DNA of 64,000 bases, taken from sequence record PV472050.1. One strand, given 5' to 3'. How positions within the stretch are numbered: the stretch's first letter is position 1; each line of letters opens with the position of its first letter. Positions 1 through 64,000 of the stretch are shown in pieces. The notes beneath the pieces were generated by a model. The model saw only the letters and a program-made list of their open reading frames with translations, ran no database searches and had not been told where the DNA came from. Made by a program: the position numbers and the translations under genes.

Positions 1-270
1 GATTATGATGTCGAAGCACTGATCGGGGTTATTAACGAACTGCGTAAGGAAGAAGACGACGTCATCGATGACTATGTCTTCCACCGGAATGAGTCGGCTA
101 ATTACCGGAATCTGGATGAAGAACTTCAACCGTTTATTAAGCCCGCTGTACGGTTCAATGAGAATAACAAAATCGAAATCAAGTTACTGGGTGGTTGGAA
201 ACCTTTTAACCCCGCTGTGTCGGGTTCTGTACGGAGAAAAATGAATGAAGACAAACACTTCACCGCCTGA
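1..270 (+). CDS. Hypothetical protein, 5'-truncated by window edge
   Basis: Open frame from base 1 (DYDVEALIGVINELRKEE...) to TGA at 268-270; overlaps the start of the next ORF. Read manually, not in the ORF track. Confidence 0.6.
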   Translation, partial: DYDVEALIGVINELRKEEDDVIDDYVFHRNESANYRNLDEELQPFIKPAVRFNENNKIEIKLLGGWKPFNPAVSGSVRRKMNEDKHFTA

Positions 271-793
271 GTACATCATCAGTGAGAACGGTGACTGGTT
301 CCATTTCAGTGGGTATTGGGGGATGTTCTCCCGGTGCTTGTGTCGGATGGGTGGGAAGTTCCATGAGGCTATCGATGTCTCGTTAACCCCGATTAATGTC
401 TGGGAGTGGGAAGAACTGAAACAGGTTCGTATTCGTAAACACCGCACCACTGAGACCAATCCCTTTGCTTTCGCCCATTCGTTCCCCAAAGTGCATTATG
501 ACCACCTGGTAGAAAAAGTGGGGGAGACGATTGCGCGCCTGCTGGTTCACGAGGATCTCTTGGCTGAAATAGACATGTCGCTGTTTCGCCACATGGACCG
601 TGTGTGGGGATGGGGTGGTGGCGTGCCCTTTATCCTGGTGTGTAAAGAGCGAGACCGTTACCCTGAGCTCCTGGAACATTGGTTCACTGTATTGGATAAC
701 GAATCCGCGTACTTGAAAAGCATGGATGAGGACATGATGCAACGTTATCTCATCCATACTGAAAGCTGTCGGGCTAAAGCCCACTCTCACTAA
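245..793 (+). CDS. Hypothetical protein (182 aa)
   Basis: Long ORF coupled to the upstream gene; no recognisable motif. Confidence 0.7.
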   Translation: MKTNTSPPEYIISENGDWFHFSGYWGMFSRCLCRMGGKFHEAIDVSLTPINVWEWEELKQVRIRKHRTTETNPFAFAHSFPKVHYDHLVEKVGETIARLLVHEDLLAEIDMSLFRHMDRVWGWGGGVPFILVCKERDRYPELLEHWFTVLDNESAYLKSMDEDMMQRYLIHTESCRAKAHSH

Positions 794-864
794 TTCCGAA
801 CACCCGCTCCTATTCTTTACCTCGGAATGACAATTCAATCGTTAATGATCTATAAGGAACCTGA

Positions 865-1125
865 ATGACTACCATCAAAGTCCAACAAAAACTGGGTCTG
901 GCTGCTTTTGCTATCCTGTCGGACCAACTGAAAGCAGAAGGTATTCACGTGATTAACCCGGTAGAGGGCGAGGTGGTTACCGCTGACGATGTGGTTGGTA
1001 AAGTCCTGGCTGCCTTCAACCTGGGCAACAAGATTGAAGTGAACGCGGACGTCCCCGCTAGCAATAAAGGGGTGAATTACCGGTTCGAACGGATTGGGGG
1101 AGCGTACTACCTGGTCCGGAAGTAG
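865..1125 (+). CDS. Small protein (86 aa), weak HPr/NPr-like pattern
   Basis: AAGGAA RBS, C-rich codon usage, followed by a hairpin. The KLGL...G..I pattern resembles HPr but has no His15. Confidence 0.75.
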   Translation: MTTIKVQQKLGLAAFAILSDQLKAEGIHVINPVEGEVVTADDVVGKVLAAFNLGNKIEVNADVPASNKGVNYRFERIGGAYYLVRK

Positions 1126-1134
1126 CTAACGACT

Positions 1135-1163
1135 CACCCTCCTGCCTTATTGGCAGGAGGGTG
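1135..1163. terminator. Intrinsic terminator-like hairpin
   Basis: 12-bp perfect stem CACCCTCCTGCC/GGCAGGAGGGTG with a T-rich tract shortly downstream. Confidence 0.7.
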
Positions 1164-1191
1164 TATGTCCTTTATTTGTTATGAGGTGGTT

Positions 1192-1854
1192 ATGTCAAGA
1201 CAATCGTTGTTGGAATATGGAAGAGGGTGGTTATGCGACCAGGGTGGTGAGGGTAAAGAGGAATGGACCGCGGGTGACGCGGTGTTCTACTCCATGAGTG
1301 TCAGTCCTTTAGCTTATCCCACCACCACCTTTTGGACGGGTCGTTTCAATATCCACATGGAGAACATCACTGTTCGGTTACATTCGCACGATAATGATCC
1401 TGAATTGGTGTTGTTCTTCAATAAGCTCAATCTACTGGAGCAGGGCGTACGGGAGTATTGCAAGGCGTTCAGAAAGGTCCTCAATAACCCGAAGAAACCC
1501 CTAAAGGAACCCGTCTATAAGCGACAGTGGCTCAACCCTGAGAACATTGAAGCGCCCTTCACGGGGCATTATTTCTATTTCATCGACCAGGATAAGGCAG
1601 GTAGGTTCTGCGTTGGGGATTGTCACCGGACCATCGTGATGTGGATGAACATTCACCACAATGATGGGATGGTCTTTAACAAAGCGCTGTTAGAAGTTCA
1701 ACTCAACGCCCTGCAACGCCTGGTGACCTATTTGAAGGAGGCTCAGGTTAAGATCAAGAGTCTTCGTAAGCAATACAAGGTCTTAGGTTGGGATAAACCT
1801 CAGGAGCTCCAGAGTGACTCACCCCCTGAGGACGTTCTTCCAGATCCCCAGTAG
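1192..1854 (+). CDS. Hypothetical protein
   Basis: ORF 1150..1854; start moved to ATG 1192 because it has a GAGGTG RBS and the TTG at 1150 lies inside the hairpin. Confidence 0.7.
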   Translation: MSRQSLLEYGRGWLCDQGGEGKEEWTAGDAVFYSMSVSPLAYPTTTFWTGRFNIHMENITVRLHSHDNDPELVLFFNKLNLLEQGVREYCKAFRKVLNNPKKPLKEPVYKRQWLNPENIEAPFTGHYFYFIDQDKAGRFCVGDCHRTIVMWMNIHHNDGMVFNKALLEVQLNALQRLVTYLKEAQVKIKSLRKQYKVLGWDKPQELQSDSPPEDVLPDPQ

Positions 1855-1867
1855 AAATTAATAAACC

Positions 1868-1875
1868 TATATTAC
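1868..1875 (+). promoter_or_regulatory. Putative early (virion-RNAP) promoter TATATTAC
   Basis: Exact TATATTAC, the phiKZ early promoter motif, in the intergenic gap upstream of the chaperonin. Confidence 0.65.
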
Positions 1876-1918
1876 TCAGGTGTAATGCAATTAGGTATGG
1901 TTTAACAGGAGTACGAAG

Positions 1919-3595
1919 ATGTCTCAAACGCTGCTGGTACATGGTGAAGAAGCCCAAGGGATTATTAAACAGGTCTTGAGTGAGGTGTATGACGCCGTCA
2001 CTTCGACCATGGGTCCGAATGGTCAGTTGGTGATGATCAAGAATGGGGTCTCCACCAAGACCACCAAGGATGGGGTGACGGTAGCCCGTTCCATTCGCTT
2101 TGCAGATGAAGCCCATGAATTGGTGAACCGGGTAATTACCGAGCCGGCTACGAAGACCGATGAGGAATGCGGGGATGGCACTACCACCACCATCATGCTG
2201 ACCCATGCGCTCTATCACCTGTTCAAGGACTTCCCAGGTTTCCAACACCACCGGAACATTGAAGACCTGGTAGAACGGGTTATCCAACGCTTGGAATCCA
2301 TGGCGATTCGGGTGGAAGTGGATGACCCTCGGTTGTATCAAGTGGCCCTGACCTCGTCTAACCAGGATGAAAAGCTCGCCCGACTGGTCAGTGAGCTCTA
2401 TGCGAATAACAAAGGGAGTTATCCGGATATTGAACTCAAGGAAGGGGTCAACTTCGAAGACCAGATCGAACAAACCACAGGGCGCACCATCCGCATGTTC
2501 TACGCGAATCCCTGGTTTGCGAAAGGCCATCAAGGGGGTGTGACAGAATTGACGGGGTTTACGGCGTTCGTTATCGATCGTCGGATTGACAAGGAAGACA
2601 CCCAGAAGTTGATTGATGGGGTGAATCACCTTGTGAAAACCCACAAACAACACCTGGTCCTTCCTATCCTGCTGATTGCACGAAGTTTCGAAGAAGCCGC
2701 TAACTCGACCCTGATGCAATTGAATGCGGCGCACCCAACCCTGGTAGAAGACGGACGTCCTTGGTTAATCCCGTTGAGTACGCCGGTAGGTGGTGCAATT
2801 GGGACCTCTGAACTGCAAGACATCGCGGTCATGCTGAACGCCCCTATGCTCAGTGACGTAGCGGACCTGACCAAGTTGGATACCCATTCGATCAATGGCC
2901 AACACGGCCAACTGGAACTGGGGGGTAATCGGTCTATCCTGAAGAGTACCACCCCTAAGGATGAAGACCGGATCGAACAACATGCTCGGGGTATTGAGGA
3001 ACTGTTGGAGGGGTTTAGCCTCAGCGATAAGTTCTCTGTACGCGCCCGGTACAACGAACGGCGTATTCGGACCCTACGGGGTAAGTTGATCACCATTTCC
3101 GTAGGCGGCGAAACCTATTCTGAAGTCAAGGAACGGGTAGACCGGTACGAGGATGTGGTGAAAGCCATTCGTTCCGCCTTGGAGAACGGTATCCTTCCTG
3201 GCGGTGGTGTATCCCTGGTTAAGGCGGTCTTCGGTACGATCAAGGAAGGCCTCGAAGATAAAGACCAGAGCGCTGAGTTTGCTAAGCGGTATATCAACTC
3301 AGGCATCGGCAATGAGTTGATGCGACTGTCCACTATTCAGCATAAGCTGTTGTTCAAGGACACGTCACTGTATAAGGAAAATGGGAGTTTCCATTTTAAT
3401 GATGATTGGCTCAATACACCGACCGTCATGAATCTGGCAACTGGTGAGATTGGTACCCCGGAGGGATTGGGTATTTATGACACCGCGTATGCTTCTATCA
3501 CTGCGCTGAAAGGCGGACTCCAAACCGCTAAGATCTTGGCCACTACGAAGACACTGATCCTAGGGGAGAAGTTGTCGGCGGTTAAGGTGCGGTAA
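1919..3595 (+). CDS. groEL: Phage-encoded GroEL-like chaperonin (EL gp146 type)
   Basis: Motifs TMGPNG, TKDGVTVA, GDGTTT, GILPGGG and GIYD; 558 aa; no GGM tail; AGGAG RBS. Confidence 0.97.
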   Translation: MSQTLLVHGEEAQGIIKQVLSEVYDAVTSTMGPNGQLVMIKNGVSTKTTKDGVTVARSIRFADEAHELVNRVITEPATKTDEECGDGTTTTIMLTHALYHLFKDFPGFQHHRNIEDLVERVIQRLESMAIRVEVDDPRLYQVALTSSNQDEKLARLVSELYANNKGSYPDIELKEGVNFEDQIEQTTGRTIRMFYANPWFAKGHQGGVTELTGFTAFVIDRRIDKEDTQKLIDGVNHLVKTHKQHLVLPILLIARSFEEAANSTLMQLNAAHPTLVEDGRPWLIPLSTPVGGAIGTSELQDIAVMLNAPMLSDVADLTKLDTHSINGQHGQLELGGNRSILKSTTPKDEDRIEQHARGIEELLEGFSLSDKFSVRARYNERRIRTLRGKLITISVGGETYSEVKERVDRYEDVVKAIRSALENGILPGGGVSLVKAVFGTIKEGLEDKDQSAEFAKRYINSGIGNELMRLSTIQHKLLFKDTSLYKENGSFHFNDDWLNTPTVMNLATGEIGTPEGLGIYDTAYASITALKGGLQTAKILATTKTLILGEKLSAVKVR

Positions 3596-3603
3596 GGGGT
3601 TTG

Positions 3604-3646
3604 TAAAGGAGTAGGGGGAAGACCCCTACTCCTTTATTTTTTTTTT
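3604..3646 (+). terminator. Rho-independent terminator
   Basis: Stem TAAAGGAGTAGGGG/CCCCTACTCCTTTA followed by a T10 tract. Confidence 0.85.
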
Positions 3647-3757
3647 AAGGAAATCGATGGATGACGAAGCATTTGAAGGAGGTAGACATCCTATGCAGTG
3701 AGTCTTGTAACTTCTTTTGACTTACTCCCATTGGACCACCTTTAAGAGGATAAAGCA

Positions 3758-4387
3758 ATGGCTTCAAACCTTCCAATCCAAACGATCTTCCTCGACAAAT
3801 TCGTCGAGTTCAACAAAGACCGCTACAAAGACGACGCGGAAATGCTCGCTCTCTTTGACGGCCTGACCCTCGCGGACATCACGATCTCCGACATCACCGC
3901 CGACGGTACCAACCCCGAGCTGCAAAGCGCCACGGTCACCTCTGTGAGCCGCAACTTCAAAGGTGTCGAACAGAAATGGCTGCCGGCCAACATCAACACT
4001 CCGTTCGCCTTCGTGGTGGTGAACAAAGGTGCTCCTCTGACCGGCGAAGACCAACTGGCCGAGCAGACCACCCCGGGTGCCTACGTTTACCTGGTCGGTG
4101 AAGGCGAAGAAGCGGTTCAACGCGTGGGCCTGGTGCTGGCTTCCACCACCACCACTGAAACCCAAGCCGCCGACGCCCTGGCGCTGTTCAAGGCCAACTT
4201 CGAATACGTCCTGGACGACGCCGATGTCGATACTGCCACCGCCAAGGTGCTCAAGGTAACCACCAACCCGTTCACCCGCGGCGAGCTCGTGTACGAAATT
4301 GGTAAGGCTCCGATCATCGAGATTCCGGAAACTGACTACGGTCGTCTGGAATTCAAAGAAATCGTTCAACCCGAACCCCAACCGTAA
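3758..4387 (+). CDS. Putative virion structural protein (209 aa), paralogue of 16075..16668
   Basis: GAGGA RBS, strong C-ending codon bias; N-terminus FLDKFVEFNKDRY aligns with FLERFIAFNKERY of the 16-kb ORF. Confidence 0.75.
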   Translation: MASNLPIQTIFLDKFVEFNKDRYKDDAEMLALFDGLTLADITISDITADGTNPELQSATVTSVSRNFKGVEQKWLPANINTPFAFVVVNKGAPLTGEDQLAEQTTPGAYVYLVGEGEEAVQRVGLVLASTTTTETQAADALALFKANFEYVLDDADVDTATAKVLKVTTNPFTRGELVYEIGKAPIIEIPETDYGRLEFKEIVQPEPQP

Positions 4388-4394
4388 GCTAGAT

Positions 4395-4426
4395 AACTAC
4401 CCAGTGGGCTAGCCCACTGGGTAGTT
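4395..4426. terminator. Terminator-like hairpin
   Basis: 14-bp perfect stem AACTACCCAGTGGG/CCCACTGGGTAGTT just after the stop codon. Confidence 0.75.
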
Positions 4427-4542
4427 TACCTCTCTTCGTACCTCATTTCAATTCCAGTGAATTTCAAATCTACATCATCAGTGTGAGCCAGGGGCAATAA
4501 AAGTTCACGGATGAATGAATTCTCTTGCAACTGGTGCTTTAA

Positions 4543-5124
4543 ATGTCATTAGGAATATTCACCATGAGTATGAGTACTGCTAAAAGGGGTAACTTTTCTA
4601 CGTCCCCCGGCAAGGAAGACGATGATCTTCCTCTGCACGAGATCCGGGATGCCTTTAATCCCGCGTTTGTGAAAACGTTTGACAAACTGGGCCTCGACCC
4701 ACAATTGATCAAAGAGTTTATTTACGCGCTTGATCTGCTCGACAACATCGTTAAGACCCCCAACTTCGTATCGGGCAGAATTCTGAATAACCGAGATATC
4801 GAAGCGTACGGCGAAGAAGCGGTCTTCGCGTTCAACCGGAATAACAATATCCCGTACTACTACGTGCGGTTGGGTATTACCGTGTCGGAAACGGTGTACA
4901 AATTGCAGGACGAGTTTCTGGAACGTGATTATCCCAAAACGATCCTGAGTATTCTCCGCCCCATGCGCACGCCAGGTATTGACGTGACCGTAGACGGCCA
5001 TCCTTACAACGTAGGGATTACCTTCAAAACGCCTCATCCTTTGTTCGGTTTGGTGAATTACCAAGATCTCCGGACTGGGATGAACACTTCAGTCCCCTTC
5101 CTACTCACTCGGGTGGGACTTTGA
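4543..5124 (+). CDS. Hypothetical protein (193 aa)
   Basis: Long ORF; real start may be ATG 4564 after AGGAA; hairpin follows at about 5127-5174. Confidence 0.7.
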   Translation: MSLGIFTMSMSTAKRGNFSTSPGKEDDDLPLHEIRDAFNPAFVKTFDKLGLDPQLIKEFIYALDLLDNIVKTPNFVSGRILNNRDIEAYGEEAVFAFNRNNNIPYYYVRLGITVSETVYKLQDEFLERDYPKTILSILRPMRTPGIDVTVDGHPYNVGITFKTPHPLFGLVNYQDLRTGMNTSVPFLLTRVGL

Positions 5125-5224
5125 TCCTCTACCTGCTCCACTGGGCTTAACGCTCCGGTGGAGCGGGGTAGGGGTTATTACCGCTTTAAATTTTTCAATA
5201 CACCAACCCAAAAAGGTAATAACC

Positions 5225-6109
5225 ATGCCGAAGAATGAGAACAATCCTGATAAACAAGGTCTTACGTCTATCTCTGATGAAGACTTGGATAAGGCACTCA
5301 ACGAACTGGACAACGCAGGGGAAGACGTAACTCCGGTGTCCAAAGAGACCGCTACGCAGCATCCGGGTACGTCGGACATCCTCAACCGCTATTCTCACCC
5401 CGCCCTTCAGCCGAAGAAGGGAACACCTGAATACATCGAGTGGAAAGCCGCTCTCAAACAGGAAGAGGACCGTTTAGTGGAATCCTTGAAGACTTCGGTA
5501 ACCCAGGAACATGAAGAGAATGTCCTGAAAGGGAATACCCTGGGTACTAAACCGAAGACCAAGCAGGTAGAAGGCCTGTTGGAGATGGTGGTTCGTAAGA
5601 AGGCTGAACTCACCCAAGAAGACACCGTAGACGCCGCAGAACGCGCATTGGCAGCGCTGAAGCGAGTACGGGAATATAACCGTAAGAAACGTATTCGACT
5701 GTGGTCCATGGTTGTTGGGCTCTTGGTGGTTGTGGGAAGTGGTCTCTATGGGGGGTGGATGTTCGTCCAGAAGCAAATGCTCACCGGTCATTACACCGTA
5801 GTCGCGGAGTGCAAAGTCCCTTACGGGGATTTTGAAATTACCGGTAAGCGGTACTACCGCTACGCGTATCAATCGATTCTGGGTTACCACCTCGTGGATG
5901 AGAGTACAGTCGAAGAAGTCACCGAAGTCAAACTCCCTGGGGATAAAATCATTATCCTGGGATTCGATGCGAGTAAAGGGAACTGGTGGCGGATGAACTA
6001 TGACCGGGGAGAATTCGGTACCGTTAAACTCAAGCCTACAGATAAGTACTGGTTCGTCGGTGAGAAAGACCGTACCACCCTGGTACCTTATCACTCGTTC
6101 TGCCATTAA
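5225..6109 (+). CDS. Putative single-pass membrane protein (294 aa)
   Basis: Hydrophobic stretch LWSMVVGLLVVVGSGLYGGWMFV preceded by RKKRIR (positive-inside), charged N-terminal half. Confidence 0.75.
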   Translation: MPKNENNPDKQGLTSISDEDLDKALNELDNAGEDVTPVSKETATQHPGTSDILNRYSHPALQPKKGTPEYIEWKAALKQEEDRLVESLKTSVTQEHEENVLKGNTLGTKPKTKQVEGLLEMVVRKKAELTQEDTVDAAERALAALKRVREYNRKKRIRLWSMVVGLLVVVGSGLYGGWMFVQKQMLTGHYTVVAECKVPYGDFEITGKRYYRYAYQSILGYHLVDESTVEEVTEVKLPGDKIIILGFDASKGNWWRMNYDRGEFGTVKLKPTDKYWFVGEKDRTTLVPYHSFCH

Positions 6110-6138
6110 ACGGTAACCTTACCGAGGGAATCAATCCC

Positions 6139-6717
6139 ATGCTGAATACCTCAGACCAACCTGTGGGTCTCTTGTCCAGTCGATTGTACATCGATCCCAA
6201 CGATGGTTCTTTCTTCATTGGTCATTTGGAAAAGTCCCACAAGAAACGGTGTCACTTAGTACGCCACAAGCTCCAATACGCGATCCGGTATTATTCATCC
6301 GTTAAACTGCCCGAGGGGTGGTTGGTGGGTATTAGTGATCGGGAGGCAAGCCGGTATTACTTCTTCCCTACCCAGGGAAGACGGAGGAGTATCCTGGTTC
6401 CTTTACCCAGTACAGCGTACCGGGAGATCTGGTTTAACCTGTTTAAAGGGCTCTGGATGACTGGTGCCCGGGAGGCTATCTACCTGCACAGTGTCGCGTA
6501 CCCCCACCTCATGGAGCTCTTGAACGAGTCCTTGGTCCCCAGAGTGATTTCTGTTGAAGGTGAATGGAAAGGGGAAGGGTATATTGCGTCTCTGGAATGG
6601 AAACCTGAAAAACCCGGTCGGTTGATCGTAACAACGACCTTGGATAATGCTAAAGACCACAGTGTTCCGATCCAATGGCATCCCATCGATGCGGTGGTTC
6701 GTCTCATCCGAAAGTAA
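6139..6717 (+). CDS. Hypothetical protein (192 aa)
   Basis: GAGGGA RBS; part of a co-directional run. Confidence 0.7.
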   Translation: MLNTSDQPVGLLSSRLYIDPNDGSFFIGHLEKSHKKRCHLVRHKLQYAIRYYSSVKLPEGWLVGISDREASRYYFFPTQGRRRSILVPLPSTAYREIWFNLFKGLWMTGAREAIYLHSVAYPHLMELLNESLVPRVISVEGEWKGEGYIASLEWKPEKPGRLIVTTTLDNAKDHSVPIQWHPIDAVVRLIRK

Positions 6718-6729
6718 GAGGATTACATC

Positions 6730-7593
6730 ATGAAAGAAGAAAACCAGAAGAAGACCAACAGTTTCCAACGTGGCGATGTTCGCGTAGTGTCTTCTAAGAC
6801 GCATCCCGGCAAATCGAAATTCCTCCCGGTAAACCTCATGGGACCGGATACGATCGAGAACCCTGACCAACTGGTCCTCCACGTTCATCACCGTCTGACC
6901 GAAGGCCAGAAAGCGTTCTACCACACCCTGGAAACCTACGGGCTGTGTAAGGCCTACAGTTCGTCACCTGATCCCCGTACGTTGGTGATCAACATCGCTA
7001 CCGGTCTTCCCCACACCAAGGAAGAGAAAGACGCTCCTCGTCGCAGCATCGAGCTGGACGCCGGTATTATCCTCTACGCGGTTATCAGCGAACGGGAGGG
7101 TGGGCCCTTCAAAATCGTCATCGTAGGGACCGCTACCCATACGACCTATTTGGTGATCCGTGAGGACGTTGCCTTCTCGTTCATCATCGATAAGGTGTCG
7201 TTGTCGGTTCAGGATGCGGTAGTCGCCCTGTACGCCAGCAACCTCAGCAAAGGTCGGGGTCTCTTCGAGAACACCGCTAAACACCTTCCGGACTTCTTCT
7301 ACAAGCTGTTTAAGGCGGTCTTCCCGGAAATGGTTCGTCTGGAATTCACGATCACTCACATTCATGAAGACAGTGTTCGTGTTGCACTGTACTGGGATCC
7401 TAGGGGACCTAACAAGAATCTCATTGCCTGCAATGGGTTTGTCTTCCCGTTGGACATTTCCCAGTTCCCGGGTAAACAAATCTCCCGGGGGTATAACCTC
7501 CAGAAGAAAGAAACCCGGCATGTCGCCCACAAACAAAAGACATCTGACCTGTCAGTCAACACCCAGCGTCTGTTGGAAAAGTTCTCGAAATAG
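6730..7593 (+). CDS. Hypothetical protein (287 aa)
   Basis: GAGGA RBS; followed by a hairpin at 7605-7630. Confidence 0.75.
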   Translation: MKEENQKKTNSFQRGDVRVVSSKTHPGKSKFLPVNLMGPDTIENPDQLVLHVHHRLTEGQKAFYHTLETYGLCKAYSSSPDPRTLVINIATGLPHTKEEKDAPRRSIELDAGIILYAVISEREGGPFKIVIVGTATHTTYLVIREDVAFSFIIDKVSLSVQDAVVALYASNLSKGRGLFENTAKHLPDFFYKLFKAVFPEMVRLEFTITHIHEDSVRVALYWDPRGPNKNLIACNGFVFPLDISQFPGKQISRGYNLQKKETRHVAHKQKTSDLSVNTQRLLEKFSK

Positions 7594-7676
7594 TCTGTGA
7601 GTACGAGGTGGGGGGTAACGCCCCCACCTCTACCTATGCTGTAACGCGCTGTAATACCCTTTAAAGAGTTTTTAAC

Positions 7677-8177
7677 ATGAAAGGTACCCTACCCCATTAC
7701 CAGATCAGAATTATCGCTAGAAGTGCCTTTACAGACGATTTAAAGGAGAGACTCAAACCACTGTATGAAAACCTCTTTCACCACGAACTCCATCTCGTCA
7801 TCGGTACTAAGACAACCCGTGAGCTGTTTAAACCTTCCACCCGTAGACATCCCCATCCCTCCGTTATTGAGAAACGGTACGAAGACTTCTTCAAAATAAC
7901 CGACAAGATAGTACTCGTTACTCACTTGGGAGAAGCCGTGGGATATCTGGCGGTGGTTAAGAACAAGATCACCTCACTCTTTGTTGAAGAAGACTTCCGG
8001 AAGCTAGGCTTAGGGCGGATCATGGTGTCCAAGTTACAACGGGGTGGACATCCTGTGAACCGGTTCCTCTACGTTCAATGCTTTACCCAGAATACAGCTG
8101 GTATCAACTTCTACCGGAAAGTTGGGTTTAAGGAAATTGACAGAGGAGAGATCTACACGGTTTTGTTAATGGAATAA
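7677..8177 (+). CDS. GNAT-family N-acetyltransferase
   Basis: Motif A LFVEEDFRKLGLGRIMV (R-x-x-G-x-G) and motif B NTAGINFYRKVGF. Confidence 0.85.
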   Translation: MKGTLPHYQIRIIARSAFTDDLKERLKPLYENLFHHELHLVIGTKTTRELFKPSTRRHPHPSVIEKRYEDFFKITDKIVLVTHLGEAVGYLAVVKNKITSLFVEEDFRKLGLGRIMVSKLQRGGHPVNRFLYVQCFTQNTAGINFYRKVGFKEIDRGEIYTVLLME

Positions 8178-8185
8178 ACACCGTA

Positions 8186-8215
8186 CTAGGAGTAGCCCAT
8201 AAGGGCTACTCCTAG
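8186..8215. terminator. Bidirectional terminator between convergent genes
   Basis: 13-bp stem CTAGGAGTAGCCC/GGGCTACTCCTAG with a T tract downstream. Confidence 0.8.
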
Positions 8216-8235
8216 GGGTGTATTTTATTTTTGTT

Positions 8236-9162
8236 TCAAAAGAAGCGGTAGATATCACGGTAGCGTCCTGCTTGGTAGTAATCTCCTGATCCAATGGTGG
8301 AGGAATTAACACCCCCTACCAGGTAAATCCCACTGTCATCCGTGAGCATCTCAAAGGCATACCGTTTAGTTACCGTGGTCATTTGCTTGTACCAACGGTC
8401 TTTCAGTATGTCGTAAATATGGAACACGATGTAACCGTTTTCAACACCACAGAGAATCAGGAACTGTTTCCACGAAGTCCCCCCAGTCCAACTACTGGCA
8501 ATAGGTGCTTCTGTTACCGTTCTCCAGGTGTTGGTAACGGGATCGTATTCCCTGACCAGTCTTGACGTACCCGCGGGGTCGTTCCATCCCCCGAATACAT
8601 AGATCTTTCCATTGAACTGTCCGATGTAATGCCCATTGAGCGCCATCGGCATATCCGCTTTACGGGTCCAGACGTTGGTGGTGGTGTCATACTGGTGGTT
8701 GAGGGCTGTGGGTTTATTGGTACTCCCCATGTAACCCCCCATGCAGAAGATCGTCTTATCATCCAGGGTAATACACCGACCTTGTCCTCGGGCTCCATCC
8801 GGGAGGTTATTCAAGTTCGTTGAAGACCCTGTTGAAGGATTCAATTTCCACACATGACTCACATAGTTCCCATTATTACCGGTAATACCCCAGAAGGAAC
8901 TGTTGCAGTAACACCCGCCACTCCAGGCCCATACGGAGATATTCCCGGTAGTGGCCCACGTACGGGTGGTAAAGTCATAACGGGTATACGTCTGTTGTTG
9001 ACCCCCACCGGCAAACTGACCTCCGAAGATATGAATCTTCCCTCCACCGATACCCGCACTGAAGTTAGCAATACCGTTGAAAGGAACTTGAGTCACCCAT
9101 TCCATTCGTCCCAGAATGTAGGGGTTATCATCAGAAAGGGTAAATAGTTGACTTTCTAACAT
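8236..9162 (-). CDS. Kelch-repeat beta-propeller protein, probably tail-associated
   Basis: Repeated GG-..Y..W units (KIHIFGG, IFCMGG, KIYVFGG, YDPVTNTW, GIYLVGG). Confidence 0.85.
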   Translation of the reverse strand: MLESQLFTLSDDNPYILGRMEWVTQVPFNGIANFSAGIGGGKIHIFGGQFAGGGQQQTYTRYDFTTRTWATTGNISVWAWSGGCYCNSSFWGITGNNGNYVSHVWKLNPSTGSSTNLNNLPDGARGQGRCITLDDKTIFCMGGYMGSTNKPTALNHQYDTTTNVWTRKADMPMALNGHYIGQFNGKIYVFGGWNDPAGTSRLVREYDPVTNTWRTVTEAPIASSWTGGTSWKQFLILCGVENGYIVFHIYDILKDRWYKQMTTVTKRYAFEMLTDDSGIYLVGGVNSSTIGSGDYYQAGRYRDIYRFF

Positions 9163-9208
9163 GAAGCCGCTCCTAAAGAGAGGGTGTTAACGTCCTCTCT
9201 TACTGATT

Positions 9209-9892
9209 TCAGTTCAACACAAACAAAGGACCCGGAACGGGAGGGAGTTCCTCTGCGGTGGTGGCTTCTTCGGCTCTATCCATAAGGGACCATATCGTTT
9301 CCAGTCCCTCTTGGATACGGGACGTCACTTCGTTGGACAAGTCAATGGTTTCTTGAGCGGTCAGGGAAAGTGTTACACCTTCCTTGGTACGAATAGAAGC
9401 GGAGAAGGGTTTCTCCTCGCGCAATGCTTCTTTCGCCTGGATACTCAAGGCCGTCAAATGGATTCGGTGGGTGGATTCGATCAAGAGGGTGTGGACCGTC
9501 TCCCCGAATCGCACTTCCATGCCTGTGTAGAAAGCCGCCGCAATCACATTCTGGATTTCATTCTTACGAATGTCCTTAGCGGATCGGAGGCGTTCTGCGA
9601 CTTCCTCAGGGGTAAAGTCCCGAGTGGTCCACTGCTGGGTCCAATACCCGTCAATCTGTTTAGGGGGGAGTTCAACCGGTACATCCCCGGCGGGTGGCTG
9701 GGTCAATTGAACGACAGCCATCAGGAAGGGTTCTCCTTCCAAAGCACTGGCTTGTAGTTTACTGGGAATGGGCCAGTCAGGGAACTTCTTCCGAACATCC
9801 TCAATGTAAAGAGGATATTCCCCCGTACGCGTGTCAATCAAGGCGGTGCTTTCATACACCACAGTTACCCTATCCATACTCATTCTCCTCAT
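9209..9892 (-). CDS. Putative tail-fibre assembly/chaperone protein (DUF4376-like)
   Basis: P..IDG.W.QQW motif followed by a helical C-terminus typical of fibre-assembly proteins; sits in the fibre cluster. Confidence 0.55.
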   Translation of the reverse strand: MRRMSMDRVTVVYESTALIDTRTGEYPLYIEDVRKKFPDWPIPSKLQASALEGEPFLMAVVQLTQPPAGDVPVELPPKQIDGYWTQQWTTRDFTPEEVAERLRSAKDIRKNEIQNVIAAAFYTGMEVRFGETVHTLLIESTHRIHLTALSIQAKEALREEKPFSASIRTKEGVTLSLTAQETIDLSNEVTSRIQEGLETIWSLMDRAEEATTAEELPPVPGPLFVLN

Positions 9893-11394
9893 TACGTGAT
9901 TTTAATCCGATACCCTTGGGAACCGCCAAAGAGGTAGAGGGCTTGGTTGTAGTTCACCCCCCACGCACTCGTAGCAACACCCGAGCCCAAACTTCCCAAT
10001 AGCACCCACTTGTTCAACCGAGGTTCAAAATACTGAATCGGTTGATCATTAACACTCCCCGCAATCGCGTAGAGTTCTCCATTGTTCCCCAGTACAAAGG
10101 CTGCACCAACTGGGATACCAGGAAGAGTCACCGTTGTCCAGGTGTTCGTAGCCGGGTTATACTGGTACATCCCAGGGTTGTTCGCCCCCGCCACTACCCC
10201 ACCAATAACACTCACCTTCCCTTGGTAAACCATTACCGTAAAGTCAGAACAATCTCCACTCTCAGCGAAGGCCTTAAGGACAGTGTGGGTATTGGCAACA
10301 GGATCGTACGCAATCAAGAAGCCTTTATTCGTGGTGGGTGTTCCTGACTGTACCCCGCAGATGTACACCTTCCCATTGAGATAAACCGCTCCACCTGTCA
10401 GCGGAGTCAGGGGCATATTAGGTAAACGGGTAACGATGTTCGTAGTGGGATTATACCCGTACGCATCATTCGCAGCGCCTCCTAGGAAGTAAAGAACATC
10501 CTTACCATCAGAAACCAGGATGGAGTTCTTCCGGGGGGGATTGGTAGGCCCTGTTGGACTCAGGGTTTCAAGTACCCGGGTTTCAAAGTTAACCCGACGG
10601 AACTCTTTGGTAGCGGTCTCTACCCCACCGTAGTAGTAAATATGGTTTCCATGGACACATCCCCGTCCGGTATTGAATAACAATGAACCCGGCCAGTTAT
10701 CCATCGCTTCACTCTGACCTTCAATAAACGGGTACGTCCCCTTGGCATACAGAATAGGTCGCCATCCCTGGGTAGGGACTTCAGAATCACTGGCAGAGTA
10801 CGTGACATTCCTAATGGTGTACCACCCTCGATACGCTTGAGTGGTACCGGGTTCATTACCCGTAATGTCTTTACCCCAGTTGGTATTCCCGTCAGTATTC
10901 CCACCACTGGCCGCTTGATTCATCCCCAGTTCTGCATCCGTGAACCGAGTGGGCCAGTTGAATCCATTGGGATCTGATACATGGACGTTATACAACAACC
11001 GGTCCCATTCAGACGTTGCCGTATTGCCATCACTCCCCATGGTCAAGAGACCCACGGTGTAAATAACCCCTCGGTACCGGAGCTCATAGCTCCCTGTCCG
11101 TAGACCGGCTTGGGTCAACAGAATACGCCGAACATTATTCCGGATCGGCATTTGAGGAATGTAACAGGTTTCATTGTGGTTCGAAAACTTCAACCACGGT
11201 TTGCCTTCATTGATCACTTTACCAAAGGCAATCCCAGTGAGTTTCGCTAAATCCTCGTAACCAAACAATTCCGTTGCAGGAGTGATCCCGTACCATCCTT
11301 GGGCAAGACTACCTGCTTTCAGTTTAGAAGGCCCCGGATAAGGATCGTCCGGAAAGGCATTCGCGGTCGATGTAAAGAGTAACGCTTCTATCAT
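9892..11394 (-). CDS. Virion structural protein (phiKZ-family tail paralogue N-terminus) with C-terminal Kelch repeats
   Basis: N-terminal MIEALL...PGP..L..G....GWYG...WLKF...YIP..PIR pattern recalled from phiKZ-type tail paralogue families; C-terminal GG/YDP..N.W Kelch units. Confidence 0.75.
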   Translation of the reverse strand: MIEALLFTSTANAFPDDPYPGPSKLKAGSLAQGWYGITPATELFGYEDLAKLTGIAFGKVINEGKPWLKFSNHNETCYIPQMPIRNNVRRILLTQAGLRTGSYELRYRGVIYTVGLLTMGSDGNTATSEWDRLLYNVHVSDPNGFNWPTRFTDAELGMNQAASGGNTDGNTNWGKDITGNEPGTTQAYRGWYTIRNVTYSASDSEVPTQGWRPILYAKGTYPFIEGQSEAMDNWPGSLLFNTGRGCVHGNHIYYYGGVETATKEFRRVNFETRVLETLSPTGPTNPPRKNSILVSDGKDVLYFLGGAANDAYGYNPTTNIVTRLPNMPLTPLTGGAVYLNGKVYICGVQSGTPTTNKGFLIAYDPVANTHTVLKAFAESGDCSDFTVMVYQGKVSVIGGVVAGANNPGMYQYNPATNTWTTVTLPGIPVGAAFVLGNNGELYAIAGSVNDQPIQYFEPRLNKWVLLGSLGSGVATSAWGVNYNQALYLFGGSQGYRIKIT

Positions 11395-11458
11395 GATGAC
11401 TTATACCCCAAAAAGAATACCAGGGAGACCCCGTAGAGCCCCCCTGGTAGTCATACTG

Positions 11459-14400
11459 TTAAGGAACAACAGCCCCCAACGCACCAATCCATTTGGTTCC
11501 ATTCCAGGTAAAGACGTAGACCAGTTCAGATCCACTGACGGATGGGGGAGTTCCGTTATGCCACACCAAGGGTGTTGCATCCTTACCAGCGAAGGTCACA
11601 ACACCCGCTCCGCCGGTGACATTAACCGTCAGGACCATCCCACGTACCGGGGCTTTAGGTCCATCAGCAATCACCATTTGCTTACCCCCCGCCGCGGTGT
11701 TATTGATCTGGATGTACTGATCCACCAACGGATTGATTTCCCCACTGGTCGTAAAGACCTTAATCGGCAAATCATAGCGGTCAAAGGTGAGATCCAACTC
11801 CTTCCATTCAGGAATATCCGTACCGGCACGGAAGACCCGAACGTACTGTTTACCATCCTTGGCTTGGAGGTCTTCAATACCCTTCGGAAACTCAATAGCT
11901 TTCCATTCGGTACCGTCACCTTCTGCATTGACAGCCTGGGCGTAATACGACCCTGGAACCGCATTCGGTACGGGACCAATAGGGAGGGGTACCCAACGGT
12001 TACCCAACCGAACAACTCGGCCTTCAGACTCCATGGGGGAATTGACATCACCTGCCACCAAACGTCCCCACAGGACCCAACCCCGATCAACGGTCTTGTA
12101 GAAGACGTTGAAGGTCTCAGAGACTGCCCAGTCACCGACTCGACCACTGAAGGCATCCGATGGTGCGTCTACACCCGGCGGCAACGTAAGCCACCGGCTG
12201 CCTTGCTCACCCTGAATACCGGGTTTCCCTTGAGGTCCGGGAGGGCCGTCACCCCCGGTCTTCCCGGTTTGACCGCGCCATTCACCGGTTTCACGCCAGG
12301 CGTTAGTCGACGTACTCCAGATGGCTAGGGTGTTGGACTCCGCCAGGTAATACGCATCCCCCGCAACCCCCGCAGGAATAGCCGCTTGTAAAGCTGCCAG
12401 GTTCGCATAATCCCCTTTAATGGGTACCGTAGGACCTTCGGGGCCTTGTTCACCCCGTTCCCCGTTCTTACCCGGTTCACCCCGGAAATCAAACCCAGGA
12501 CTCCACTCGCCCTCATCATTCACGAAATACGTTAAATGATTCTCCAGAACGAGGATGGCATCACCTTGCTTATAACCACCTGACGCAGGCAGTTCCGCCA
12601 AGGTGGGTACCACGTCCACCATGTTCAACCCAGCACCGGGAGCGCCATCACTCCCTGGCATGGACACCGGACCCACGTTATCCCAACGAGTTCCGGTATT
12701 CACCCAGAGGTCTTTATTTAGGTCAACGTAGGCTTTACCTTGAGTTTCCTCGTTAATCGGAGGAGGATCTGCATCCGCAGGTGTCAGGACTTTAATGATG
12801 TCCAAGGACTTACCATTCAGGCCATCCTTACCGTCCTCACCATCCTTCCCTTTAAAGACACCCAGATTCGCCCATGCATTCGAAATGAATCCATAGATCG
12901 CGTTTTCATCACGAACAGCATAGACCCATTGATCTTCAGGATTCGCAGGAAGATCCGCTACTGTGTCAACCACACCCCGAAGAACAATGTTGGTGCCGTC
13001 ACGACCATGGAGGCTGGCTAGGAACTCCTCTTCACTCCCAGTATTCCCTTTGGAAATCCAGAGTTCATACGTGGACTGACCATCGATACCGTCTTTCCCT
13101 TTAAAGGGACCCAGGTCCAACCAGGTCGAACTCGCTGCACTCCATACGTACAACCGAAGGGTGTCTCGTGTCACATACCCATCTTGGTTAGCCGGAGGGT
13201 TGGGTAGGTTGTCCAGATCAGCACGGGTCCCTACAGTCCCCAAGACATTCAAGTTCTCACCGGGTTCGCCTTTCATGGCCGCCCAGTAATCATCTTCCGT
13301 CTTACCTTGGTTCTCGGGTTTATTCAACCAGACCTGAACACTATTCAGACCACCCGGTCCTACATCACCCTTATCCCCTTTAAACCCCCCCAGCTTCCGC
13401 CATGCGCTGTTCAGGTAGATGTACAGGGTATTCTCATCCTGAACCGAATAAACATCCTGTTCTACACCGGGGTTGGGGAGGTCATCTATGGTCGCTACGG
13501 TGTCTTTAACGATCAAATTACGACCGTCAACACCGTTTCTACCATCTTCTCCCTTGAATTTACCCAGAATTACCCAGTTATTCTCAATCCACATACGGAC
13601 TGTATTGTCCGCGCGAACCGACCAGGCATCCTGTTCAGCCGCGTTACTCGGGAGTTCACTGGCCAGGTCTACCGCCCCTTTCACCACGATACTCTTACCG
13701 TCGGTACCGTCCTTACCGTCCTTGCCCTTATACTGACCGACATCAACCCAATCCGTACGGTCTGCAATGTAGATCCACAGGTGGCCCGTATCCAACGTCA
13801 CCCAGCCATGTTGATCAACCGGGTCTTTAGCATTCAGCGCATTACGGTCAGCCACAGTTCCCTGTACCTGAAGGTTAGCCCCGCGTTCACCCCGAATGGC
13901 TTCCTGCCACTGTGTAATGGTTTTGTTCTCGTTACCGGGAATCTTCTTCCAGGTTTCGAACGCATCATCTCCCTGAGGGCCTTTATCGCCCCGTTGGGAA
14001 TCCAGGAACTCCTGAAGAGTCTTTTCTTCATTCCCAGGAATCTCTTTCCACAGCTCGAAGGTACTCTTGCCGTCAGGACCTCGAATATTCAAACTTTCCC
14101 AGACAAACTCACCCGCTGTTTTACCCGGAACCAGGACATGGATATCATTCCGCCACAGGTAGGCATCCCCGGGTTTATTTCCTTCAGGCAGAGGGAGATC
14201 GAGGTTGTCGGGCCAAACACCCAACAGGTTAATCCCCCGTTCCCCTTGCAAGGAACCCGAAGACGCCCATTCGGTGCCGTTCCATACCCTTAGGGCAAAG
14301 TTAACGAAGTAGGCCGTACCGATCGGAAGCCCTTGGGTATCAATAGCCTCCAGTTCAGCTTCCGAATTGAGCTTACCTTTAAGAACAACCCCTTGAGTTG

Positions 14401-14599
14401 AGAGGGATTCTAGACTCTCCTTCAGCCACCGGGTACGCGCATCCAGCACACGCGCTTGGAAGTTAGCCGCGCCCTCGCCATTGTCTCCCCCACGAACCCG
14501 TACGTCAGTCACCAGAGCCGGAAGGTGTTCTTCCCATCGAGACTCCTCGACGATTGCTGGTAATTCACCCGGCGTTACTGTTTCATCACCAATAGCCAT
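11459..14599 (-). CDS. Tail fibre with collagen-like G-X-Y linkers and about 10 repeated modules (1046 aa)
   Basis: ANFQARVLDARTRWLKE anchor; repeated GKDG/GPQG triplets between 45-55 aa modules ending W..LG.FKG. Confidence 0.9.
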   Translation of the reverse strand: MAIGDETVTPGELPAIVEESRWEEHLPALVTDVRVRGGDNGEGAANFQARVLDARTRWLKESLESLSTQGVVLKGKLNSEAELEAIDTQGLPIGTAYFVNFALRVWNGTEWASSGSLQGERGINLLGVWPDNLDLPLPEGNKPGDAYLWRNDIHVLVPGKTAGEFVWESLNIRGPDGKSTFELWKEIPGNEEKTLQEFLDSQRGDKGPQGDDAFETWKKIPGNENKTITQWQEAIRGERGANLQVQGTVADRNALNAKDPVDQHGWVTLDTGHLWIYIADRTDWVDVGQYKGKDGKDGTDGKSIVVKGAVDLASELPSNAAEQDAWSVRADNTVRMWIENNWVILGKFKGEDGRNGVDGRNLIVKDTVATIDDLPNPGVEQDVYSVQDENTLYIYLNSAWRKLGGFKGDKGDVGPGGLNSVQVWLNKPENQGKTEDDYWAAMKGEPGENLNVLGTVGTRADLDNLPNPPANQDGYVTRDTLRLYVWSAASSTWLDLGPFKGKDGIDGQSTYELWISKGNTGSEEEFLASLHGRDGTNIVLRGVVDTVADLPANPEDQWVYAVRDENAIYGFISNAWANLGVFKGKDGEDGKDGLNGKSLDIIKVLTPADADPPPINEETQGKAYVDLNKDLWVNTGTRWDNVGPVSMPGSDGAPGAGLNMVDVVPTLAELPASGGYKQGDAILVLENHLTYFVNDEGEWSPGFDFRGEPGKNGERGEQGPEGPTVPIKGDYANLAALQAAIPAGVAGDAYYLAESNTLAIWSTSTNAWRETGEWRGQTGKTGGDGPPGPQGKPGIQGEQGSRWLTLPPGVDAPSDAFSGRVGDWAVSETFNVFYKTVDRGWVLWGRLVAGDVNSPMESEGRVVRLGNRWVPLPIGPVPNAVPGSYYAQAVNAEGDGTEWKAIEFPKGIEDLQAKDGKQYVRVFRAGTDIPEWKELDLTFDRYDLPIKVFTTSGEINPLVDQYIQINNTAAGGKQMVIADGPKAPVRGMVLTVNVTGGAGVVTFAGKDATPLVWHNGTPPSVSGSELVYVFTWNGTKWIGALGAVVP

Positions 14600-14616
14600 T
14601 TAAGAAATTCCTCTGA

Positions 14617-16059
14617 TTAAGGGGTAAAAACAAGATGGGTATTCAATTGACCCACCCGCACCGTGGTCGTTTGAGCGACCCCTTTCTTCAACACAATCAC
14701 GACCCGGAGTTTCAAGGTCTTAGGCGCGCCGGCCAATTCAAGAATTTGGGTATCGAAGATCCCCGAGAGATCCCCTTGACGAAGAGGGTGGTTCAGTTCA
14801 GTGTTCTGACCCGAGCGCACAGTTTGGACTTGATCGTTCTGGTAGGTTACTTCCAGTTCCAACCCTACTTGCAAGACTGCTTCCGCATCGGTTTGAATCG
14901 CCCAACGACCCTGAGCTACCAGTTTCATCCCTACGGTCAGGTTTGTAATAGGGAGATCCTGTTCCATTCCCAAGGTCGGTTGATTACCGGTAGGCGTGCC
15001 CGTAAAGGACATCACCTGGTATTCACCCCCTGAAGGGTTGGCTTCCTTGGTAATAGCGACGGTCAAACCGGTCAGTTGATTACCCCCAATACCGGTATTC
15101 GAGGCGATCTCAACCGTGGTAATGGTAGCACCTCCCGAATTTCCAGCACTACCATCATTACCAGTCAGCAAAGGGTTAGGGTTAATGCTCCCGAAGAAGT
15201 GAGCGGTCTCCGGCGGTGTCGTGCTGAACGGAATGTAACTGGTCGGTAAGGTAATGGTATTCTTGAACAGCTTGCTCACCGCAGCGGCAACATGGTTACC
15301 GATGATCTCGGCTCCTTTGGGACTTGGGTGTACACCGTCCCCCAGCATGCCTGCCAGCGGCTTATTGACATTACCCGGCTCTACCATGTCATCCCAGGGG
15401 TTAACCACCACAATGCCCCGTTTAGGCAGCTCAGAGAGCATCCACTGGTGCACTTGGTAATGAATAGCCAATTGTTCATCACTGAGCCCAATAGCGGCTT
15501 GTTCTACCGGGGTTTCAGCGATCACAATGACCGTCTTACCATTGCCCAGCAATGTGGCGTAAATCTCGGAGAGGTTATTAATCGTTTCATTGAACGTCTG
15601 GTTGTGCAGACGGTCGTTCCCCGAACCCAAATGGATAATGACATCGAACTTATCCAGGGAAGCCAGGAGTTGAGGAAGACGTTGGGCTTGTTGGGAGGTA
15701 GTATTCCCATCGACACCGGCGTTCATGGCATCCGGGAAGGCTACGACCCCCTCGGTCTTCGCACTGGTCCAGAAGGCCAGACCAACGTTACCTTTCACAC
15801 ACTGGTAAGCCCTGCTGTCACCGTACACCACGATATTGCGGTTAAACGGCAACCGGTCATTACTTACCGCATTGACTTTGGTGGTCAGGGTATTCACTTC
15901 TTCTTTCAAATAACGGGTACGAGCGTCCAGCACGCGCGCTTGCTTGTTCGCATTGCCGGTGCCTTCTTCGGTGGCTTCAACCTTGTCATCCGGCATCAGA
16001 GCCAGCAAAGGTTCAACCCATCCCGGTTGTTCATTAATCACTACGGGATTGTCAGCCAT
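14617..16059 (-). CDS. Tail-associated SGNH/GDSL hydrolase (esterase) with fibre-type N-terminal anchor
   Basis: SGNH blocks YGDS, GVDGNT, GSGND, DGVHP; N-terminus ANKQARVLDARTRYLKE shared with the adjacent fibre. Confidence 0.85.
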   Translation of the reverse strand: MADNPVVINEQPGWVEPLLALMPDDKVEATEEGTGNANKQARVLDARTRYLKEEVNTLTTKVNAVSNDRLPFNRNIVVYGDSRAYQCVKGNVGLAFWTSAKTEGVVAFPDAMNAGVDGNTTSQQAQRLPQLLASLDKFDVIIHLGSGNDRLHNQTFNETINNLSEIYATLLGNGKTVIVIAETPVEQAAIGLSDEQLAIHYQVHQWMLSELPKRGIVVVNPWDDMVEPGNVNKPLAGMLGDGVHPSPKGAEIIGNHVAAAVSKLFKNTITLPTSYIPFSTTPPETAHFFGSINPNPLLTGNDGSAGNSGGATITTVEIASNTGIGGNQLTGLTVAITKEANPSGGEYQVMSFTGTPTGNQPTLGMEQDLPITNLTVGMKLVAQGRWAIQTDAEAVLQVGLELEVTYQNDQVQTVRSGQNTELNHPLRQGDLSGIFDTQILELAGAPKTLKLRVVIVLKKGVAQTTTVRVGQLNTHLVFTP

Positions 16060-16074
16060 GGGAATAAGTCCTGT

Positions 16075-16668
16075 TTAATACGTGAGGGTGCCGTCGTAAC
16101 GGAATTGTCCGTTAAAACGAGGAATGGCGTCGTAATGGCTTTCTACGACAGCCAGGGTACCGGTAACGGTGTTGGAGTCAATGGTAGCCTGAGTGAACTC
16201 CCCGTCGAGGGTAATTTCATCATCCGTCAAGTCGTAGTAGCATTTGGCTTTGATCAGGGTTTTAATGTGTTCAGGGTTACGACTCCCTTTGAACACCAAT
16301 ACCGCTCCTTCAATGATATCCTCGTCTCGTTTGACTTGGTAAATACCTTCCACTCCCTGGGTTTGTAAAACGTCCCAATCAACCGGATCGGGGGTTTCCA
16401 GCACGGAGACCTTATTCTTCACATAATCCGCTGGGAGGTACCGTTGGTTCTTACCGGTCAGTTTACCTTCGGAATCGATGTTGACCACCCGAGCGAATTC
16501 ACCACCTTCTACCTCTACTTTCCTGAGGTCAGAGAGGGTAGTGTTGTCCAGGGTGAGTTGTTCTAATACACTAACAATGTTCGGTTCATCGGAATAACGT
16601 TCTTTATTAAAAGCGATGAACCGTTCCAGAAACAGTAGATCGTTTGGAAAGACCATGGGCGTGTCCAC
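16075..16668 (-). CDS. Putative virion structural protein (197 aa), paralogue of 3758..4387
   Basis: N-terminal similarity to the 3758 ORF; heads the minus-strand tail cluster. Confidence 0.7.
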   Translation of the reverse strand: MDTPMVFPNDLLFLERFIAFNKERYSDEPNIVSVLEQLTLDNTTLSDLRKVEVEGGEFARVVNIDSEGKLTGKNQRYLPADYVKNKVSVLETPDPVDWDVLQTQGVEGIYQVKRDEDIIEGAVLVFKGSRNPEHIKTLIKAKCYYDLTDDEITLDGEFTQATIDSNTVTGTLAVVESHYDAIPRFNGQFRYDGTLTY

Positions 16669-16836
16669 AGAAGTAGATAGAGGGTTCGGTCATTAGACCA
16701 TAAAATTGGTAAATAAAATAGTACCCAAACCCATATTCTTCACTTACCTGGTTATTTAACTTGAGGTTCTTTTCAAACCTACATAATCAGGGTGAAGCAC
16801 AGACAGAGACCGTTTAACGGTCAAGGAGCCTTGTCA

Positions 16837-17013
16837 ATGAATACCCATCAGGCCAAACAGGGGTTAGCCCAGCGTGTTGAAACCCTGCGTCAAAAAGCTC
16901 GTCGTTATGCCCGTCAGGCGATGTGTTCCCTAGAACCGTCTTACCGGCAACATTACCGTCAACTGAGCTACGAAGCCAGCCGTATGGCAGATCGCCTTCA
17001 ACGTCAACTGTGA
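16837..17013 (+). CDS. Small basic hypothetical protein (58 aa)
   Basis: AAGGAG RBS before ATG 16837 within ORF 16792..17013. Confidence 0.6.
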   Translation: MNTHQAKQGLAQRVETLRQKARRYARQAMCSLEPSYRQHYRQLSYEASRMADRLQRQL

Positions 17014-17051
17014 TTGGTGTTTACCCCCCTTCCCCCACACACAGGTGTGAG

Positions 17052-17282
17052 ATGAGCAACGTTATCGATATGTTCAGCTGGCGGGACTCGAAGAATAAGC
17101 GTTCGAGTCAGTTCTCAGTGCTTCATCGTGAAATCGAAGCACTGTACGTCATTCAGAACCGCGCGCTTCAGGAGATCGCCTCAGCGGATACGGTCTTGGC
17201 GTATGAACAAGCTAAACTCTTCCTGATGGATGTCAGGATTGAAATCTACACCAAGACCATTGCGTTGAGTCAGTGTATCTAA
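17052..17282 (+). CDS. Small hypothetical protein (MSNVIDMFSWR...)
   Basis: AGGTG RBS before ATG 17052 within ORF 16923..17282. Confidence 0.6.
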   Translation: MSNVIDMFSWRDSKNKRSSQFSVLHREIEALYVIQNRALQEIASADTVLAYEQAKLFLMDVRIEIYTKTIALSQCI

Positions 17283-17312
17283 GGACATTTAACGTCCAGT
17301 GGTAATCAAGTC

Positions 17313-17320
17313 TATATTAC
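17313..17320 (+). promoter_or_regulatory. Putative early promoter TATATTAC
   Basis: Context CCAGTGGTAATCAAGTCTATATTACTTGGGTG, upstream of ORF 17360. Confidence 0.75.
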
Positions 17321-17359
17321 TTGGGTGATTAGGTACACAACATTCATTCCTTTTTAGAG

Positions 17360-17848
17360 GTGTACACCATGGCTAAACAGTCGAACTTCACCATCGCCAA
17401 CTACAACGCCGTCCTGGAAGCTGTTAAAGCCAACAACGGTTACGTGATCGACACCCACGGTGGTAGCCGTGGACCTTATCGTGCTGCTGGTATCGCCGCA
17501 CTGGTGAAGGGCGAAAGGGTTACCCCGGTGCTGCTGTGCCATGGTTCCTACTTCTGCCTGAACTCGCTGCACAAGGAAGCCGATGGTTCGGTGACCCTCT
17601 CCAGCTGGTCGGTCGGTGGTACCATCTTCACCCACCAACACGGTGGGCTGGAAGAAGCGATCCAAGCCTACAACAAGGAGCAATCCGAGTGGGCGTTGTC
17701 GGGTGGTCAACTGATGCATGTACGCATCTTCGACTACACCGACGAAACCGCACCTGTGTTCGGCGAGCCAGTTGATCTGGCAGGCGAAGTCGTGGGTGCG
17801 CTGGCAGCACAAGAGCCGATCGCCAAGGTCGACATCCCTGCTCAATAA
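17360..17848 (+). CDS. Early hypothetical protein (162 aa)
   Basis: GAGGTG RBS (GTG at 17360, or ATG 17369); strong C-ending codon bias; downstream of the early promoter. Confidence 0.75.
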   Translation: MYTMAKQSNFTIANYNAVLEAVKANNGYVIDTHGGSRGPYRAAGIAALVKGERVTPVLLCHGSYFCLNSLHKEADGSVTLSSWSVGGTIFTHQHGGLEEAIQAYNKEQSEWALSGGQLMHVRIFDYTDETAPVFGEPVDLAGEVVGALAAQEPIAKVDIPAQ

Positions 17849-17893
17849 CGAGCAGTTTTCTGTACGTAATCTGACTTCATTAGGAGCAATGCC

Positions 17894-18301
17894 ATGAGTA
17901 ATGTAATGCACGTTAGCACCATCGCCGGTCGTACCGCCCTGACGGTGATCACACCCGACGACCTGCCGGTTACCAACTGGATGGAAAATGTGCTTGCTGC
18001 ACAGATCCAGAAAGTGGTTGACGAAGGTAAGGGTTGGCCCAACGACGCCGAGTTCAAGGTGGAGGTTACCTACCACACTTGGCCACAGGGTTGGGACCGG
18101 GAAGTGTACACGCACTTCTTTACCAACCGCGCCGAGCTGGACTCCTACATCAAGGACCAGCACGAGTGGGCCCGTTGTGAGGACAACATGGTGAAGATCA
18201 AGATCTACAACTGGGACCTCGGTCCGAACTTCATGGAAACTCGTGAGTTCGGTGGTCCTGAGTTGTGGAACAGCCCTCTGAGCCGTCCTTACTTGACGTA
18301 A
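17894..18301 (+). CDS. Early hypothetical protein (135 aa)
   Basis: TAGGAG RBS, codon bias, followed by a terminator. Confidence 0.75.
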   Translation: MSNVMHVSTIAGRTALTVITPDDLPVTNWMENVLAAQIQKVVDEGKGWPNDAEFKVEVTYHTWPQGWDREVYTHFFTNRAELDSYIKDQHEWARCEDNMVKIKIYNWDLGPNFMETREFGGPELWNSPLSRPYLT

Positions 18302-18309
18302 GGCTAGCG

Positions 18310-18355
18310 CTACCTCCCTGCCACTGGCAGGGAGGTAGTACTCCTTTTATTTTTT
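18310..18355 (+). terminator. Rho-independent terminator
   Basis: Stem CTACCTCCCTGCC/GGCAGGGAGGTAG with a T tract. Confidence 0.8.
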
Positions 18356-18601
18356 GCTTCATTTCCATTTTTATAGTTCACTCAACACAACGAGCAAAGT
18401 AATGCCTGACACTAACAACGGTCCTGTGGAAATAAAGATGGAACGTGTGCAGTTCAAAAGAATAAAAGTAAGGGGTCTTCGTAAATTCTGGTTACTCATC
18501 AAACGCTTACTGAGTAAGGACACCGATTATAAGAACACTTGACGAACGCATGGCTAAGTCAATGGAACTAAGGGTAATTAACTTCCAGTTGTAATCAGGT
18601 C

Positions 18602-18609
18602 TATATTAC
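18602..18609 (+). promoter_or_regulatory. Putative early promoter TATATTAC
   Basis: Context CCAGTTGTAATCAGGTCTATATTAC, upstream of the Arc/AmrZ-like gene. Confidence 0.75.
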
Positions 18610-18668
18610 CTTTGTGTATATTAAGGCGTGGTTGCCTTCCTATTTTTAAGACTGAATAAACACAAAGG

Positions 18669-19025
18669 ATGTTATCTATGAGTCGAGTCAAGAAGGTGAT
18701 GAAAGGTGTTCTGAAAGGTAACAGTCGAACGGCCGATAAGTTTGTATTACGGTTGCCAGTTGGGCTACGTGATAAGGTTGGCGAACAGGCAACGGCGAAT
18801 GGGCGGAGTATGAATGCTGAATTCATCATGCTCATACAGGCTGCGATAGGCAGTGGGAACACAGGTGGAACCCAAATAAGGACTATTCCATCGGTAGGTG
18901 GGCCTGTTCGGGTTGAAGGACTTCCAGGCGTGGTAACTGAATTGATACCGACACCGACTGGATTTAAGATCCGGGCAAAAACCTGTGAGGGAGAGGATAT
19001 TTATTCGTTATGGGAGATTGTTTGA
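18669..19025 (+). CDS. Arc-family ribbon-helix-helix DNA-binding protein, AmrZ(AlgZ)-like
   Basis: SRTADKFVLRLPVGLRDKV...A....RSMNAEFI matches my recall of P. aeruginosa AmrZ SRTADKFVVRLPEGMREQI...A....RSMNSEII. Confidence 0.85.
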   Translation: MLSMSRVKKVMKGVLKGNSRTADKFVLRLPVGLRDKVGEQATANGRSMNAEFIMLIQAAIGSGNTGGTQIRTIPSVGGPVRVEGLPGVVTELIPTPTGFKIRAKTCEGEDIYSLWEIV

Positions 19026-19026
19026 T

Positions 19027-19227
19027 ATGACTCGTTTCGAGAATTCGGATAAGGAAAAGAAACCCAATGTTCCTTTGCAAAACAAGATCGGGTTTGCGGG
19101 GATAGGACCCGACGATGAACCCATGCTGTGGACACTCACCCTCCCCGGTGAAAACTCGGTAGGTTACGCAGAACCTTTTCGGCCCGAGAAAGAAGACCTG
19201 ATCCCTCAACCGGTCTTCTTCGATTAA
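19027..19227 (+). CDS. Small hypothetical protein (66 aa)
   Basis: GGAGA RBS before ATG 19027 within ORF 18985..19227. Confidence 0.55.
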   Translation: MTRFENSDKEKKPNVPLQNKIGFAGIGPDDEPMLWTLTLPGENSVGYAEPFRPEKEDLIPQPVFFD

Positions 19228-19239
19228 AAGCGTCATATA

Positions 19240-19271
19240 CCCTTACCCAGCCGAAAAGGGCTGGGTAAGGG
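19240..19271. terminator. Bidirectional terminator between convergent genes
   Basis: Stem CCCTTACCCAGCC/GGCTGGGTAAGGG. Confidence 0.8.
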
Positions 19272-19291
19272 TTAATCTCTTTATTTTTTGT

Positions 19292-20347
19292 TTACTTCAC
19301 TTTGGTAACACACGACGATCTGACCAGTTCGGTGATACCGATCATCGTAGCTGCCACCGCCTCGGTGATCTTATCCACCTCGACCACCCCACTCAGCAGT
19401 CCTTTCAGCTCATCGAGTTGCTTATTGAGGGCTTCCTTATCGGTGTCGTTACTGTAGTGGTTGATTTGACCTTCCACCTTGGCAATCTTGCTCTCCAGTA
19501 CTCGGCGGGTCTCAAAGATGCTCATCCAACTGTTGGACATTGCTTCTTCACAACGACCGATTTTTCGGACAAATTCCTTAGCGGAATTGAGGTCTTTGAT
19601 CGTTGTCACTTTAGGCAAGCCGATAAGTCCATTCACGTATTGCTGGATACCAATAACCATGCCATCCGCTACGCCAGAATCCTCACCTTCATCTGCCAGT
19701 TTCTGGTACTTCGCTTTACGCTCATTCAAACGAGCCACCGCGGCTTCCAGTTTGGTGACCTGGTTGCGCATTAGACTGCTGTAAATGATTCTGGACTCAA
19801 AGACTTCCTCGATCACCTTCTTGGCCTGTTCGGGTTGGTGTTCCACCGGAAGGGCTTTAATGTCGTCAAGTTTCTTAACCACGGTCTCCTTGGCGCTTTG
19901 GTCCTCGATCTTGTTGGCGATCTGAGTGGCTTCTTGGAGAACAGGCCCCACGTTGGTCGTTGTCACCTTAGGACTCGCTACGGCGTCTATCGCCTTTTCA
20001 GCGGCCTTAGCGGATTCATCTACCTTATCCAGTTTGTCCTTCACCTTCTTCTTGAAGAACCCACCGAAGATCGACTTGAACAGGTTCTTGATGTATTCCC
20101 AGGCTTTCTTAATCCCTTCGCCAATCGACGACAGGAACCCCTCATTCCCCGCCACTTCATTACGGGTCAGGTAACCCGCGGTATGGAGAACGGACTGAAG
20201 GTAACGCTGATTCGCGGTCAGGTCCATTCCTTCAGTTCCCATGACCGTATCCGAGAGACCATCGAGCACTTGCTCAATGTGTTCCATTTCTGGAACACCG
20301 TCCATCAGTTCGTCTTCGTATTCAACCGTATTGGCTTGCTGATTCAT
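19292..20347 (-). CDS. Putative inner-head (ejection) virion protein with acidic propeptide
   Basis: Acidic N-terminus with G-T-E/G-N-E sites (S/A/G-X-E protease consensus) followed by the EGFLSSIGEGIKKAWEYIKNLF amphipathic helix typical of phiKZ-type head proteins. Confidence 0.7.
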   Translation of the reverse strand: MNQQANTVEYEDELMDGVPEMEHIEQVLDGLSDTVMGTEGMDLTANQRYLQSVLHTAGYLTRNEVAGNEGFLSSIGEGIKKAWEYIKNLFKSIFGGFFKKKVKDKLDKVDESAKAAEKAIDAVASPKVTTTNVGPVLQEATQIANKIEDQSAKETVVKKLDDIKALPVEHQPEQAKKVIEEVFESRIIYSSLMRNQVTKLEAAVARLNERKAKYQKLADEGEDSGVADGMVIGIQQYVNGLIGLPKVTTIKDLNSAKEFVRKIGRCEEAMSNSWMSIFETRRVLESKIAKVEGQINHYSNDTDKEALNKQLDELKGLLSGVVEVDKITEAVAATMIGITELVRSSCVTKVK

Positions 20348-20364
20348 TATCTGTTCCTTAAGGG

Positions 20365-23187
20365 TTAAAAGAGTGAAAGAACACTCCGGGAGGTATACAG
20401 AGAATGGGTTTCAGGTTCATCCCCCATATCAAACATTTCTTGGCCGGTGATATTACCCAACAACTCATGACCCTGTTCTTTACTCATGAGAATGTCCACT
20501 TGTTCCTTAGACCATTCCATGATGTTAATACTGCGGGTCATAATGTTGAGTTTATCCCCGGTGTCCATATCCAAGAGTTTAAAGTAACAGGGAGCATCCT
20601 GACCGGTACGCCAGGTACGGGCTTGGACCTGTTTCACTTCATACTCTCGGAAAGGGGCATTCAACAGAATGGTCAGGTTCGCCATAATCAAGGGATACCC
20701 TTCCTTCAGGGAATCAAAGATCGCAATCAACGCACGGAGAGTGGGGTCTTTCTCAAAGCGTTTGATATTGGTGTCTCGTTCGTTGCTGTTTTCACCGTAT
20801 ACTGTCACATTCGGATACCCGGCCTTCGTGAGGTATTCCTCGCAGAGTTTAAGGGCATCCACGTAGGAGGTAAAGATCAGAGTCTTCTTCTCCACGTTAT
20901 CGATGAGCTCAGGGAGTCCTGCGTGCGCAATGGTGTCCTTAATAGCGTTAATACGGGCTCGTCCTAAAACGTTCCCTAAGGCCTCTCCACGCAGTTTTAG
21001 ACCCAAGTACTTAACCGCAGACTTAATGTTCCTGAAATCCTTCAGGGCGGTCCCTTTAAGGCCCTTCTCGATGTCTTCTTCCACCCGCTTACAGAACTGA
21101 CTGTCTTGGTTATCCGTAAAACTGTTATACCCCCGGGTTCTGAACCGGTGAACAATCTGTTTGTACTTCACCAGATTCTCAACCGCTTTAGCATTCCCCT
21201 GGATGGACAGTTCATACGACGTCAGAACATCGTTGTAGAATTCCAAGAAGCTCGGCATATGTTTCGTATAGAACGCAATCCGTTCTCCAATGTAGATCTG
21301 CATTTGGAGGCGAATAGCATCCAAGGTGTATTGATCCGAATTCGGGATCTTCACCTTAACCAGTTCCATAGGAGGAGGATCGCCCAATCCCACCAGTTCA
21401 GGGATCGTAAACTTCATACGTCCAATACGTCGGCTCAGCAAATCCATTAACGAGGGACGGTTACGTCCATAGGACGCCATAAAGAACTCCCGAGCCTTCT
21501 TATCGAAGTAGGGATCGATCATACAGGTCGTTGGGAAGATCTCACTCCCCTGAGCCTTTAGCGGCGTCCCTGACATCGGAAGGTGATGCCCGAACAGTTC
21601 CATGTCGCACCATTCGATCAACTTCCGTGTACGGGCTGCTTTAGGGTCATTGAAGTTCTGGGATTCATCCAGAATCATCTTCAAAGCGCCTTTATGCTTC
21701 TTACTCAGCGCAATGAGGAAGTTCTCCAAGTATTTCCCCATACCACTGGTCATGTAATCGTAATGGACGATGTAGAAGTCATACCCTTCTTCTAAGACCT
21801 TACCGCTGATACTGGTCCAGATACGGGGTGGAACCTTAAAGTGCTGGAGGGGTTGTTCTACCCAGACTTTATCCACAATGTTCATAGGGCAAAAGACAAC
21901 CGTCGGAGCCGTATTGATCAATTGAGACCACGCCAAGGACGTAAAGGTATTGTGGGTCACGATGTAGTCATCCACCACATACAGCTTCTCGTCATTATCC
22001 AAGGCAATGCAGCAAGTCTCTTGATTCTCCACTTTCTCCCAGTGCGTCAGCTTCAGTTGCAGGTCTTCATACTGGGAGAAGTCATACATTCCCTGAACAC
22101 AGGGGTTGTCTCCAATTAACCCAGTCATCATCTTGCCGACGTCTCGGTGCTTAAAGTCAACCTTATACAAACCGTTAACCAACACTGGCTCCGTAGCTGT
22201 TCCTCCAATGGACCACATCAACCGACGGAAGTTCTCCATCCCAATCCGGTTCTCGTGATACGCGGATAAGACGGATTCACTGATTAAACACCCCACGTGT
22301 TCAATCACCGATGTGACTATATTAAAGCGATCCCGATACGGGAGCTCCAATACGTTGCCCCCTATTACAACGTCGGTATTGACCAGCTCCCTTGCAGCGA
22401 CTTCAGAAGACGTATCGCAATGGGGGTTGCATCCATTGATCTCACCCACTAAGGGGAAGTACACATCCTCTTTACGGGCTTTATGGAGTACTTCCAACGT
22501 GGTTAAGATTTCGTCGACCCCATTCACCGTGGTTTTCCACAAATGATACGGATGAGAGTCAGCCGTTCTACCGTCTTCGAAATAGAAGCGATAAACTTCC
22601 GTGATCCCCTGGGGGTAAATACTCTCCACACACGCGGTATCGCCTCCAGGGGTCACTACGATATCCTTGACCTTTAGGTCACCCAAGGCTTTCCATCCAT
22701 TTGGGACTTTAACCCGAGTTGAGAGAGGCATGGCTTTCCCTGAACCTGGTTTAGCATCCAGCAGCATCCCTTTCAAGTGATAACTGTTCACAATGATCGG
22801 GTATTGCTGAAGGAAGTCCAACTGCTGAGGAAAGGGAACCGTATTGAACTGATTCAGTTTCTTAAGATCAAAAGGTTTACCTCCCGGATTAACCGTATCT
22901 TTAATCCAGGTCTCGGTTTCAATGAGTTCCTTCAATTCACTCAACGCTCGTCTGCGGGTACGGAGGTTCCGTATTTTGAGGAGTTCCCCCACAATGTGGT
23001 GCAATTCTACCAGGAAGAAGTTATGCACCTTAATGGTGTCCCAGGATTCGCGTCGAATCTGATGTTTCGTTAAGAGAGAAGTGCTGTAGAACTTCTCAAT
23101 GTCTTTGGCTAAATCGTAATAGGACACACCCGTAATGTGTACGTAGTCTCCCGTTTGTTTGATCTTAACTGAAAACAGTCCTAACAT
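20365..23187 (-). CDS. SNF2-family DNA helicase, intein-containing
   Basis: Walker A PGSGK/TFT split by an intein; ILDESQ (DExx), MSGTP and helicase-C QVQARTWRTGQ. Confidence 0.92.
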   Translation of the reverse strand: MLGLFSVKIKQTGDYVHITGVSYYDLAKDIEKFYSTSLLTKHQIRRESWDTIKVHNFFLVELHHIVGELLKIRNLRTRRRALSELKELIETETWIKDTVNPGGKPFDLKKLNQFNTVPFPQQLDFLQQYPIIVNSYHLKGMLLDAKPGSGKAMPLSTRVKVPNGWKALGDLKVKDIVVTPGGDTACVESIYPQGITEVYRFYFEDGRTADSHPYHLWKTTVNGVDEILTTLEVLHKARKEDVYFPLVGEINGCNPHCDTSSEVAARELVNTDVVIGGNVLELPYRDRFNIVTSVIEHVGCLISESVLSAYHENRIGMENFRRLMWSIGGTATEPVLVNGLYKVDFKHRDVGKMMTGLIGDNPCVQGMYDFSQYEDLQLKLTHWEKVENQETCCIALDNDEKLYVVDDYIVTHNTFTSLAWSQLINTAPTVVFCPMNIVDKVWVEQPLQHFKVPPRIWTSISGKVLEEGYDFYIVHYDYMTSGMGKYLENFLIALSKKHKGALKMILDESQNFNDPKAARTRKLIEWCDMELFGHHLPMSGTPLKAQGSEIFPTTCMIDPYFDKKAREFFMASYGRNRPSLMDLLSRRIGRMKFTIPELVGLGDPPPMELVKVKIPNSDQYTLDAIRLQMQIYIGERIAFYTKHMPSFLEFYNDVLTSYELSIQGNAKAVENLVKYKQIVHRFRTRGYNSFTDNQDSQFCKRVEEDIEKGLKGTALKDFRNIKSAVKYLGLKLRGEALGNVLGRARINAIKDTIAHAGLPELIDNVEKKTLIFTSYVDALKLCEEYLTKAGYPNVTVYGENSNERDTNIKRFEKDPTLRALIAIFDSLKEGYPLIMANLTILLNAPFREYEVKQVQARTWRTGQDAPCYFKLLDMDTGDKLNIMTRSINIMEWSKEQVDILMSKEQGHELLGNITGQEMFDMGDEPETHSLYTSRSVLSLF
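21949..22734 (-). mobile_element. Class 3 intein (262 aa, Ala1 ... HN/Thr+1)
   Basis: Begins AMPLSTRV after GSGK and ends IVTHN before Thr; block B HLW, block F ETCCIAL, block G THN give the WCT triplet. Confidence 0.9.
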
Positions 23188-23216
23188 TGAAGTCGTCCTT
23201 AAAGAAGGGGTTTAAA

Positions 23217-24383
23217 ATGCGTCAAGTAGAAGTAGGATCCGTAGTCTATAACAACCTGGCTCGTCTATACGACCACCTGTGGGGTGGAGAATTGGTTGAG
23301 GTAGGCCAACGGGTAGAAGGGGAAACGGAATATCGAGATGTGCTGACCCTCGGAGATGTCGAGATCCATCACTTTTTTACCCTCAATAAGGAAGGTAAAG
23401 AAGAAGCCTACGTGCGGTATACCCGTGACAACGGTACCCTCACGTTCCGACTGAACGAGAAGTGGACCCAATACCTCTTCAATGACGAAATCTTCACCAT
23501 TCCAGAAGAGATCGTAGAGGGTATGGGGAGGGTCTCTATAGAGTTCCCCAGCAGTTGGTTACAGGTCGCGGCTAAACACCCCGCGGATGATGTGCTTCAA
23601 GATGACCTGAAAACCACGGATAAACTGGTGATTAAACTCTCCAATAAACTCCGTCATGCAGTGGATGTTATCACCAAGAAAAGCAACCATTTGGTTGAAT
23701 GGGTAGGTAAACGTGACCACGACCTCTACCTCACGTTCAAAACCAAGAAAGACGACCTTTCTTACTTTACGGTTCGGTTTGATAAAGTCTACCCTGAAGT
23801 CCCTAAAGAAGGGATTACCCTCGGGGAAGGGGAAACGTTGGAGATCGATAACCCCGATGACCGTCAGGACATTAAGGACCTTATTAAGTCTATCGGTGAA
23901 CTGGAACATCAAGTGAACCGCCAGATTCAATATTACCGCAAGCATGCGGACCTGACCGACGCGGGTAAAGCACTCTTCGAGCAGGAAGTCCGTACCCTTC
24001 TATTTGCTGCCAGTCACTTCAGTAAACGCATTTATCCTTTCAACAGTGTGCATGGTAAGGAATGGTTGGATAAGGCGGCTAACGAGATCCTGGAGCGCTT
24101 GTACGCCTATAAAGCCACCACAGACGTTCCCTTCGGGTTGGATGTGAACAGTTGGTTCGTGTGGAGTTATCCACTGGATGGAAGTGAGCCGGTTAAGATC
24201 ACGGATGAATCGGTTGACTTCATTGAACGCGTACTTAATCGGTACACGGAGAGTTTTGTTGATATCCTGACGGGTTTCCTTATGGATTTGAACCACACGG
24301 AAGTCATTCGCCCGTATCACTACGTGGTGCCTGCTGACCTCAGTGACGGATACTCGATCGGCTCGATTCGTCGGGTAAAATAA
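23217..24383 (+). CDS. Hypothetical protein (about 388 aa)
   Basis: ORF 23187..24383; ATG 23217 follows AAGGGG; followed by a hairpin. Confidence 0.75.
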   Translation: MRQVEVGSVVYNNLARLYDHLWGGELVEVGQRVEGETEYRDVLTLGDVEIHHFFTLNKEGKEEAYVRYTRDNGTLTFRLNEKWTQYLFNDEIFTIPEEIVEGMGRVSIEFPSSWLQVAAKHPADDVLQDDLKTTDKLVIKLSNKLRHAVDVITKKSNHLVEWVGKRDHDLYLTFKTKKDDLSYFTVRFDKVYPEVPKEGITLGEGETLEIDNPDDRQDIKDLIKSIGELEHQVNRQIQYYRKHADLTDAGKALFEQEVRTLLFAASHFSKRIYPFNSVHGKEWLDKAANEILERLYAYKATTDVPFGLDVNSWFVWSYPLDGSEPVKITDESVDFIERVLNRYTESFVDILTGFLMDLNHTEVIRPYHYVVPADLSDGYSIGSIRRVK

Positions 24384-24390
24384 CGAAAAC

Positions 24391-24432
24391 GACTATACTC
24401 CAGGAGAGCCGTTGGGCTCTCCTGGAGTAGTC
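24391..24432. terminator. Bidirectional terminator between convergent genes
   Basis: Long stem TACTCCAGGAGAGCC/GGCTCTCCTGGAGTA. Confidence 0.8.
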
Positions 24433-24436
24433 GGTA

Positions 24437-25069
24437 TTACGGTACACCCAATCGGGACTCTAGATCCTTAATGTATTCATCCCTGGCCACTAAGGCCGCT
24501 TCCAGATCTCGAATACGAGACAAATCATTACTGTCATCCGTAATCGTGTTCTTGCGGGTGGTTTCAAACACATCATGCTCATTCTTCGAGACATACCCAA
24601 TGACCGGTACAGTTCCCAAAGTGGATTTCCCTTCCACTCCGAAATGGGCTTTGATGTAGGTATCGAAATGTTGCATCGCCAAGACAAGGTTATCCTTCAT
24701 CTCAGGGGGTAACGCACCACAGTCGGTGACAATACACATGCGTTCGTACGAATACCCATCTACCAACGGGAAACTCTTCAGGTAGGTGGTCAGTACATAG
24801 ACCGGAGGACCACTCCGCGGTATTAACGACACCACCACGGCGTTTTCACTGATCGCCTTTTCCAGTACCGCAGGGTAATCTGCTTCGCTGAGTCCAATGG
24901 GTTTAAAGACCCGCTCGTAGATCTTAATCTTCAATCCCTGCATTTCAGGGATCGTTCGGGTGGCCTCTACGGTGTAGAACGTATTGGGATTCACCACAGT
25001 TGAGAAGGGCGCAATAGCTTCAAACCGTCCGGCTGCACCAATGGCTGGGATGATGTTTTGCTCAGCCAT
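24437..25069 (-). CDS. Conserved phiKZ-type putative virion protein (210 aa)
   Basis: Long ORF in a core block; function assigned from context only. Confidence 0.6.
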   Translation of the reverse strand: MAEQNIIPAIGAAGRFEAIAPFSTVVNPNTFYTVEATRTIPEMQGLKIKIYERVFKPIGLSEADYPAVLEKAISENAVVVSLIPRSGPPVYVLTTYLKSFPLVDGYSYERMCIVTDCGALPPEMKDNLVLAMQHFDTYIKAHFGVEGKSTLGTVPVIGYVSKNEHDVFETTRKNTITDDSNDLSRIRDLEAALVARDEYIKDLESRLGVP

Positions 25070-25072
25070 TCA

Positions 25073-26419
25073 TTAATCCTCCTTTACAATCCCGTCTTGA
25101 ATCATTTGCCAGCGCGTGAACATCACGTATTTCACTTTACCAATACGCTTGGCCACACAGACCTTATCCAAGCGAGTCAGACGGGTGACCCCGGGAGGCA
25201 GCAAAGAGAACGGCGTAACCACTTCAGCGGCTGCTACCAGGTCCTCCATTCCACGGATAAACGCCATAGTAGCCTCACCCATGGATCCAAAATCAGGATC
25301 CAGGGAGGGGATCAATTGGTACTGGGGAACAATTGAACGAATCTTCTGCATCCCTTGACGATTGTTCTTTTTAGCCACAAACCCAATCTGAATCGATTTA
25401 TACAGCATGGGTAGGGTTTGGAAGGATTTTATGATGAAGTCTTCTGGTATTGTTGGGACCAAGTACTGCTTGGCAATATCGATTTCAGTCTCACGATCGA
25501 CAATGGGGGAGAACGAGCTAGCACCGGTGGTGCGGTCTACAATCCCAATCATGTCGAAACGGGGGATGGCATAGAACTCCAGCGGGTTGAAGAGATCGGG
25601 GATCTTTTCTTCCCAATCTTCACGGGGATACTTCGAATCTTTCAAGATCTCATCTTGAATCTGTTCGTAGAGCTGATCTTCCGCCTCGGTACCATTACCC
25701 CAGGACAGGATAGACCAGTACCCCATGTTGAACTTGCCGGTGTTAATCAGGTCAAGTATCTGGAATTCTTCGACGTTGCGCTCTGTATAGGGCCAGCCTG
25801 CATTCCGAGTCGCTTCATGTTCACGTTGCGCGATGACCGTCGGGGTTTCCCGTGCGAACCGTTCAGCAATCTGCTGATAGTTCATGGTCATCAGGTTGTC
25901 CATCTCGTTTAACGGGATGGGGTGGATAATCGTAAACTGAACACGGGGATACTGGATCAGGAAGTACGCGTCAGCCATCCACAAGTAGAACGGCTGCTTA
26001 TCACCACCCACGACATGATAGCCACGAACAAAGCTCGGTAGCCAGATGGTATTATTGGTGACCATTTCACCAACGTCTTCAATCACAACACTGGTGGTGA
26101 ATTGGGCTTTGAGTAGCGCAAGGGTGTTAGGACGACTGTCAGTGACTTTCCCACTAAGAGCTTGTTCATACAACCAGTTGGACACACCGATTTGAGCTTC
26201 AGCAATCGCTTGCGGCATAACAATCTCTGTTCCATCGGTTTCGGAATAGAAATTGACCAATACGGTTGCACTGGGACTGTTCGCAGCCAGGGTAAACTTA
26301 CCCGGGTCTTTGGCGTAACTGTTGGACTTGTTCGACAGCTCGCCAATAGGGGAGGTTGTGAGTAGACTGTTGTCGTGAAGCTTTGCTATACTTGCGAAAG
26401 AAAGGAACGTGGTACTCAT
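25073..26419 (-). CDS. Conserved phiKZ-type putative virion protein (448 aa)
   Basis: Long ORF with a GGTGAG RBS; function assigned from context only. Confidence 0.6.
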   Translation of the reverse strand: MSTTFLSFASIAKLHDNSLLTTSPIGELSNKSNSYAKDPGKFTLAANSPSATVLVNFYSETDGTEIVMPQAIAEAQIGVSNWLYEQALSGKVTDSRPNTLALLKAQFTTSVVIEDVGEMVTNNTIWLPSFVRGYHVVGGDKQPFYLWMADAYFLIQYPRVQFTIIHPIPLNEMDNLMTMNYQQIAERFARETPTVIAQREHEATRNAGWPYTERNVEEFQILDLINTGKFNMGYWSILSWGNGTEAEDQLYEQIQDEILKDSKYPREDWEEKIPDLFNPLEFYAIPRFDMIGIVDRTTGASSFSPIVDRETEIDIAKQYLVPTIPEDFIIKSFQTLPMLYKSIQIGFVAKKNNRQGMQKIRSIVPQYQLIPSLDPDFGSMGEATMAFIRGMEDLVAAAEVVTPFSLLPPGVTRLTRLDKVCVAKRIGKVKYVMFTRWQMIQDGIVKED

Positions 26420-26908
26420 GATTGGCTCACCGTTGATGTAAGGAATACGCCCATGGTTTTAGGTATTGCAAAGGAGATGGCGGATAGATTCATAGAATTC
26501 GTTCTTAAATTCTTCAAAGGGGAGTCTGCTGAAGACCAACTGAGCAAAGCCCTTAAAGTTTCAGTACTTACTATTGCCCTGCTACTGTTTGGTTTGTTTG
26601 CGTTGTTGAGTAACAACCTCAACCTGCGCATGGATCTGGCAGATGCTGAAATTGGTCTGGCTAAGATTAATATGCTCTTCGACCCTACCGCGGGGGAAGG
26701 GGGACCTTTAAAAGAGTTCGTTCGTATCAATGATGCGTTGAGTCGACAACTAGACAGTGTCAAGAATCAAAATATCATCTTGTCGAAACGAACCATTACT
26801 GCGACGGCTGAAAACAAGGTACTTAAGGAACACCTACTTAAGGTCCTTGAAGAGAACAAGATTCTACAAAATAATAACCAAATGCTGTTAAGAAAATGCA
26901 CACAATAG
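26375..26908 (+). CDS. Membrane-anchored coiled-coil protein
   Basis: One TM segment VSVLTIALLLFGLFALLS followed by a heptad-rich C-terminus; the true start is probably downstream, at the ATG after AAGGAA. Confidence 0.65.
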   Translation: MKLCYTCERKERGTHDWLTVDVRNTPMVLGIAKEMADRFIEFVLKFFKGESAEDQLSKALKVSVLTIALLLFGLFALLSNNLNLRMDLADAEIGLAKINMLFDPTAGEGGPLKEFVRINDALSRQLDSVKNQNIILSKRTITATAENKVLKEHLLKVLEENKILQNNNQMLLRKCTQ

Positions 26909-26974
26909 GGGACGGTTAAATTCCACAAGGATGTGTATCCCATGTACACGCACCTATTAGAATGAGTTAACGTA

Positions 26975-28486
26975 ATGGAAGCCATCACACCGTCTGTCAA
27001 CTGGGTTATGTACCTCCTGGTAGGGCATAACAGCAAGTTAAAGAAAAACAGCTACTTCCTGGGTGGTCATGGGTATTCTTACGATATCCAACAAGAAGGT
27101 AAGCGTAAGCTGGCCAAGGATGTCCCGACATCAGCGGGGTATTATACCGGTAATCCTCAGAAGACCAATACGGCTGTAACGATTCGGGATATTGTGTCCT
27201 TGACCGTAGTGAATGCGGAGAGTGAGCTGGAAGCCCTCTTGAAGGGATATTGGGAAATCCTGAATGCCCTTACCACCGATCCCATCCTGAAGAACCTGTG
27301 TATCATTACCGAACACAAAGTCTTGGAAGCCTTGAGTAAGGTGGATAAGAAGAACGTCGAAGACACTGAAGAGTTCAAACTCGGAAGACTGGTTTTAAGC
27401 GCAACGGAGCGAGCGGTGTTGTTAGACATCCTCACCTGCTTGGAAATAGCCAGTCAAACAGACCGTCGGGTAGTCTTCGATTTCCCAGGTGTTGCAGAAG
27501 GGGGTCAAGGGAATAAGGAAGCCGCCAAACAAAGGGACCTTGCTGAAACAATCAGTCTGTTTGGGTTTAAGAAGGAAACTAACCTGGAAGTGGTTTCCCG
27601 TAAGGAGTATGAAAACCCAGAGGTGGAATTCAACAAGATCGTCAGTGCCTCTCGGTGGTATTTCAATACCTTGGATCCTGAAGCGTTCTATAAAGAACAA
27701 CACGGGTATCGGGTGTACGGGTTTGGTAAGGTCGAACGGGATAAAACGTACTACGGTAAGCTCACCCCGGATGTGACCTATTCCAAGCTCTACACCAAAC
27801 AACCCCTTCGTTTACTGGATAAGTTGTTTGACTTTACGGTACAACGGATTGCCAATCCCGAGGGGTATTTGTCAGCAGGGGATCTGAACCACATTGTCAC
27901 CAAGGACGTGGCGCGGTTAGTGGATCGTTTCCCAGGGGTTCCTAAGGAAAAGGAACTGATCTCCCCTTTCACCAAACAGAATACGAAACCGGTTCTGATT
28001 GAACTGATATCCCCGGTCTTGATGTCGTATCGGATCAGGGATTTCTTAATTGGGATGGATATTCTGTTTGAAGGGTTTATGAACAAGGATACCGAGAACC
28101 GGTATGGGTATCTGACGTTCTACATTATCACGGATTTGATTTACCAGAAGGAAGTCAATGGAAAAGGGGTGGAGAAACTTAAGCTGGATCCAGCCTTTAC
28201 CCAGACTCGGGAAACGATCAGTTTAAAGGTCACTCATCCCAGTGCAATTAAGCCGGTAACCATCAAGCTGTCCATTGGGTACGACACCCCGGATCGAAAC
28301 GCTTTTAATTCGATTACGGACCCTAAAGTTAAGGTCTGGTGTGTGACAGACACCCGGAACAAGGAAGGTTTGCGGTACGCGACGATTGTGGAGACGGATG
28401 AGTTTATCTATATCCATACGTCGGCGATTGCTAACCTTCGGGTGTTAACCTTGGCGGAGTTAGGACGAAGTACTGATAAAGAGTGA
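26975..28486 (+). CDS. RNase H-like protein (phiKZ gp155 position), catalytic residues apparently degenerate
   Basis: GHGYSY, ESELEAL, IITE and GNKEA segments map onto RNase HI motifs; synteny next to UvsX as recalled for phiKZ-like phages. Confidence 0.55.
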   Translation: MEAITPSVNWVMYLLVGHNSKLKKNSYFLGGHGYSYDIQQEGKRKLAKDVPTSAGYYTGNPQKTNTAVTIRDIVSLTVVNAESELEALLKGYWEILNALTTDPILKNLCIITEHKVLEALSKVDKKNVEDTEEFKLGRLVLSATERAVLLDILTCLEIASQTDRRVVFDFPGVAEGGQGNKEAAKQRDLAETISLFGFKKETNLEVVSRKEYENPEVEFNKIVSASRWYFNTLDPEAFYKEQHGYRVYGFGKVERDKTYYGKLTPDVTYSKLYTKQPLRLLDKLFDFTVQRIANPEGYLSAGDLNHIVTKDVARLVDRFPGVPKEKELISPFTKQNTKPVLIELISPVLMSYRIRDFLIGMDILFEGFMNKDTENRYGYLTFYIITDLIYQKEVNGKGVEKLKLDPAFTQTRETISLKVTHPSAIKPVTIKLSIGYDTPDRNAFNSITDPKVKVWCVTDTRNKEGLRYATIVETDEFIYIHTSAIANLRVLTLAELGRSTDKE

Positions 28487-28490
28487 ACAT

Positions 28491-28528
28491 TATACCTACT
28501 GGGAGGTTCACACCTCCCAGTAGGTATA
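28491..28528. terminator. Bidirectional terminator between convergent genes
   Basis: 16-bp perfect stem TATACCTACTGGGAGG/CCTCCCAGTAGGTATA. Confidence 0.8.
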
Positions 28529-28537
28529 CGTATGCTG

Positions 28538-29380
28538 CTATTTTGCTTTGGTTACAATCGTCTCGGTCTGATCACGGAAGACGGCCGCCAGTTCGTTCAG
28601 GAGGGTCATCATCGCCCCGCAGATGTCTGTAAACTCCACAAAACGATTAACCACCAATTCCACTTCAGTCAGATTCTTCTCATCCACGACGAGGTCATTG
28701 GTTTTGATCTTCTCCACCAGGAGTTGTCCCAGTTCATAAACCCGACTCAATTCCCGACTGGCCATTTCAACATCCCGGGCACCCAGTAGCTTGGCTGACA
28801 CGTTGTAGGTTTCCAGTACACTGTACAGTTCTTCGAAATTGACGTAAACTTCACCCAGGGTACAGGTCTTGCGGTGGGGGTTGGATGGGAGACCTTTAAG
28901 GAACTGTTCGGAACGGTCCAGTACCGCGTCGAAGTTGGTAATGGTCCAACGGAAACGGGTTTCGGGACGACCAGTCTTAATCAGTTGCTTAAGCCAATCG
29001 TATAGTCGAATTGCTTCAGTTTTCATACTACTGACCAGATAGACCCCATCCGTGGCTACGAATTGAGTATAGGCCATCATATTACCGAGTCCAGGCGTGT
29101 AGGTCTCCGGGACAATGACTGGCAACCCGGCGTTCTTAACAAAGAGAATCTCTTTCCGCTGGATCGTTTTACGGAACTTTTCAACGTCCAGAGTGATAAC
29201 CGACTTTTCGAAGGCGGCCAGGCGGCGGTCTATAGAGGCACCGAACTCAGAGAAGAAAAGACCCACACTTTCCCCTACACTGAGTTTTTCAGCCCCCAGG
29301 ACTGAGAGAAGCTGGGGATTCTTGATCCGTTCGATGAAGTCTTTTGATGTGAAGGAATGTTCCATAACTGAAAATCTCAT
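28538..29380 (-). CDS. Putative virion structural protein (280 aa)
   Basis: Long ORF divergent from uvsX; function assigned from context only. Confidence 0.6.
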   Translation of the reverse strand: MRFSVMEHSFTSKDFIERIKNPQLLSVLGAEKLSVGESVGLFFSEFGASIDRRLAAFEKSVITLDVEKFRKTIQRKEILFVKNAGLPVIVPETYTPGLGNMMAYTQFVATDGVYLVSSMKTEAIRLYDWLKQLIKTGRPETRFRWTITNFDAVLDRSEQFLKGLPSNPHRKTCTLGEVYVNFEELYSVLETYNVSAKLLGARDVEMASRELSRVYELGQLLVEKIKTNDLVVDEKNLTEVELVVNRFVEFTDICGAMMTLLNELAAVFRDQTETIVTKAK

Positions 29381-29477
29381 GAGTATAGTTTGGGGAATGG
29401 GTTTTTACGCAGACCCATCTAAAACAGGGCGTTGCCCTTTCAGCTAAAGTTCATAAAATACGAGGAATAAGAGGAAC

Positions 29478-30947
29478 ATGAGCACACCTCTTCTGTTTAC
29501 CCAAGAGTTGGAATCGTCGGATACGTTGATTGTTGATCTTCCGTTTTCCCCTATCTTCGATATGTTAAACACCGAGATCTTGATGAGTGCATCAGGCGTG
29601 GCGTATAACAACGGGGGTCTTTGTCGTAACAATGCGATCGCCGGTGGAAACAACACCCAGAAGACCGGGATGACCGTACTGGGTATGGCACGGGTCCTGA
29701 TTCGGTTTAAAGGGTCGGTTGTTTTCTTCTTTGATATTGAGGCCACCTTCTCTGTAGACCGTCTGGCGGAAATGGTAGACCGAGAGATCGGTATTCCCGA
29801 GTACTTCAACGAACAGATACTCGGTAAGCGATTCTTCTACTTCTCTCGGAATGATTTGGTAAATTCTTGTGATGGAGCCTTTGTTCATGACAAGTTCAAA
29901 TGGCTTAAAGAGAAGGTTACTGAACAGATTAAAGCCAAAGCTGATATCTTCATGAAGACCCCCTTTATTGACAGGGAAGGCAAACCCGTTAAGATTATTA
30001 CCCCTATTCTGTGTGTGGTCGACTCTATCTCCGAAATGCCTTTCCAGCGTGTATCGGAGCATTTCCAGGAAGGGGAAGTCGATCAAGGCGGGGAGAAGAA
30101 GACTCGGGATTTGGTGATTGGCAACCTCCGCCGGATTGTCTATGAAGACGCGGATATCTTGGGTGGGGTATCGGGTTGCTACCAGATTTGGGTAGCTCAG
30201 GTTGTTGATAAGATCAATATGAACAGCCGTCCTGAAGAGAAGGAATCAGTCTTCATTCGTCCAGGGAAGAAACTGAAAGGTCCTAAGGCCATGATGCGTA
30301 TTCCGCAGATTGGGCATGAGATCCTTAAAGGGTCGGTGCTTAAAGGTGGGAGCAACGGCCAAGAGTGGTTGTACCCGAATCCCTTCGGTAAGGACGTTAT
30401 CGTGACGACCGACGCTAAAGAAATGCCTGACTTGATGCTTTACAGTAGTCAACCCTATCGGAATAAGGCGGGGATGTCAGGTATTAACGCGTTCTTCATT
30501 GGTTCCCAGTCCATGGGGATTCAAGAAGGTCTGACCATGTACCATGTACTGAAGACAGCTAAGTACTTCGGTCTGGAAGGGAGTGACCGCAGTCATCACT
30601 GCATTCTGTACCCTGATCTGAAGGTGGGTCGTACCACTGTATGGGAAAATACCATTGAAGACCGTAAATTCCTGCGAGCACTGACCATCATTTACCACCT
30701 GTGGTTCATGCAAACCTTCTGGCTGACACTCCCCCACAAATACCGTCTGACTCCTCAGGCATTGTACGACGGTATTATTGCTCAAGGACTGGACTGGAAT
30801 GATATTCTGGAGAACACGGTAGACTACTGGTACACCAATCCAGATATTGACAAGTACACCGTTACAACGTATGAGCTCATTCGTATTGCACTGGGTGAAC
30901 GTAAACCTTACTGGAAAGAGAAAGGTGCGCCTAAGGCTATTGTTTAA
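29478..30947 (+). CDS. uvsX: UvsX/RecA-like recombinase
   Basis: P-loop-like GGNNTQKTG, FFFDIEAT and CVVDSISE motifs; GAGGA RBS. Confidence 0.8.
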   Translation: MSTPLLFTQELESSDTLIVDLPFSPIFDMLNTEILMSASGVAYNNGGLCRNNAIAGGNNTQKTGMTVLGMARVLIRFKGSVVFFFDIEATFSVDRLAEMVDREIGIPEYFNEQILGKRFFYFSRNDLVNSCDGAFVHDKFKWLKEKVTEQIKAKADIFMKTPFIDREGKPVKIITPILCVVDSISEMPFQRVSEHFQEGEVDQGGEKKTRDLVIGNLRRIVYEDADILGGVSGCYQIWVAQVVDKINMNSRPEEKESVFIRPGKKLKGPKAMMRIPQIGHEILKGSVLKGGSNGQEWLYPNPFGKDVIVTTDAKEMPDLMLYSSQPYRNKAGMSGINAFFIGSQSMGIQEGLTMYHVLKTAKYFGLEGSDRSHHCILYPDLKVGRTTVWENTIEDRKFLRALTIIYHLWFMQTFWLTLPHKYRLTPQALYDGIIAQGLDWNDILENTVDYWYTNPDIDKYTVTTYELIRIALGERKPYWKEKGAPKAIV

Positions 30948-30969
30948 ATAAAGGGTGGGAGGATAGCCT

Positions 30970-31380
30970 GTGTCCTCCCACCCCGACTCTGTAAAGGACC
31001 CCCTCATGGAAACAGCACCGTGCCCCACCACCATTCTCATTATGGCGGACAGTAACTTTATTAATCTTTGCCTGGATCCGTTCGACTACATCAGGCGGTT
31101 GAAAGAACGGGTGTCTGCTGTGCGGGAGGATAGCCCGTTGTTGTATACTGTCAGTGGTCGCTATGGTGTGAGCGCCATTGACAGTGAAATCCCGGTGATT
31201 GAAGTGAATGACCGGAATAAGACCCTCTTCAGTCAAACCTTGGAGAACTGCTCCATGTTGTTTGATGAACTCCTGGCGATCAGTACGGTCGAGAGTGATC
31301 CCTTTATTAACTCCGCCAAAGAAGTGATTACGTTGGCCAACAAGACGTTTACACATTACAAATACCCGAGGAAAGTGTAA
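30970..31380 (+). CDS. Hypothetical protein
   Basis: Co-directional ORF; AAGGA RBS before an internal ATG at about 31006. Confidence 0.65.
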   Translation: MSSHPDSVKDPLMETAPCPTTILIMADSNFINLCLDPFDYIRRLKERVSAVREDSPLLYTVSGRYGVSAIDSEIPVIEVNDRNKTLFSQTLENCSMLFDELLAISTVESDPFINSAKEVITLANKTFTHYKYPRKV

Positions 31381-32057
31381 TGGCTGGTAACCGGAAGGCA
31401 TTTGAAGAACATGTGTATAAAGCCTTTGGCCCTCTGACCAAAGGGGGTGGCAATAAGAAGATTTATGAGAAACTCTTTGCCACTATGGACGATGACGCTT
31501 TTGAAGACTTCGTCCAGTGGTTGGAAAAAGGGAATCCGCTAGCGATTTGGGCCAGTAACTTTGTTCCTGAAGAGAAACTGAATTTTGATAACCTGATGAG
31601 ACTCTGTAAACAGTTCGGTATTGAAGTTGAACACCAACTGGTTATTTACGACGAAGACACCGGGATCAAGTCACTGACCGCTTATAAGGCGATTGTAGGA
31701 CGTGCTGAAGTCCGTAAACAACGTCAGATGTTGTCCAAGAAGTTCAGTGCGGCTAAGAACGACTACGAAATCGATGACCTCACCGGTCAACCCATGGGGG
31801 ACAGCCGGAGTGCGGGGATCAGCGGTCCTGAGGTTACCGTACTGCGTAACCTGGGTTTGAACATCATGGCGAATGAACTGTACAACGTTAAAGGCGGCGA
31901 CCAAGAGGCCTTTAAGGCGTACAAGAACGATTTGTTGACCACCGGTAAGACTACCACCAATGGGAGCCTGCGTAAAGGCTCGGGTACCAAGGTGCTGAGC
32001 ACGGTCCACCACCTCATGCGTGGTCGTCATATCGACACTAACTTTAACCAGAAGTGA
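31380..32057 (+). CDS. Virion RNA polymerase beta subunit, C-terminal part (phiKZ gp149 type)
   Basis: TGQP.G.S..ISGPEV..L...GL....ELYNVKGGD corresponds to the RpoB C-terminal GQRFGEMEVWAL...ELLTVKSDD region. Confidence 0.8.
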   Translation: MAGNRKAFEEHVYKAFGPLTKGGGNKKIYEKLFATMDDDAFEDFVQWLEKGNPLAIWASNFVPEEKLNFDNLMRLCKQFGIEVEHQLVIYDEDTGIKSLTAYKAIVGRAEVRKQRQMLSKKFSAAKNDYEIDDLTGQPMGDSRSAGISGPEVTVLRNLGLNIMANELYNVKGGDQEAFKAYKNDLLTTGKTTTNGSLRKGSGTKVLSTVHHLMRGRHIDTNFNQK

Positions 32058-32066
32058 TCTCTCCCC

Positions 32067-32480
32067 ATGGATAAACTCATTCATTTGTCGAATACCATTC
32101 AAGAAGTATGGTTAGACCTGTCAACCGGAGAAGCTCCTTCTCCCATTATTCAGAACTTCTCGTCGCTTATCAACCGTCCTTTGATCTGTTTTAACGAAGC
32201 CTATTCAGTCTTTATGTCCCAAGTGGGAAGTAGGAGTGATCTCTTCGACAGTTGGGTCAGTATTCAAATGATGGTTATCACCCGCTTGGGTGAGCATCAG
32301 GTGGCTTTCAGTCAGTTCAGTCAAATGTTCAAGGAAGTCTTTAAGACCATTGAAGGGGGTAATGGACTGGATATTTCCGATGAGAATGAATATAAACGCT
32401 GGAGTTTCTTGATTGCTTTAGCGTTTAGGGTGTATACCACTCATTTCATTGTACCCCCATCTAAAGGACGTAAGGCATGA
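32067..32480 (+). CDS. Hypothetical protein (137 aa)
   Basis: Tightly coupled ORF in the operon. Confidence 0.65.
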   Translation: MDKLIHLSNTIQEVWLDLSTGEAPSPIIQNFSSLINRPLICFNEAYSVFMSQVGSRSDLFDSWVSIQMMVITRLGEHQVAFSQFSQMFKEVFKTIEGGNGLDISDENEYKRWSFLIALAFRVYTTHFIVPPSKGRKA

Positions 32481-33259
32481 ATCGGGTATTAACCGCCTAC
32501 GCGGATGTGGACAGTCTCTTCGATTATCGGAGGGGATTGATTCAGAAGTGGTTAACACGAGACATGGCTGTTAGCGATGAAAACAGCTTGAGTGATGAAG
32601 CCTTTGCAGCGTATCAAGAGAAACGCCGGCTTCAAGGGGACACCCTGTGGGAACTTCATATTGAGAAGAACTACAGGGAGAGAAGGATGGATACGTTTAA
32701 TTATCCGTTCTTTGGGTTCACCCGACAGATATTCAGGGAACTCTATCAGAAACGGAGCTTACGGGATTGGGGGTACGGGTATTACCCTACCGGGTTCCTG
32801 TCTAATTTCGTTAAGGTGATTATCGAGCATGAACAACTGACCGATAAACCTATCGAGATCAAAGGGATTACCCTCACGATCAACTGTTTCCCTTATGTCA
32901 TGGATACAGCCCTTAAGGAGGAGTTGATCGAGCACGTTAAGACTCGGTTAGGCTACCGGGTAGAGGTGAAGACCGTTGATGACGACATTATCAATGCGAC
33001 ACCCTCCTACTATCGACAGTTCGATTATGTCTTCAAATATGACTTCCTGTTGAATGAAGACTACAAGTCCTTCTTTGAGAACGTCGGTAAACCGCCTATT
33101 CCTGATACGGCGTTTTTGGTTCCAGATCTCCTGGTTCAAGAAACCGAGTATTTAGAAGGGAGTATTTATGACCGTATCTTCGCCCAATCCATTGCGTTAG
33201 CTCCTGTATTGAAATTGATTCCGATCAATAAAGGTTTCTATGATTACTTGACGGACTAA
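32477..33259 (+). CDS. Hypothetical protein (260 aa) with N-terminal DxD
   Basis: ATGA overlap with the upstream gene; YADVDSLFD resembles HAD motif I only weakly. Confidence 0.7.
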   Translation: MNRVLTAYADVDSLFDYRRGLIQKWLTRDMAVSDENSLSDEAFAAYQEKRRLQGDTLWELHIEKNYRERRMDTFNYPFFGFTRQIFRELYQKRSLRDWGYGYYPTGFLSNFVKVIIEHEQLTDKPIEIKGITLTINCFPYVMDTALKEELIEHVKTRLGYRVEVKTVDDDIINATPSYYRQFDYVFKYDFLLNEDYKSFFENVGKPPIPDTAFLVPDLLVQETEYLEGSIYDRIFAQSIALAPVLKLIPINKGFYDYLTD

Positions 33260-33268
33260 CCCCTTTAT

Positions 33269-33298
33269 TAACTGGGTGGGGAAATCCCCACCCAGTTA
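33269..33298. terminator. Bidirectional terminator between convergent genes
   Basis: Stem TAACTGGGTGGGG/CCCCACCCAGTTA. Confidence 0.75.
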
Positions 33299-33309
33299 TG
33301 TTCGCTTGG

Positions 33310-33822
33310 TTAAATTTCCTCACCATCGATATCCACCAGCTGATTCCCCTGGACCAGCTCTTCTTCCGTAATGGGACTCAAGGTAGGATCCAGAGGCAGG
33401 GGTTTAGAGGGATCCAGTACGAACTGCGAGAACTCAAAGGTGGGGAGTTTAATCCCTCCACTTTGAATACGCTCCATAGCCTCCAGCATTTGGTTAAAGG
33501 CCAGTCGGTTGCCTTCATTCTCTTTCTTCTTAGCCCGCTCTTTACGGTCATCCCGTACGGTCTTCTCAATCTGCGCAATAATCTGTGTGACCCCTTCCAG
33601 CAGATGCGCGTTCTTCGGATTATCCAAATACGCAGACATAGCGTATTCTAGAATGAAAGCCCGGTTACGTTGTACTACCTTAACCAGTTCTTCCTGTTCG
33701 ATATCCTCCAGATTACCAGTCATTGCCTTACGGAGTTCTTCCAGAACCGTTTGCATTTTATCCGTATCCAAAGGACTGGCTTTCTTCTTTTCCTTTTCGG
33801 GTGTGTCGTCAGGCGTTTCCAT
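33310..33822 (-). CDS. Hypothetical helical protein (170 aa)
   Basis: ORF ends at the shared hairpin. Confidence 0.7.
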   Translation of the reverse strand: METPDDTPEKEKKKASPLDTDKMQTVLEELRKAMTGNLEDIEQEELVKVVQRNRAFILEYAMSAYLDNPKNAHLLEGVTQIIAQIEKTVRDDRKERAKKKENEGNRLAFNQMLEAMERIQSGGIKLPTFEFSQFVLDPSKPLPLDPTLSPITEEELVQGNQLVDIDGEEI

Positions 33823-33871
33823 GATTTTTCAGACCTACATTATTCGTTTGAGTGGTTAGGAGTATGTGTAA

Positions 33872-34450
33872 ATGGCACTAACTAAACGGGCTCTATTCAG
33901 GTGGTTAAGCTGGATACCTGGTATAGGTAACCTGTTTAACCGAAAACTGGATTCCCTCACGATCGAGCAGCTGACTGAGATTAATCAACGGTTCTCTAAG
34001 GCTTCAGTACGGTTCGCAGCTCAGATCCAGGATCTATACGATTGCTTAAAGCCCCTAAATACGTCCTTTGACATCGATCCGAGGGTCTACCTACCCTTAC
34101 CTATTGAACTGTCAACAAAGTCCTCTAAGGACGCTCACAGGCTGGTAGAGAGGGTACTGTCAGGTTACTCGTGGAACCCTGACGAACACTTCGTGAGTAA
34201 CATGATCGAACACTACCCCAGTTTCCTGGACTGGTACAGTAACGGTTACAGTCTCGACGGGTATTACCAGGGGATGCTGAAACTCATGGAACTATACTGT
34301 ACCTTATTCCCCGTTATACCGAATGAGGACGATCCTGTTGAATGTCATCCTGTCGTAGAGAACTTCTTAACCAGCCGGTGGTTTAGGCTGATGGTTATTG
34401 ACCTGATCAAAATACTGACTCTGGTACTTATCCAACGTCGGGGAGGTTAA
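33872..34450 (+). CDS. Putative virion protein (192 aa)
   Basis: TAGGAG RBS; function assigned from context only. Confidence 0.65.
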   Translation: MALTKRALFRWLSWIPGIGNLFNRKLDSLTIEQLTEINQRFSKASVRFAAQIQDLYDCLKPLNTSFDIDPRVYLPLPIELSTKSSKDAHRLVERVLSGYSWNPDEHFVSNMIEHYPSFLDWYSNGYSLDGYYQGMLKLMELYCTLFPVIPNEDDPVECHPVVENFLTSRWFRLMVIDLIKILTLVLIQRRGG

Positions 34451-34885
34451 ATGGAAGCAAACAGAAAGAGACCCAAAGCCAGCCGGTTGGAGAGTATCTC
34501 CCACAAGTTTGTACGGGATGAAGAACTCAGAGATCCCCCCGCCCGGTTATTCCGGGCAATTCTGAACAAAGTGGTTCCTACCCCTCACAAGTGGAAGAAC
34601 TACTTACGGGATTATCTGGAGTATGTGGTGACCACCCGAGATCCCCAACGGGCTAAGACCGAACGCATTACCCGGCAAGGTAACATTAAGGCAACCTATT
34701 TCCAAAGCTATACGTTAACCTTCCAGAAACTCTTGGAAGGGTTGTCTATCCTACGGATGAAATCTTGCAGAATCATCATCGAGGTTGTTGATGAACACGG
34801 TGAAATACTCACAGTGGAAGAAACCATTCGCATCGTAGAGAAGAAGCGTTTGGAGAAACCCATTGTGGATGAACCGGAAGAGTGA
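34451..34885 (+). CDS. Hypothetical protein (144 aa)
   Basis: GGAGG RBS; abuts the upstream stop codon. Confidence 0.7.
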   Translation: MEANRKRPKASRLESISHKFVRDEELRDPPARLFRAILNKVVPTPHKWKNYLRDYLEYVVTTRDPQRAKTERITRQGNIKATYFQSYTLTFQKLLEGLSILRMKSCRIIIEVVDEHGEILTVEETIRIVEKKRLEKPIVDEPEE

Positions 34886-34890
34886 ATGCA

Positions 34891-34918
34891 GGAGTAGGTG
34901 CGCTAGCGCACCTACTCC
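34891..34918 (+). terminator. Rho-independent terminator
   Basis: Stem GGAGTAGGTGCGC/GCGCACCTACTCC with a pyrimidine/T tract. Confidence 0.75.
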
Positions 34919-34954
34919 CCTTCCCCTTTATTCTTTATTTTTTGGAGTGCCGCT

Positions 34955-36064
34955 ATGGGTATCCTTGACGGGTTCAATCTGTCTTCGGGTATTAATGCCT
35001 TTAAGAAAGAAACCGAAACCGCAATGCGGGGGGTTAAAAGTGAAACCCTAACCCCTATTGATGTCACCGCCAGTCGTCTTAAAGAAGGGGTGGCTCTTAC
35101 TAACCCGAATGACACCACACTCAAGTCAACCATCACCGCGTACCGGAGTTCGGTTGTAGAAGCCCTAGACGGTGTTATTGGAGCCCTGTCAGGCGGTTTA
35201 CTCAATACGAAGGACATTACCCGAGCCATTCGTATTGATAGCAATGGGGTCAGTTTCAGTGATGATGACTTGATTACCGCGGCAGGGAGTCAAATGGGTG
35301 TTAACGTCTGGGGTAAGAACGGCGTTAAGCAACTCATCGCAGACACTCTCACCGCAGAATTCAATCGACTCACTGGATTGAATGTGGGTCAGATTATCCA
35401 GGTCGGTTATGGTGATCAAGGTTCACCCTTCCGTATCAATGACAGTTGGAGAACTCAGCTCGGTAGCGCCACCCTCGATATGCTCAGGGATTATACCGGT
35501 ATTGATGAGTTTGTAGACGTCAGTGTTCAATCGGCGTTTTACAACGCCATCCTGTACAACTCGGCGATGTACGGGATGAGTGACAGTTATAAAACCCAAT
35601 GGGATAACTACCCGTATCTCTCTCTGAGACAAGATGCTTTTATTGAAGCTATTCAGTACATGATTACGAATGGGGATGTCGAGAGTATCAGTAAGGTCTT
35701 TGAACTCATTAACACCGAAGGCAAGAATACCTTACTGAGTAAATACCCGGATTTCATTGAAACCCTCTTTACGAAGTTCTCCTTCGACAGTCAAGTCCAC
35801 AGTGAAGAGCACCCCGCCATTCGTACGAAACTCTTAAACGTCTTAGAAACGGTAGCTGGTAAAGAGTGGTATTACCGGGAGACCCAATTCGGTAAAGCGT
35901 ACAACCTGGGGTTGGTATCGAACATCAGTGACGACATGGTAACCCTGTTAACACCTGTTGAAGAGTTGATTCCCCTCTTAACCACCCGGGGGATCTTTCA
36001 GACTGAACGGGCAACGGATGTATTGAATCAATCCTTCCCGAACGCCCCTATTCGCATTAAATAA
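34955..36064 (+). CDS. Putative virion structural protein (369 aa)
   Basis: GGAG RBS; long ORF in a core block. Confidence 0.65.
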   Translation: MGILDGFNLSSGINAFKKETETAMRGVKSETLTPIDVTASRLKEGVALTNPNDTTLKSTITAYRSSVVEALDGVIGALSGGLLNTKDITRAIRIDSNGVSFSDDDLITAAGSQMGVNVWGKNGVKQLIADTLTAEFNRLTGLNVGQIIQVGYGDQGSPFRINDSWRTQLGSATLDMLRDYTGIDEFVDVSVQSAFYNAILYNSAMYGMSDSYKTQWDNYPYLSLRQDAFIEAIQYMITNGDVESISKVFELINTEGKNTLLSKYPDFIETLFTKFSFDSQVHSEEHPAIRTKLLNVLETVAGKEWYYRETQFGKAYNLGLVSNISDDMVTLLTPVEELIPLLTTRGIFQTERATDVLNQSFPNAPIRIK

Positions 36065-36075
36065 CCCTAACGAAG

Positions 36076-36107
36076 ACTCCCCTACCCCTTAATTGGGGTA
36101 GGGGAGT
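36076..36107. terminator. Bidirectional terminator between convergent genes
   Basis: Stem ACTCCCCTACCCC/GGGGTAGGGGAGT. Confidence 0.75.
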
Positions 36108-36184
36108 TATTACTGAATAAGTTCTTTTATCAATACAAAATAGAAGAGGTGTGCTTAGAAACGGGGGCGTGAAACGAGTTAGTT

Positions 36185-38422
36185 CTATCTTGCAAGAGGT
36201 TTTGTCGTTATGCGAAGTATATCACCCACCACGGAATCGTTGATTTTAGCCGCGATGTTGTCAGAACGAATACTGGTCTTAATATCCGTGACCACACCCG
36301 TCAGTTGACGGTTCAAACGCGACCACCGCAGAATGGTATCCAGGTAGTCCATCCCTGTGATACGACTGGCAAAGTTGTTGAACGCACTGTCATCCGACAG
36401 AATACGACTGACCACCGCATTCGGATTAGTAAGATCCAGGATGCTAATGGACCGATCAATAGGAAGGGTGACCAGGGGTTCCAGATCGGTAATCTGTAAA
36501 CTGGCCGTCATATTCAACGGTTTACGATCACGAGTCCACCCTGCATCTCCTTCCCCCAGGGTCAGATCCAGTTGAGTCACCAGACCGGTACGGATGATTC
36601 CACGAGACTTACAGAAAGCTTTCACGTAGAAGGGTGAGGTATGGGTTCCACCACCTGAGGTATTACCGGCCACTAAGGGCAGTAGGAGGGAAATCAATAC
36701 CCAGATCTTAACAATCTGCTCATACGGGTGTGCGTAGTTACACACTGACTTAATGGTGTAGGTCTCCGTATGGAGATTGCAGGAGGATTCAGTCCAGTGG
36801 TCAGGGATCTTGACGTAACTGTTATTGGCAACAGCCAGGGGGATATTTCCAATAACAGACCCGGAAAGGGCTCCCATAGCCGCGTCTTTAACAATGTTAA
36901 TCAGTCCATCGACAATGGCTAAGCCAGTTTGACCTTTAGCCACATCGAAGGTGAAGTCATTGGTAGTGCGAACAATGGAATTGAACTTCTCCGCCATAGG
37001 CGATTGCCCAGTGCTATTAGAGAAGGAATCCCGAGTAGCTCCCCCGTTCCCCTCTACGCGGAAGGTGATCCCATCCATACCACCGGCTACAGCGGTTTTA
37101 ACGAGGTCGTAAATATCTCCCATCCAGGTACGATCGTTAGGGTTGTCTTCGTAGTAGAACTGATCCCCATTGTTAATAGCGGGATTAGCGGTTACCGAGG
37201 GGGTAGCGGGAGAGGGGCGTTGAGGCCGTTCGTTGGGGTTTACAGGAGGAGCTGAAGTACCATAAGACCCACCCGTTCCCATAGGCTGCATGGTGGAGGT
37301 GGGTTGTCCGTCAGGTCCGGTTGGGGGTTGTTCCAGTTCAAGGTTGGCAATTCCATATTGCTTATTACGTGCAGGGTCGATGTCTTGATAAGCGCCTCGG
37401 TTGAGGTAGGCGCTGTCTTCTTCAACATAGTTGGGTTCGTTATCACCCCGGTATTTACCGACTGTGCTCATTTCCTTTTCAATATACTCTTGAGAAGGTC
37501 TGCCAGCGGTTACCGAACGATCGAAGGTGACTTCTTGAAGGATTTGTTTGGCTCGTTCCAATTTCTGTTGGGGGGAGTTAATTGAAACGTCGTTGTCCAT
37601 AGAGGCCAGACGTTCCAACATCACCCGGTGTTTACGCACCCCTTTATTGACCAACCGCATCAGGTCAATAGTCCCATCCTGGTTGACGCAATCAGGAAAG
37701 AGGGTAGACAAACTGGAAACGGCTTTACTGTTGTCGTAATCGGGTTTAAGACCGTACAGGGGATCGGTCTGTTGCTGGTTCATCTTAGGTAGGATGGGAT
37801 CAATGTACCCCAGTTTCACCATGAAGTCATTCAGTACGCCGGTAGCCACCATGGTGTACGCCCCAACCGCAGGCTTAACAGTCCAGAACTGATGCTTGGG
37901 GGAATCTGCTAAGAATGCCAGGAATTGTGTACTGATACTCAACAGCTGCATAGGCCAAAAGGCAATAGAACCGATGGCTTGCCCCATGTAGAACGACAGA
38001 CTGGGCGCCCGCCCTTTGTTGGCAATGATAGCCGCTGCGGGAGAGAACATGTTTGTAATGAATGACAGCAGACCAGCGAACTGAGCCACGCCTGGGGTAA
38101 TGGTTAAGAGAGTGGCGTTGTTGTCGTAGATCTCTTTATACATGGAGCCGAATCCCCCTTCTGGGGTGACCATTAACCGTCCGTACCGGGGATCGGTCGC
38201 AGGGCTCCATTGAGGCACAGGGTTCACAAAGCGGTTATCCCCTGTTGCACTACTGAAAACGTTGAAATATTTGTCCCAATCGAGGATGTCTAATACTTCA
38301 CTCGGTGGGATACCGCGGGTTAACAGACGGAACGATTTCGTGATAATGTCCCGGTCGCGTGTCGTCACCTGAGCCATCGTGAATAAATTCCTAAGGTTAA
38401 CTAAAAGAGGCGGGGAGTACAT
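36185..38422 (-). CDS. Putative baseplate/tail structural protein (phiKZ gp182 position, 745 aa)
   Basis: Directly downstream of the giant tail lysin; INP.PQ, GWT...PL motifs recalled from this family; true start probably the ATG of MAQVTT. Confidence 0.6.
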   Translation of the reverse strand: MYSPPLLVNLRNLFTMAQVTTRDRDIITKSFRLLTRGIPPSEVLDILDWDKYFNVFSSATGDNRFVNPVPQWSPATDPRYGRLMVTPEGGFGSMYKEIYDNNATLLTITPGVAQFAGLLSFITNMFSPAAAIIANKGRAPSLSFYMGQAIGSIAFWPMQLLSISTQFLAFLADSPKHQFWTVKPAVGAYTMVATGVLNDFMVKLGYIDPILPKMNQQQTDPLYGLKPDYDNSKAVSSLSTLFPDCVNQDGTIDLMRLVNKGVRKHRVMLERLASMDNDVSINSPQQKLERAKQILQEVTFDRSVTAGRPSQEYIEKEMSTVGKYRGDNEPNYVEEDSAYLNRGAYQDIDPARNKQYGIANLELEQPPTGPDGQPTSTMQPMGTGGSYGTSAPPVNPNERPQRPSPATPSVTANPAINNGDQFYYEDNPNDRTWMGDIYDLVKTAVAGGMDGITFRVEGNGGATRDSFSNSTGQSPMAEKFNSIVRTTNDFTFDVAKGQTGLAIVDGLINIVKDAAMGALSGSVIGNIPLAVANNSYVKIPDHWTESSCNLHTETYTIKSVCNYAHPYEQIVKIWVLISLLLPLVAGNTSGGGTHTSPFYVKAFCKSRGIIRTGLVTQLDLTLGEGDAGWTRDRKPLNMTASLQITDLEPLVTLPIDRSISILDLTNPNAVVSRILSDDSAFNNFASRITGMDYLDTILRWSRLNRQLTGVVTDIKTSIRSDNIAAKINDSVVGDILRITTKPLAR

Positions 38423-38444
38423 CGTACTCCCCTATTAAGATGGA

Positions 38445-41400
38445 TCAATTCAAACGGACGGTTTTATCGGTTCCCTGATTCACCTGTTTGTCTTGCATCT
38501 CCGCCATCCGTCCCAGTACCTTGTAGATCTCAGCCAGAATACTGTTCGTATCCGAACTGTTATCACCCAGTTTACCCAACGAGGCCTTAAGCTCAGCCAC
38601 CAACGCAGAGTCATCACTACGGGTGGTCGTAAGTGCCTCGGTGCCCCGAGTGGACTGAGGAACAGGTTCAGACGGCGCAGGCGGAACCGGTTGAGGTGCA
38701 GAGGGGGGTGGAGAACCCTCATTAGACCTCGGAGTCGAGATCGGGACATCCGTAGCCGGGTTACCAAAGGTGGGAGTAGGCGTAGGTGGAACGTTCCGTT
38801 GCATCGGTCCTACCACACCACCGCCCAGTCCGGTGGTATCCTGCCCGTTCACGGACTGCCCGCCTTGCACAGCGTTAAGGAACTTGTTCGCTGCTTCAGG
38901 GGACTTAAAGGCCGCGTGAATATGCCCACCCGTGCCGAGTGCCGTTCGACTGCGGTATTCATTGATGACTTGGAATTCCTGAGGGCTTAACCCTGCCCGA
39001 CGAAGAATATCCGTTACAATGGCAACCGCTTGGTCACTTCCTTGTGCACCATTCACCAAGGTGAAGTCTAACGCCAGGCCTTTAGGATGAGCACCTTTAG
39101 ACCCCTTATTGACGTGGTAGGCGTCATTCAGTGCAGAGAAGTACCGGAAACCCGGAACTGTCTGTTGAATGATTTTACCCAGTTCTTCCACAGCAGGGTG
39201 GTGTTCACCCCCCGCAATGGCTTCAGGGGATTTCAGGCGCAATCCACTGCTACCCGGTGTATTGGTGTTAACGATCATCCCACCGTTATCACCTGACCCG
39301 TATTGTCCCCCTCCGCCTCCCATGGTTCCATTCAGGGACGGCAGACTACCACCCACAACGCCCGGAGCCGGTCTACTGACTTGAGGACGTTGGGGATCGT
39401 CGGAGGCTTCTTGACCGTACAGGTCGGACCCGGTTTGGCTCCCTAACCCACTCCCAGCCGTTTTATCAGCTGTGGTCAGTTCACCACTTTGCAGTTTCTT
39501 CAGGTAATTCAGATAGAGCGCATAGCGCTGAGGCATTTCAGGTAACGGATTACCTCCATTCAACCCTGTGGCTGCTCTACCGAAGTCACCGGTTTGGCTA
39601 ATACTCCTCAAGAGCTTAGAGTTCCTGAAGAAGTTCACCGCAATGGCTGCCATGACGTTCGGATCGTTACTGGCCAGCTCTGGTCTGTTCTCCAGATCAA
39701 TACCCAGCTCTTGCCCAACCCTCCGGTAATTAGCCCGACCCGTCAGCTGAATAAACCCACGTCCTCGGTAACGGTACCCATCACCAGCTTCCCTGTTCCC
39801 TAAGGAAGCACCTTTACCCCCACCGTACACGGTATTGGCGATGGCCACTTCGCCGGCTTGTACGAGGGCTCTCGCTTGTTCCATGCTCTTCACTTCCCTG
39901 AAGAGTTGAACCAAGCGTTCCGGACTGCTGTACTTCATGTTCTCAGTGGTCCGGGAATAGCCTGAAGACTCGTAGTTGGTAAGGGCGAGCATTTCAGCGA
40001 TTTCACGGGGATCCGTAAAGCCTTGTTTCAGCATCTCACGGATGATCAACTGCTCCGCCAACGGTTTAGGAACACTCACCCCTCGATCCGTTCCTTGGTT
40101 CGTACGCACACCGGTCATATCCAGATGACTGGTGTCCGAATCACCCGTAATGGGCGTGAAGCCAAAGGCATTCTCAGGGGTTCTGAACCGACCGTCACTA
40201 CTGTACGTATTCCCAGCGTCTCCGCCAAAGGTACCGTACATCCCTCCTAGAGCAGAATCTCTCCGAGACCGGAACTGTTCCGGGGTAGAAACATTCGCCT
40301 GTTGGTCGGTGAACCCACCCCCTACCCGGTGAGGACTGATCTTCTCAGCCCAGGTTTGGGCGTTGGTCTTACCCGCTTCCAATTCAGGGTCTTTGAGTTT
40401 AGCTTCTACCGACGCTTCCCCCAAGAGGTTCAACATCCTGTCAACTTTATCCGACCGCCCTGGAGAGGTTTCCCAGGCGAAGGGTGCCGCCCGTACGTTC
40501 CAGACTGAAATGGTAAAGCCAAAGACACCATTGACTTGGGTTTGAGTCAGTTCCTTGGCGATCTCATACCGTGCGGTGGCGGAAAGGGTTCTCCAAACCA
40601 CACCCGGTAGCCCCCGACGGTATTTCTTCATCAGGGTCATGTAGTTGGTCAGTACCGGCAGGAACCGATCCCTGAACCACTTGCACCAGGCATCCGCGTA
40701 CCGATCATCCACCCGGAAGGCGTCCTTGAACCGACCGAAGAGTTCACCTATGTTGCCCTTGAACACCATGTCATCCCCTTTCGCCATAAACAGGGATTCA
40801 CAATGGCGTTCCAACTTGAGGACAGCTTCGACTCGCCAGGGAACATCCTTATCATTCCCGTAGGTAGCCACCCGGATAGCGGTAAGCATATCCAGAGCTT
40901 TACCATCTGGCATCAGGTCTTGGATATAGATCTGACCGACAACCGCATTGGCGGTATACGCTTTCCCTAACCGATCGATTTCACCTTTAACCTCCTTCAG
41001 GCGATCCGTGGCCTCCATCTTCTCCCCGAAGTCTTTCCACTGAGTACTGCGGTCTTCCAGCCTCCGTTCCAGTTGAACCCGTTCCTTCTGGAGGGACTCC
41101 AGACTTTGGCCTTTAACCGTAGAAACGGCAAAGGGATCAATGCTGGGATCTTTAGCCCCGACGTACTTCTTCAGGGCCTCCAGGAGGTTACCCACCCGGA
41201 TGATCGTCATTTGTTGATCAAGGAGAGGAGTCTCTTTGTCAATCTTAGCTACGATCTGGTACGGGGAAGGCACCAACCCACTGAGGGCACTGTGGGCTTG
41301 CTTGGCCACTTTGTACACGATTAAGTCAGACGAATCGTCATAGTCCTTCAACGACCGCAGTTTAACCGCATCCAAACAGGCCAGGTAGGTCAAGTAAACG

Positions 41401-41942
41401 GGTTTGAACCGTCCATTGAACCAGGTAAAGACTTCACCAATTTCATTACGGTCTTGAGGATTGCCTACGAAGAGACGAAGGACTTCCTCAATAGGCGCTT
41501 GCTTAGACAGCGACGCACGCCCATTTCCAATCACCACATGGTCTTTTAGCAGGTTCTCAACGTTGAGGATTTTAGCCGCCAGAGGACCTTGAGGATCTGA
41601 GAGACCGTACTGAACCATCCGTAGTTCAGTTTGTTTCCCTTTACCTGAACCAAACAGGGAATCCCATCCCCATTTAGAAGTCCCCAACATCACCCCAAAG
41701 GGACTGTACATCGAAGACCCCAGGGCATCCGTAGTGGGACTCTTTCCTTTGACCTTCTCCAGAATCCATTTCGCAATGGTCTGTCCACCCAGTAAGCCCG
41801 CAGTGGCACCCACTTGTTGGTAAAGACTATTACCGGCTTTACCCACTTTAAGGATTTGGTCGGTGGTATCGAGTTTCTTCGTTTCTTCGTCAGTAGCGAC
41901 CTGGTACATTTCGTACGCAGACAATGCACCTGCGCCAATCAA
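38445..41942 (-). CDS. C-terminal part of giant tail lysin/tape-measure-like protein: GH19-like lysozyme plus M15-like Zn peptidase
   Basis: YES...TENMKY and YRGRGFIQLTGRANY (GH19); GAHPKGLALD...GHIH (peptidase M15-like). Confidence 0.85.
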   Translation of the reverse strand: MIGAGALSAYEMYQVATDEETKKLDTTDQILKVGKAGNSLYQQVGATAGLLGGQTIAKWILEKVKGKSPTTDALGSSMYSPFGVMLGTSKWGWDSLFGSGKGKQTELRMVQYGLSDPQGPLAAKILNVENLLKDHVVIGNGRASLSKQAPIEEVLRLFVGNPQDRNEIGEVFTWFNGRFKPVYLTYLACLDAVKLRSLKDYDDSSDLIVYKVAKQAHSALSGLVPSPYQIVAKIDKETPLLDQQMTIIRVGNLLEALKKYVGAKDPSIDPFAVSTVKGQSLESLQKERVQLERRLEDRSTQWKDFGEKMEATDRLKEVKGEIDRLGKAYTANAVVGQIYIQDLMPDGKALDMLTAIRVATYGNDKDVPWRVEAVLKLERHCESLFMAKGDDMVFKGNIGELFGRFKDAFRVDDRYADAWCKWFRDRFLPVLTNYMTLMKKYRRGLPGVVWRTLSATARYEIAKELTQTQVNGVFGFTISVWNVRAAPFAWETSPGRSDKVDRMLNLLGEASVEAKLKDPELEAGKTNAQTWAEKISPHRVGGGFTDQQANVSTPEQFRSRRDSALGGMYGTFGGDAGNTYSSDGRFRTPENAFGFTPITGDSDTSHLDMTGVRTNQGTDRGVSVPKPLAEQLIIREMLKQGFTDPREIAEMLALTNYESSGYSRTTENMKYSSPERLVQLFREVKSMEQARALVQAGEVAIANTVYGGGKGASLGNREAGDGYRYRGRGFIQLTGRANYRRVGQELGIDLENRPELASNDPNVMAAIAVNFFRNSKLLRSISQTGDFGRAATGLNGGNPLPEMPQRYALYLNYLKKLQSGELTTADKTAGSGLGSQTGSDLYGQEASDDPQRPQVSRPAPGVVGGSLPSLNGTMGGGGGQYGSGDNGGMIVNTNTPGSSGLRLKSPEAIAGGEHHPAVEELGKIIQQTVPGFRYFSALNDAYHVNKGSKGAHPKGLALDFTLVNGAQGSDQAVAIVTDILRRAGLSPQEFQVINEYRSRTALGTGGHIHAAFKSPEAANKFLNAVQGGQSVNGQDTTGLGGGVVGPMQRNVPPTPTPTFGNPATDVPISTPRSNEGSPPPSAPQPVPPAPSEPVPQSTRGTEALTTTRSDDSALVAELKASLGKLGDNSSDTNSILAEIYKVLGRMAEMQDKQVNQGTDKTVRLN

Positions 41943-41953
41943 ACCGGCGCGTC

Positions 41954-44900
41954 CTACACCCAGTTTACAAGGTCCGAGTCACCCAGACCATTCAATAACC
42001 CACCGAGTCCACCAGCGACGCCCTTAGCGATAATCGGCAACAGTTTAAGTCCCATACGACTGAACTTAAACAATGCACTGAACCCGCTCCAGAGGACCTT
42101 AGAACCCAGGAAGCTGGTCAACCACTCGAAGCCTTTCTTAACACCTCCTACCAAACTGCTCAGGAGACCGAAGATACCGAACTTCTTCTTCTTACCGAGT
42201 TCTTTCTCATCCTTCATACCGAAACCGAAGTTTTCAGCAATCGAGATGATGGCATTCTTAACGGTATTGTCTTTCTCTTCCTGGAGTTTTTGCGTGCGGT
42301 CGGCCAGTGAGTTAGCTCGGGTGGCATCACTGGACGACGCCGACCGACGGAACCGATCGGTGTTGTCCCCTGCACCCGCTTTTCCTTTAGCGGCTCTAAA
42401 GCTCTCCAGGGCGTCTTTAAGCGCTGGATTCTTTTCCATAAGGGCTTCGGTAAGGGTAAGATCGTTTCGATCTCCTAGGGACCCTGGAGGGCCTTCTGGG
42501 CCATCTTGGGAACCTGGTGCTGGGGGAGTGAAGGGATTGGGGCTACCATCCGGTGAGTTATACCCCCAATGTTTCAAGAGGAGGTAATAGATCCGATCCA
42601 CGGAATTGACCACCGGAGAGTGATCCGTACTGAACGGATTCTTAACCCGACCCCCCATGCCTTTCGCATACCCGCCCGCACGGTCTTTCAGTTTACCGAA
42701 GAGATCCAACCCGAACTGTCCGGCTTGTTTAAGCCCTGCGCCCAGCTTGTTGATACTCGTTCCCATGGAAGTTTTAAGTCCACGGTCGTATTCTTCAGCC
42801 GTGATCAGGGTATTCCCTTCCTTGTCATACACAGGTCCATCGATCTCATCCCATCCCTGGAGTTCAACGAACCCGTCTCCACTCCGTTTGAAGTATTGAC
42901 CTTTACCAAAGCGACTCCCCAGCAAAACCGGTTCGTCTTCGCCTTCAATGTAAATATCCATCCGGTACAGACGTGTGCGAGCTTTATCCCAAAGCCCTTT
43001 CACTCGGTTAACGGGATCCAGCCAGTTAAAGGCTTTCATAAAGAGATCCCGCACCTTATTCAGGCCTTTAAGGAATACTTCCTTGTTGTCTTCGGTAAAG
43101 AGTTTACCCGCTAAGCGGCTAGCGCCAATAACGGCTCCGTTGGCCAGGTCTTTAATACTCCCGGTAATCTGATCCCACCCCTGAATGATCTTCCCGGTGA
43201 GCATATCCAGATACTCACCCTTAAAGAGTTTAAAGGATTCAAGGATAGGGGTATCAGACCCTTCTTCGTATAGGTCTTCCGTGTCCTCGGCTCGACGAGC
43301 AGCTGCTCGGGCACGCAACTTGTTATATGCCATCCCTAGCGCCAAACCACCTCCTACCAATGCAGCACCTTTCGGGTTGTAGATCGCCATACCAGCCAAT
43401 CCACCCAGTAACCCACCCAGTACCAACGGTTGATTGTCCAGGAGTTTATCTATTCCCTTATTAAACAGATCCCCAAACGACGTACTCTTAATCCGTTCCA
43501 GAATACTCCGTTTCTGTTGTTGAATGACCTCTTCAGCTTCAGGCGTGGTTTTCTCGTAGGGTTGACGTTCCAAGATCTTGGTGAGGATATCGTTACGGTT
43601 CCCTCCCAGTTCTACCAGTTTACCCAGCAGGCTGTTCCCTTGGGTCACCTGGTCGTTCAGAGCGGTGAACAGAGAAGACGGATCCGTAAGACCCGAACGA
43701 CTTACACCTCCCTGCTCAATATGCGCCCCGAGTTTATCCAAAGTTTCCCGTACACCCTGAAGGGTTTCATTCAACTGAGCGTTCTCAGCCGCAATCACAC
43801 CTCCGGCGTCTCGACGCCCTCTTCCTCGTCTGCCAAAGGAACGGGTCTTACGCACCGCTTCTTCCAGAGGGTTGTCATACGTCATCGCACGGTCAGGGTT
43901 GTCAATGAAGGACTGGAGAACGTTCCGGAAGGTGTCCATATTGACTTCATCATGGCCATTTTCAGACTTGATGATGCCGGCTTCTTTCATGACGTTGTAA
44001 TACCCGGACGAACGCAACATATCGACGCGTTCGGCAATGTCAGGCATAAACCGACCCAGGAGGTTGGATTGTTCCGTTAACTTAGCGGCGCGTTCTCGGG
44101 CTTGTTCTGTGGGAAGACGAGCAATAGCACTCGCCCGGTCCAGGGTACTGCCCTCCTTAAAGGCCGTAAAGGCTTCCGGGGTAATATCAAAATTCCGTTG
44201 GAACAATTCCCGGATTTCATCCGCTACCTGACGGTTAACTCCTTTGGTCTCCAAGTTCATGTACAGGTACGGACTGAACCCTTTCCGTTTATCCGCATTC
44301 TGAACCAGTTGCATCGCCAATACACGGCGGGCTTCGTTGGACAATTCCTTATTGGGGTCAATGGAATCCACCAATCGAAGGGACGTATCCGCTTGGGACT
44401 TGAATTGGTCTTTATCCATCACCCGGTTAAAGGTATCTGCTACCTTTTGGTTATGGCTGACCAACTTACCCCGCACGTAGTCATAACTCGATGCTTTAAG
44501 GGTATCATCCCCTGTACGGATCTTTTCAATCGACAAGTGAATGTGACTGAGCAGTTCGGGAATCACTTCATTCAGGGTACGGGAGGACTGTTTGTTCCAG
44601 ATCTCCGGTTCGTGGGCATCCATTAACCCGCGACGTTTTAGGCTGTAACGACTCCCGGTGGGTTGGTACATCTCATCCAACAACCCCGCCATGCCTTTAT
44701 TCGCCCCTTTCTTCAGGGTATTAATAACCGTCCATTCCACTTTACCCAAGGGCTTTTGACCTGAACGGAGCGTACTGAGGTATTGTTCGTAGTCCCCATC
44801 CTCGTCAAACGAGGATCCCCAGTTGTGGTATTCCGAAAGGGTATTGACCATCCCTTCCGCATTACTGAGGTTATACGACGCTACGTTACCCAAGTCCGTG

Positions 44901-46072
44901 AGTTGTGCGTATGCGTTATCCGCCCATTTCCCCAGTTCCGGGAATTGTTTCTTGAACTTAGCAACGTATTCCTTTCCCTTACGGGAATTGATCATCCGGG
45001 GGAGGTTGCTAATGAACATTTGGGCTGCAACGTTACCCACCATGGTCCCTACGTTGAGCGGCATGCCTTCCGACATCTCCGCCGCCATGCGCATGGCACC
45101 AATCAGGTCACCCGCACCTCGGATTCCGTCCCCTCGCGCATCCTTACCGAACCGCTCGTTAATAAACTCCCGTATTCCTCCAAAGGAGCCTTTAACCGTA
45201 TTGAAGACCGATTCCCGAATGCTCTTACGCATCGCTTGACTGTGGGTGGTCTTTTCGTAATCACTCTTAGCGGAGTTCACGGCAATGGTCTTCAGTTCAG
45301 CAATCATCCGGTGATTACTGGCTTCCATGAACTTGTAGAACTTCGCGCTGGTCAAATAGGAACGAGCCAACAGGTTCACCTTGAGGGTATCATTCCTCAA
45401 TTGAACTTTACGTTGGTAATTCACCATTTGTTCCAGCAGTTGGTTACTCCGCCCAATACTCAGGTTCAGGGTATTCAACCCCCCAATGGTGCGGCCGCCT
45501 ACTTCGGTCATCATGGCGGTAATACTTTCACCCACCCCAATGACCGTTTCCCGCTCTAACAGGGAGTTAGCATCTTCACTCCCCAGCAGGTCTTTCACAT
45601 CATTTTCGCCCACATTTTCCATGGACGGGGTGTCATTCACCGACGACGTATATGGCTTCCAACTGCTGAAGTCATTTTGACTGAACCGAGTCAGCCCACT
45701 GGCTACACCCCCGGTGATCTTATTAGGAGCTATTTTACCTAACTTGTCACTACCCCGTTTAGCCAAGTATTGGAGGTCCACGACTGCATCGTAGCTTTCA
45801 CGTTTAAGTTCGTCTACGATCTCTCTCCGACGACGGTTAATATCCGACGCCGTCGTAAAGGCAGTCCCCCAGGTCTTAGGGAGGACCATCTTCAGGGTGT
45901 TCAACCGAGCATCGGTGTCCCCTACTGTCTGATTCACTACACCTGACAAAAACCCGGTTGCTACCGAACGAATGAACCCCGGTTTCTTCCCATCGAAATC
46001 GGTATCGAAATCAATATCCCCAGTAAAGGGATCCTCTCCCCAATCGAAATCATCGAATGTATTATCCGCCAT
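41954..46072 (-). CDS. N-terminal part of giant tail lysin/tape-measure-like protein (phiKZ gp181 type)
   Basis: 1372-aa helical ORF, GGAG RBS, divergent from the RNAP beta' gene; continues into the next ORF after a -1 frame change. Confidence 0.8.
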   Translation of the reverse strand: MADNTFDDFDWGEDPFTGDIDFDTDFDGKKPGFIRSVATGFLSGVVNQTVGDTDARLNTLKMVLPKTWGTAFTTASDINRRRREIVDELKRESYDAVVDLQYLAKRGSDKLGKIAPNKITGGVASGLTRFSQNDFSSWKPYTSSVNDTPSMENVGENDVKDLLGSEDANSLLERETVIGVGESITAMMTEVGGRTIGGLNTLNLSIGRSNQLLEQMVNYQRKVQLRNDTLKVNLLARSYLTSAKFYKFMEASNHRMIAELKTIAVNSAKSDYEKTTHSQAMRKSIRESVFNTVKGSFGGIREFINERFGKDARGDGIRGAGDLIGAMRMAAEMSEGMPLNVGTMVGNVAAQMFISNLPRMINSRKGKEYVAKFKKQFPELGKWADNAYAQLTDLGNVASYNLSNAEGMVNTLSEYHNWGSSFDEDGDYEQYLSTLRSGQKPLGKVEWTVINTLKKGANKGMAGLLDEMYQPTGSRYSLKRRGLMDAHEPEIWNKQSSRTLNEVIPELLSHIHLSIEKIRTGDDTLKASSYDYVRGKLVSHNQKVADTFNRVMDKDQFKSQADTSLRLVDSIDPNKELSNEARRVLAMQLVQNADKRKGFSPYLYMNLETKGVNRQVADEIRELFQRNFDITPEAFTAFKEGSTLDRASAIARLPTEQARERAAKLTEQSNLLGRFMPDIAERVDMLRSSGYYNVMKEAGIIKSENGHDEVNMDTFRNVLQSFIDNPDRAMTYDNPLEEAVRKTRSFGRRGRGRRDAGGVIAAENAQLNETLQGVRETLDKLGAHIEQGGVSRSGLTDPSSLFTALNDQVTQGNSLLGKLVELGGNRNDILTKILERQPYEKTTPEAEEVIQQQKRSILERIKSTSFGDLFNKGIDKLLDNQPLVLGGLLGGLAGMAIYNPKGAALVGGGLALGMAYNKLRARAAARRAEDTEDLYEEGSDTPILESFKLFKGEYLDMLTGKIIQGWDQITGSIKDLANGAVIGASRLAGKLFTEDNKEVFLKGLNKVRDLFMKAFNWLDPVNRVKGLWDKARTRLYRMDIYIEGEDEPVLLGSRFGKGQYFKRSGDGFVELQGWDEIDGPVYDKEGNTLITAEEYDRGLKTSMGTSINKLGAGLKQAGQFGLDLFGKLKDRAGGYAKGMGGRVKNPFSTDHSPVVNSVDRIYYLLLKHWGYNSPDGSPNPFTPPAPGSQDGPEGPPGSLGDRNDLTLTEALMEKNPALKDALESFRAAKGKAGAGDNTDRFRRSASSSDATRANSLADRTQKLQEEKDNTVKNAIISIAENFGFGMKDEKELGKKKKFGIFGLLSSLVGGVKKGFEWLTSFLGSKVLWSGFSALFKFSRMGLKLLPIIAKGVAGGLGGLLNGLGDSDLVNWV

Positions 46073-46102
46073 TGTTAATGCACTCCCGCATAAGGAAACC
46101 GT

Positions 46103-47545
46103 ATGAAACCGACTAACATTACCCTCTTAGACCCCCGGACGATTGTTCCGGGTGTCTTTAAACCTATTACGTCTACGGACTCATTTGAAGGGATGACTCA
46201 GAACCTCAATGATGATGGTCTCTTCTCCCTTGACATCTTCGGTAAACTGGGTAGTAAACAACGTGATAACACGGAAGCGTATATCGACGTTAAACTTCCC
46301 ATCTTCAATCCCACTTACCTAAAAGCCCTTATACAGATCAAAAGTCTGTATCATTCAATTTTGAAAGGATCGGAATACGCGGTATGGGATCCCGAACTGA
46401 AGGATTTCATAAAATCGAACATCCTGGAAGGGGAAAAGGGTTTCGCTTTCTTCCTGAAACATTTTGATGAAACCGTCTTCTCCCTGACACCTTCTCATAA
46501 ACGCAAACAACGGGTAGAACTGGCGAACCAATTCCGTAAGACAGCGTTAACGGATAAGGTCCTGGTTATCCCCGCTGGTCTCAGGGATATCCAATTCAAT
46601 CCGGATGGTTCCCACACCGAACCTGAAATCACTGAATTCTACCGCGCCTTAATGTTCCGGGTGAGGGTGATCCTCGGGAATAAGGAAGATGCCCTGAACC
46701 CCCTTTACGATACCGTTCGGTGGGGGGTACAGAATGCTTTCTTGGAATTGGATAATTACCTCTTTGGTTTACTCCAGGGGAAAGGGGGTGTTCTCCAGCG
46801 TCGTATGTCCACCCGGGGGGTTCACAACAGCACCCGGAACGTCATTACCGCCCGTAAAGTCTCCAGGACACGTTTAGACTTCGACGACGGTGTAGGTCCT
46901 AACTCTGCGGACATGGGACTCTATCAAGCCCTGCTGAACTTCCCTTATGTCTGCATCAACGCGTTAACCAACGGCTACCTTTCCAACATCTTCACCCCCA
47001 GCTCTCAAACCGCTAAGCTGGTGAATACCAAGACCCTGGAATACGAATACGCTGAAGTCTCCCCTGAGGTGGTAGAGAAATGGACCACCGCCACCGGGTT
47101 AATGAAACTCTTCAACGGGTTTGCTGATCCCTCCCTACGGAGTAAACCCATTGTCATTGAGTGGAAATACTTAGCCCTCATTTATGATGATGGGACTGAT
47201 GTGTGTGTTCTCCATGACATCAACGATCTCCCTCAAGGGAAAGACCGTAAATGGGTGAAACCTATCACCTACATGGAACTCTTCTACTTGAGTTGCCACA
47301 GTGTCATCGAAGAACAGATTACAGGACAAACCCGGTATCCCATTACGGGGATTGGCTCTATCTTCCCGGCTAAGGTTAACCTACGTACCACCACCAATGC
47401 GAGCCAGCGGGTGATCCGTAATCCGATTGATTGGAGTGTGCGGGAAACCTGTAAACGGTTCCCTAAACGTGAAGCCCACCCCGATTACTTCGATGCCATG
47501 TCCGTAGACCCCTCTAGAGAAGCTTTGCTCGACAGTGACCATGAT
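46103..47545 (+). CDS. rpoC: Virion RNA polymerase beta' (phiKZ gp180 type), exon 1
   Basis: DDGLFS.DIFG, GH/I.L-P-like, VLVIPAGLRD and KGG...R motifs; ends ...DSDHD at the splice site. Confidence 0.88.
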
Positions 47546-49318
47546 TAGATAGTGATGCATGATATAAACTCACTATACAACTCCTATTGTATGCGGAAGT
47601 GTTCGCATTCGACCATAAGGAGTTGTAAAGATGTTAACGTGTTTTGGAAAGAAATACGTGTTGTCTACAACCAACACAGTTTACAATGTCACCGATAAGA
47701 CGGATGTTCCAGTCCATCGGATGGCAGACGGGAATACGTTCTTCATCGCACGGGGCGATGAAAACGAACTGGTTAAGATCAAACTGGGGTTAATGATCCT
47801 CCATGGAGAAGGAAAGTTCCATCTTCCTATCTCTGAATGGGAACAGGTGAAAGTAGGTTTTCTGGATGACGATACAGGAAACTTTGCAGCGGATAACCTT
47901 TACTTGGTCTATCCTGAAGAGGGCATCCCTTACCCTGAACTCTCTGGGTACTACTACATCCCTGGGTTTGAACTCAACGCAATCAACCGAGACGGTGTGG
48001 TATACCGAACACTTAGAAAGAATCTTTACCCACCGTATCTGGGTGGTAACACCGTTCCTAACAGTTTCTACCCCTTTGTTCGACTGGATGTGGTCAGTGG
48101 GGATGAACGCAAGTATGTCCACCGGCTACTGGCGGAGACCTTCGGTAAGCCGCCTAAGGGCTACCCCAAGCTACTGGTCGACCATAATGACGGTAACAAG
48201 ATGAACTTCAAGCTCTTTAACTTGATTTGGGTTACCGCTAAGAACAACACTTTCAAAGCGTACAACAATCAAGAAGCGAGAGCGGACAATAATCCCTTGG
48301 AGGTTTTTGACAGGGAATTAGGTCAAGTCTTTAAGTACGTCAGTCAAAATGAGTTTGCGAGAACCATGGAGGTGGATTCTTGGTGCATTAGTCTGGTACT
48401 CAAACGTCCTCGTTCAGTGTACAAGAACAGGTACGTTCTTCGTCGGAAGGGAGATACACGTGACTTCCAAGAGATCTGGGACTATAAACCCCCTGTGGGT
48501 AAGAAGATCCTTGCCCGGAATGTCTTCACCGGTGAAATCACGGTGTATAATTCATTGGCAGAGGCCTCTAGAGCAACACAGGTAGGGACAACAGGCATCC
48601 TGACGTCCCTGAGTAACACCAACCCGAGATCCGCCTTTAAAGACCTTCAATTCAAGCGGGAGTCTGACGAGACCCCTTGGCCCGATTTGAATGAATACGA
48701 ACTGGAATGCATCCGGCGCAAGATGCACCCTGCTACAGCTGTGTATGAAATGTTTGATTCGGTAACCCAGGAGACGTCGATTGTGTATGGCGTTGATGCA
48801 GTTACCCGAATCACTGGAGCCAATCCCCGTACCGTTATCGTTTGCGCACGAGAAGGTAAGTTGCTCCATTCCCGTTATCGTTTCAAGAAACTTACACGTT
48901 AACGCGTTTATATCCATCACTTAGTCCGGCTAGGCACGAAAGTCCTAGACCGTATTCCTCTGAATTGCTGGGAGTTCACAAAAGTCTGTTGGCTACAACG
49001 TAACTGGAAACAGTAAGCGTGAATGCGACCGAAAGGTAGAAAGAACAACAGACCTGACCTACGCTAACCAATAACGCTAAGGGTCGTAAACAAGGGACAA
49101 TCAGCCGCTAAGACGCTACCGGGTATTAGACCCTATGCGTAAAGTTCAACGACTAAGGGAGTTATGACCCTGTACACCTACCAAGGAAGGGGGTGGAAGT
49201 GGAGGAGACCTAAGGGGGGAATAGACCTATTCCCTACGGTCAAGATATAGTCTGGCCCTGTTTAATAGACAGGCAGGCACCTGAGCGTGCCGGGTCCTAG
49301 TATGGACTGACCACCGCG
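47546..49318 (+). mobile_element. Group I intron (1773 nt) with internal HNH endonuclease ORF
   Basis: Exon ends in U, intron ends in G; P AATTGCTGGGAG 48963, Q AATCAGCCGC 49099, R GTTCAACGACTA 49143, S AAGATATAGTCT 49242; splicing is in frame. Confidence 0.9.
47631..48902 (+). CDS. Intron-encoded HNH homing endonuclease with three NUMOD1/IENR1-like repeats
   Basis: YVHRLLAETF...VDHNDGNKMNFKLFNLIWVTAKNN; three C-terminal repeats of the type F...TGE...Y.S..EA.R. Confidence 0.9.
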   Translation: MLTCFGKKYVLSTTNTVYNVTDKTDVPVHRMADGNTFFIARGDENELVKIKLGLMILHGEGKFHLPISEWEQVKVGFLDDDTGNFAADNLYLVYPEEGIPYPELSGYYYIPGFELNAINRDGVVYRTLRKNLYPPYLGGNTVPNSFYPFVRLDVVSGDERKYVHRLLAETFGKPPKGYPKLLVDHNDGNKMNFKLFNLIWVTAKNNTFKAYNNQEARADNNPLEVFDRELGQVFKYVSQNEFARTMEVDSWCISLVLKRPRSVYKNRYVLRRKGDTRDFQEIWDYKPPVGKKILARNVFTGEITVYNSLAEASRATQVGTTGILTSLSNTNPRSAFKDLQFKRESDETPWPDLNEYELECIRRKMHPATAVYEMFDSVTQETSIVYGVDAVTRITGANPRTVIVCAREGKLLHSRYRFKKLTR

Positions 49319-49501
49319 GGCGATCAATTGTCGAGCCATTCTGTTGTAGCGGAAGACAGCAAACAACAGGCCTACGAACTCTTTGGGAAACGGGAGTATT
49401 ACATCAGTGGTACGGGTCGGTTTTTGTACGATCCGATCAACGAACCGATTCTCTTTATGTTTAAAGCAGCGACGAGCGGCTTAGAGGATATTGAGGTATG
49501 A
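49319..49501 (+). CDS. rpoC: Virion RNAP beta' exon 2 (60 aa, GDQLSSHSVV...EDIEV)
   Basis: Read manually; in frame after the omega-G, completes the DHD/GD motif; TGA overlaps the ATG of the beta gene. Confidence 0.85.
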   Translation, partial: GDQLSSHSVVAEDSKQQAYELFGKREYYISGTGRFLYDPINEPILFMFKAATSGLEDIEV

Positions 49502-52500
49502 GCAATCCAATTACGTATTCCGAGTTCTTTAAGCACTTTGTGCTGCGTAAGAAACAAGACGTTGTAAACCCTAAAGTCCTGGGTATTGGTGAAGTGATCC
49601 TTCCTAAGGGGAGTTTGCTGCACTTCGTACCGAAGACGGTTAATGAAAAGGGACCGGGTAGTAGTGAAGCGTTTATCAGTAACTTCCCTAAAGAGGTCTT
49701 TATTGAGTTTGTAAGGGACGGGTATAAGCCGGTGATGGGGCATGGGCGTACAGTCGCCTATGACTACCCTAAGGCGGTTAAGGCGTACCGGGCGAGTCAC
49801 TACATGTACAGCTGGGTGCGTGAGATCAGCACGGTGTACAACAAAGAGAACGTGCTAGTCGTTAAGAACTACGGGATGATTCCTCAGGGGTTCGTTTACC
49901 GTCCGAGTATTTTCGTGAATTATGAAAAATACTACAACATGATGCACCTGCTCATTGAGAACATCAATGCGGAAGCCGAGAAAGGGGTGCGTCGGCAGTA
50001 TATGCGGATTGACCTGCCGTTGAACCTACCGTCCCTGGTTGAGCTTGAGAAAGACTACGGACGGTTTATCGATGGGTTTAAGGACGGCCATCCTGTCCTG
50101 ATGCGCAATATGCTGGAGAGTACGAAGGCTGAGAACTGCTATTGGCTGTTGGACCTACTGGGGTTCCTGTTTGGCCAGTATTCGTTCAGTTTGTTCGGTA
50201 AACTCACCGACCAGGCGTATAAGGATTTGCATATCCTCTTTACGTCACAAAGTAAAGTCATTGTAGTACAACTGGGGCTGTTGAAGGGTTGGTTAGATGA
50301 AACAAATCCTAAAGACGAGAAAACCTACCCCTCTGCTCGGAAAGAGTTTGAAAGTCTGAAGACATTGACCCGCCATAATGCGGTTAAACGTTTCTATTTG
50401 GCTTTGATGAATCTTTCTCGTGGAGGCGTTCCTGAGAATGTACTCATTAAAGAGGAAACGAAAAATGTCATCCCAATTGCCGGAGAGAAAGGTACCGTTG
50501 ACCAAGTGGCTGCGGGAACGTCACGAGAAGAAGAAGAAGAAACATCCAATCTTCCAGAAACCCGAGACCATACTGGCTCGGGCACGGTTCCCCGTGCTGA
50601 TCGTCCTGCTGGTTCTATCCTTGATGTTTTCAGCCGAAGTGAAGGACCTGGCGAGGCACATGACGAAGAGCAAGACACAGCGGGAGAACGAGGTGCTGAT
50701 TCAAATCTTGAAGAGTGGACATCGCCGGTAGATGATGAACTACTGGAGGTGGAGAAAGTCCAAACCGAGATCAATACCAACAAGAATGTGTTTAAGACGC
50801 CTGAGAGTGGTGTAAAGCGGGCGTTGGAGGAGCGGGCTAAGGAAGGTACGCTGACGGTAGCTGAACATGATTTCTTCATGCGTAAAGCGACCCGTTATCA
50901 GCACATTGAAATGGAGAACGGTCAAACGTTCGAAGAGTTCATTCAGATTAAACCCGAAGAGGTTAAAGACCTGGGTGGAGAGATTGAAGGTGAGTTTCTC
51001 CCCGTACTGGATGAGAGCATGCTGCGGAGTCGTGCCAAATCCCTCAAGATCGAATATCCTCAGAAGTTTTTACACCGGGATATTGGTCGAATGGTGTTGG
51101 GTCTTCAGAACGCTGGCTTTGCGATGAACGACTATCGGCGTGAGAAGGTCGTCAGCGTAGAAGGTAGTTACGAGGTCCACAGCATTCAGTTGCACGAAGT
51201 CAATGGTGATCAGGTCACTGTACATACTCGGTTGCCTACGGTGCTGAAAGACGGCACCTACGTCATTGATGGTGTTAAGCAACACATGCAACTGCAACGT
51301 CGGGAGAAACCTTTCCGGAAGATCAGTCCTCGGGAAGTGGTGCTGTCGAGCTATTACGACCGTAAGCTCATGGTGAGTCGTAGTCCGAAGATGGTGGATA
51401 ACCTTTCTACGTTCATGGTGAAGCAAATCTCCCTCCAGAGTAAGCGGAAAGGGTATACGGTCACTAAAGGCAGTACTTGGGATCGCTCCCTTAAAGCCCC
51501 TCGGATTTACAGCATTCTGGCTCGTCAGTACAAGTACATTACTGTCGACGGGTTGGTATTGGACTTCCGGTTGAAGGATCTCCTGGAACTCCACCCTGAG
51601 TTCAAAGCCTATACCCGCCCTGATCGGTTCTTGATTGGGGTAAAAGACGGATTACCTTTGATCATTGATGATTACGGTAACCTGTACAAAGGGGAAGAGG
51701 AACTCGGTACTGTTGAAGACTTGCTCGGTATTGATGTTCGTAAAGCGCCTTTGGAACACGTGGTGATTAATATCAGCGGGTACTCGTTCCCGTTGGGGGT
51801 GGTTCTGTGCTTCTACTTCGGTATTGACGAACTGCTGCGGGTGATTAAAGCCACGACGCGTTCGGTACCCGTAGGAACCCGCCCTAAATTGACTGAGGAT
51901 GAATACGCGATTCAGTTCAATGACGAATACCTGATCTTTAACCGTCGGGAGAAGCTCACCACGTTGATCTTCGGTGGAATGCCGAAGTTGAACAACATCA
52001 GTAACTTCAGTCGGAGTGATTTGAATAATAACAGTATCTGGAGTGCGTTGATGGGAGACCCTCGGGTTCGTCCATCTCAGTTCCAGGAAATGAAGAACCT
52101 CTTCGATCTCTTTATCGATCCCATTACGAAAGACCTCTTGAAAGAGATGAAGCTGTCTGAAGACTTCCATTACTTGCTGATTGATGCAGCTAAGGCATTG
52201 GAAACGGATTACAGTCGACACGAGGTGGAGATTGAAGAGCAACGCATTGTAGGGTATGAACGCTTCGCAGGTCATCTCTACACGGAATTTGTAAAGTCCA
52301 TTCGTCAATACCGGAATAAAGGGAAAGGGCGTAAACACAAACTGGACTTTAATCCGGATGCGGTTATTATTGCCATTGGCACTGACCGGTCTACGAACTT
52401 GGTGGAGGAAGTGAATCCGGTTCACCAAGTGAAAGACCAAGAGGAAGTGACGTTTGGGGGTACGGGTGGTCGTAGTGAAATCACCATGGTCAAACGTGCG

Positions 52501-52698
52501 CGGACTCAGCTGGAGAGTTACAAAGGGGTCATCAGTGAAGCCAACAAGGACAGTGGTAAAGTGGGGTATGTGACCTACACCACCTCTGATCCGGGTATCG
52601 CTGATTTCCGAGGCAATGTTGATCCCAAGAACAAACGTACTCCTACTGGTGACGGTTCGGTTACCATGAACCTGATGTACGGTGGAACGCATGACGAT
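49498..52698 (+). CDS. rpoB: Virion RNA polymerase beta N-terminal subunit (phiKZ gp178 type), exon 1
   Basis: RpoB-like motifs LP......YVIDG, GGTGGR, GVISEA..DSGKVG, HDD; GAGGT RBS. Confidence 0.88.
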
Positions 52699-53104
52699 GA
52701 GTGTGGAAAACAATAGATCACTCAGTCCAACCAGGGAGTAATCCCTGGTTGCCATTACCTTTAATTGCGGGAACCTACTGAGAGCCTTATCACCAAACCC
52801 GAGCAGGAAACCAACGGGTGGCCAACCATAACGGGTTGGGGACGGAATAACGATAAGGATGGGGAACCCTACGCAGCGAAGCGCCTACGTATTGTCGAGA
52901 GGACAAGATAGGGTGAACGTTCAACGACTACGGATGAAATTTCCGGTAGAGGTGTCAGGATGATACTTCCAAAAGTAAGGTTGCCCTGTATGCTCGAGGT
53001 GGAATAACACTGAGTACAGGGATGAAATATAGTCTCGTCATCTAAGGGAAAACCTTAGAGCGTGGTGCTACGCGCACCGGCGGATAGGAAATCCGTGAAG
53101 TTCG
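52699..53104 (+). mobile_element. Group I intron (406 nt), ORF-less
   Basis: Exon ends GAU, intron ends in G; P AATTGCGGGAA 52763, R GTTCAACGACTAC 52919, S AAATATAGTC 53025 (P7 GACUA/UAGUC); in-frame join HDD/VKRAVF. Confidence 0.9.
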
Positions 53105-54223
53105 GTCAAACGAGCAGTATTCACATCGACTCAGGCCTCTCAAGCAGTGATGGCTAAGAACTACGAGATCGTTACCCTGAGAACGGGTTACGAGAACGTA
53201 CTGGCTCACCGGACCTCCGATCTTTACAGCAAAGTAGCTGCTGAAGATGGTAAGGTTACTAAAGTGGAGAACGATCGCTTACTCGTCGAATACAAGGACG
53301 GAACAACGGACTCGTATCCCTTAGGGTTGGTGATTGGGGAAGCCAGTGGGGAATATCATCCCCACAGCCGTACCACAGATCTGAAGGTCGGAGATACCTT
53401 CCGTAAGGGAGATGTCATCGGTTGGGATGAAAACTGGTTCGGTCGAGACCCCTTCTGCCCAGGGCAAGTCGGGGTTAAGATGGGTAAAATGTGCCAGATC
53501 GTTATGGTGGAAGACCAGGATGTGTACGAGGACTCTATTGCAATTTCGAAAGAATTGGCCATGGAAGCACGTACCCCATTCATTAAACCCAGTCGGTTTG
53601 CCGAGGACGTGTCAAACAACCTGGTAATGCGGGTTAAGGTAGGAGATTACGTCGAACAGGACACGATTTTATGTGATATCGAAGAGCCTCACTTGGTGGA
53701 GGGCGAGGAGCTTCCTGAGCTCGAAGCAGACATCAACAAACTCGGTATCAAACAGATCCGTTCGAAGCATCATGGAAAGATCGTACACATCGATGTTCGG
53801 TACAACTCTCCCTTAGACAAGATGTCTGAGTCGTTCCGTTCGTTCATTGTTCAGAAGGATAAGGAAACGAAACGGAAAGGGTTGGTGGAAGGAACCGGTG
53901 TCGAGAACAATGCCATTTCCACGATGTTCAATCTTAATCGTCCCATGTTAGGTCCAGGTAAGGCATTCATTACGTTCTACATCGAGTCGTTAGACCCGAG
54001 TACCAATGCGGATAAGTATGTCATTGGGAACCAGATGAAAGCCACTGTGGGTCGTATCATGGAAAGACCGCTTAAGACTGCCAGTGGGATTGTAATTGAT
54101 GTGAAGTCGAGCTTTAAAGGGATGTTTAACCGAATGGTGCTCAGTTTGAGGAACAAGCTGGTTGCTAACGAGTATGGTTACCAAATCACTCGCCAAGCCA
54201 TTAAACTCTACAGAGGTAAATAA
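53105..54223 (+). CDS. rpoB: Virion RNAP beta exon 2 (372 aa)
   Basis: VKRAVFTSTQASQAV, TGYE, VYEDSI and ADKY..GNQMK motifs of RpoB; frame is open from 53105. Confidence 0.88.
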   Translation, partial: VKRAVFTSTQASQAVMAKNYEIVTLRTGYENVLAHRTSDLYSKVAAEDGKVTKVENDRLLVEYKDGTTDSYPLGLVIGEASGEYHPHSRTTDLKVGDTFRKGDVIGWDENWFGRDPFCPGQVGVKMGKMCQIVMVEDQDVYEDSIAISKELAMEARTPFIKPSRFAEDVSNNLVMRVKVGDYVEQDTILCDIEEPHLVEGEELPELEADINKLGIKQIRSKHHGKIVHIDVRYNSPLDKMSESFRSFIVQKDKETKRKGLVEGTGVENNAISTMFNLNRPMLGPGKAFITFYIESLDPSTNADKYVIGNQMKATVGRIMERPLKTASGIVIDVKSSFKGMFNRMVLSLRNKLVANEYGYQITRQAIKLYRGK

Positions 54224-54225
54224 CG

Positions 54226-55104
54226 ATGAACTTCCGGACGAAGAACGGTTACCGAGACCTGCAAGCATTGGTCAAGGAACTGGGTCTTTATACCGGGCAG
54301 ATTGACGGTGTGTGGGGGAAGGGAACTTCCTCCTCCACTGAAACCCTGCTTCGGGGGTATGCGGAGGTGGTGGGTAAGAATACCGGAGGTATCGGTCTCC
54401 CCACCACTTCGGATGCCAGTGGTTATAACGTCATTACAGCGCTCCAGCGTAACCTGGCCTTCTTGGGTCTCTATTCCCTGACCGTGGATGGTATTTGGGG
54501 GAATGGGACCTTGAGTGGTTTGGATAAGGCATTCGAGGTGTACAAGGAGCGTTACCGTACACCAGCCTATGACATTGCGTGGAGTGGTAAAGTCAGTCCT
54601 GCCTTTACGGCGAAAGTGAAGGATTGGTGTGGTGTTCATGTGCCGAATCACCGAGCGCCTCATTGGCTGATGGCCTGTATGGCTTTCGAGACCGGTCAGA
54701 CATTCAGTCCGTCTATTAAGAATGCGGCGGGTTCTGAAGCGTATGGATTGATTCAATTCATGAGTCCGGCCGCCAATGATTTGAATGTTCCGTTGAGTGT
54801 GATTCGATCCATGGATCAGTTGACTCAATTGGATCTGGTCTTCAAGTACTTCGAAATGTGGATGAAACGGGGTAAGCGGTATACCCAGTTGGAGGATTTC
54901 TATCTGACGATCTTCCATCCGGCCTCAGTAGGTAAGAAGGCTGATGAAGTCCTCTTCCTTCAGGGGAGTAAAGCGTATCTCCAGAACAAGGGGTTCGATG
55001 TAGACAAGGATGGTAAGATCACCCTGGGTGAAATTTCTTCTACATTGTACACCACGTATTACAAAGGTCTGTTGCCTGAAAATCGTCACGTTATTTCGTA
55101 TTGA
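54226..55104 (+). CDS. Modular endolysin (EL188 type): two peptidoglycan-binding repeats plus lytic transglycosylase/lysozyme domain
   Basis: LQ..L..LGLY.G.IDG.WG.GT twice; MAFETG...GLIQFM catalytic region; near-identical to my recall of EL188. Confidence 0.93.
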   Translation: MNFRTKNGYRDLQALVKELGLYTGQIDGVWGKGTSSSTETLLRGYAEVVGKNTGGIGLPTTSDASGYNVITALQRNLAFLGLYSLTVDGIWGNGTLSGLDKAFEVYKERYRTPAYDIAWSGKVSPAFTAKVKDWCGVHVPNHRAPHWLMACMAFETGQTFSPSIKNAAGSEAYGLIQFMSPAANDLNVPLSVIRSMDQLTQLDLVFKYFEMWMKRGKRYTQLEDFYLTIFHPASVGKKADEVLFLQGSKAYLQNKGFDVDKDGKITLGEISSTLYTTYYKGLLPENRHVISY

Positions 55105-55135
55105 TTCACCTTCTTTTCCGTAGGAGAGTTTCCCT

Positions 55136-55312
55136 GTGAAAGCAGAACTAATCAACAATGTCATTGCACTGGCGAATACCGCGGAGTTCGTTAAACAGAC
55201 GATCCGTAAGGTAGGACTGGAATACATTGCGCCGCTGGACCCCAGTATTCAGGCTGAGAAGATCAGCAAGGCCCTCACGAAGCGTGTTGTTAAACAAGGA
55301 GCGAACCAATGA
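55136..55312 (+). CDS. Small hypothetical protein (58 aa, MKAELINNVIALANTAEF...), below ORF-track cutoff
   Basis: TAGGAG RBS, GTG start, TGA overlaps the ATG of the next gene. Confidence 0.65.
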   Translation: MKAELINNVIALANTAEFVKQTIRKVGLEYIAPLDPSIQAEKISKALTKRVVKQGANQ

Positions 55313-56859
55313 TCAGTAAGGACAGCCTGGCGTTGGCAGAGAACATCGCCGTCGCGCTCCCTGAAGGCACTGTAGTCCCGTCCACCCCGATCCTTCAGGG
55401 GTTGAATACCCTGAGTTATGGGGCGTTCCCGTACGAGGAGGACTTCCGGGATAAGGTGGTTGAAGTGACTTCCGAGATCACGGAGCATTCGGCAGCGATT
55501 GAGGCGGGGAGTAACCAAGCCGCTGAGACCATCCGCGGTGCGTTCGAGATGGTCAAGTCCTACGGTGTCCCGATGGCGGACGCCGTCCAGGAGAAAGTGG
55601 GTCTGCTGTACAGCCGAGGTGATCTGAACTGGGCGTCGTTGCGTCATTTCAATATCACGTACATCAATGTCTCGGATCCGTTCTTTGACTCGGCTATTTA
55701 TCCCACTGAAGTCAAGAACAAGGCGCTGTCGTTTGACAGTGTGGGCTTGGATGTCCTGAAACGGTTGGAGTTTGAATTCGCAACGGAACAGGAGATCCGG
55801 GATTACGTGGCGACGTCCCACCCAGAGATTAATGCTATCCTGGATTCCAAACTCGAAGACATCGTGTACGCGTTCTACGCGATTACGATGCTGGCTGATC
55901 TCAAATCCCTTTTCCACTACAAGGGTGAGGCGACCTTTGACTTCACGCGTGTGAAATCGGTACGTCTTAACCTGCTGCTGAAGACCTACGTGATCTTGAC
56001 GAAGATGTACAGTCAGGAAGACCCGGCGTTCCTGGTTAAGGGGTCGTTGGAGGATTACCGGGAGTATATCAACCTGCTGTGGAATGGGATGACCCATTAC
56101 CTCATTGCGTTGAAGAACACGGTTCAACTTTACCGTAACCGTAAAGCGGCTATCTACGAGGCTGAAGCCTCTAAGTTGGTGGACTTTAAACCGGTTGATG
56201 CCCTGGACGTTACCGTTAAGGGATTGAGTGGTAATGTCGTTGTGTATTACAGCGATGAGGTCCTCAAGACGGTAACCGGTAATGGGGGGAGTTTGAACGA
56301 CTGTGTGATCGCCTCGATCTATGGGCGTCTCACTGGTCGTCCGAATGGCTTCCTGGACCTCATCAATAACCCCGACCTGGTTAAAGACCTGACGGCTGAC
56401 TACTTCGAGGGTATTCACCGTCCATTGAACCAAGATGCCCGTAAACATTTCATTAACAACAGTGTTGGGGCTATTGTTCAGTTCCTGAATGAACGGGAAG
56501 AGGCTCGGGCGGCGTTGTATGAGCATTTGGATGCAGAAGGGTCTTCGGTCCGTACCCTCATTGAAGAGAACCTGAGCGGTGACCTGGACGTTCTCTACAC
56601 CCTTTACGAGAATGACGTCCGCAAAAACAGTGGCGATGAACCTGTGAGCATGGAGATTGAGGCTCAACGAGCGAAAGAGGTCATCTTCCAAACCAAACTT
56701 GTCCCTAACTTCTTGAAGTTGTTGGGGTGTGAACTGGCTGCGGAGATCATTGAACTGACCTTTGTTAAGCTCGGTGAAGAAGACAACCTCAACAGCAAGC
56801 GTGAACGCCTCCATGGGGCGTTGATCGAACTGCTGGTGGGTGAACTGCTGGGAGTTTAA
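55309..56859 (+). CDS. Conserved putative virion/head protein (516 aa, phiKZ gp177 position)
   Basis: AAGGAG RBS; synteny with the protease operon. Confidence 0.7.
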   Translation: MISKDSLALAENIAVALPEGTVVPSTPILQGLNTLSYGAFPYEEDFRDKVVEVTSEITEHSAAIEAGSNQAAETIRGAFEMVKSYGVPMADAVQEKVGLLYSRGDLNWASLRHFNITYINVSDPFFDSAIYPTEVKNKALSFDSVGLDVLKRLEFEFATEQEIRDYVATSHPEINAILDSKLEDIVYAFYAITMLADLKSLFHYKGEATFDFTRVKSVRLNLLLKTYVILTKMYSQEDPAFLVKGSLEDYREYINLLWNGMTHYLIALKNTVQLYRNRKAAIYEAEASKLVDFKPVDALDVTVKGLSGNVVVYYSDEVLKTVTGNGGSLNDCVIASIYGRLTGRPNGFLDLINNPDLVKDLTADYFEGIHRPLNQDARKHFINNSVGAIVQFLNEREEARAALYEHLDAEGSSVRTLIEENLSGDLDVLYTLYENDVRKNSGDEPVSMEIEAQRAKEVIFQTKLVPNFLKLLGCELAAEIIELTFVKLGEEDNLNSKRERLHGALIELLVGELLGV

Positions 56860-56862
56860 TGA

Positions 56863-57591
56863 ATGGACGTTACTTCTCTCGTACGAGACCGAAGTAAGAT
56901 CCGTAAGGCGTACACCCTCCACGACGATCACAGTGTCACTGCAAATCGTCCTTTGGAAGTTCATATTCCCAAACGTTTTACTGAACATGGGTTAGCGTTC
57001 ATTGGGGATAAGGTGACCACCACGTTAGTGGCGGGTGTTGTCATCCCGGGGGAGTGTTACTCCCCTTGGGTGGCGTTGACGGATGTCACAATGGTCCCTA
57101 TGAACGTTCGGGAGACGGGTATTGACGGGGTTCAGTACCTTATCCTGGAGTTTGAAGAAGGGGATACCCTTATTGAAAACCTTCGGTATATCCAAGACCC
57201 CAATAAGCCCTACTTCTATTTCACTGAGTTTGACCTCTACGCGAAGATTCCTTGGTACTTATCAGACAATGATGTCACCTCCTTGTTTGATAACGCTAAG
57301 ATACAATCAGGCAGTGAAGTCGGTGATACGCCGCAACACATGCGGATCTTTAATTCCGTTATGATGCGGGATCCGGATAACTTGGATAATCCGTATCGCA
57401 ACAGTCAAGCCATGCTAGACGGTCGCCCTCCGGTATGGGTAGGGTTGAATAACAGCTCGATGCTGATTGACGGCACCTACTTGAAACTCACCGGAGGTTT
57501 CCTCCAAGACAACACGGTGGCTGCTATTATCAAGCAAGACACCAAAGTAACCGATCTGGAAATGATCGTTAAAGGGGTCCCAGATGAGTAA
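56863..57591 (+). CDS. Conserved protein (242 aa, phiKZ gp176 position)
   Basis: GGAG RBS; synteny only. Confidence 0.65.
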   Translation: MDVTSLVRDRSKIRKAYTLHDDHSVTANRPLEVHIPKRFTEHGLAFIGDKVTTTLVAGVVIPGECYSPWVALTDVTMVPMNVRETGIDGVQYLILEFEEGDTLIENLRYIQDPNKPYFYFTEFDLYAKIPWYLSDNDVTSLFDNAKIQSGSEVGDTPQHMRIFNSVMMRDPDNLDNPYRNSQAMLDGRPPVWVGLNNSSMLIDGTYLKLTGGFLQDNTVAAIIKQDTKVTDLEMIVKGVPDE

Positions 57592-58447
57592 TACTTTAAC
57601 CTTTGAGAATACCCTGCTGGCGAACAGTGGTAAACGGGGTATTCTCAAACCCATGGACAGTTCGGGGTACTACCGGATCAATGCGGGAGGGTTCAATATC
57701 CCTAACCGTTCCGGTATTACCTACCGGGTGAATGACTACATTCGTGAGTGTGCCCGTCCAGGCAGTGATTTTGACCGTCGGGTGAACGAAGGTCAGATGT
57801 ATTGTGAAATCGGTCACCCACCCCAGTATTACAAGATCTTGGTCAATGGGGAAGTGGTTCGCAAGCAGATCACGGATCTCTTCGAATGGATTAACCGTCT
57901 TCGGACCATTGATTTTGATAATGTCTGTGGTCATATTCGTAAAGTTCATTGGATCTTTACGGGTGGACCGAATGATCCGGTTTACAACGACATTGAAGTG
58001 ATTCCGTGGGCGAAGAACCCACATCATAAGCAACTGCTGCAAGAAAGTCTGGATAATCCGGATATCAATACGGCGTTTAGTATCCGTACGGTAACCAAGC
58101 CTCAGAACTTTGGCGATAAAACGCGCGAGGTGGACTACTGGAGCACGTATGACGCTGTCATAGAGCAGGGTATACTCCGTGCCTGTAAACACCTCACAGC
58201 GGGCTTGGAGAGCCTTCTGGACGACTATTCCGCTGAGGGTGGTGAAATGGAGTTCACCACGACCATGGAAGAGCTCTTCTTTATCTGCGATCAGAAGATG
58301 CGTTCACCTGAAGTGGCGGAACGTTATGCGGGTACGGAAAGCTTTGTTCGAGTACAGGAAATGCTGGATGATCTCCGTAGACGAACGCCTGCTCAATCCA
58401 AACCTGCACGGTTGATTGTGTCCAGTTCGTTGGATGTGTTCCGGTAA
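57584..58447 (+). CDS. Prohead (capsid maturation) protease, phiKZ gp175/T4 gp21 type
   Basis: CEIGHP (catalytic His) and AFSIR (catalytic Ser) motifs. Confidence 0.85.
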   Translation: MSNTLTFENTLLANSGKRGILKPMDSSGYYRINAGGFNIPNRSGITYRVNDYIRECARPGSDFDRRVNEGQMYCEIGHPPQYYKILVNGEVVRKQITDLFEWINRLRTIDFDNVCGHIRKVHWIFTGGPNDPVYNDIEVIPWAKNPHHKQLLQESLDNPDINTAFSIRTVTKPQNFGDKTREVDYWSTYDAVIEQGILRACKHLTAGLESLLDDYSAEGGEMEFTTTMEELFFICDQKMRSPEVAERYAGTESFVRVQEMLDDLRRRTPAQSKPARLIVSSSLDVFR

Positions 58448-58462
58448 GCCTGAGCCAGCATG

Positions 58463-58492
58463 CCTAGCCTTGGGGTCTACCCCAAGGCTAGG
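58463..58492 (+). terminator. Rho-independent terminator
   Basis: Stem CCTAGCCTTGGGG/CCCCAAGGCTAGG with a T-rich tail. Confidence 0.75.
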
Positions 58493-58565
58493 TTATTAAT
58501 TTTAGCTGTTTGTTTATTCTTATAGTCCGTTGCGGCTAACCATTTAAACCAGAAGGAATTTCCTT

Positions 58566-59234
58566 ATGTTGATTGAAAAGCTTAATTTCCAAACCCTGGT
58601 GCTTCATCTGCGTGAGGTGAAGGGAGGGTTTAATGTTCTCCAGGTATTGTGGGAAACCGCCCAGAAGGAATGGGAACGTTCCAAGAATGCTGACACGGAC
58701 ATCCATTTCATCAAAGGCGTGTTTACTTCCACTCAGAAAACCGATGCGGTCCGGATCTATGTGGCGAAGCTGGCTAAGTTGTACATGAACACCGTGGGGG
58801 TACTGCCGGGCATGTGGTCCAAACATACTCTGACCCATGAACATGTTCTGACCAAAGCCACTGTGGACAAGATTTGCACCATGGAAGTGAACAGTTCCGA
58901 ACAGTTGTTCGAATTGGTTGCCACCCGTGTATTGGGAGTTGATAAAACCCTGGTGGAGTATATCCTGACCGATGAAGACAAACCCCGGGATCGCGCCCGT
59001 ATCCTGATTAACTACCTGGGGTACCGTGTGGATGAACCGGGTGTCCCGGAAGAGGACTACCCTGACCTCATCAGTAGCCTGAGTGAGTTGATCGGTAACA
59101 ATGGGTTTACAGATGAGTTCTTTGAGAACCTGTTGAAGGAAGCAGAAACTTACTTCGACAGCGGATCGGTTGACTTCCAACAAACCCCGTTGGATGTGTT
59201 GGAGAACTTCCTGCACCAACCCTGCAAGCAGTAA
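58566..59234 (+). CDS. Hypothetical protein (222 aa)
   Basis: AAGGAA RBS; long ORF. Confidence 0.7.
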   Translation: MLIEKLNFQTLVLHLREVKGGFNVLQVLWETAQKEWERSKNADTDIHFIKGVFTSTQKTDAVRIYVAKLAKLYMNTVGVLPGMWSKHTLTHEHVLTKATVDKICTMEVNSSEQLFELVATRVLGVDKTLVEYILTDEDKPRDRARILINYLGYRVDEPGVPEEDYPDLISSLSELIGNNGFTDEFFENLLKEAETYFDSGSVDFQQTPLDVLENFLHQPCKQ

Positions 59235-59261
59235 GGGATTCTGCCCAAAAGATTTCAAGTC

Positions 59262-59269
59262 TATATTAC
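59262..59269 (+). promoter_or_regulatory. Putative early promoter TATATTAC
   Basis: TCAAGTCTATATTACTTGGGTGA is identical to the 17.3-kb copy. Confidence 0.75.
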
Positions 59270-59373
59270 TTGGGTGAGCGACATCAGGACCTACCTGACG
59301 AGGGCAGTACACCACTTCCCTTGCTTTGTCTTGGTGTCGTCACACCACCACTTTTGGACAGTAAGAGGTTGTT

Positions 59374-59814
59374 ATGTCGATCAATAAAGAATACGGCGAA
59401 TGGATGGAAAAGGGTGTTAAGGGTCTGGTAGACGCGCACGACTACAACAAGGCCACCAACCACATCACGTTCGATTCGGAGAAGGTGGAACTGCCTAAGG
59501 GTGTTACCCAAGACAGTATTCTCCAGCACGTCAATTTCTTCAACGATATCAGCGCGCAGGTTGAAACAGCCACCTCCCAGATCGCTCGGAGTCAATTCGA
59601 AGACAACAAGGAACTGACCACCGTCGACGGCACGCTGAACCTCGGGGGGTTGAACATCAATTCCCAGCATCACCTGAAACAGAAAGTGGGTGAAGATTAT
59701 CTGTGGGGGCAAAGCACCACCGCAGTCGATTACACGCATACCGAAGAACAAGCCGTTTGGTTGGATACCCAACGTACGGCCAGCCAGGAACAGGCCGCTA
59801 AGCTGTTCGAGTAA
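59374..59814 (+). CDS. Early, probably abundant hypothetical protein (146 aa)
   Basis: GAGGT RBS, C-ending codon bias, followed by a hairpin at 59826-59860. Confidence 0.75.
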   Translation: MSINKEYGEWMEKGVKGLVDAHDYNKATNHITFDSEKVELPKGVTQDSILQHVNFFNDISAQVETATSQIARSQFEDNKELTTVDGTLNLGGLNINSQHHLKQKVGEDYLWGQSTTAVDYTHTEEQAVWLDTQRTASQEQAAKLFE

Positions 59815-59988
59815 GTATTCCTTCAATAAAGCTAGCGACCCTAACGGCCGCTAGCTTTATAGGGACTATTTTTTGATTTAAGGAGTACGGGGGTATGATC
59901 GATAAACGCGTGCTGGCTTTTCCTTCGTTTCGATTATATTCGTCTGTTCCAAACCGTTACCTTCTTAAGACCTCAACGGAGACAGAGA

Positions 59989-60204
59989 ATGAAGTGGTTA
60001 AAAGCGTTGCATGACCTTCTCTTTGGGAGTGGGGAAGGTCAGCGTGAGACGAGGGACGTGACGTTGGAGAACCTCCACGAAACCTTGTTACCTCGGGTTA
60101 GATTCCCTTTGGAAAGTCACCACGAAGACAATTATAAACCCCTCTTACTCCCAGAGTCTTCTAAAGTGATTGGAGAGAAGGAGCAGAAACGGAATGAAGG
60201 ATAA
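59989..60204 (+). CDS. Small hypothetical protein
   Basis: GGAGA/AGAGA upstream; co-directional run. Confidence 0.5.
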   Translation: MKWLKALHDLLFGSGEGQRETRDVTLENLHETLLPRVRFPLESHHEDNYKPLLLPESSKVIGEKEQKRNEG

Positions 60205-60228
60205 CTTCACGTCGGTAGGTAAACGAAT

Positions 60229-60618
60229 ATGAGTCATGAACGGTGGAACACGGCTCGTTTTGAAGCCATCAATTGGGAGGACAATCAACGCGGTATCCCT
60301 ATTGGTATTAAGAACAACCTGTATTTCCGGTTTGATTATACCCGTAAGGGTGAAGGCTGGGAGGTTACCCTCTGGAATACAGAAGGGACGATTGCCCGGA
60401 TTGAAGATAGCCCGACCGGGTTCTCATTCTCCAGTTACCGAGTGGATCTCGTAGATGCCGAGTTGTTGGCTGAGATCCATACCCAATTGAAAGATCAGAT
60501 CAATAAGGTTAAACCCACTGAACTGATCGAGGTAGGGGGGTTAAAGCATCTGAATCACATCGTCTTTACGGAACCAGATGCGGAAGAAGGGTCTCTCGCG
60601 CCTTATGATCCAGCCTAA
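60229..60618 (+). CDS. Hypothetical protein (129 aa)
   Basis: TAGGT RBS; co-directional run. Confidence 0.7.
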   Translation: MSHERWNTARFEAINWEDNQRGIPIGIKNNLYFRFDYTRKGEGWEVTLWNTEGTIARIEDSPTGFSFSSYRVDLVDAELLAEIHTQLKDQINKVKPTELIEVGGLKHLNHIVFTEPDAEEGSLAPYDPA

Positions 60619-60645
60619 CCGATTTCAAGACCATGAGGGGTACCT

Positions 60646-60951
60646 ATGCTAAGTAATAACATCATTACGTTCGAGATGGCACTGGAAGCTGAACCTTCGG
60701 TGATTCGGACATTTGAATATAAACCCTTGAGGGTTATGATGGGACAGCTTGAAACCTTCATTGTCATTGAACAGGGGAAGGAGGGTGTGGTGTATGCCAC
60801 GATCGAAATCCCCAGTGACGGTGATATTAGTGTGAATATTGAAGGGAGTCCGTTTAGCCGTAAAGACACTGAAAAAGCTCTCTCGCTGATCTTTGAACAG
60901 ATCTCAGAGAAACTCAAAGCTACAACACCCCCATCTTCCACTCTCAACTAA
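60646..60951 (+). CDS. Hypothetical protein (101 aa)
   Basis: GAGGG RBS; co-directional run. Confidence 0.65.
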   Translation: MLSNNIITFEMALEAEPSVIRTFEYKPLRVMMGQLETFIVIEQGKEGVVYATIEIPSDGDISVNIEGSPFSRKDTEKALSLIFEQISEKLKATTPPSSTLN

Positions 60952-60963
60952 GAGGTTTATTCC

Positions 60964-61782
60964 ATGATCATCCCTAAACAAGTGGCTAAAGAACCGCACG
61001 AATTCAAGAAGTACGGTGAATTCACCTACGGGGTTCATTCTCCCAGTGTTGAAGCCTTGGTGCCTGTTAACGAGGCCACGATCTTGGGCCAAGAAGCCAC
61101 CCTCAAGATCCTGAACGAACTGGATAGTGCAGTCATGGGTTCTGTTCGTTCCCTGAACAACCAGTATGAACTCTTCCGTCAAGGGATTGCCTACGGTCTC
61201 CCGTACCGTATCAGTACCGATGGGGATATCGAGTTCGCAGTGTATCAACGTACCAAGAAAGCTGGGGATCAACGCCTGAGTAGCTGCTTGTCCCTGGCCC
61301 CCGGGGGTCATATCGAGAAGGAAGACATTTCCTACTACCTGGAAGCTGATAAGTTCTACGGGGAAACTTCGGTGATCGATTGGGCTCATACCGTGGAGGC
61401 TAATCTCCGTCGTGAATTCCTGGAGGAGATCACCTTCTACTCATTTGACCGGGGTGACATCACCAAAGAAGTTACTCAGAAGGCGTTTCCTATTGGGTTC
61501 GTGATGGATAAGGGTGAACCCGGGTACGTTGGGAATGTTCACGTCGGTGTTATCTGTCTGGTTCCGGTGGTGGAACCCAACACCACGTTCGATATGTCCA
61601 ACGAAGTGAACAACAAGGAAATGGGGTGGTTTACGGTCAAAGAGTTGATCGCTCAGCATACCAACAAAGACGCCCCCATCAAATCGGATGACGGTGAACT
61701 CGTTGGGTTCGAACCTTGGTCAGGTTTGATCATCAACCGGATTGACCAGATTGTGGATATCATCAAGGGGCAGGGTCAGTGA
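60964..61782 (+). CDS. Nudix hydrolase (MutT-like phosphoesterase, YmaB/COG4112 type)
   Basis: YQRTKKAGDQRL...SLAPGGHIE...NLRREFLEE (Nudix box) and VGNVHVG. Confidence 0.8.
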   Translation: MIIPKQVAKEPHEFKKYGEFTYGVHSPSVEALVPVNEATILGQEATLKILNELDSAVMGSVRSLNNQYELFRQGIAYGLPYRISTDGDIEFAVYQRTKKAGDQRLSSCLSLAPGGHIEKEDISYYLEADKFYGETSVIDWAHTVEANLRREFLEEITFYSFDRGDITKEVTQKAFPIGFVMDKGEPGYVGNVHVGVICLVPVVEPNTTFDMSNEVNNKEMGWFTVKELIAQHTNKDAPIKSDDGELVGFEPWSGLIINRIDQIVDIIKGQGQ

Positions 61783-62114
61783 GAGGGGATTCCTTCTGTA
61801 CCAAAGCAACCAGTAAGACGCTTTTGGACACGTTCTTCCAACTGTTGGAGGTTCTTAAAGAACAGGGGAAGGATCAAACGCCCACGGTATACCAGACCGA
61901 AGGTCGTAACGGGTTGACCGCCGTTATCAGTCCGAATGGGGTTTGGTTCTACCATTTCCCATCCCGGGAAACACCGGTGGCTAAACTGACCTCTACGGGT
62001 GAGTATGTCTCTTTGGGGATTATCAGTCTGTCCACGCGAGAACGGATCGCTTTCCACGAGGAAGATCTCACTGCGGTACTTAAAGAGATCATTGCTCACT
62101 ATCAACCGCAATAA
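61779..62114 (+). CDS. Hypothetical protein (111 aa)
   Basis: GTGA overlap with the upstream stop codon. Confidence 0.6.
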   Translation: MRGDSFCTKATSKTLLDTFFQLLEVLKEQGKDQTPTVYQTEGRNGLTAVISPNGVWFYHFPSRETPVAKLTSTGEYVSLGIISLSTRERIAFHEEDLTAVLKEIIAHYQPQ

Positions 62115-62123
62115 CCAGACGCT

Positions 62124-62152
62124 CAGTAGGTAGGGGATACCCCTACCTACTG
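62124..62152 (+). terminator. Rho-independent terminator
   Basis: Stem CAGTAGGTAGGGG/CCCCTACCTACTG with a T tract. Confidence 0.8.
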
Positions 62153-62180
62153 GTTTCTTTATTTATTTGGAGGAAAGAGA

Positions 62181-63098
62181 ATGGCTGTTATTAATTTGGC
62201 TTGGAGTGGTGGGGTGGAATCTGTGGCGATGTATCATAAAGCCATGAAAGCCGGCCATACAGTGAATCCTTGCTTGGTGAATGCCACGGGCAGTGCATGC
62301 GTGACCTTGGTGGAATTAATGGCACTCGCTAAAGTGGAAGATTATTTCAGAGATCACACGAATGACTATCCAGGGTCCATTGGAAAGACCTTCGTGATGA
62401 TGGACACGAGTATGGCCGTTCCTTCCATTTACACCATTGATAGCAACAGACAGAGTCCATTCGTTCATATTGCTAATCAATCCCTGAATGTGGTATTGGG
62501 GATGATGCAAGCGTCTCGGAGTAACATTCACCTATTCCCCAGTACGTGGGTAGGGTTCATACAAGAAGATAGCTCAGAACACACATTAAATATCAATGAA
62601 TGGAGCGAAGCAGATTACCAGGTGCTGCTGAATCTTCCCGCCACACTCGGTAAATTGGCGGGCACGGACATAGGTTGTCGGCCATTCATAGCCCCATTGT
62701 GGGATGTTCCTAAGCGAATCCTTTACAACGATCTTCCCGGGGAATTGAAAGAGCTAGTACTCCCCAATCTCATTTCACATTGGTATACTCTAAAAGAGAA
62801 TGATGAAGTGGTCCTTACGGTCTCTAAGGAGAAGGAAGTAGAGTGGGAAAGGGCAGGTATCCCTCTACCGACTCAACGCTTTGTCTTTCGTTTGAAAGAC
62901 TCCACCCCTGCGATGAGGTTATTGGTAGGGTTGCCCACCCCTAAAGACCTAGAGATAGAAGAGGATCTTGGCGGAGCGCTACATGAGATCACCCAGGGTA
63001 TCATCAGGAGGAAATCCGGTTACTGGATGAATGACTATGAAGAAGTTAAGGGGGTTTATTTGGGTGTGATTAATGATATCTTACGGAGTAGAGAGTAG
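62181..63098 (+). CDS. PP-loop (adenine nucleotide alpha-hydrolase, QueC-like) protein
   Basis: N-terminal beta strand plus SGGVES (SGGxDS variant); GGAGG RBS. Confidence 0.6.
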   Translation: MAVINLAWSGGVESVAMYHKAMKAGHTVNPCLVNATGSACVTLVELMALAKVEDYFRDHTNDYPGSIGKTFVMMDTSMAVPSIYTIDSNRQSPFVHIANQSLNVVLGMMQASRSNIHLFPSTWVGFIQEDSSEHTLNINEWSEADYQVLLNLPATLGKLAGTDIGCRPFIAPLWDVPKRILYNDLPGELKELVLPNLISHWYTLKENDEVVLTVSKEKEVEWERAGIPLPTQRFVFRLKDSTPAMRLLVGLPTPKDLEIEEDLGGALHEITQGIIRRKSGYWMNDYEEVKGVYLGVINDILRSRE

Positions 63099-63121
63099 CC
63101 TACAACACTGGAGTATTCGTT

Positions 63122-63301
63122 ATGGCTAACAACGATGTTAAAATCGACCGTAAACTACTGGAATCCCTCGGTAAGGTTTACGACCATATTCCTGAAGAAC
63201 GCCGACCGTACGACCCCAGCAGACCCGAAGGGGACGCAGGTATCCTCAAGACGTATGAGAAACCCAAGCGATTCAACTTTGAAATAAAAATCGGGAAATG
63301 A
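63122..63301 (+). CDS. Small hypothetical protein (59 aa, MANNDVKIDRK...), below ORF-track cutoff
   Basis: GGAG RBS; TGA overlaps the ATG of tmk. Confidence 0.6.
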   Translation: MANNDVKIDRKLLESLGKVYDHIPEERRPYDPSRPEGDAGILKTYEKPKRFNFEIKIGK

Positions 63302-63951
63302 CTATGAATTTCGCTAGTCTCTACTCCGGAATGTTTTGTGTGGTGGAGGGGTTGGATGGAACGGGTAAGACCACTGTTGTTAATCGCATTGCGAACTGGT
63401 TAGTAGAACGTGGTGTGGATGTGGTTAAGACCCGAGAACCGGGTGGGACCCCGTACTGTAACCGTATCAGGGATTTGCTCCTGTCGCTGGATGAGGGTGG
63501 AGAAGGTCCTTGCCAAATGACGGAACTCCTGTTGTTCAATGCCGCTCGGGTACAACACCTTGAAACCTTGGTTAAACCCAGCTTGCAAGCCGGGAAGTTT
63601 GTACTCTGTGATCGGTATGTGCATACGACCATAGCGTACCAAGGGGAAGCCCGGGGATTGGGGGTAGGGAAGATCCTGGAGTTACACCGCTTGCTGACCC
63701 AAGACTTTTGGCCTCACTTTACGTTCATTCTGGATGCACCGGTTGAGGTGGTGTTGGACCGAGTCCATCAACGGGGTGGTATGAACCGTCTGGATTCTCA
63801 AACGGTTGAATTCTATGAAAAGGCCCGTACAGCGTATCGTCGTATGGGGCAGACAGGCCGTGATTGCGCACTCATTGACGCCACTGTGAGTGAAGACGAG
63901 GTGTTCAATCAAATGACCACCTATCTGGAACGCCTGTGTAATAAATATTAG
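63298..63951 (+). CDS. tmk: Thymidylate kinase
   Basis: EGLDGTGKTT P-loop, TREPGGT, CDRY..T..AYQG motifs. Confidence 0.95.
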   Translation: MTMNFASLYSGMFCVVEGLDGTGKTTVVNRIANWLVERGVDVVKTREPGGTPYCNRIRDLLLSLDEGGEGPCQMTELLLFNAARVQHLETLVKPSLQAGKFVLCDRYVHTTIAYQGEARGLGVGKILELHRLLTQDFWPHFTFILDAPVEVVLDRVHQRGGMNRLDSQTVEFYEKARTAYRRMGQTGRDCALIDATVSEDEVFNQMTTYLERLCNKY

Positions 63952-63960
63952 AACACATCG

Positions 63961-63992
63961 CTACTGCCTAGCCGTAATGGGCTAGGCAGTAG
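63961..63992 (+). terminator. Terminator-like hairpin
   Basis: Stem CTACTGCCTAGCC/GGCTAGGCAGTAG after the tmk stop codon. Confidence 0.65.
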
Positions 63993-64000
63993 GTTGTCGT

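Follow-up and report, generated by a model that had tools for sequence, protein, structure and literature searches.

The gene for the β′ N-terminal subunit of the virion RNA polymerase (RNAP) in an EL-like Pseudomonas jumbo phage (Elvirus) stops inside its own Mg-binding motif, raising the question of how an intact subunit could be made from it. The locus lies in the window analysed here, a 64,000-nucleotide stretch of record PV472050.1 that is 100% identical to MIZ-Pa99 and 98.8% identical to phage EL. Sequence comparison makes it highly probable that a self-splicing group I intron carrying a homing-nuclease gene breaks the EL β′ gene within this motif. The kind of feature is already known: phiKZ and its relatives carry the same intron family in the same gene.

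The β′ reading frame is split within D-x-D-G-D

The annotated ORF (EL gp184; 46103..47548 including the stop) ends in ...REALLDSDHD, followed by TAG at 47546-47548. It matches positions 5-486 of the PHROG 2986 profile (E = 7.6e-193), is 32% identical over 479 aa to PHIKZ180 (phiKZ gp180), and its synteny with the beta and tail lysin genes matches that of the phiKZ gp180 locus. Positions 487-538 (of 539) of the same profile match a second stretch, exon 2 (E = 1.9e-08), which aligns with uninterrupted homologues and is missing from the EL annotation, GenBank giving only gp184 for this gene. The two matches are contiguous over the junction (486|487), with neither gap nor overlap. Pfam and NCBIfam searches returned no match to either exon, and only PHROGs recognised this divergent polymerase. 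Since phiKZ Gp180 has been described as a virion-RNAP subunit carrying DFDGD and present at ~10 copies per virion (PMC10612078), we infer by analogy that the EL gp184 product is packaged in the virion.

46103..47545, + strand: exon 1, virion-RNAP β′ N-terminal subunit (EL gp184), 481 codons, PHROG 2986
47546..49318, + strand: predicted group I intron, subgroup IA, 1773 nt, starting with the in-frame TAG and ending in omega-G
49319..49501, + strand: exon 2, β′ N-terminal subunit, 60 codons (GDQLSS...DIEV) plus TGA, PHROG 2986

The intron separates the second Asp of the Mg-binding D-x-D-G-D from the following Gly (DSDHD|GD), such that the complete motif exists only across the exon junction and in neither exon alone. 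The last exon base at the 5′ splice site, 47545, is a T (U-1 in the RNA), and the last intron base, 49318, is a G (omega-G), as at the end of every related intron examined. No alternative junction yields D-H-D-G-D, because the bases flanking each boundary differ. Excision would join ...GACCAUGAU to GGCGAUCAA..., giving a subunit of 481 + 60 = 541 aa; the predicted mRNA junction reads ...GACCATGAT|GGCGATCAA..., and the predicted junction-spanning tryptic peptide is EALLDSDHDGDQLSSHSVVAEDSK. The coding part of exon 2 (49319..49498; GDQLSSHSVV...) is followed by a TGA at 49499-49501, overlapping the beta-gene ATG at 49498. As the first three intron bases form a stop codon, the unspliced message would give only the 481-aa protein, which lacks the last 60 residues and with them the third Asp; with D-x-D-G-D split in this way, an intact subunit needs splicing. 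The first-pass annotation had described this arrangement, from the LDSDHD-TAG end through the unannotated 60-codon exon to the 541-aa product whose stop overlaps the beta start, and every part of it was found in place, an agreement far greater than chance would give.

Nine relatives lack the intron, namely Erwinia phage Joad and eight IMG/VR relatives, all of which read DSDHD|GD unbroken in uninterrupted ORFs of 538-541 aa (68-75% identity). Empty alleles of the β′ site in metagenomic relatives read GACTCTGACCACGAC|GGCGACCAATTG.

A subgroup IA core with its guide downstream of the ORF

A search with a group I model, as the earlier annotation had proposed, produced a full-length match of Rfam RF00028 to 48908..49272. 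At 48.4 bits its score falls 1.6 bits short of the curated cut-off (50), and its E-value is 1.1e-10 when calculated on the region and 3e-09 on the whole window. The P, Q, R and S elements could be located at 48962-73, 49097-105, 49144-55 and 49242-53, respectively, so that the intron boundaries at 47546 and 49318, the U, the omega-G and the P/Q/R/S elements of the original description were all recovered in the sequence. The predicted structural elements are as follows.

47543..47567, + strand: P1 extended helix, 5′ strand (RNAcofold, -14.8 kcal/mol)
48908..48926, + strand: P1 extended helix, 3′ strand, and internal guide sequence, with AGUCC element
48930..49308, + strand: ribozyme core P2-P9.2 (Rfam alignment, covariation in 10 introns)
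48930-48, + strand: P2
48955-60/49202-07, + strand: P3
48962-73/49097-105, + strand: P4 (P/Q)
49106-44, + strand: P6
49144-55/49242-53, + strand: P7 (R/S)
49156-71, + strand: P7.1, hairpin with covariation
49175-95, + strand: P7.2, hairpin with covariation
49208-40, + strand: P8
49257-73, + strand: P9
49276-91, + strand: P9.1
49293-308, + strand: P9.2

Across ten homologous introns, 85.7% of base-pair cells were paired, as compared to 34-48% when the partners were slid, and 47 of the 69 pairs showed compensatory changes on both sides, a result equalled in 0 of 500 shuffles. P7.1 and P7.2 (helices 11 and 12), the subgroup IA hallmark between P7 and P3′, each had compensatory changes at 4/4 pairs. 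This core, including P7.1 and P7.2, would fold, bind guanosine and excise the intron.

A search for an internal guide sequence in the stretch separating the 5′ splice site from the HNH gene gave chance matches of 4-5 bp only. A guide upstream of the HNH gene was thus rejected, and a consistent one follows the ORF, just 5′ of P2. There, GUC (48924-26) is predicted to pair with GAU (47543-45), placing a U47545·G48924 wobble at the splice site. On the 5′ strand, GAU|UA (47543-47547) forms P1 proper while AGUGAUG (47551-57) and GAUAUAA (47561-67) form an extension; on the 3′ strand, UUAUAUC and CAUCACU belong to the extension and UA-GUC to P1. P1 pairs with three exon bases only, and the 423-aa HNH gene sits in the loop of the long helix that continues it. 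The same P1 architecture and U·G pairing are predicted for nine related introns, with different sequences and a covarying extension, and the AGUCC element just 5′ of P2 is conserved in all family members.

No convincing P10 helix was found, the first bases of exon 2 (GGC) not pairing in register 5′ of the guide. An offset GGCGAU/AUCACU pairing with one mismatch is possible, but is not conserved in phiKp_32 and is not claimed here. RNAalifold additionally proposed an outer helix in which UCC from the AGUCC element would pair with GGG close to the 3′ end (columns 17-19 / 511-513). Two of its three pairs lack changes on both sides, one of these two never varying, which leaves essentially no covariation either way. 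The helix would also compete with the part that the AGUCC element plays in P1, and we did not assign it.

The intron-encoded protein resembles HNH nicking endonucleases

The intron ORF and the RNA element preceding it are listed below.

47576..47624, + strand: predicted hairpin over the Shine-Dalgarno sequence of the HNH gene, sequestering AAGGAG at 47617-47622
47631..48902, + strand: HNH endonuclease gene, EL gp185, 423 aa (Pfam HNH_3, PHROG 59)

Pfam HNH_3 matches residues 161-206 of gp185 (E = 1.9e-10) and PHROG 59 matches the protein with E = 1.5e-48. I-HmuI (1U3E) is related by sequence (E = 9e-4), the two HNH motifs being alignable. A Foldseek search with the AlphaFold model of gp185 (mean pLDDT 82) likewise returned 1U3E (E = 6.9e-8, probability 1.00, 26% identity over 181 columns), and no other match with E < 0.1. 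Residues H164, H185, N197 and N206 are invariant in eight homologues down to 26% identity. The protein is 28% identical to PhiPA3 gp210 (E = 1e-11) and 26% identical to the phiKZ gp179 protein (E = 9e-17). The initial reading of gp185 as a 423-aa HNH/NUMOD1 nuclease is upheld for the HNH part; NUMOD1 stays below the cut-off of 22.8 bits in the EL protein, at 13.1 bits (E = 0.12), and is matched by four of the eight homologues (best E = 2.2e-5). Behind the HNH domain, the model contains three beta-beta-alpha-alpha units (residues 223-257, 293-327 and 371-408). The idea that the N-terminal 100 residues are a degenerate HNH copy was dropped, as BLASTP between the halves found nothing.

By these resemblances, gp185 would be a homing nickase of the I-HmuI type, in which repeated small helix-turn-helix (NUMOD-like) modules for DNA binding come after an HNH active site. 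Such an enzyme would nick intron-less alleles in co-infecting relatives, whose repair would then copy the intron in, and it is possible that the phage gains from the intron in competition with intron-less relatives. The Shine-Dalgarno hairpin has a minimum free energy of -22.2 kcal/mol (z = -3.2; 0/200 shuffles fold as well), and comparable hairpins precede the ORF in 8/9 ORF-bearing relatives; the modelled burial of the ribosome-binding site probably limits gp185 translation. Between the window and GXNNE2, the HNH gene differs at 18 synonymous and 19 non-synonymous positions (~1:1) and exon 1 at 30 and 2, respectively (15:1). Constraint on the HNH gene is much weaker than on exon 1, and decay of the enzyme may be under way.

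A second intron in the adjacent beta gene

The beta gene downstream shows a similar layout.

49498..52698, + strand: exon 1, virion-RNAP beta gene (EL gp186), ending ...GGTHDD
52699..53104, + strand: second predicted group I intron, 406 nt, ORF-less (Rfam 34.8 bits, E = 3.7e-05)
53105..54223, + strand: exon 2, beta gene (EL gp187 region), 372 codons, beginning VKRAVFTSTQ

This intron belongs to the same family as that in the β′ gene, with the AGUCC guide element followed by P2, and its site is homologous to phiKZ gp178 D1072, i.e. the site of the PhiPA3 gp210 intron. MIZ-Pa99 and EL carry it; in GXNNE2 the site is empty (GTHDD|VKRAVF). Splicing would produce the junction ...CATGACGAT|GTCAAACGA..., with the peptide ...GGTHDD|VK... 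across it, and gp186 and gp187 would likewise be two exons of one beta gene.

Intron distribution and possible site switching

At the EL β′ site, Klebsiella phage phiKp_32 has an ORF-less intron of 380 nt, metagenomic relatives have introns with a 52%-identical HNH protein, and other, equally close relatives are empty. ORF-less versions of the β′ intron occur at the same and neighbouring sites (phiKp_32, VP4B). This polymorphism among relatives of similar divergence argues for recent movement. All nine sequenced EL-like isolates are already intron-plus and so offer no known natural target. At the DNA level, the target sequences in phiKZ and PhiPA3 are very different.

Between them, the related introns use three different Asp codons within DxDGD as insertion sites, and all have a GUC guide opposite a GAU codon. 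Both points seem to be undescribed in the literature searched; a search combining DFDGD, group I intron and phage found no paper. Drawing also on a tree of 13 sequences, we suggest, tentatively and as a possibility on the doubtful side, that one group IA lineage has specialised on Asp GAU codons in the RNAP active centre, switching between sites, with the introns acting as exclusion or immunity markers. In different chimalliviruses, the sites would be those after the first, second or third Asp of the β′ D-x-D-G-D, plus the DD of beta. Because a 3-nt GUC guide fits any GAU, related ribozymes could settle at several Asp sites. An occupied site would also split the recognition sequence of nucleases homing to neighbouring sites, which would lead to mutual exclusion or immunity between co-infecting jumbo phages. 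If so, EL would be protected at both the β′ site and the beta (gp210) site.

Alternative explanations

An assembly or annotation artefact, or the defective allele of a single isolate, has next to no probability: beyond the unannotated exon 2 nothing favours it, and the same 4-kb arrangement recurs at 97.8-100% identity in nine independently sequenced EL-like phages from several countries, and in metagenomic contigs as well. Nor is it at all likely that splicing is absent and the gene naturally split, with a 481-aa and a ~57-aa polypeptide encoded on either side of a free-standing HNH gene. Jumbo-phage RNAP subunits do come in several pieces (PMC7598289), an in-frame TTG is present at 49328, and the GenBank annotation of gp184 alone would fit. 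However, the break falls inside D-x-D-G-D and an ORF from that TTG omits G-D, the gap is filled by a complete group I core with covariation, the P1 pairing puts the U·G exactly at the break, and close relatives have a single uninterrupted ORF. The earlier claim that the β′ DxDGD is interrupted by an HNH-bearing group I intron, making splicing a requirement, is supported by the Rfam match, covariation, P1, the omega-G, intron-less homologues and homology to phiKZ gp180.

It is also conceivable, though we regard it as rather unlikely, that the intron splices but its HNH gene is a decaying passenger without homing or competitive function, with the intron fixed in the EL lineage and maintained solely because an inexact deletion would destroy the catalytic motif. 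The presence of the intron in all nine EL-like genomes and the ~1:1 synonymous to non-synonymous ratio of the HNH gene, compared with 15:1 for exon 1, are in line with this, as are phiKp_32 and VP4B, whose ORF-less introns imply that the ORF can be lost. Against it, the HNH ORF is intact in all nine genomes, the catalytic residues H185, N197 and N206 are invariant in homologues as distant as 26% identity, the conserved ribosome-binding-site hairpin suggests regulated expression, and the polymorphism among related phages argues for recent movement.

Implications

With the β′ gene interrupted by a splicing intron, the deposited EL gp184 would be a truncated protein without the full catalytic motif, exon 2 being absent from the records, and anyone studying the structure or biochemistry of the EL virion polymerase would need the spliced sequences. 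EL's essential early-transcription enzyme would depend on two predicted ribozymes. The catalytic Asp codons of jumbo-phage polymerases appear as a common landing zone of one intron family, which would offer a natural system for intron site switching. EL represents a second genus in which the "intron as weapon" idea from PhiPA3 and phiKZ becomes testable, and near-identical Elvirus isolates that differ in having or lacking intron 2 make ready intron-plus/intron-minus pairs.

Comparison with known systems

The T4 td, nrdB and sunY introns are, like that of EL, subgroup IA introns in conserved enzyme genes with homing-endonuclease ORFs, but they encode GIY-YIG or other endonucleases, their ORFs lie in P6 or P9 rather than P1, and their hosts are genes of nucleotide metabolism. 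Translation of these T4 ORFs is restrained by RNA structure at the ribosome-binding site. The SPO1 DNA polymerase intron is likewise a group I intron of a phage, and its product I-HmuI is an HNH enzyme that nicks DNA; the intron differs in host gene and in the position of the ORF within it, and I-HmuI has 174 aa as compared to the 423 aa of gp185, which is extended by ~100 residues at the N-terminus and by three predicted beta-beta-alpha-alpha modules behind the HNH domain.

Among jumbo phages, Goslar has an annotated group I intron, 'Intron_gpI' (Goslar_00229, with Goslar_00230), which together with a phiKZ-gp179-like ORF separates the two parts of the same β′ gene, albeit at the first-Asp site (GGD|FDGD) and with a larger, divergent ribozyme. 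The phiKZ gp179 intron lies in the orthologous gene 180 (virion-RNAP β′). Like the EL intron, it interrupts the NADFDGD motif, carries its HNH gene in the P1 loop and has a ribozyme of the same family, sharing the core, the AGUCC guide element and a P2 whose loop is of the GNRA type. Its position, however, is 6 nt further upstream, following the first Asp (GAD|FDGD) and not, as in EL, the second (DHD|GD); the phiKZ intron is also shorter (1443 versus 1773 nt), as is its endonuclease (357 versus 423 aa). This intron has been predicted since the phiKZ genome paper of 2002, as cited in PMC10914365 and PMC11512511, and splicing of the phiKZ intron was addressed by Ceyssens et al. 2014, as cited in PMC11512511. 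For the homologous introns of phiKZ, a long-read transcriptome gave no spliced reads under its conditions (PMC10914365).

PhiPA3 gp210 nicks phiKZ gp178, and its competitive advantage has been shown experimentally (Birkholz et al. 2024, Science; PMC11620839). The jumbo-phage precedent invoked in the first-pass annotation holds for an RNAP gene, but for beta (phiKZ gp178 D1072) and not β′. Both phages are Pseudomonas jumbo phages in which a virion-RNAP gene carries, next to catalytic Asp codons, a group I intron whose HNH protein is a nickase (putatively so in EL), and both ribozymes have the same ACAGUCC guide and P2 element. The gp210 intron occupies the DD site of the beta gene (gp211/209), a different site from that of the gp185 intron, and the PhiPA3 β′ gene (gp212) is uninterrupted, unlike that of EL. 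The EL site homologous to that of gp210, in turn, is occupied by the ORF-less intron at 52699..53104.

The virion RNA polymerase β′ gene is interrupted by a group I intron

The annotated β′ reading frame (gp184) stops within the D-x-D-G-D metal-binding motif, and the first-pass annotation had proposed that removal of an intron joins it to a downstream exon. The locus comprises:

46103..47548, exon-1 ORF of β′ (gp184), ending ...REALLDSDHD-TAG
47546..49318, intron
47631..48902, HNH ORF (gp185), 423 aa, Pfam HNH_3, E 1.9e-10
49319..49501, exon 2 of β′

The underlying sequence observations were all confirmed: position 47545 is T and 49318 is G, and the frame from 49319 reads GDQLSSHSVVAEDSK...DIEV up to a TGA (49499-49501) that overlaps the ATG of the next gene at 49498. 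In the 539-position PHROG profile of the polymerase subunit family, exon 1 covers positions 5-486 and exon 2 positions 487-538, which fixes the junction to the codon; a shifted junction is impossible, as neither boundary is flanked by identical bases. The proposed gene identity proved correct by homology, with exon 1 being 32% identical to PHIKZ180 over its whole length and EL-like phage and phiKZ sharing the gene order tail lysin (on the other strand), β′, β. phiKZ Gp180, a virion RNA polymerase subunit to which a DFDGD metal-binding motif has been ascribed, co-purifies with Gp178, Gp80 and Gp149, and each virion contains ~10 copies of it (PMC10612078). By analogy, the EL β′ subunit would be packaged in the virion. 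With corrections, the interpretation of an intron splitting this gene is supported by PHROG contiguity, an Rfam match and empty homologues, and the intron would be spliced in EL.

Over the 4 kb around the intron, the window has 100% identity to Pseudomonas phage MIZ-Pa99 and 97.8-99% to phage EL and seven more EL-like phages; the GXNNE2 record assigns these phages to the genus Elvirus, family Chimalliviridae. The taxonomy line of PV472050.1 places MIZ-Pa99 in Pantevenvirales; Straboviridae, yet its sequence is that of an EL-like Elvirus. In EL, gp184, gp186 and gp187 are each annotated as 'RNA polymerase beta subunit' and gp185 as 'HNH endonuclease', and the gp185-gp186 interval is without any annotation. 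The MIZ-Pa99 record also lists three short CDS as 'hypothetical protein' (48976..49071 (-), 49262..49366 (-) and 49383..49484 (+)), which lie within the ribozyme core or exon 2 and are most likely spurious calls.

Uninterrupted alleles were found in Erwinia phage Joad, at 57% identity, and in eight IMG/VR contigs, at 68-75%; their single β′ ORFs of 538-541 aa read ...DPSRE..L.SDHD|GD.L.S... without a break (| marks the insertion site). The last Asp codon before the site is GAC in all eight IMG/VR alleles, and GAT in the intron-bearing alleles (EL, phiKp_32 and metagenomic contigs L023-L025) as well as in the empty Joad allele. This distribution fits the required U at the 5′ splice site.

Structure of the ribozyme

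The Rfam group I intron model, suggested as a check in the first-pass annotation, matched at full length (48908..49272; 48.4 bits, with the curated cut-off at 50; E 1.1e-10). No guide sequence was found between the 5′ splice site and the HNH gene; an A-GUC-C element directly 5′ of P2 is conserved in every related intron. Co-folding of the intron 5′ end with this element predicted the same P1 architecture in nine introns, with the exon GAU pairing with GUC and a U(-1).G pair at the splice site. In eight of them pairing continues into the intron for one or two bases, and in FishSpeaker for none. An internal loop follows, and then a P1 extension of 7-14 bp, closing the loop, whose sequence varies between introns (EL, AGUGAUG/CAUCACU and GAUAUAA/UUAUAUC; phiKp_32, GCAAAU/AUUUGC; Vibrio phage 2 TSL-2019, GAAUUAGU/ACUAAUUC). 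The conserved architecture of P1 and its extension argues that the HNH gene sits in the P1 loop, which measures 3 nt in phiKp_32, whose intron has no ORF.

When ten introns are aligned between the guide and the 3′ splice site, the alignment supports P2, P3, P4, P5, P5a, P6, P7, P7.1, P7.2, P8, P9 and P9.1. Standard pairs fill 85.7% of cells in the proposed structure versus 34-48% with partners slid by 1-3 columns, and 47 of 69 pairs changed on both sides versus a shuffled mean of 27.7 (0/500 shuffles reached the observed values). P7 never varies in this alignment and is therefore uninformative for or against the structure. The presence of P7.1 and P7.2 assigns the intron to subgroup IA, to which phage introns usually belong.

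Related introns occupy three Asp codons

The β′ motif is interrupted by related introns at three positions, in each case following a GAU codon and using the guide GUC.

Insertion sites in the β′ motif (L-numbers, DNA of the related phages and metagenomic contigs compared)
After the first Asp: phiKZ (gp179), Vibrio phage 2 TSL-2019, Goslar (L005, L016, L022)
After the second Asp: EL (window), phiKp_32 (ORF-less), vB_pir03, metagenomic contigs L023-25 (L004, L021, L023-25)
After the third Asp: VP4B (ORF-less), FishSpeaker, Raoultella VB_ZK_P1, L026 (L017, L018, L020, L026)

On a tree of 13 ribozyme cores, site labels were unclustered (6 changes versus a minimum of 2; shuffled-label mean 5.9). 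The sole strongly supported clade (98/100) unites phiKp_32 (second Asp) with VB_ZK_P1 (third Asp), so that related ribozymes would have changed site at least once; given the small size of the tree and its three long branches, we regard site switching as a lead rather than a result.

The intron of Photobacterium phage PDCC-1 (L015, 4420..6165) appears chimeric, with a 5′ end and ORF like those of TSL-2019 (first-Asp site, though preceded by GAC and not GAT) and a core and 3′ end like those of VP4B (third-Asp site). Joining the apparent exons would give LGGD|QLNS with loss of the YDGD codons; the gene may be defective, the assembly faulty or a micro-exon unrecognised.

According to PMC10914365 and PMC11512511, the 2002 genome paper already predicted the intron-associated phiKZ HNH genes gp56, gp72 and gp179, and the introns in gp55 and gp180 are credited to Ceyssens et al. 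2014. One long-read study recorded zero spliced reads for phiKZ introns (PMC10914365). The equivalent intron is annotated in the Goslar record. The abstract of the 2005 EL genome paper reportedly ties HNH and LAGLIDADG endonucleases to group I introns and inteins. A 2026 review cites the EL genome paper on jumbo-phage introns, and jumbo-phage RNAP genes have been called 'frequently disrupted by introns'. We found no description of the exact EL junction, or of a single GUC guide serving three Asp-codon sites, in the searchable literature. The EL β′ intron is a further, unannotated example of an already known intron type.

The intron-encoded nuclease

The first-pass annotation had described gp185 as an HNH/NUMOD1 nuclease. 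The HNH assignment stands; NUMOD1 fell below threshold in the EL protein and was matched by four of eight homologues. A PDB sequence search found solely I-HmuI (1U3E; E 9e-4), with the alignment covering the HNH motif. I-HmuI was likewise the sole significant fold match (E 6.9e-8, 181 columns) of an AlphaFold model built from eight homologues (mean pLDDT 82), in which three beta-beta-alpha-alpha units are predicted C-terminal to the HNH domain. H164, H185, N197 and N206 are invariant across homologues down to 26% identity; gp185 is 26% identical to phiKZ gp179 and 28% to PhiPA3 gp210. By analogy, gp185 would act by nicking.

Between the window and GXNNE2, exon 1 carries 30 synonymous and 2 non-synonymous differences, and the HNH gene 18 and 19, respectively; the HNH ORF is intact in 9/9 isolates. 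The nuclease gene is under relaxed but not absent constraint. Its Shine-Dalgarno sequence AAGGAG (47617-22) forms the 3′ arm of a stable predicted hairpin (-22.2 kcal/mol, z -3.2), which spans 47576..47624. Hairpins are predicted over the same region in eight of nine ORF-bearing relatives, and a hairpin of differing sequence, with its 3′ arm over the RBS, recurs within the 60 nt that precede the HNH start codon of L005, L016, L018, L020, L022, L023 and L026. Such a hairpin may restrain HNH translation.

Comparison with the PhiPA3 gp210 system

The suggestion that gp185 serves as a weapon had drawn on an RNAP-intron nuclease of a related jumbo phage. In PhiPA3, gp210, an HNH nickase encoded within the group I intron of a virion-RNAP gene, nicks phiKZ gp178 beside D1072 and favours PhiPA3 in co-infection (PMC11620839). 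Its intron lies in the β-subunit gene, not in β′. A role of gp185 in phage competition would follow by analogy; the weapon reading is weakened, as every sequenced Elvirus already has the β′ intron and the corresponding phiKZ and PhiPA3 DNA is too different to offer an obvious target.

The window's β gene is itself split at the gp210 site: gp186 ends ...GGTHDD, aligned to phiKZ gp178 through residue 1072, and β exon 2 (gp187) aligns from residue 1074.

52699..53104, second intron, 406 nt, ORF-less, group I model match (34.8 bits)

This intron carries an AGUCC guide element followed by P2, as in the β′ intron. GXNNE2 (97.9% identity) has an empty site (GTHDD|VKRAVF), which confirms the β junction and indicates that the β intron is polymorphic within the genus. 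The metagenomic contig L024, with an uninterrupted 1447-aa β gene, appears to be without this intron.

The β site that holds the gp210 intron in PhiPA3 holds an ORF-less intron in the window. Conversely, the β′ motif carries an intron in phiKZ and in EL but none in PhiPA3, whose β′ gene gp212 (L028, 21269..22921 (-)) reads TADFDGD. Since gp212 is uninterrupted where phiKZ has an intron, it could be a natural target of phiKZ gp179, in which case the nuclease would act in the opposite direction to that published for gp210.

Follow-up and report, generated by a model that had tools for sequence, protein, structure and literature searches.

An intron-encoded HNH endonuclease gene in an EL-type jumbo phage with a Shine-Dalgarno-sequestering hairpin and a predicted late promoter inside it

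The control of T4 homing endonucleases by a hairpin and a late promoter has reportedly been described by Gott et al. in 1988 and by Gibb and Edgell. For I-TevI, encoded in the td intron of T4, a hairpin that sequesters the ribosome binding site and contains an internal late promoter is proven, and the same arrangement has been reported for I-TevII, I-TevIII, segB and Aeh1 mobE (PMC2988022). The T4 promoter is the sigma-gp55 motif TATAAATA, which is used by the host RNA polymerase (RNAP). Late promoters of phage phiKZ were reportedly described by Ceyssens in 2014. The non-virion RNAP (nvRNAP) of phiKZ requires the sequence TATG, holds it in a pocket of gp123 and starts at its G (PMC4666361, PMC12809450). 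TATG is also the mapped late motif, and single substitutions in it cause a strong loss of transcription in vitro, TATG being necessary but not sufficient (PMC4666361). Late promoters of this kind, such as P119L, are found in Yakunina 2015 (PMC4666361) and in a structural study (PMC12809450). As for intron endonucleases of jumbo phages, PhiPA3 gp210, an HNH nicking homing endonuclease, is encoded by a group I intron that interrupts the gene of the virion RNAP beta subunit (Birkholz et al. 2024, PMC11620839); on gp210, that paper makes no mention of a hairpin, a promoter or a Shine-Dalgarno (SD) sequence.

The window analysed here, meaning the whole stretch of 64,000 nucleotides, belongs to a Pseudomonas phage of EL type (Elvirus). 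Unlike T4, this phage encodes a nuclear shell protein and the PhuZ tubulin, and PMC12908238 reports that transcription and translation are separated in such phages. Like phiKZ, EL encodes homologous RNAP subunits. In this genome a group I intron interrupts the virion RNAP beta-prime gene within its catalytic DxDGD motif (Table 1). Exon 1 ends with ...LLDSDHD, and the junction was set by tblastn against the intronless homologues of N1M2 and USC-1, in which GGD[F/Y]DGDQL is unbroken; removal of the intron joins LLDSDHD to GDQL, matches these homologues and restores the motif. The intron begins with an in-frame stop codon TAG and ends with G49318 (omega-G), and the splice-site bases, T47545 before the 5' site and G49318 before the 3' site, are those expected for group I. 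Its core adjoins the endonuclease open reading frame (ORF) directly on the 3' side of the latter and matches the full length of the RF00028 model with 48.4 bits (E = 1.6e-10; gathering score 50). The core is IA2-like with a P7.1/P7.2-type insert, and the ribozyme is homologous to EL intron 2 (52.2 bits) and to the intron of Vibrio phage VP4B, which has the same ribozyme without an ORF. The TGA of exon 2 shares bases with the start codon ATG (49498) of the RNAP gene that follows, and public records leave exon 2 outside the gp184 annotation. No clean P1 or internal guide sequence pairing for the exon end was found in the intron; the best candidate, read by eye, is GUGAUG (47552-57) with CAUGAU, having a G-G mismatch at -3, and a bulged version of a P1-type pairing was read by eye in the P0004 phage. 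Four public sequencing runs over 46000-50500 show even depth and Nextera adapters and contain no spliced joints, thus they are DNA-like and uninformative on start sites and splicing.

Residues 161-206 of the endonuclease match the HNH_3 family PF13392 (E = 1.9e-10, 40.6 bits, cut-off 24.8), and full-length homologues with 33-55% identity occupy the same gene in other jumbo phages. Two described cases are close to this locus. PhiPA3 gp210 likewise combines a group I intron and an HNH endonuclease at the catalytic aspartates of a virion RNAP gene, but its host gene gp211/209 is the homologue of EL gp186/187, not of gp184, and gp210 is of a different endonuclease lineage. In phiKZ gp180/gp179 the same host gene is interrupted in the same catalytic motif, with an HNH protein that is homologous to the EL-type one at about 25% identity and an insertion site that lies 6 nt upstream of the EL-type site, directly after GAD. 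An intron endonuclease had reportedly been predicted in this orthologous gene by Mesyanzhinov in 2002, and no splicing of gp180/gp179 was detected by ONT-cappable-seq.

Table 1. Features of the endonuclease intron and its host gene (positions in the window)
Feature	Position	Strand	Evidence
Exon 1, virion RNA polymerase beta-prime N-terminal subunit gene (EL gp184 homologue)	46103..47545	+	MIZ-Pa99 and EL annotation
Group I intron, 1,773 nt	47546..49318	+	Rfam RF00028 core; boundaries by protein junction
Long-range helix, 5' strand (AGTGATG..GATATAAAC)	47551..47569	+	cofold, duplexfold
Hairpin 5' arm TACAACTCCT, carrying anti-SD CTCCT	47576..47585	+	sequence, RNAfold
ATTGTATG, exact copy of consensus ATNNTATG; predicted start G47593	47586..47593	+	motif from other phages' leaders
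Inner stem-loop ATGCGGA-AGTG-TTCGCAT	47591..47608	+	RNAfold
Hairpin 3' arm AGGAGTTGTA, carrying Shine-Dalgarno AGGAG	47618..47627	+	sequence, RNAfold, opening energy
HNH homing endonuclease ORF, 423 aa (EL gp185 homologue)	47631..48902	+	Pfam PF13392
Long-range helix, 3' strand (GTTTATATC CATCACT)	48906..48921	+	cofold, duplexfold
Group I catalytic core, P2 to P9 region	48908..49272	+	Rfam alignment; alignment with EL intron 2 and VP4B intron
Exon 2, same virion RNAP gene (GDQLSSHSVVAEDS...DIEV*)	49319..49501	+	junction comparison with homologues

The original prediction had proposed that CTCCT (47581-85) pairs with the endonuclease SD sequence AGGAG (47618-22) around an inner stem ATGCGGA/TTCGCAT, with TATG at 47590-93 between the two arms. 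All these coordinates are correct, the start codon lies at 47631, and the pairing is real and longer than had been noted, forming a perfect 10-bp inverted repeat in which the SD sequence lies 8 nt 5' of the ATG; the inner stem is present as well, with 7 bp (47591-97 with 47602-08) including one G-U pair. Folding by RNAfold, which had been suggested as a check, gave the hairpin as the minimum-free-energy structure, with -32.8 kcal/mol for 47549-47660 (z = -4.4, 0/200 shuffles equally stable) and -22.2 kcal/mol for 47570-47650 (z = -2.8, 1/200 shuffles). For 64 kb of random sequence the expected number of perfect inverted repeats of at least 10 bp (loop of 3-40 nt) is 2.3, and those found in the real window are mostly short-loop intergenic hairpins with the look of terminators; in the endonuclease hairpin the loop measures 32 nt, and 3 nt separate the end of the stem from the start codon. 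Neither a terminator-like site nor a sigma-70 promoter match was found at the hairpin in scans for them.

The cost of unpairing the SD sequence was taken as the measure of sequestration, mean SD pairing probability having been dropped as a control because many genes score high in it. The endonuclease needs 12.5 kcal/mol, compared with a median of 3.4 for the 63 other genes of the window, and ranks 4th of 64. Pairing of the SD sequence is also seen in several ordinary genes of the window. For an RNA that starts at G47593 and hence lacks the 5' arm, the computed cost falls from 12.5 to 2.9 kcal/mol; such an RNA would, by the folding model, retain a 5-bp inner stem (GCGGA/TTCGC) at its extreme 5' end.

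Since the hairpin leader is identical in EL, GXNNE2 and HHBS8, no covariation can be drawn from close relatives. A search of viral and metagenome contigs for related loci gave no new relatives; further ones came from a protein search together with contig look-ups. Among 14 divergent intron-HNH leaders of jumbo phages, the SD sequence is paired in a hairpin in all 14, with arm sequences that are unrelated, so the sequestration seen before, strong in the EL-type leader, is a recurring one. It is found in the 3' arm in EL, P0003-P0010, ZK_P1, TSL-2019/PDCC-1, FishSpeaker, phiKZ gp179, PhiPA3 gp210 and phiKp_32, with opening energies in the long leaders of 4.4-12.5 kcal/mol across lineages. In 9 of 13 lineages TATG follows the anti-SD arm directly on its 3' side (P = 1.7e-4 versus shuffles); the 14 leaders are not phylogenetically independent, therefore such P values are upper-bound impressions. 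When these leaders are anchored at TATG, A occupies -4 in 9/9, T occupies -3 in 8/9 and C occupies -6 in 7/9, while the flanking sequence is near random. In the nine lineages TATG is thus embedded in a longer conserved element, ATNNTATG, and a start at its G lowers the computed SD opening cost in every one of them (9/9).

That an inverted repeat and a 4-mer merely happen to precede a gene could be argued from the shortness of TATG, only 4 nt, and from the paired SD sequences of ordinary genes in the window. Against it stand the number of such repeats expected in random sequence (2.3 per 64 kb), the recurrence in 14 lineages and the statistics of the motif, and the present data disfavour chance to the point that we give it a next to negligible probability. 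The original prediction had itself allowed that TATG may occur by chance: with 897 copies in the genome the 4-mer alone is indeed uninformative, but its conservation in 9/13 lineages as part of ATNNTATG speaks against chance occurrence here.

In the EL-type genome, TATG at the endonuclease is the 3' end of the 8-nt ATTGTATG, whose NN bases are TG, TT or TC being the commonest elsewhere; its G lies 8 nt 3' of the hairpin 5' arm and 38 nt upstream of the endonuclease ATG. Plain TATG is enriched upstream of genes only 1.5-fold, which is insufficient alone, TGTATG is not enriched in the genome, and enrichment emerged only with the AT-N2 prefix taken from the leaders of relatives. ATNNTATG has 32 copies in the 209,813-bp genome, and in 17 of them the G precedes a gene start on the same strand by 15-100 nt when 1.5 are expected, an 11-fold concentration (binomial p = 1.2e-13, the endonuclease copy being excluded); other dinucleotide prefixes, core variants and spacings of the element showed no enrichment in the genome. 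Genes downstream of positioned copies include those of the major head protein, a baseplate protein and virion structural proteins. The major capsid gene has one upstream ATNNTATG in each of EL, FishSpeaker, PDCC-1, RisingSun and N1M2, representing five genera, at 52-88 nt from the start; the predicted transcription start of the EL-type capsid gene is the G of ATTTTATG (record position 86889). As in the phiKZ late promoters, the core is TATG, its G is the predicted +1 and it lies tens of nucleotides upstream of late (structural) genes. Accordingly placed and promoter-like, ATNNTATG may be the late-promoter consensus of the clade. With AT-N2-TATG it is longer than the 4-nt motif of phiKZ, its activity being predicted from sequence. 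The longer form was not found described, and PMC4666361 and PMC12809450 state the 4-nt TATG only. Another strong promoter-like motif of the phage, TTTTAAACCTACATTAT, is absent from the endonuclease leader. A T7-like string, ACTCACTATA (47569-78), is kept in the leader of no relative and was taken as chance.

A reading in which the hairpin acts as a constitutive throttle, always damping a potentially harmful nuclease, would leave ATTGTATG unused as a promoter and either kept for another reason or a decayed relic of the promoter of a mobile cassette. It gains from the fact that SD sequestration is found in 14/14 leaders and a perfect promoter consensus is not: in 5/14 (phiKZ gp179, PhiPA3 gp210, P0003, FishSpeaker and TSL/PDCC-1) ATNNTATA(G/A/T) replaces ATNNTATG, with TATA for TATG. 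The leader of PhiPA3 gp210 has an SD-sequestering hairpin like the EL-type one, with ATGTTATAG in its loop in place of ATNNTATG, and the SD-pairing hairpin of phiKZ gp179 has the loop motif ATCCTATAG. Because TATG substitutions cut transcription in phiKZ, and TATG is necessary there but not sufficient, the promoter may be weak or dead in these five lineages, and its activity cannot be assumed in the EL-type leader; FishSpeaker and PDCC-1 carry ATNNTATA in the endonuclease leader and yet ATNNTATG before their own capsid genes. The throttle could also draw on the about 15 of 32 genomic copies of ATNNTATG that lie away from gene starts. On the other side, the element is strongly counter-selected in the genome, with 9 copies in the window against 22.3 +/- 4.5 expected, and is nevertheless kept in nine lineages whose leader flanks have been randomised; it always stands 3' of the anti-SD arm, the sole place able to relieve the block, and a pure throttle has no need of a conserved 8-mer. 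We therefore consider the throttle unlikely.

The AUG within UAUG might instead be what is conserved, so that a short upstream ORF unwinds the 3' arm and couples its translation to that of the endonuclease, and in ZK_P1 and P0010 the stop of this frame does overlap the endonuclease AUG (UGAUG / AUGA). The frames are inconsistent across lineages, and on this ground the reading was rejected: the frame stops immediately (AUG-UAA or AUG-UAG) in P0005, P0006 and P0007 and runs for 36 codons in EL. These AUGs are preceded not by an SD sequence but by the anti-SD arm. Bases before the AUG are conserved too (A at -4, T at -3 and TA before TG), although a start codon would not require them, and the same 8-mer recurs 52-88 nt upstream of capsid gene starts. 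Such coupling is highly improbable.

The surroundings of the hairpin raise the question of ribozyme architecture. A long-range helix closes a loop that holds the promoter motif, the hairpin and the ORF, and helices of different sequence bracket the ORF in ZK_P1, TSL-2019 and P0004 (cofold/duplexfold); in EL intron 2 the equivalent helix was read by eye and the folding program chose another pairing. The duplexfold z-scores are uninformative for these helices, which were judged by inspection. The hairpin lies 6 nt 3' of the helix, and the second intron endonuclease of this genome has another copy of the 13-mer ACAACTCCTATTG at its 5' end. Both facts would suit a peripheral group I element that aids folding of the ORF loop, its SD pairing being incidental. 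But the ORF-less VP4B ribozyme has no such element beside a start codon. In EL intron 2 the equivalent region folds no better than shuffles (z = -0.3). Moreover, the 3' arm is exactly the SD sequence in every lineage, with the stem ending 0-10 nt before the AUG, and the SD arm holds even in PhiPA3 gp210, the intron of which is in a different RNAP gene. An architectural role with incidental SD pairing is very unlikely for these reasons.

The reading that we prefer, to which we assign a probability of about 0.65, is that the hairpin (47576-47627) would be the translational off-switch of the endonuclease and ATTGTATG within it a late promoter for the phage nvRNAP, hence the on-switch. On read-through RNA from exon 1, either precursor or excised intron, the 10-bp stem would pair the SD sequence and leave the endonuclease untranslated; initiation by the phage polymerase at G47593 would give an RNA without the 5' arm, in which the SD sequence and the AUG are open and which would be the sole translated RNA. 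The cassette of promoter, hairpin and ORF would sit in the terminal loop of the long-range helix, 5' of the ribozyme core. From the motif we infer that transcription would start at G47593 and do so later than that of the host gene, and the folding models suggest that the long and the short RNA would differ in translation. The host gene, coding for a virion protein, is by analogy with phiKZ itself probably a middle or late gene, thus the temporal window for a 'late-only' switch would be narrower than in T4.

The likeness to the T4 intron endonucleases, which had been drawn without seeing that the present endonuclease is itself intron-encoded, proves exact in view of the RF00028 core. As with I-TevI, the endonuclease ORF is carried by a group I intron in an essential gene and occupies a peripheral ribozyme loop; a stable hairpin is predicted to pair the SD sequence on read-through transcripts, and the predicted late promoter is so sited that late transcripts would lack the 5' arm. 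The differences lie in the parts: I-TevI is a GIY-YIG endonuclease whereas the EL-type one is HNH, and in place of the T4 promoter there is the predicted ATNNTATG, which would be read at the start site by a multisubunit nvRNAP of the phage. I-TevI also has an autorepression operator resembling its homing site, whereas none is detectable in the EL-type leader: the best local alignment between the intron-less target and the leader, GACAGTGA-CCATGAT / GATAGTGATGCATGAT, positioned upstream of the promoter motif, is no better than shuffles (P = 0.26). Computation lends good support to the earlier proposal that the T4 logic has been rebuilt here with a phiKZ-type late promoter, namely by TATG in 9/13 lineages, by the genomic placement of ATNNTATG and by the opening of the SD sequence.

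We lean slightly towards a wider reading, that in jumbo phages which form a nucleus the intron endonuclease cassettes are portable modules, each with its own ATNNTATG nvRNAP promoter nested in an SD-sequestering hairpin, which would have re-invented the I-TevI switch independently and share an 8-nt grammar among genera infecting Pseudomonas, Raoultella, Klebsiella, Erwinia, Shewanella and Photobacterium. If this is true, a cassette carried by homing would be expressed correctly in a new phage. If the switch is confirmed, the same solution, an endonuclease silenced on transcripts of its host gene and expressed from a promoter within the very hairpin that silences it, would have evolved twice with unrelated transcription machineries, and the switch would hold even where a phage nucleus parts transcription from translation; in nucleus-forming phages the usual rationale, that ribosomes are kept off the folding ribozyme, is weaker. 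Elvirus and its relatives would have in ATNNTATG their first defined late-promoter consensus, extending the 4-nt motif of phiKZ and giving a concrete consensus to a clade in which late-promoter specificity is puzzling because TATG alone is too short. The pair of long and short leaders would offer natural material for studying how nucleus-forming phages export mRNA and control translation, and the switch bears on when intron endonucleases through which co-infecting jumbo phages compete, such as PhiPA3 gp210, are made.

The endonuclease gene lies in the final 64 kb of an Elvirus genome (an EL-type Pseudomonas phage, one of the nucleus-forming jumbo phages), and the window matches MIZ-Pa99 at 100% identity and EL at 98.8%, the latter over a compared stretch of 4 kb. 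In spite of the latter identity, the taxonomy line of PV472050.1 places MIZ-Pa99 under Straboviridae, and its close relative GXNNE2 is filed as Chimalliviridae; Elvirus. The gene product is of HNH type (Pfam HNH_3, E = 1.9e-10) and is encoded inside a group I intron, whose core directly follows the ORF on its 3' side, and the ORFs on both sides of this cassette are pieces of the virion RNA polymerase. To map the junctions, tblastn was run with two queries, the terminal part of the upstream ORF and the open frame that precedes the downstream gene. Both match adjoining codons in intron-less homologues, where ...GGD[F/Y]DGDQL... is uninterrupted, and the EL reading is therefore ...LLDSDHD/GDQL... 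(slash, intron position). The intron is 1,773 nt long and interrupts the catalytic DxDGD motif of the beta-prime-like subunit, EL gp184, which public annotations cut off at the intron stop codon, leaving out exon 2. Long-range helices of equivalent position and different sequence occur in ZK_P1, TSL-2019 and the P0004 phage, and another was seen by eye in EL intron 2 (non-virion RNAP gene); the ribozyme of Vibrio phage VP4B is of the same kind, without an ORF. For P1 no clean pairing was obtained, the top guide-sequence candidate carrying a G-G mismatch. The intron start GATAGTGATGCATGAT (47548-47563) is similar to the final 15 exon-1 bases GACAGTGACCATGAT (47531-47545), a similarity without significance in a shuffle test (P = 0.26) and absent from the P0004 relative. 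The DxDGD codons are a hot spot for intron insertion, as the sites listed in the table illustrate.

Features of the intron and the endonuclease leader (window positions), with insertion sites in related genes (slash, point of insertion)
Feature	Position	Strand	Remark
5' splice site	after T47545	+	protein junction
3' splice site	after G49318	+	protein junction
Exon 2	49319-49501	+	missing from gene in public annotation
Long-range helix	47551-69 with 48906-21	+	closes loop around hairpin and ORF
Group I intron core	48908-49272		Rfam model, full-length match, E = 1.6e-10, 48.4 bits
Outer stem, 5' arm	47576-85		TACAACTCCT
Outer stem, 3' arm	47618-27		AGGAGTTGTA
Motif copy in leader	47586-93		ATTGTATG
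Insertion site, EL			DHD/GDQL
Insertion site, TSL-2019			GGD/YDGDQL; phiKZ gp180 likewise ends GAD/
Insertion site, Aeromonas PS2			DFDG/DQL; different intron, roughly 260 nt, without ORF
Insertion site, VP4B			YDGD/QL
Insertion site, paralogous non-virion RNAP gene, same EL-type genome			NA/DFDGD

The original prediction had placed the Shine-Dalgarno (SD) sequence of the endonuclease in a hairpin, and all its coordinates were correct on checking; the outer pairing it described is real but longer than stated, the two arms forming a perfect 10-bp inverted repeat. This repeat encloses a 7-bp inner stem (ATGCGGA/TTCGCAT) and stops 3 nt short of the ATG (47631). RNAfold returned exactly this fold, with z = -4.4 for 47549-47660 and z = -2.8 for 47570-47650. 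Unpairing the SD hexamer within its -70..+20 context costs 12.5 kcal/mol, against a median of 3.4 in the 63 other window genes (rank 4th of 64); a control on SD pairing probabilities was crude and uninformative. The expected number of perfect inverted repeats of at least 10 bp (loop 3-40 nt) is 2.3 per 64 kb, and the real ones in the window are mostly short-loop intergenic hairpins resembling terminators. The endonuclease hairpin has a 32-nt loop, and a terminator scan found none there. Its leader is unchanged across close EL relatives, the sole variant among strains (47612 A>G) falling at an unpaired position. The hairpin is very probably a functional translational block. Perfect 10-bp inverted repeats also end at the start codons of two other window genes (1135-1163 and 5173-5224): the SD GGAGGG of gene 1165 lies within the 3' arm and costs 18 kcal/mol to open, and the repeat abutting the start of gene 5225 has a 32-nt loop. 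The promoter motif ATNNTATG, treated below, is absent from both.

Leaders were collected from annotated phages (Raoultella phage ZK_P1, Photobacterium phage PDCC-1, Vibrio phage 2 TSL-2019, Shewanella phage FishSpeaker and phiKZ gp179), by protein search from metagenomic contigs (P0003 to P0010, 34-55% identity), and from other endonuclease lineages (phiKp_32 and PhiPA3 gp210, whose intron interrupts a different RNA polymerase gene from EL's). All of them have a minimum free energy fold in which the SD is part of a hairpin's 3' arm, and the hairpin reaches to the start codon or stops just short of it. The arms of different lineages are unrelated in sequence (e.g. CUAUCU/AGGUAG, GUUACAACC/GGUUGUAAC, CACUCCA/UGGAGUG, AAUGCUC/GGAGCAUU, GUCUAUACUCCAA/UUGGAGGAUAGAC), and the opening energies, 4.4-12.5 kcal/mol, all fall within the upper range of the EL background. 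Judged from these comparisons, the structure is kept through sequence turnover.

There are further introns in the same genome. One without an ORF (group I; RF00028, 34.8 bits, E = 3.8e-7) lies at 52667-53060 between the EL gp186 and gp187 homologues, the gap between the two RNAP ORFs being 52717-53149. Since ...GGTHDD in the upstream ORF is followed by ECGKQ and a stop, the insertion is probably after two conserved aspartates, the same site as that of the PhiPA3 gp210 intron; the small ORFs that are annotated as 'hypothetical' within the gap are probably spurious. Outside the window, at locus L017 (29663-31040), the non-virion RNAP beta-prime gene is interrupted by an intron (RF00028, 52.2 bits) that encodes an HNH endonuclease; the core of this intron is homologous to that of the endonuclease-bearing window intron. 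The 13-mer ACAACTCCTATTG is common to the 5' part of the L017 intron, where it falls within the annotated ORF, and to the hairpin 5' arm; the more likely start of the L017 endonuclease is an in-frame GTG at 29704, preceded by AGGAGG. By tblastn this endonuclease is present in only some EL-like genomes, with no match in HHBS47_1, HHBS8_1, GXNNE2 and GXNNA8.

Regarding the candidate promoter inside the hairpin, TATG alone is weak evidence: the genome holds 897 copies with an upstream-of-gene enrichment of only 1.5-fold, and in phiKZ the tetramer is necessary, not sufficient (PMC4666361). The phiKZ non-virion polymerase starts at the G of TATG, the four bases being held in a gp123 pocket (PMC4666361, PMC12809450). 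In 9 of 13 lineages the anti-SD arm is directly followed by TATG, against about 2.8 expected from dinucleotide-preserving shuffles (P = 1.7e-4); the lineages are non-independent trials because the leaders have common ancestry. Anchored on TATG, the nine leaders have A at -4 in every case, T at -3 in eight and C at -6 in seven, with the surrounding columns near random; the conserved columns thus define the motif AT-N2-TATG (ATNNTATG). This motif, derived in other phages, was applied to the complete EL-type genome (235 annotated starts). Only 32 copies occur on both strands, and in 17 of them the G lies 15-100 nt upstream of a same-strand start codon, vs 1.5 expected because 4.8% of positions qualify (binomial p = 1.2e-13, endonuclease copy left out). 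None of 15 other dinucleotide prefixes, 12 core variants and 5 alternative spacings was enriched in this genome. The downstream genes include those of the major head protein, a baseplate protein and two virion structural proteins, and two operons with virion structural genes also follow motif copies. The motif is scarce in the window (9 copies vs 22.3 +/- 4.5 in shuffles), a depletion that fits selection against stray promoters. Exactly one copy is found in the intergenic region before the major capsid gene in each of five genera (EL and RisingSun ATTTTATGTG, FishSpeaker ATGTTATGTG, PDCC-1 ATTCTATGTG, N1M2 ATCTTATGCG). On the position tests, the capsid-gene copies and the phiKZ polymerase data, the best interpretation of ATNNTATG is as the clade's late-promoter consensus.

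The endonuclease leader holds an exact copy of this motif 38 nt upstream of the ATG, and this copy is likely to be an active promoter. In five lineages (phiKZ gp179, PhiPA3 gp210, P0003, FishSpeaker and TSL/PDCC-1) the leader reads ATNNTATA with G, A or T as the next base; since the FishSpeaker and PDCC-1 capsid genes use ATNNTATG, their endonuclease copies are one-base departures, and copies so altered may be weak or inactive or may serve a different use. The capsid-gene leaders of five genera share a palindrome (gCGAACAAAtaTATTTGTTt and variants) downstream of ATNNTATG (capsid-gene locus L018, 36866-36947, and loci L038, L039, L040 and L041), likely a conserved 5'-UTR hairpin. The tail-fibre operon, where the intergenic space is only 30 nt, has a candidate late promoter in a minus-strand ATTTTATG copy (46408-46415) that falls within the gp184 coding region, about 330 nt before the start of the divergent tail-fibre gene (46072); other copies inside genes are at 25426, 53666 and 63810 (+). 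A second strong promoter-like consensus, T-rich and then AAACCTACATTAT, precedes mostly hypothetical (non-structural) genes at a distance of 14-85 nt, at window positions 16778 and 33834 (record 162591 and 179647) and at six sites elsewhere in the genome, and is probably an early or middle promoter class of the EL-type phage.

An RNA started at G47593 would miss the entire 5' arm. In its predicted fold only a 5-bp terminal stem (GCGGA/UUCGC) is left and the SD is mostly unpaired; the SD opening cost drops from 12.5 to 2.9 kcal/mol. A drop, to 0.5-5.7 kcal/mol, is predicted on the G-start RNA in all nine TATG lineages. Such an arrangement of hairpin and internal promoter is proven for T4 I-TevI and reported for I-TevII, I-TevIII, segB and Aeh1 mobE (PMC2988022). 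The EL-type leader has an SD hairpin and a putative internal late promoter; a search of it for an operator of the T4 kind, similar to the homing site, detected none. The T4-like switch of the original prediction is supported computationally by independent comparative and genome-wide tests, and we put the probability of the complete hairpin/promoter switch at about 0.65. Initiation at G47593 and its timing we infer from DNA, since the public sequencing runs covering the locus behave as DNA rather than as transcripts.

Full-text searches brought up the T4 precedent and the studies of phiKZ promoters and found no SD hairpins or internal promoters described for jumbo-phage intron endonucleases, and the PhiPA3 gp210 paper (PMC11620839) mentions no hairpin, promoter or Shine-Dalgarno. 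For phiKZ gp180/gp179, introns have been predicted since 2002, and ONT-cappable-seq saw no splicing. By analogy with phiKZ, the host gene, whose product is a virion protein, would be a middle gene, in which case the switch would part read-through RNA from a dedicated late RNA, not early from late. The hairpin with an internal promoter predicted here is a previously undescribed variation on a known regulatory design.
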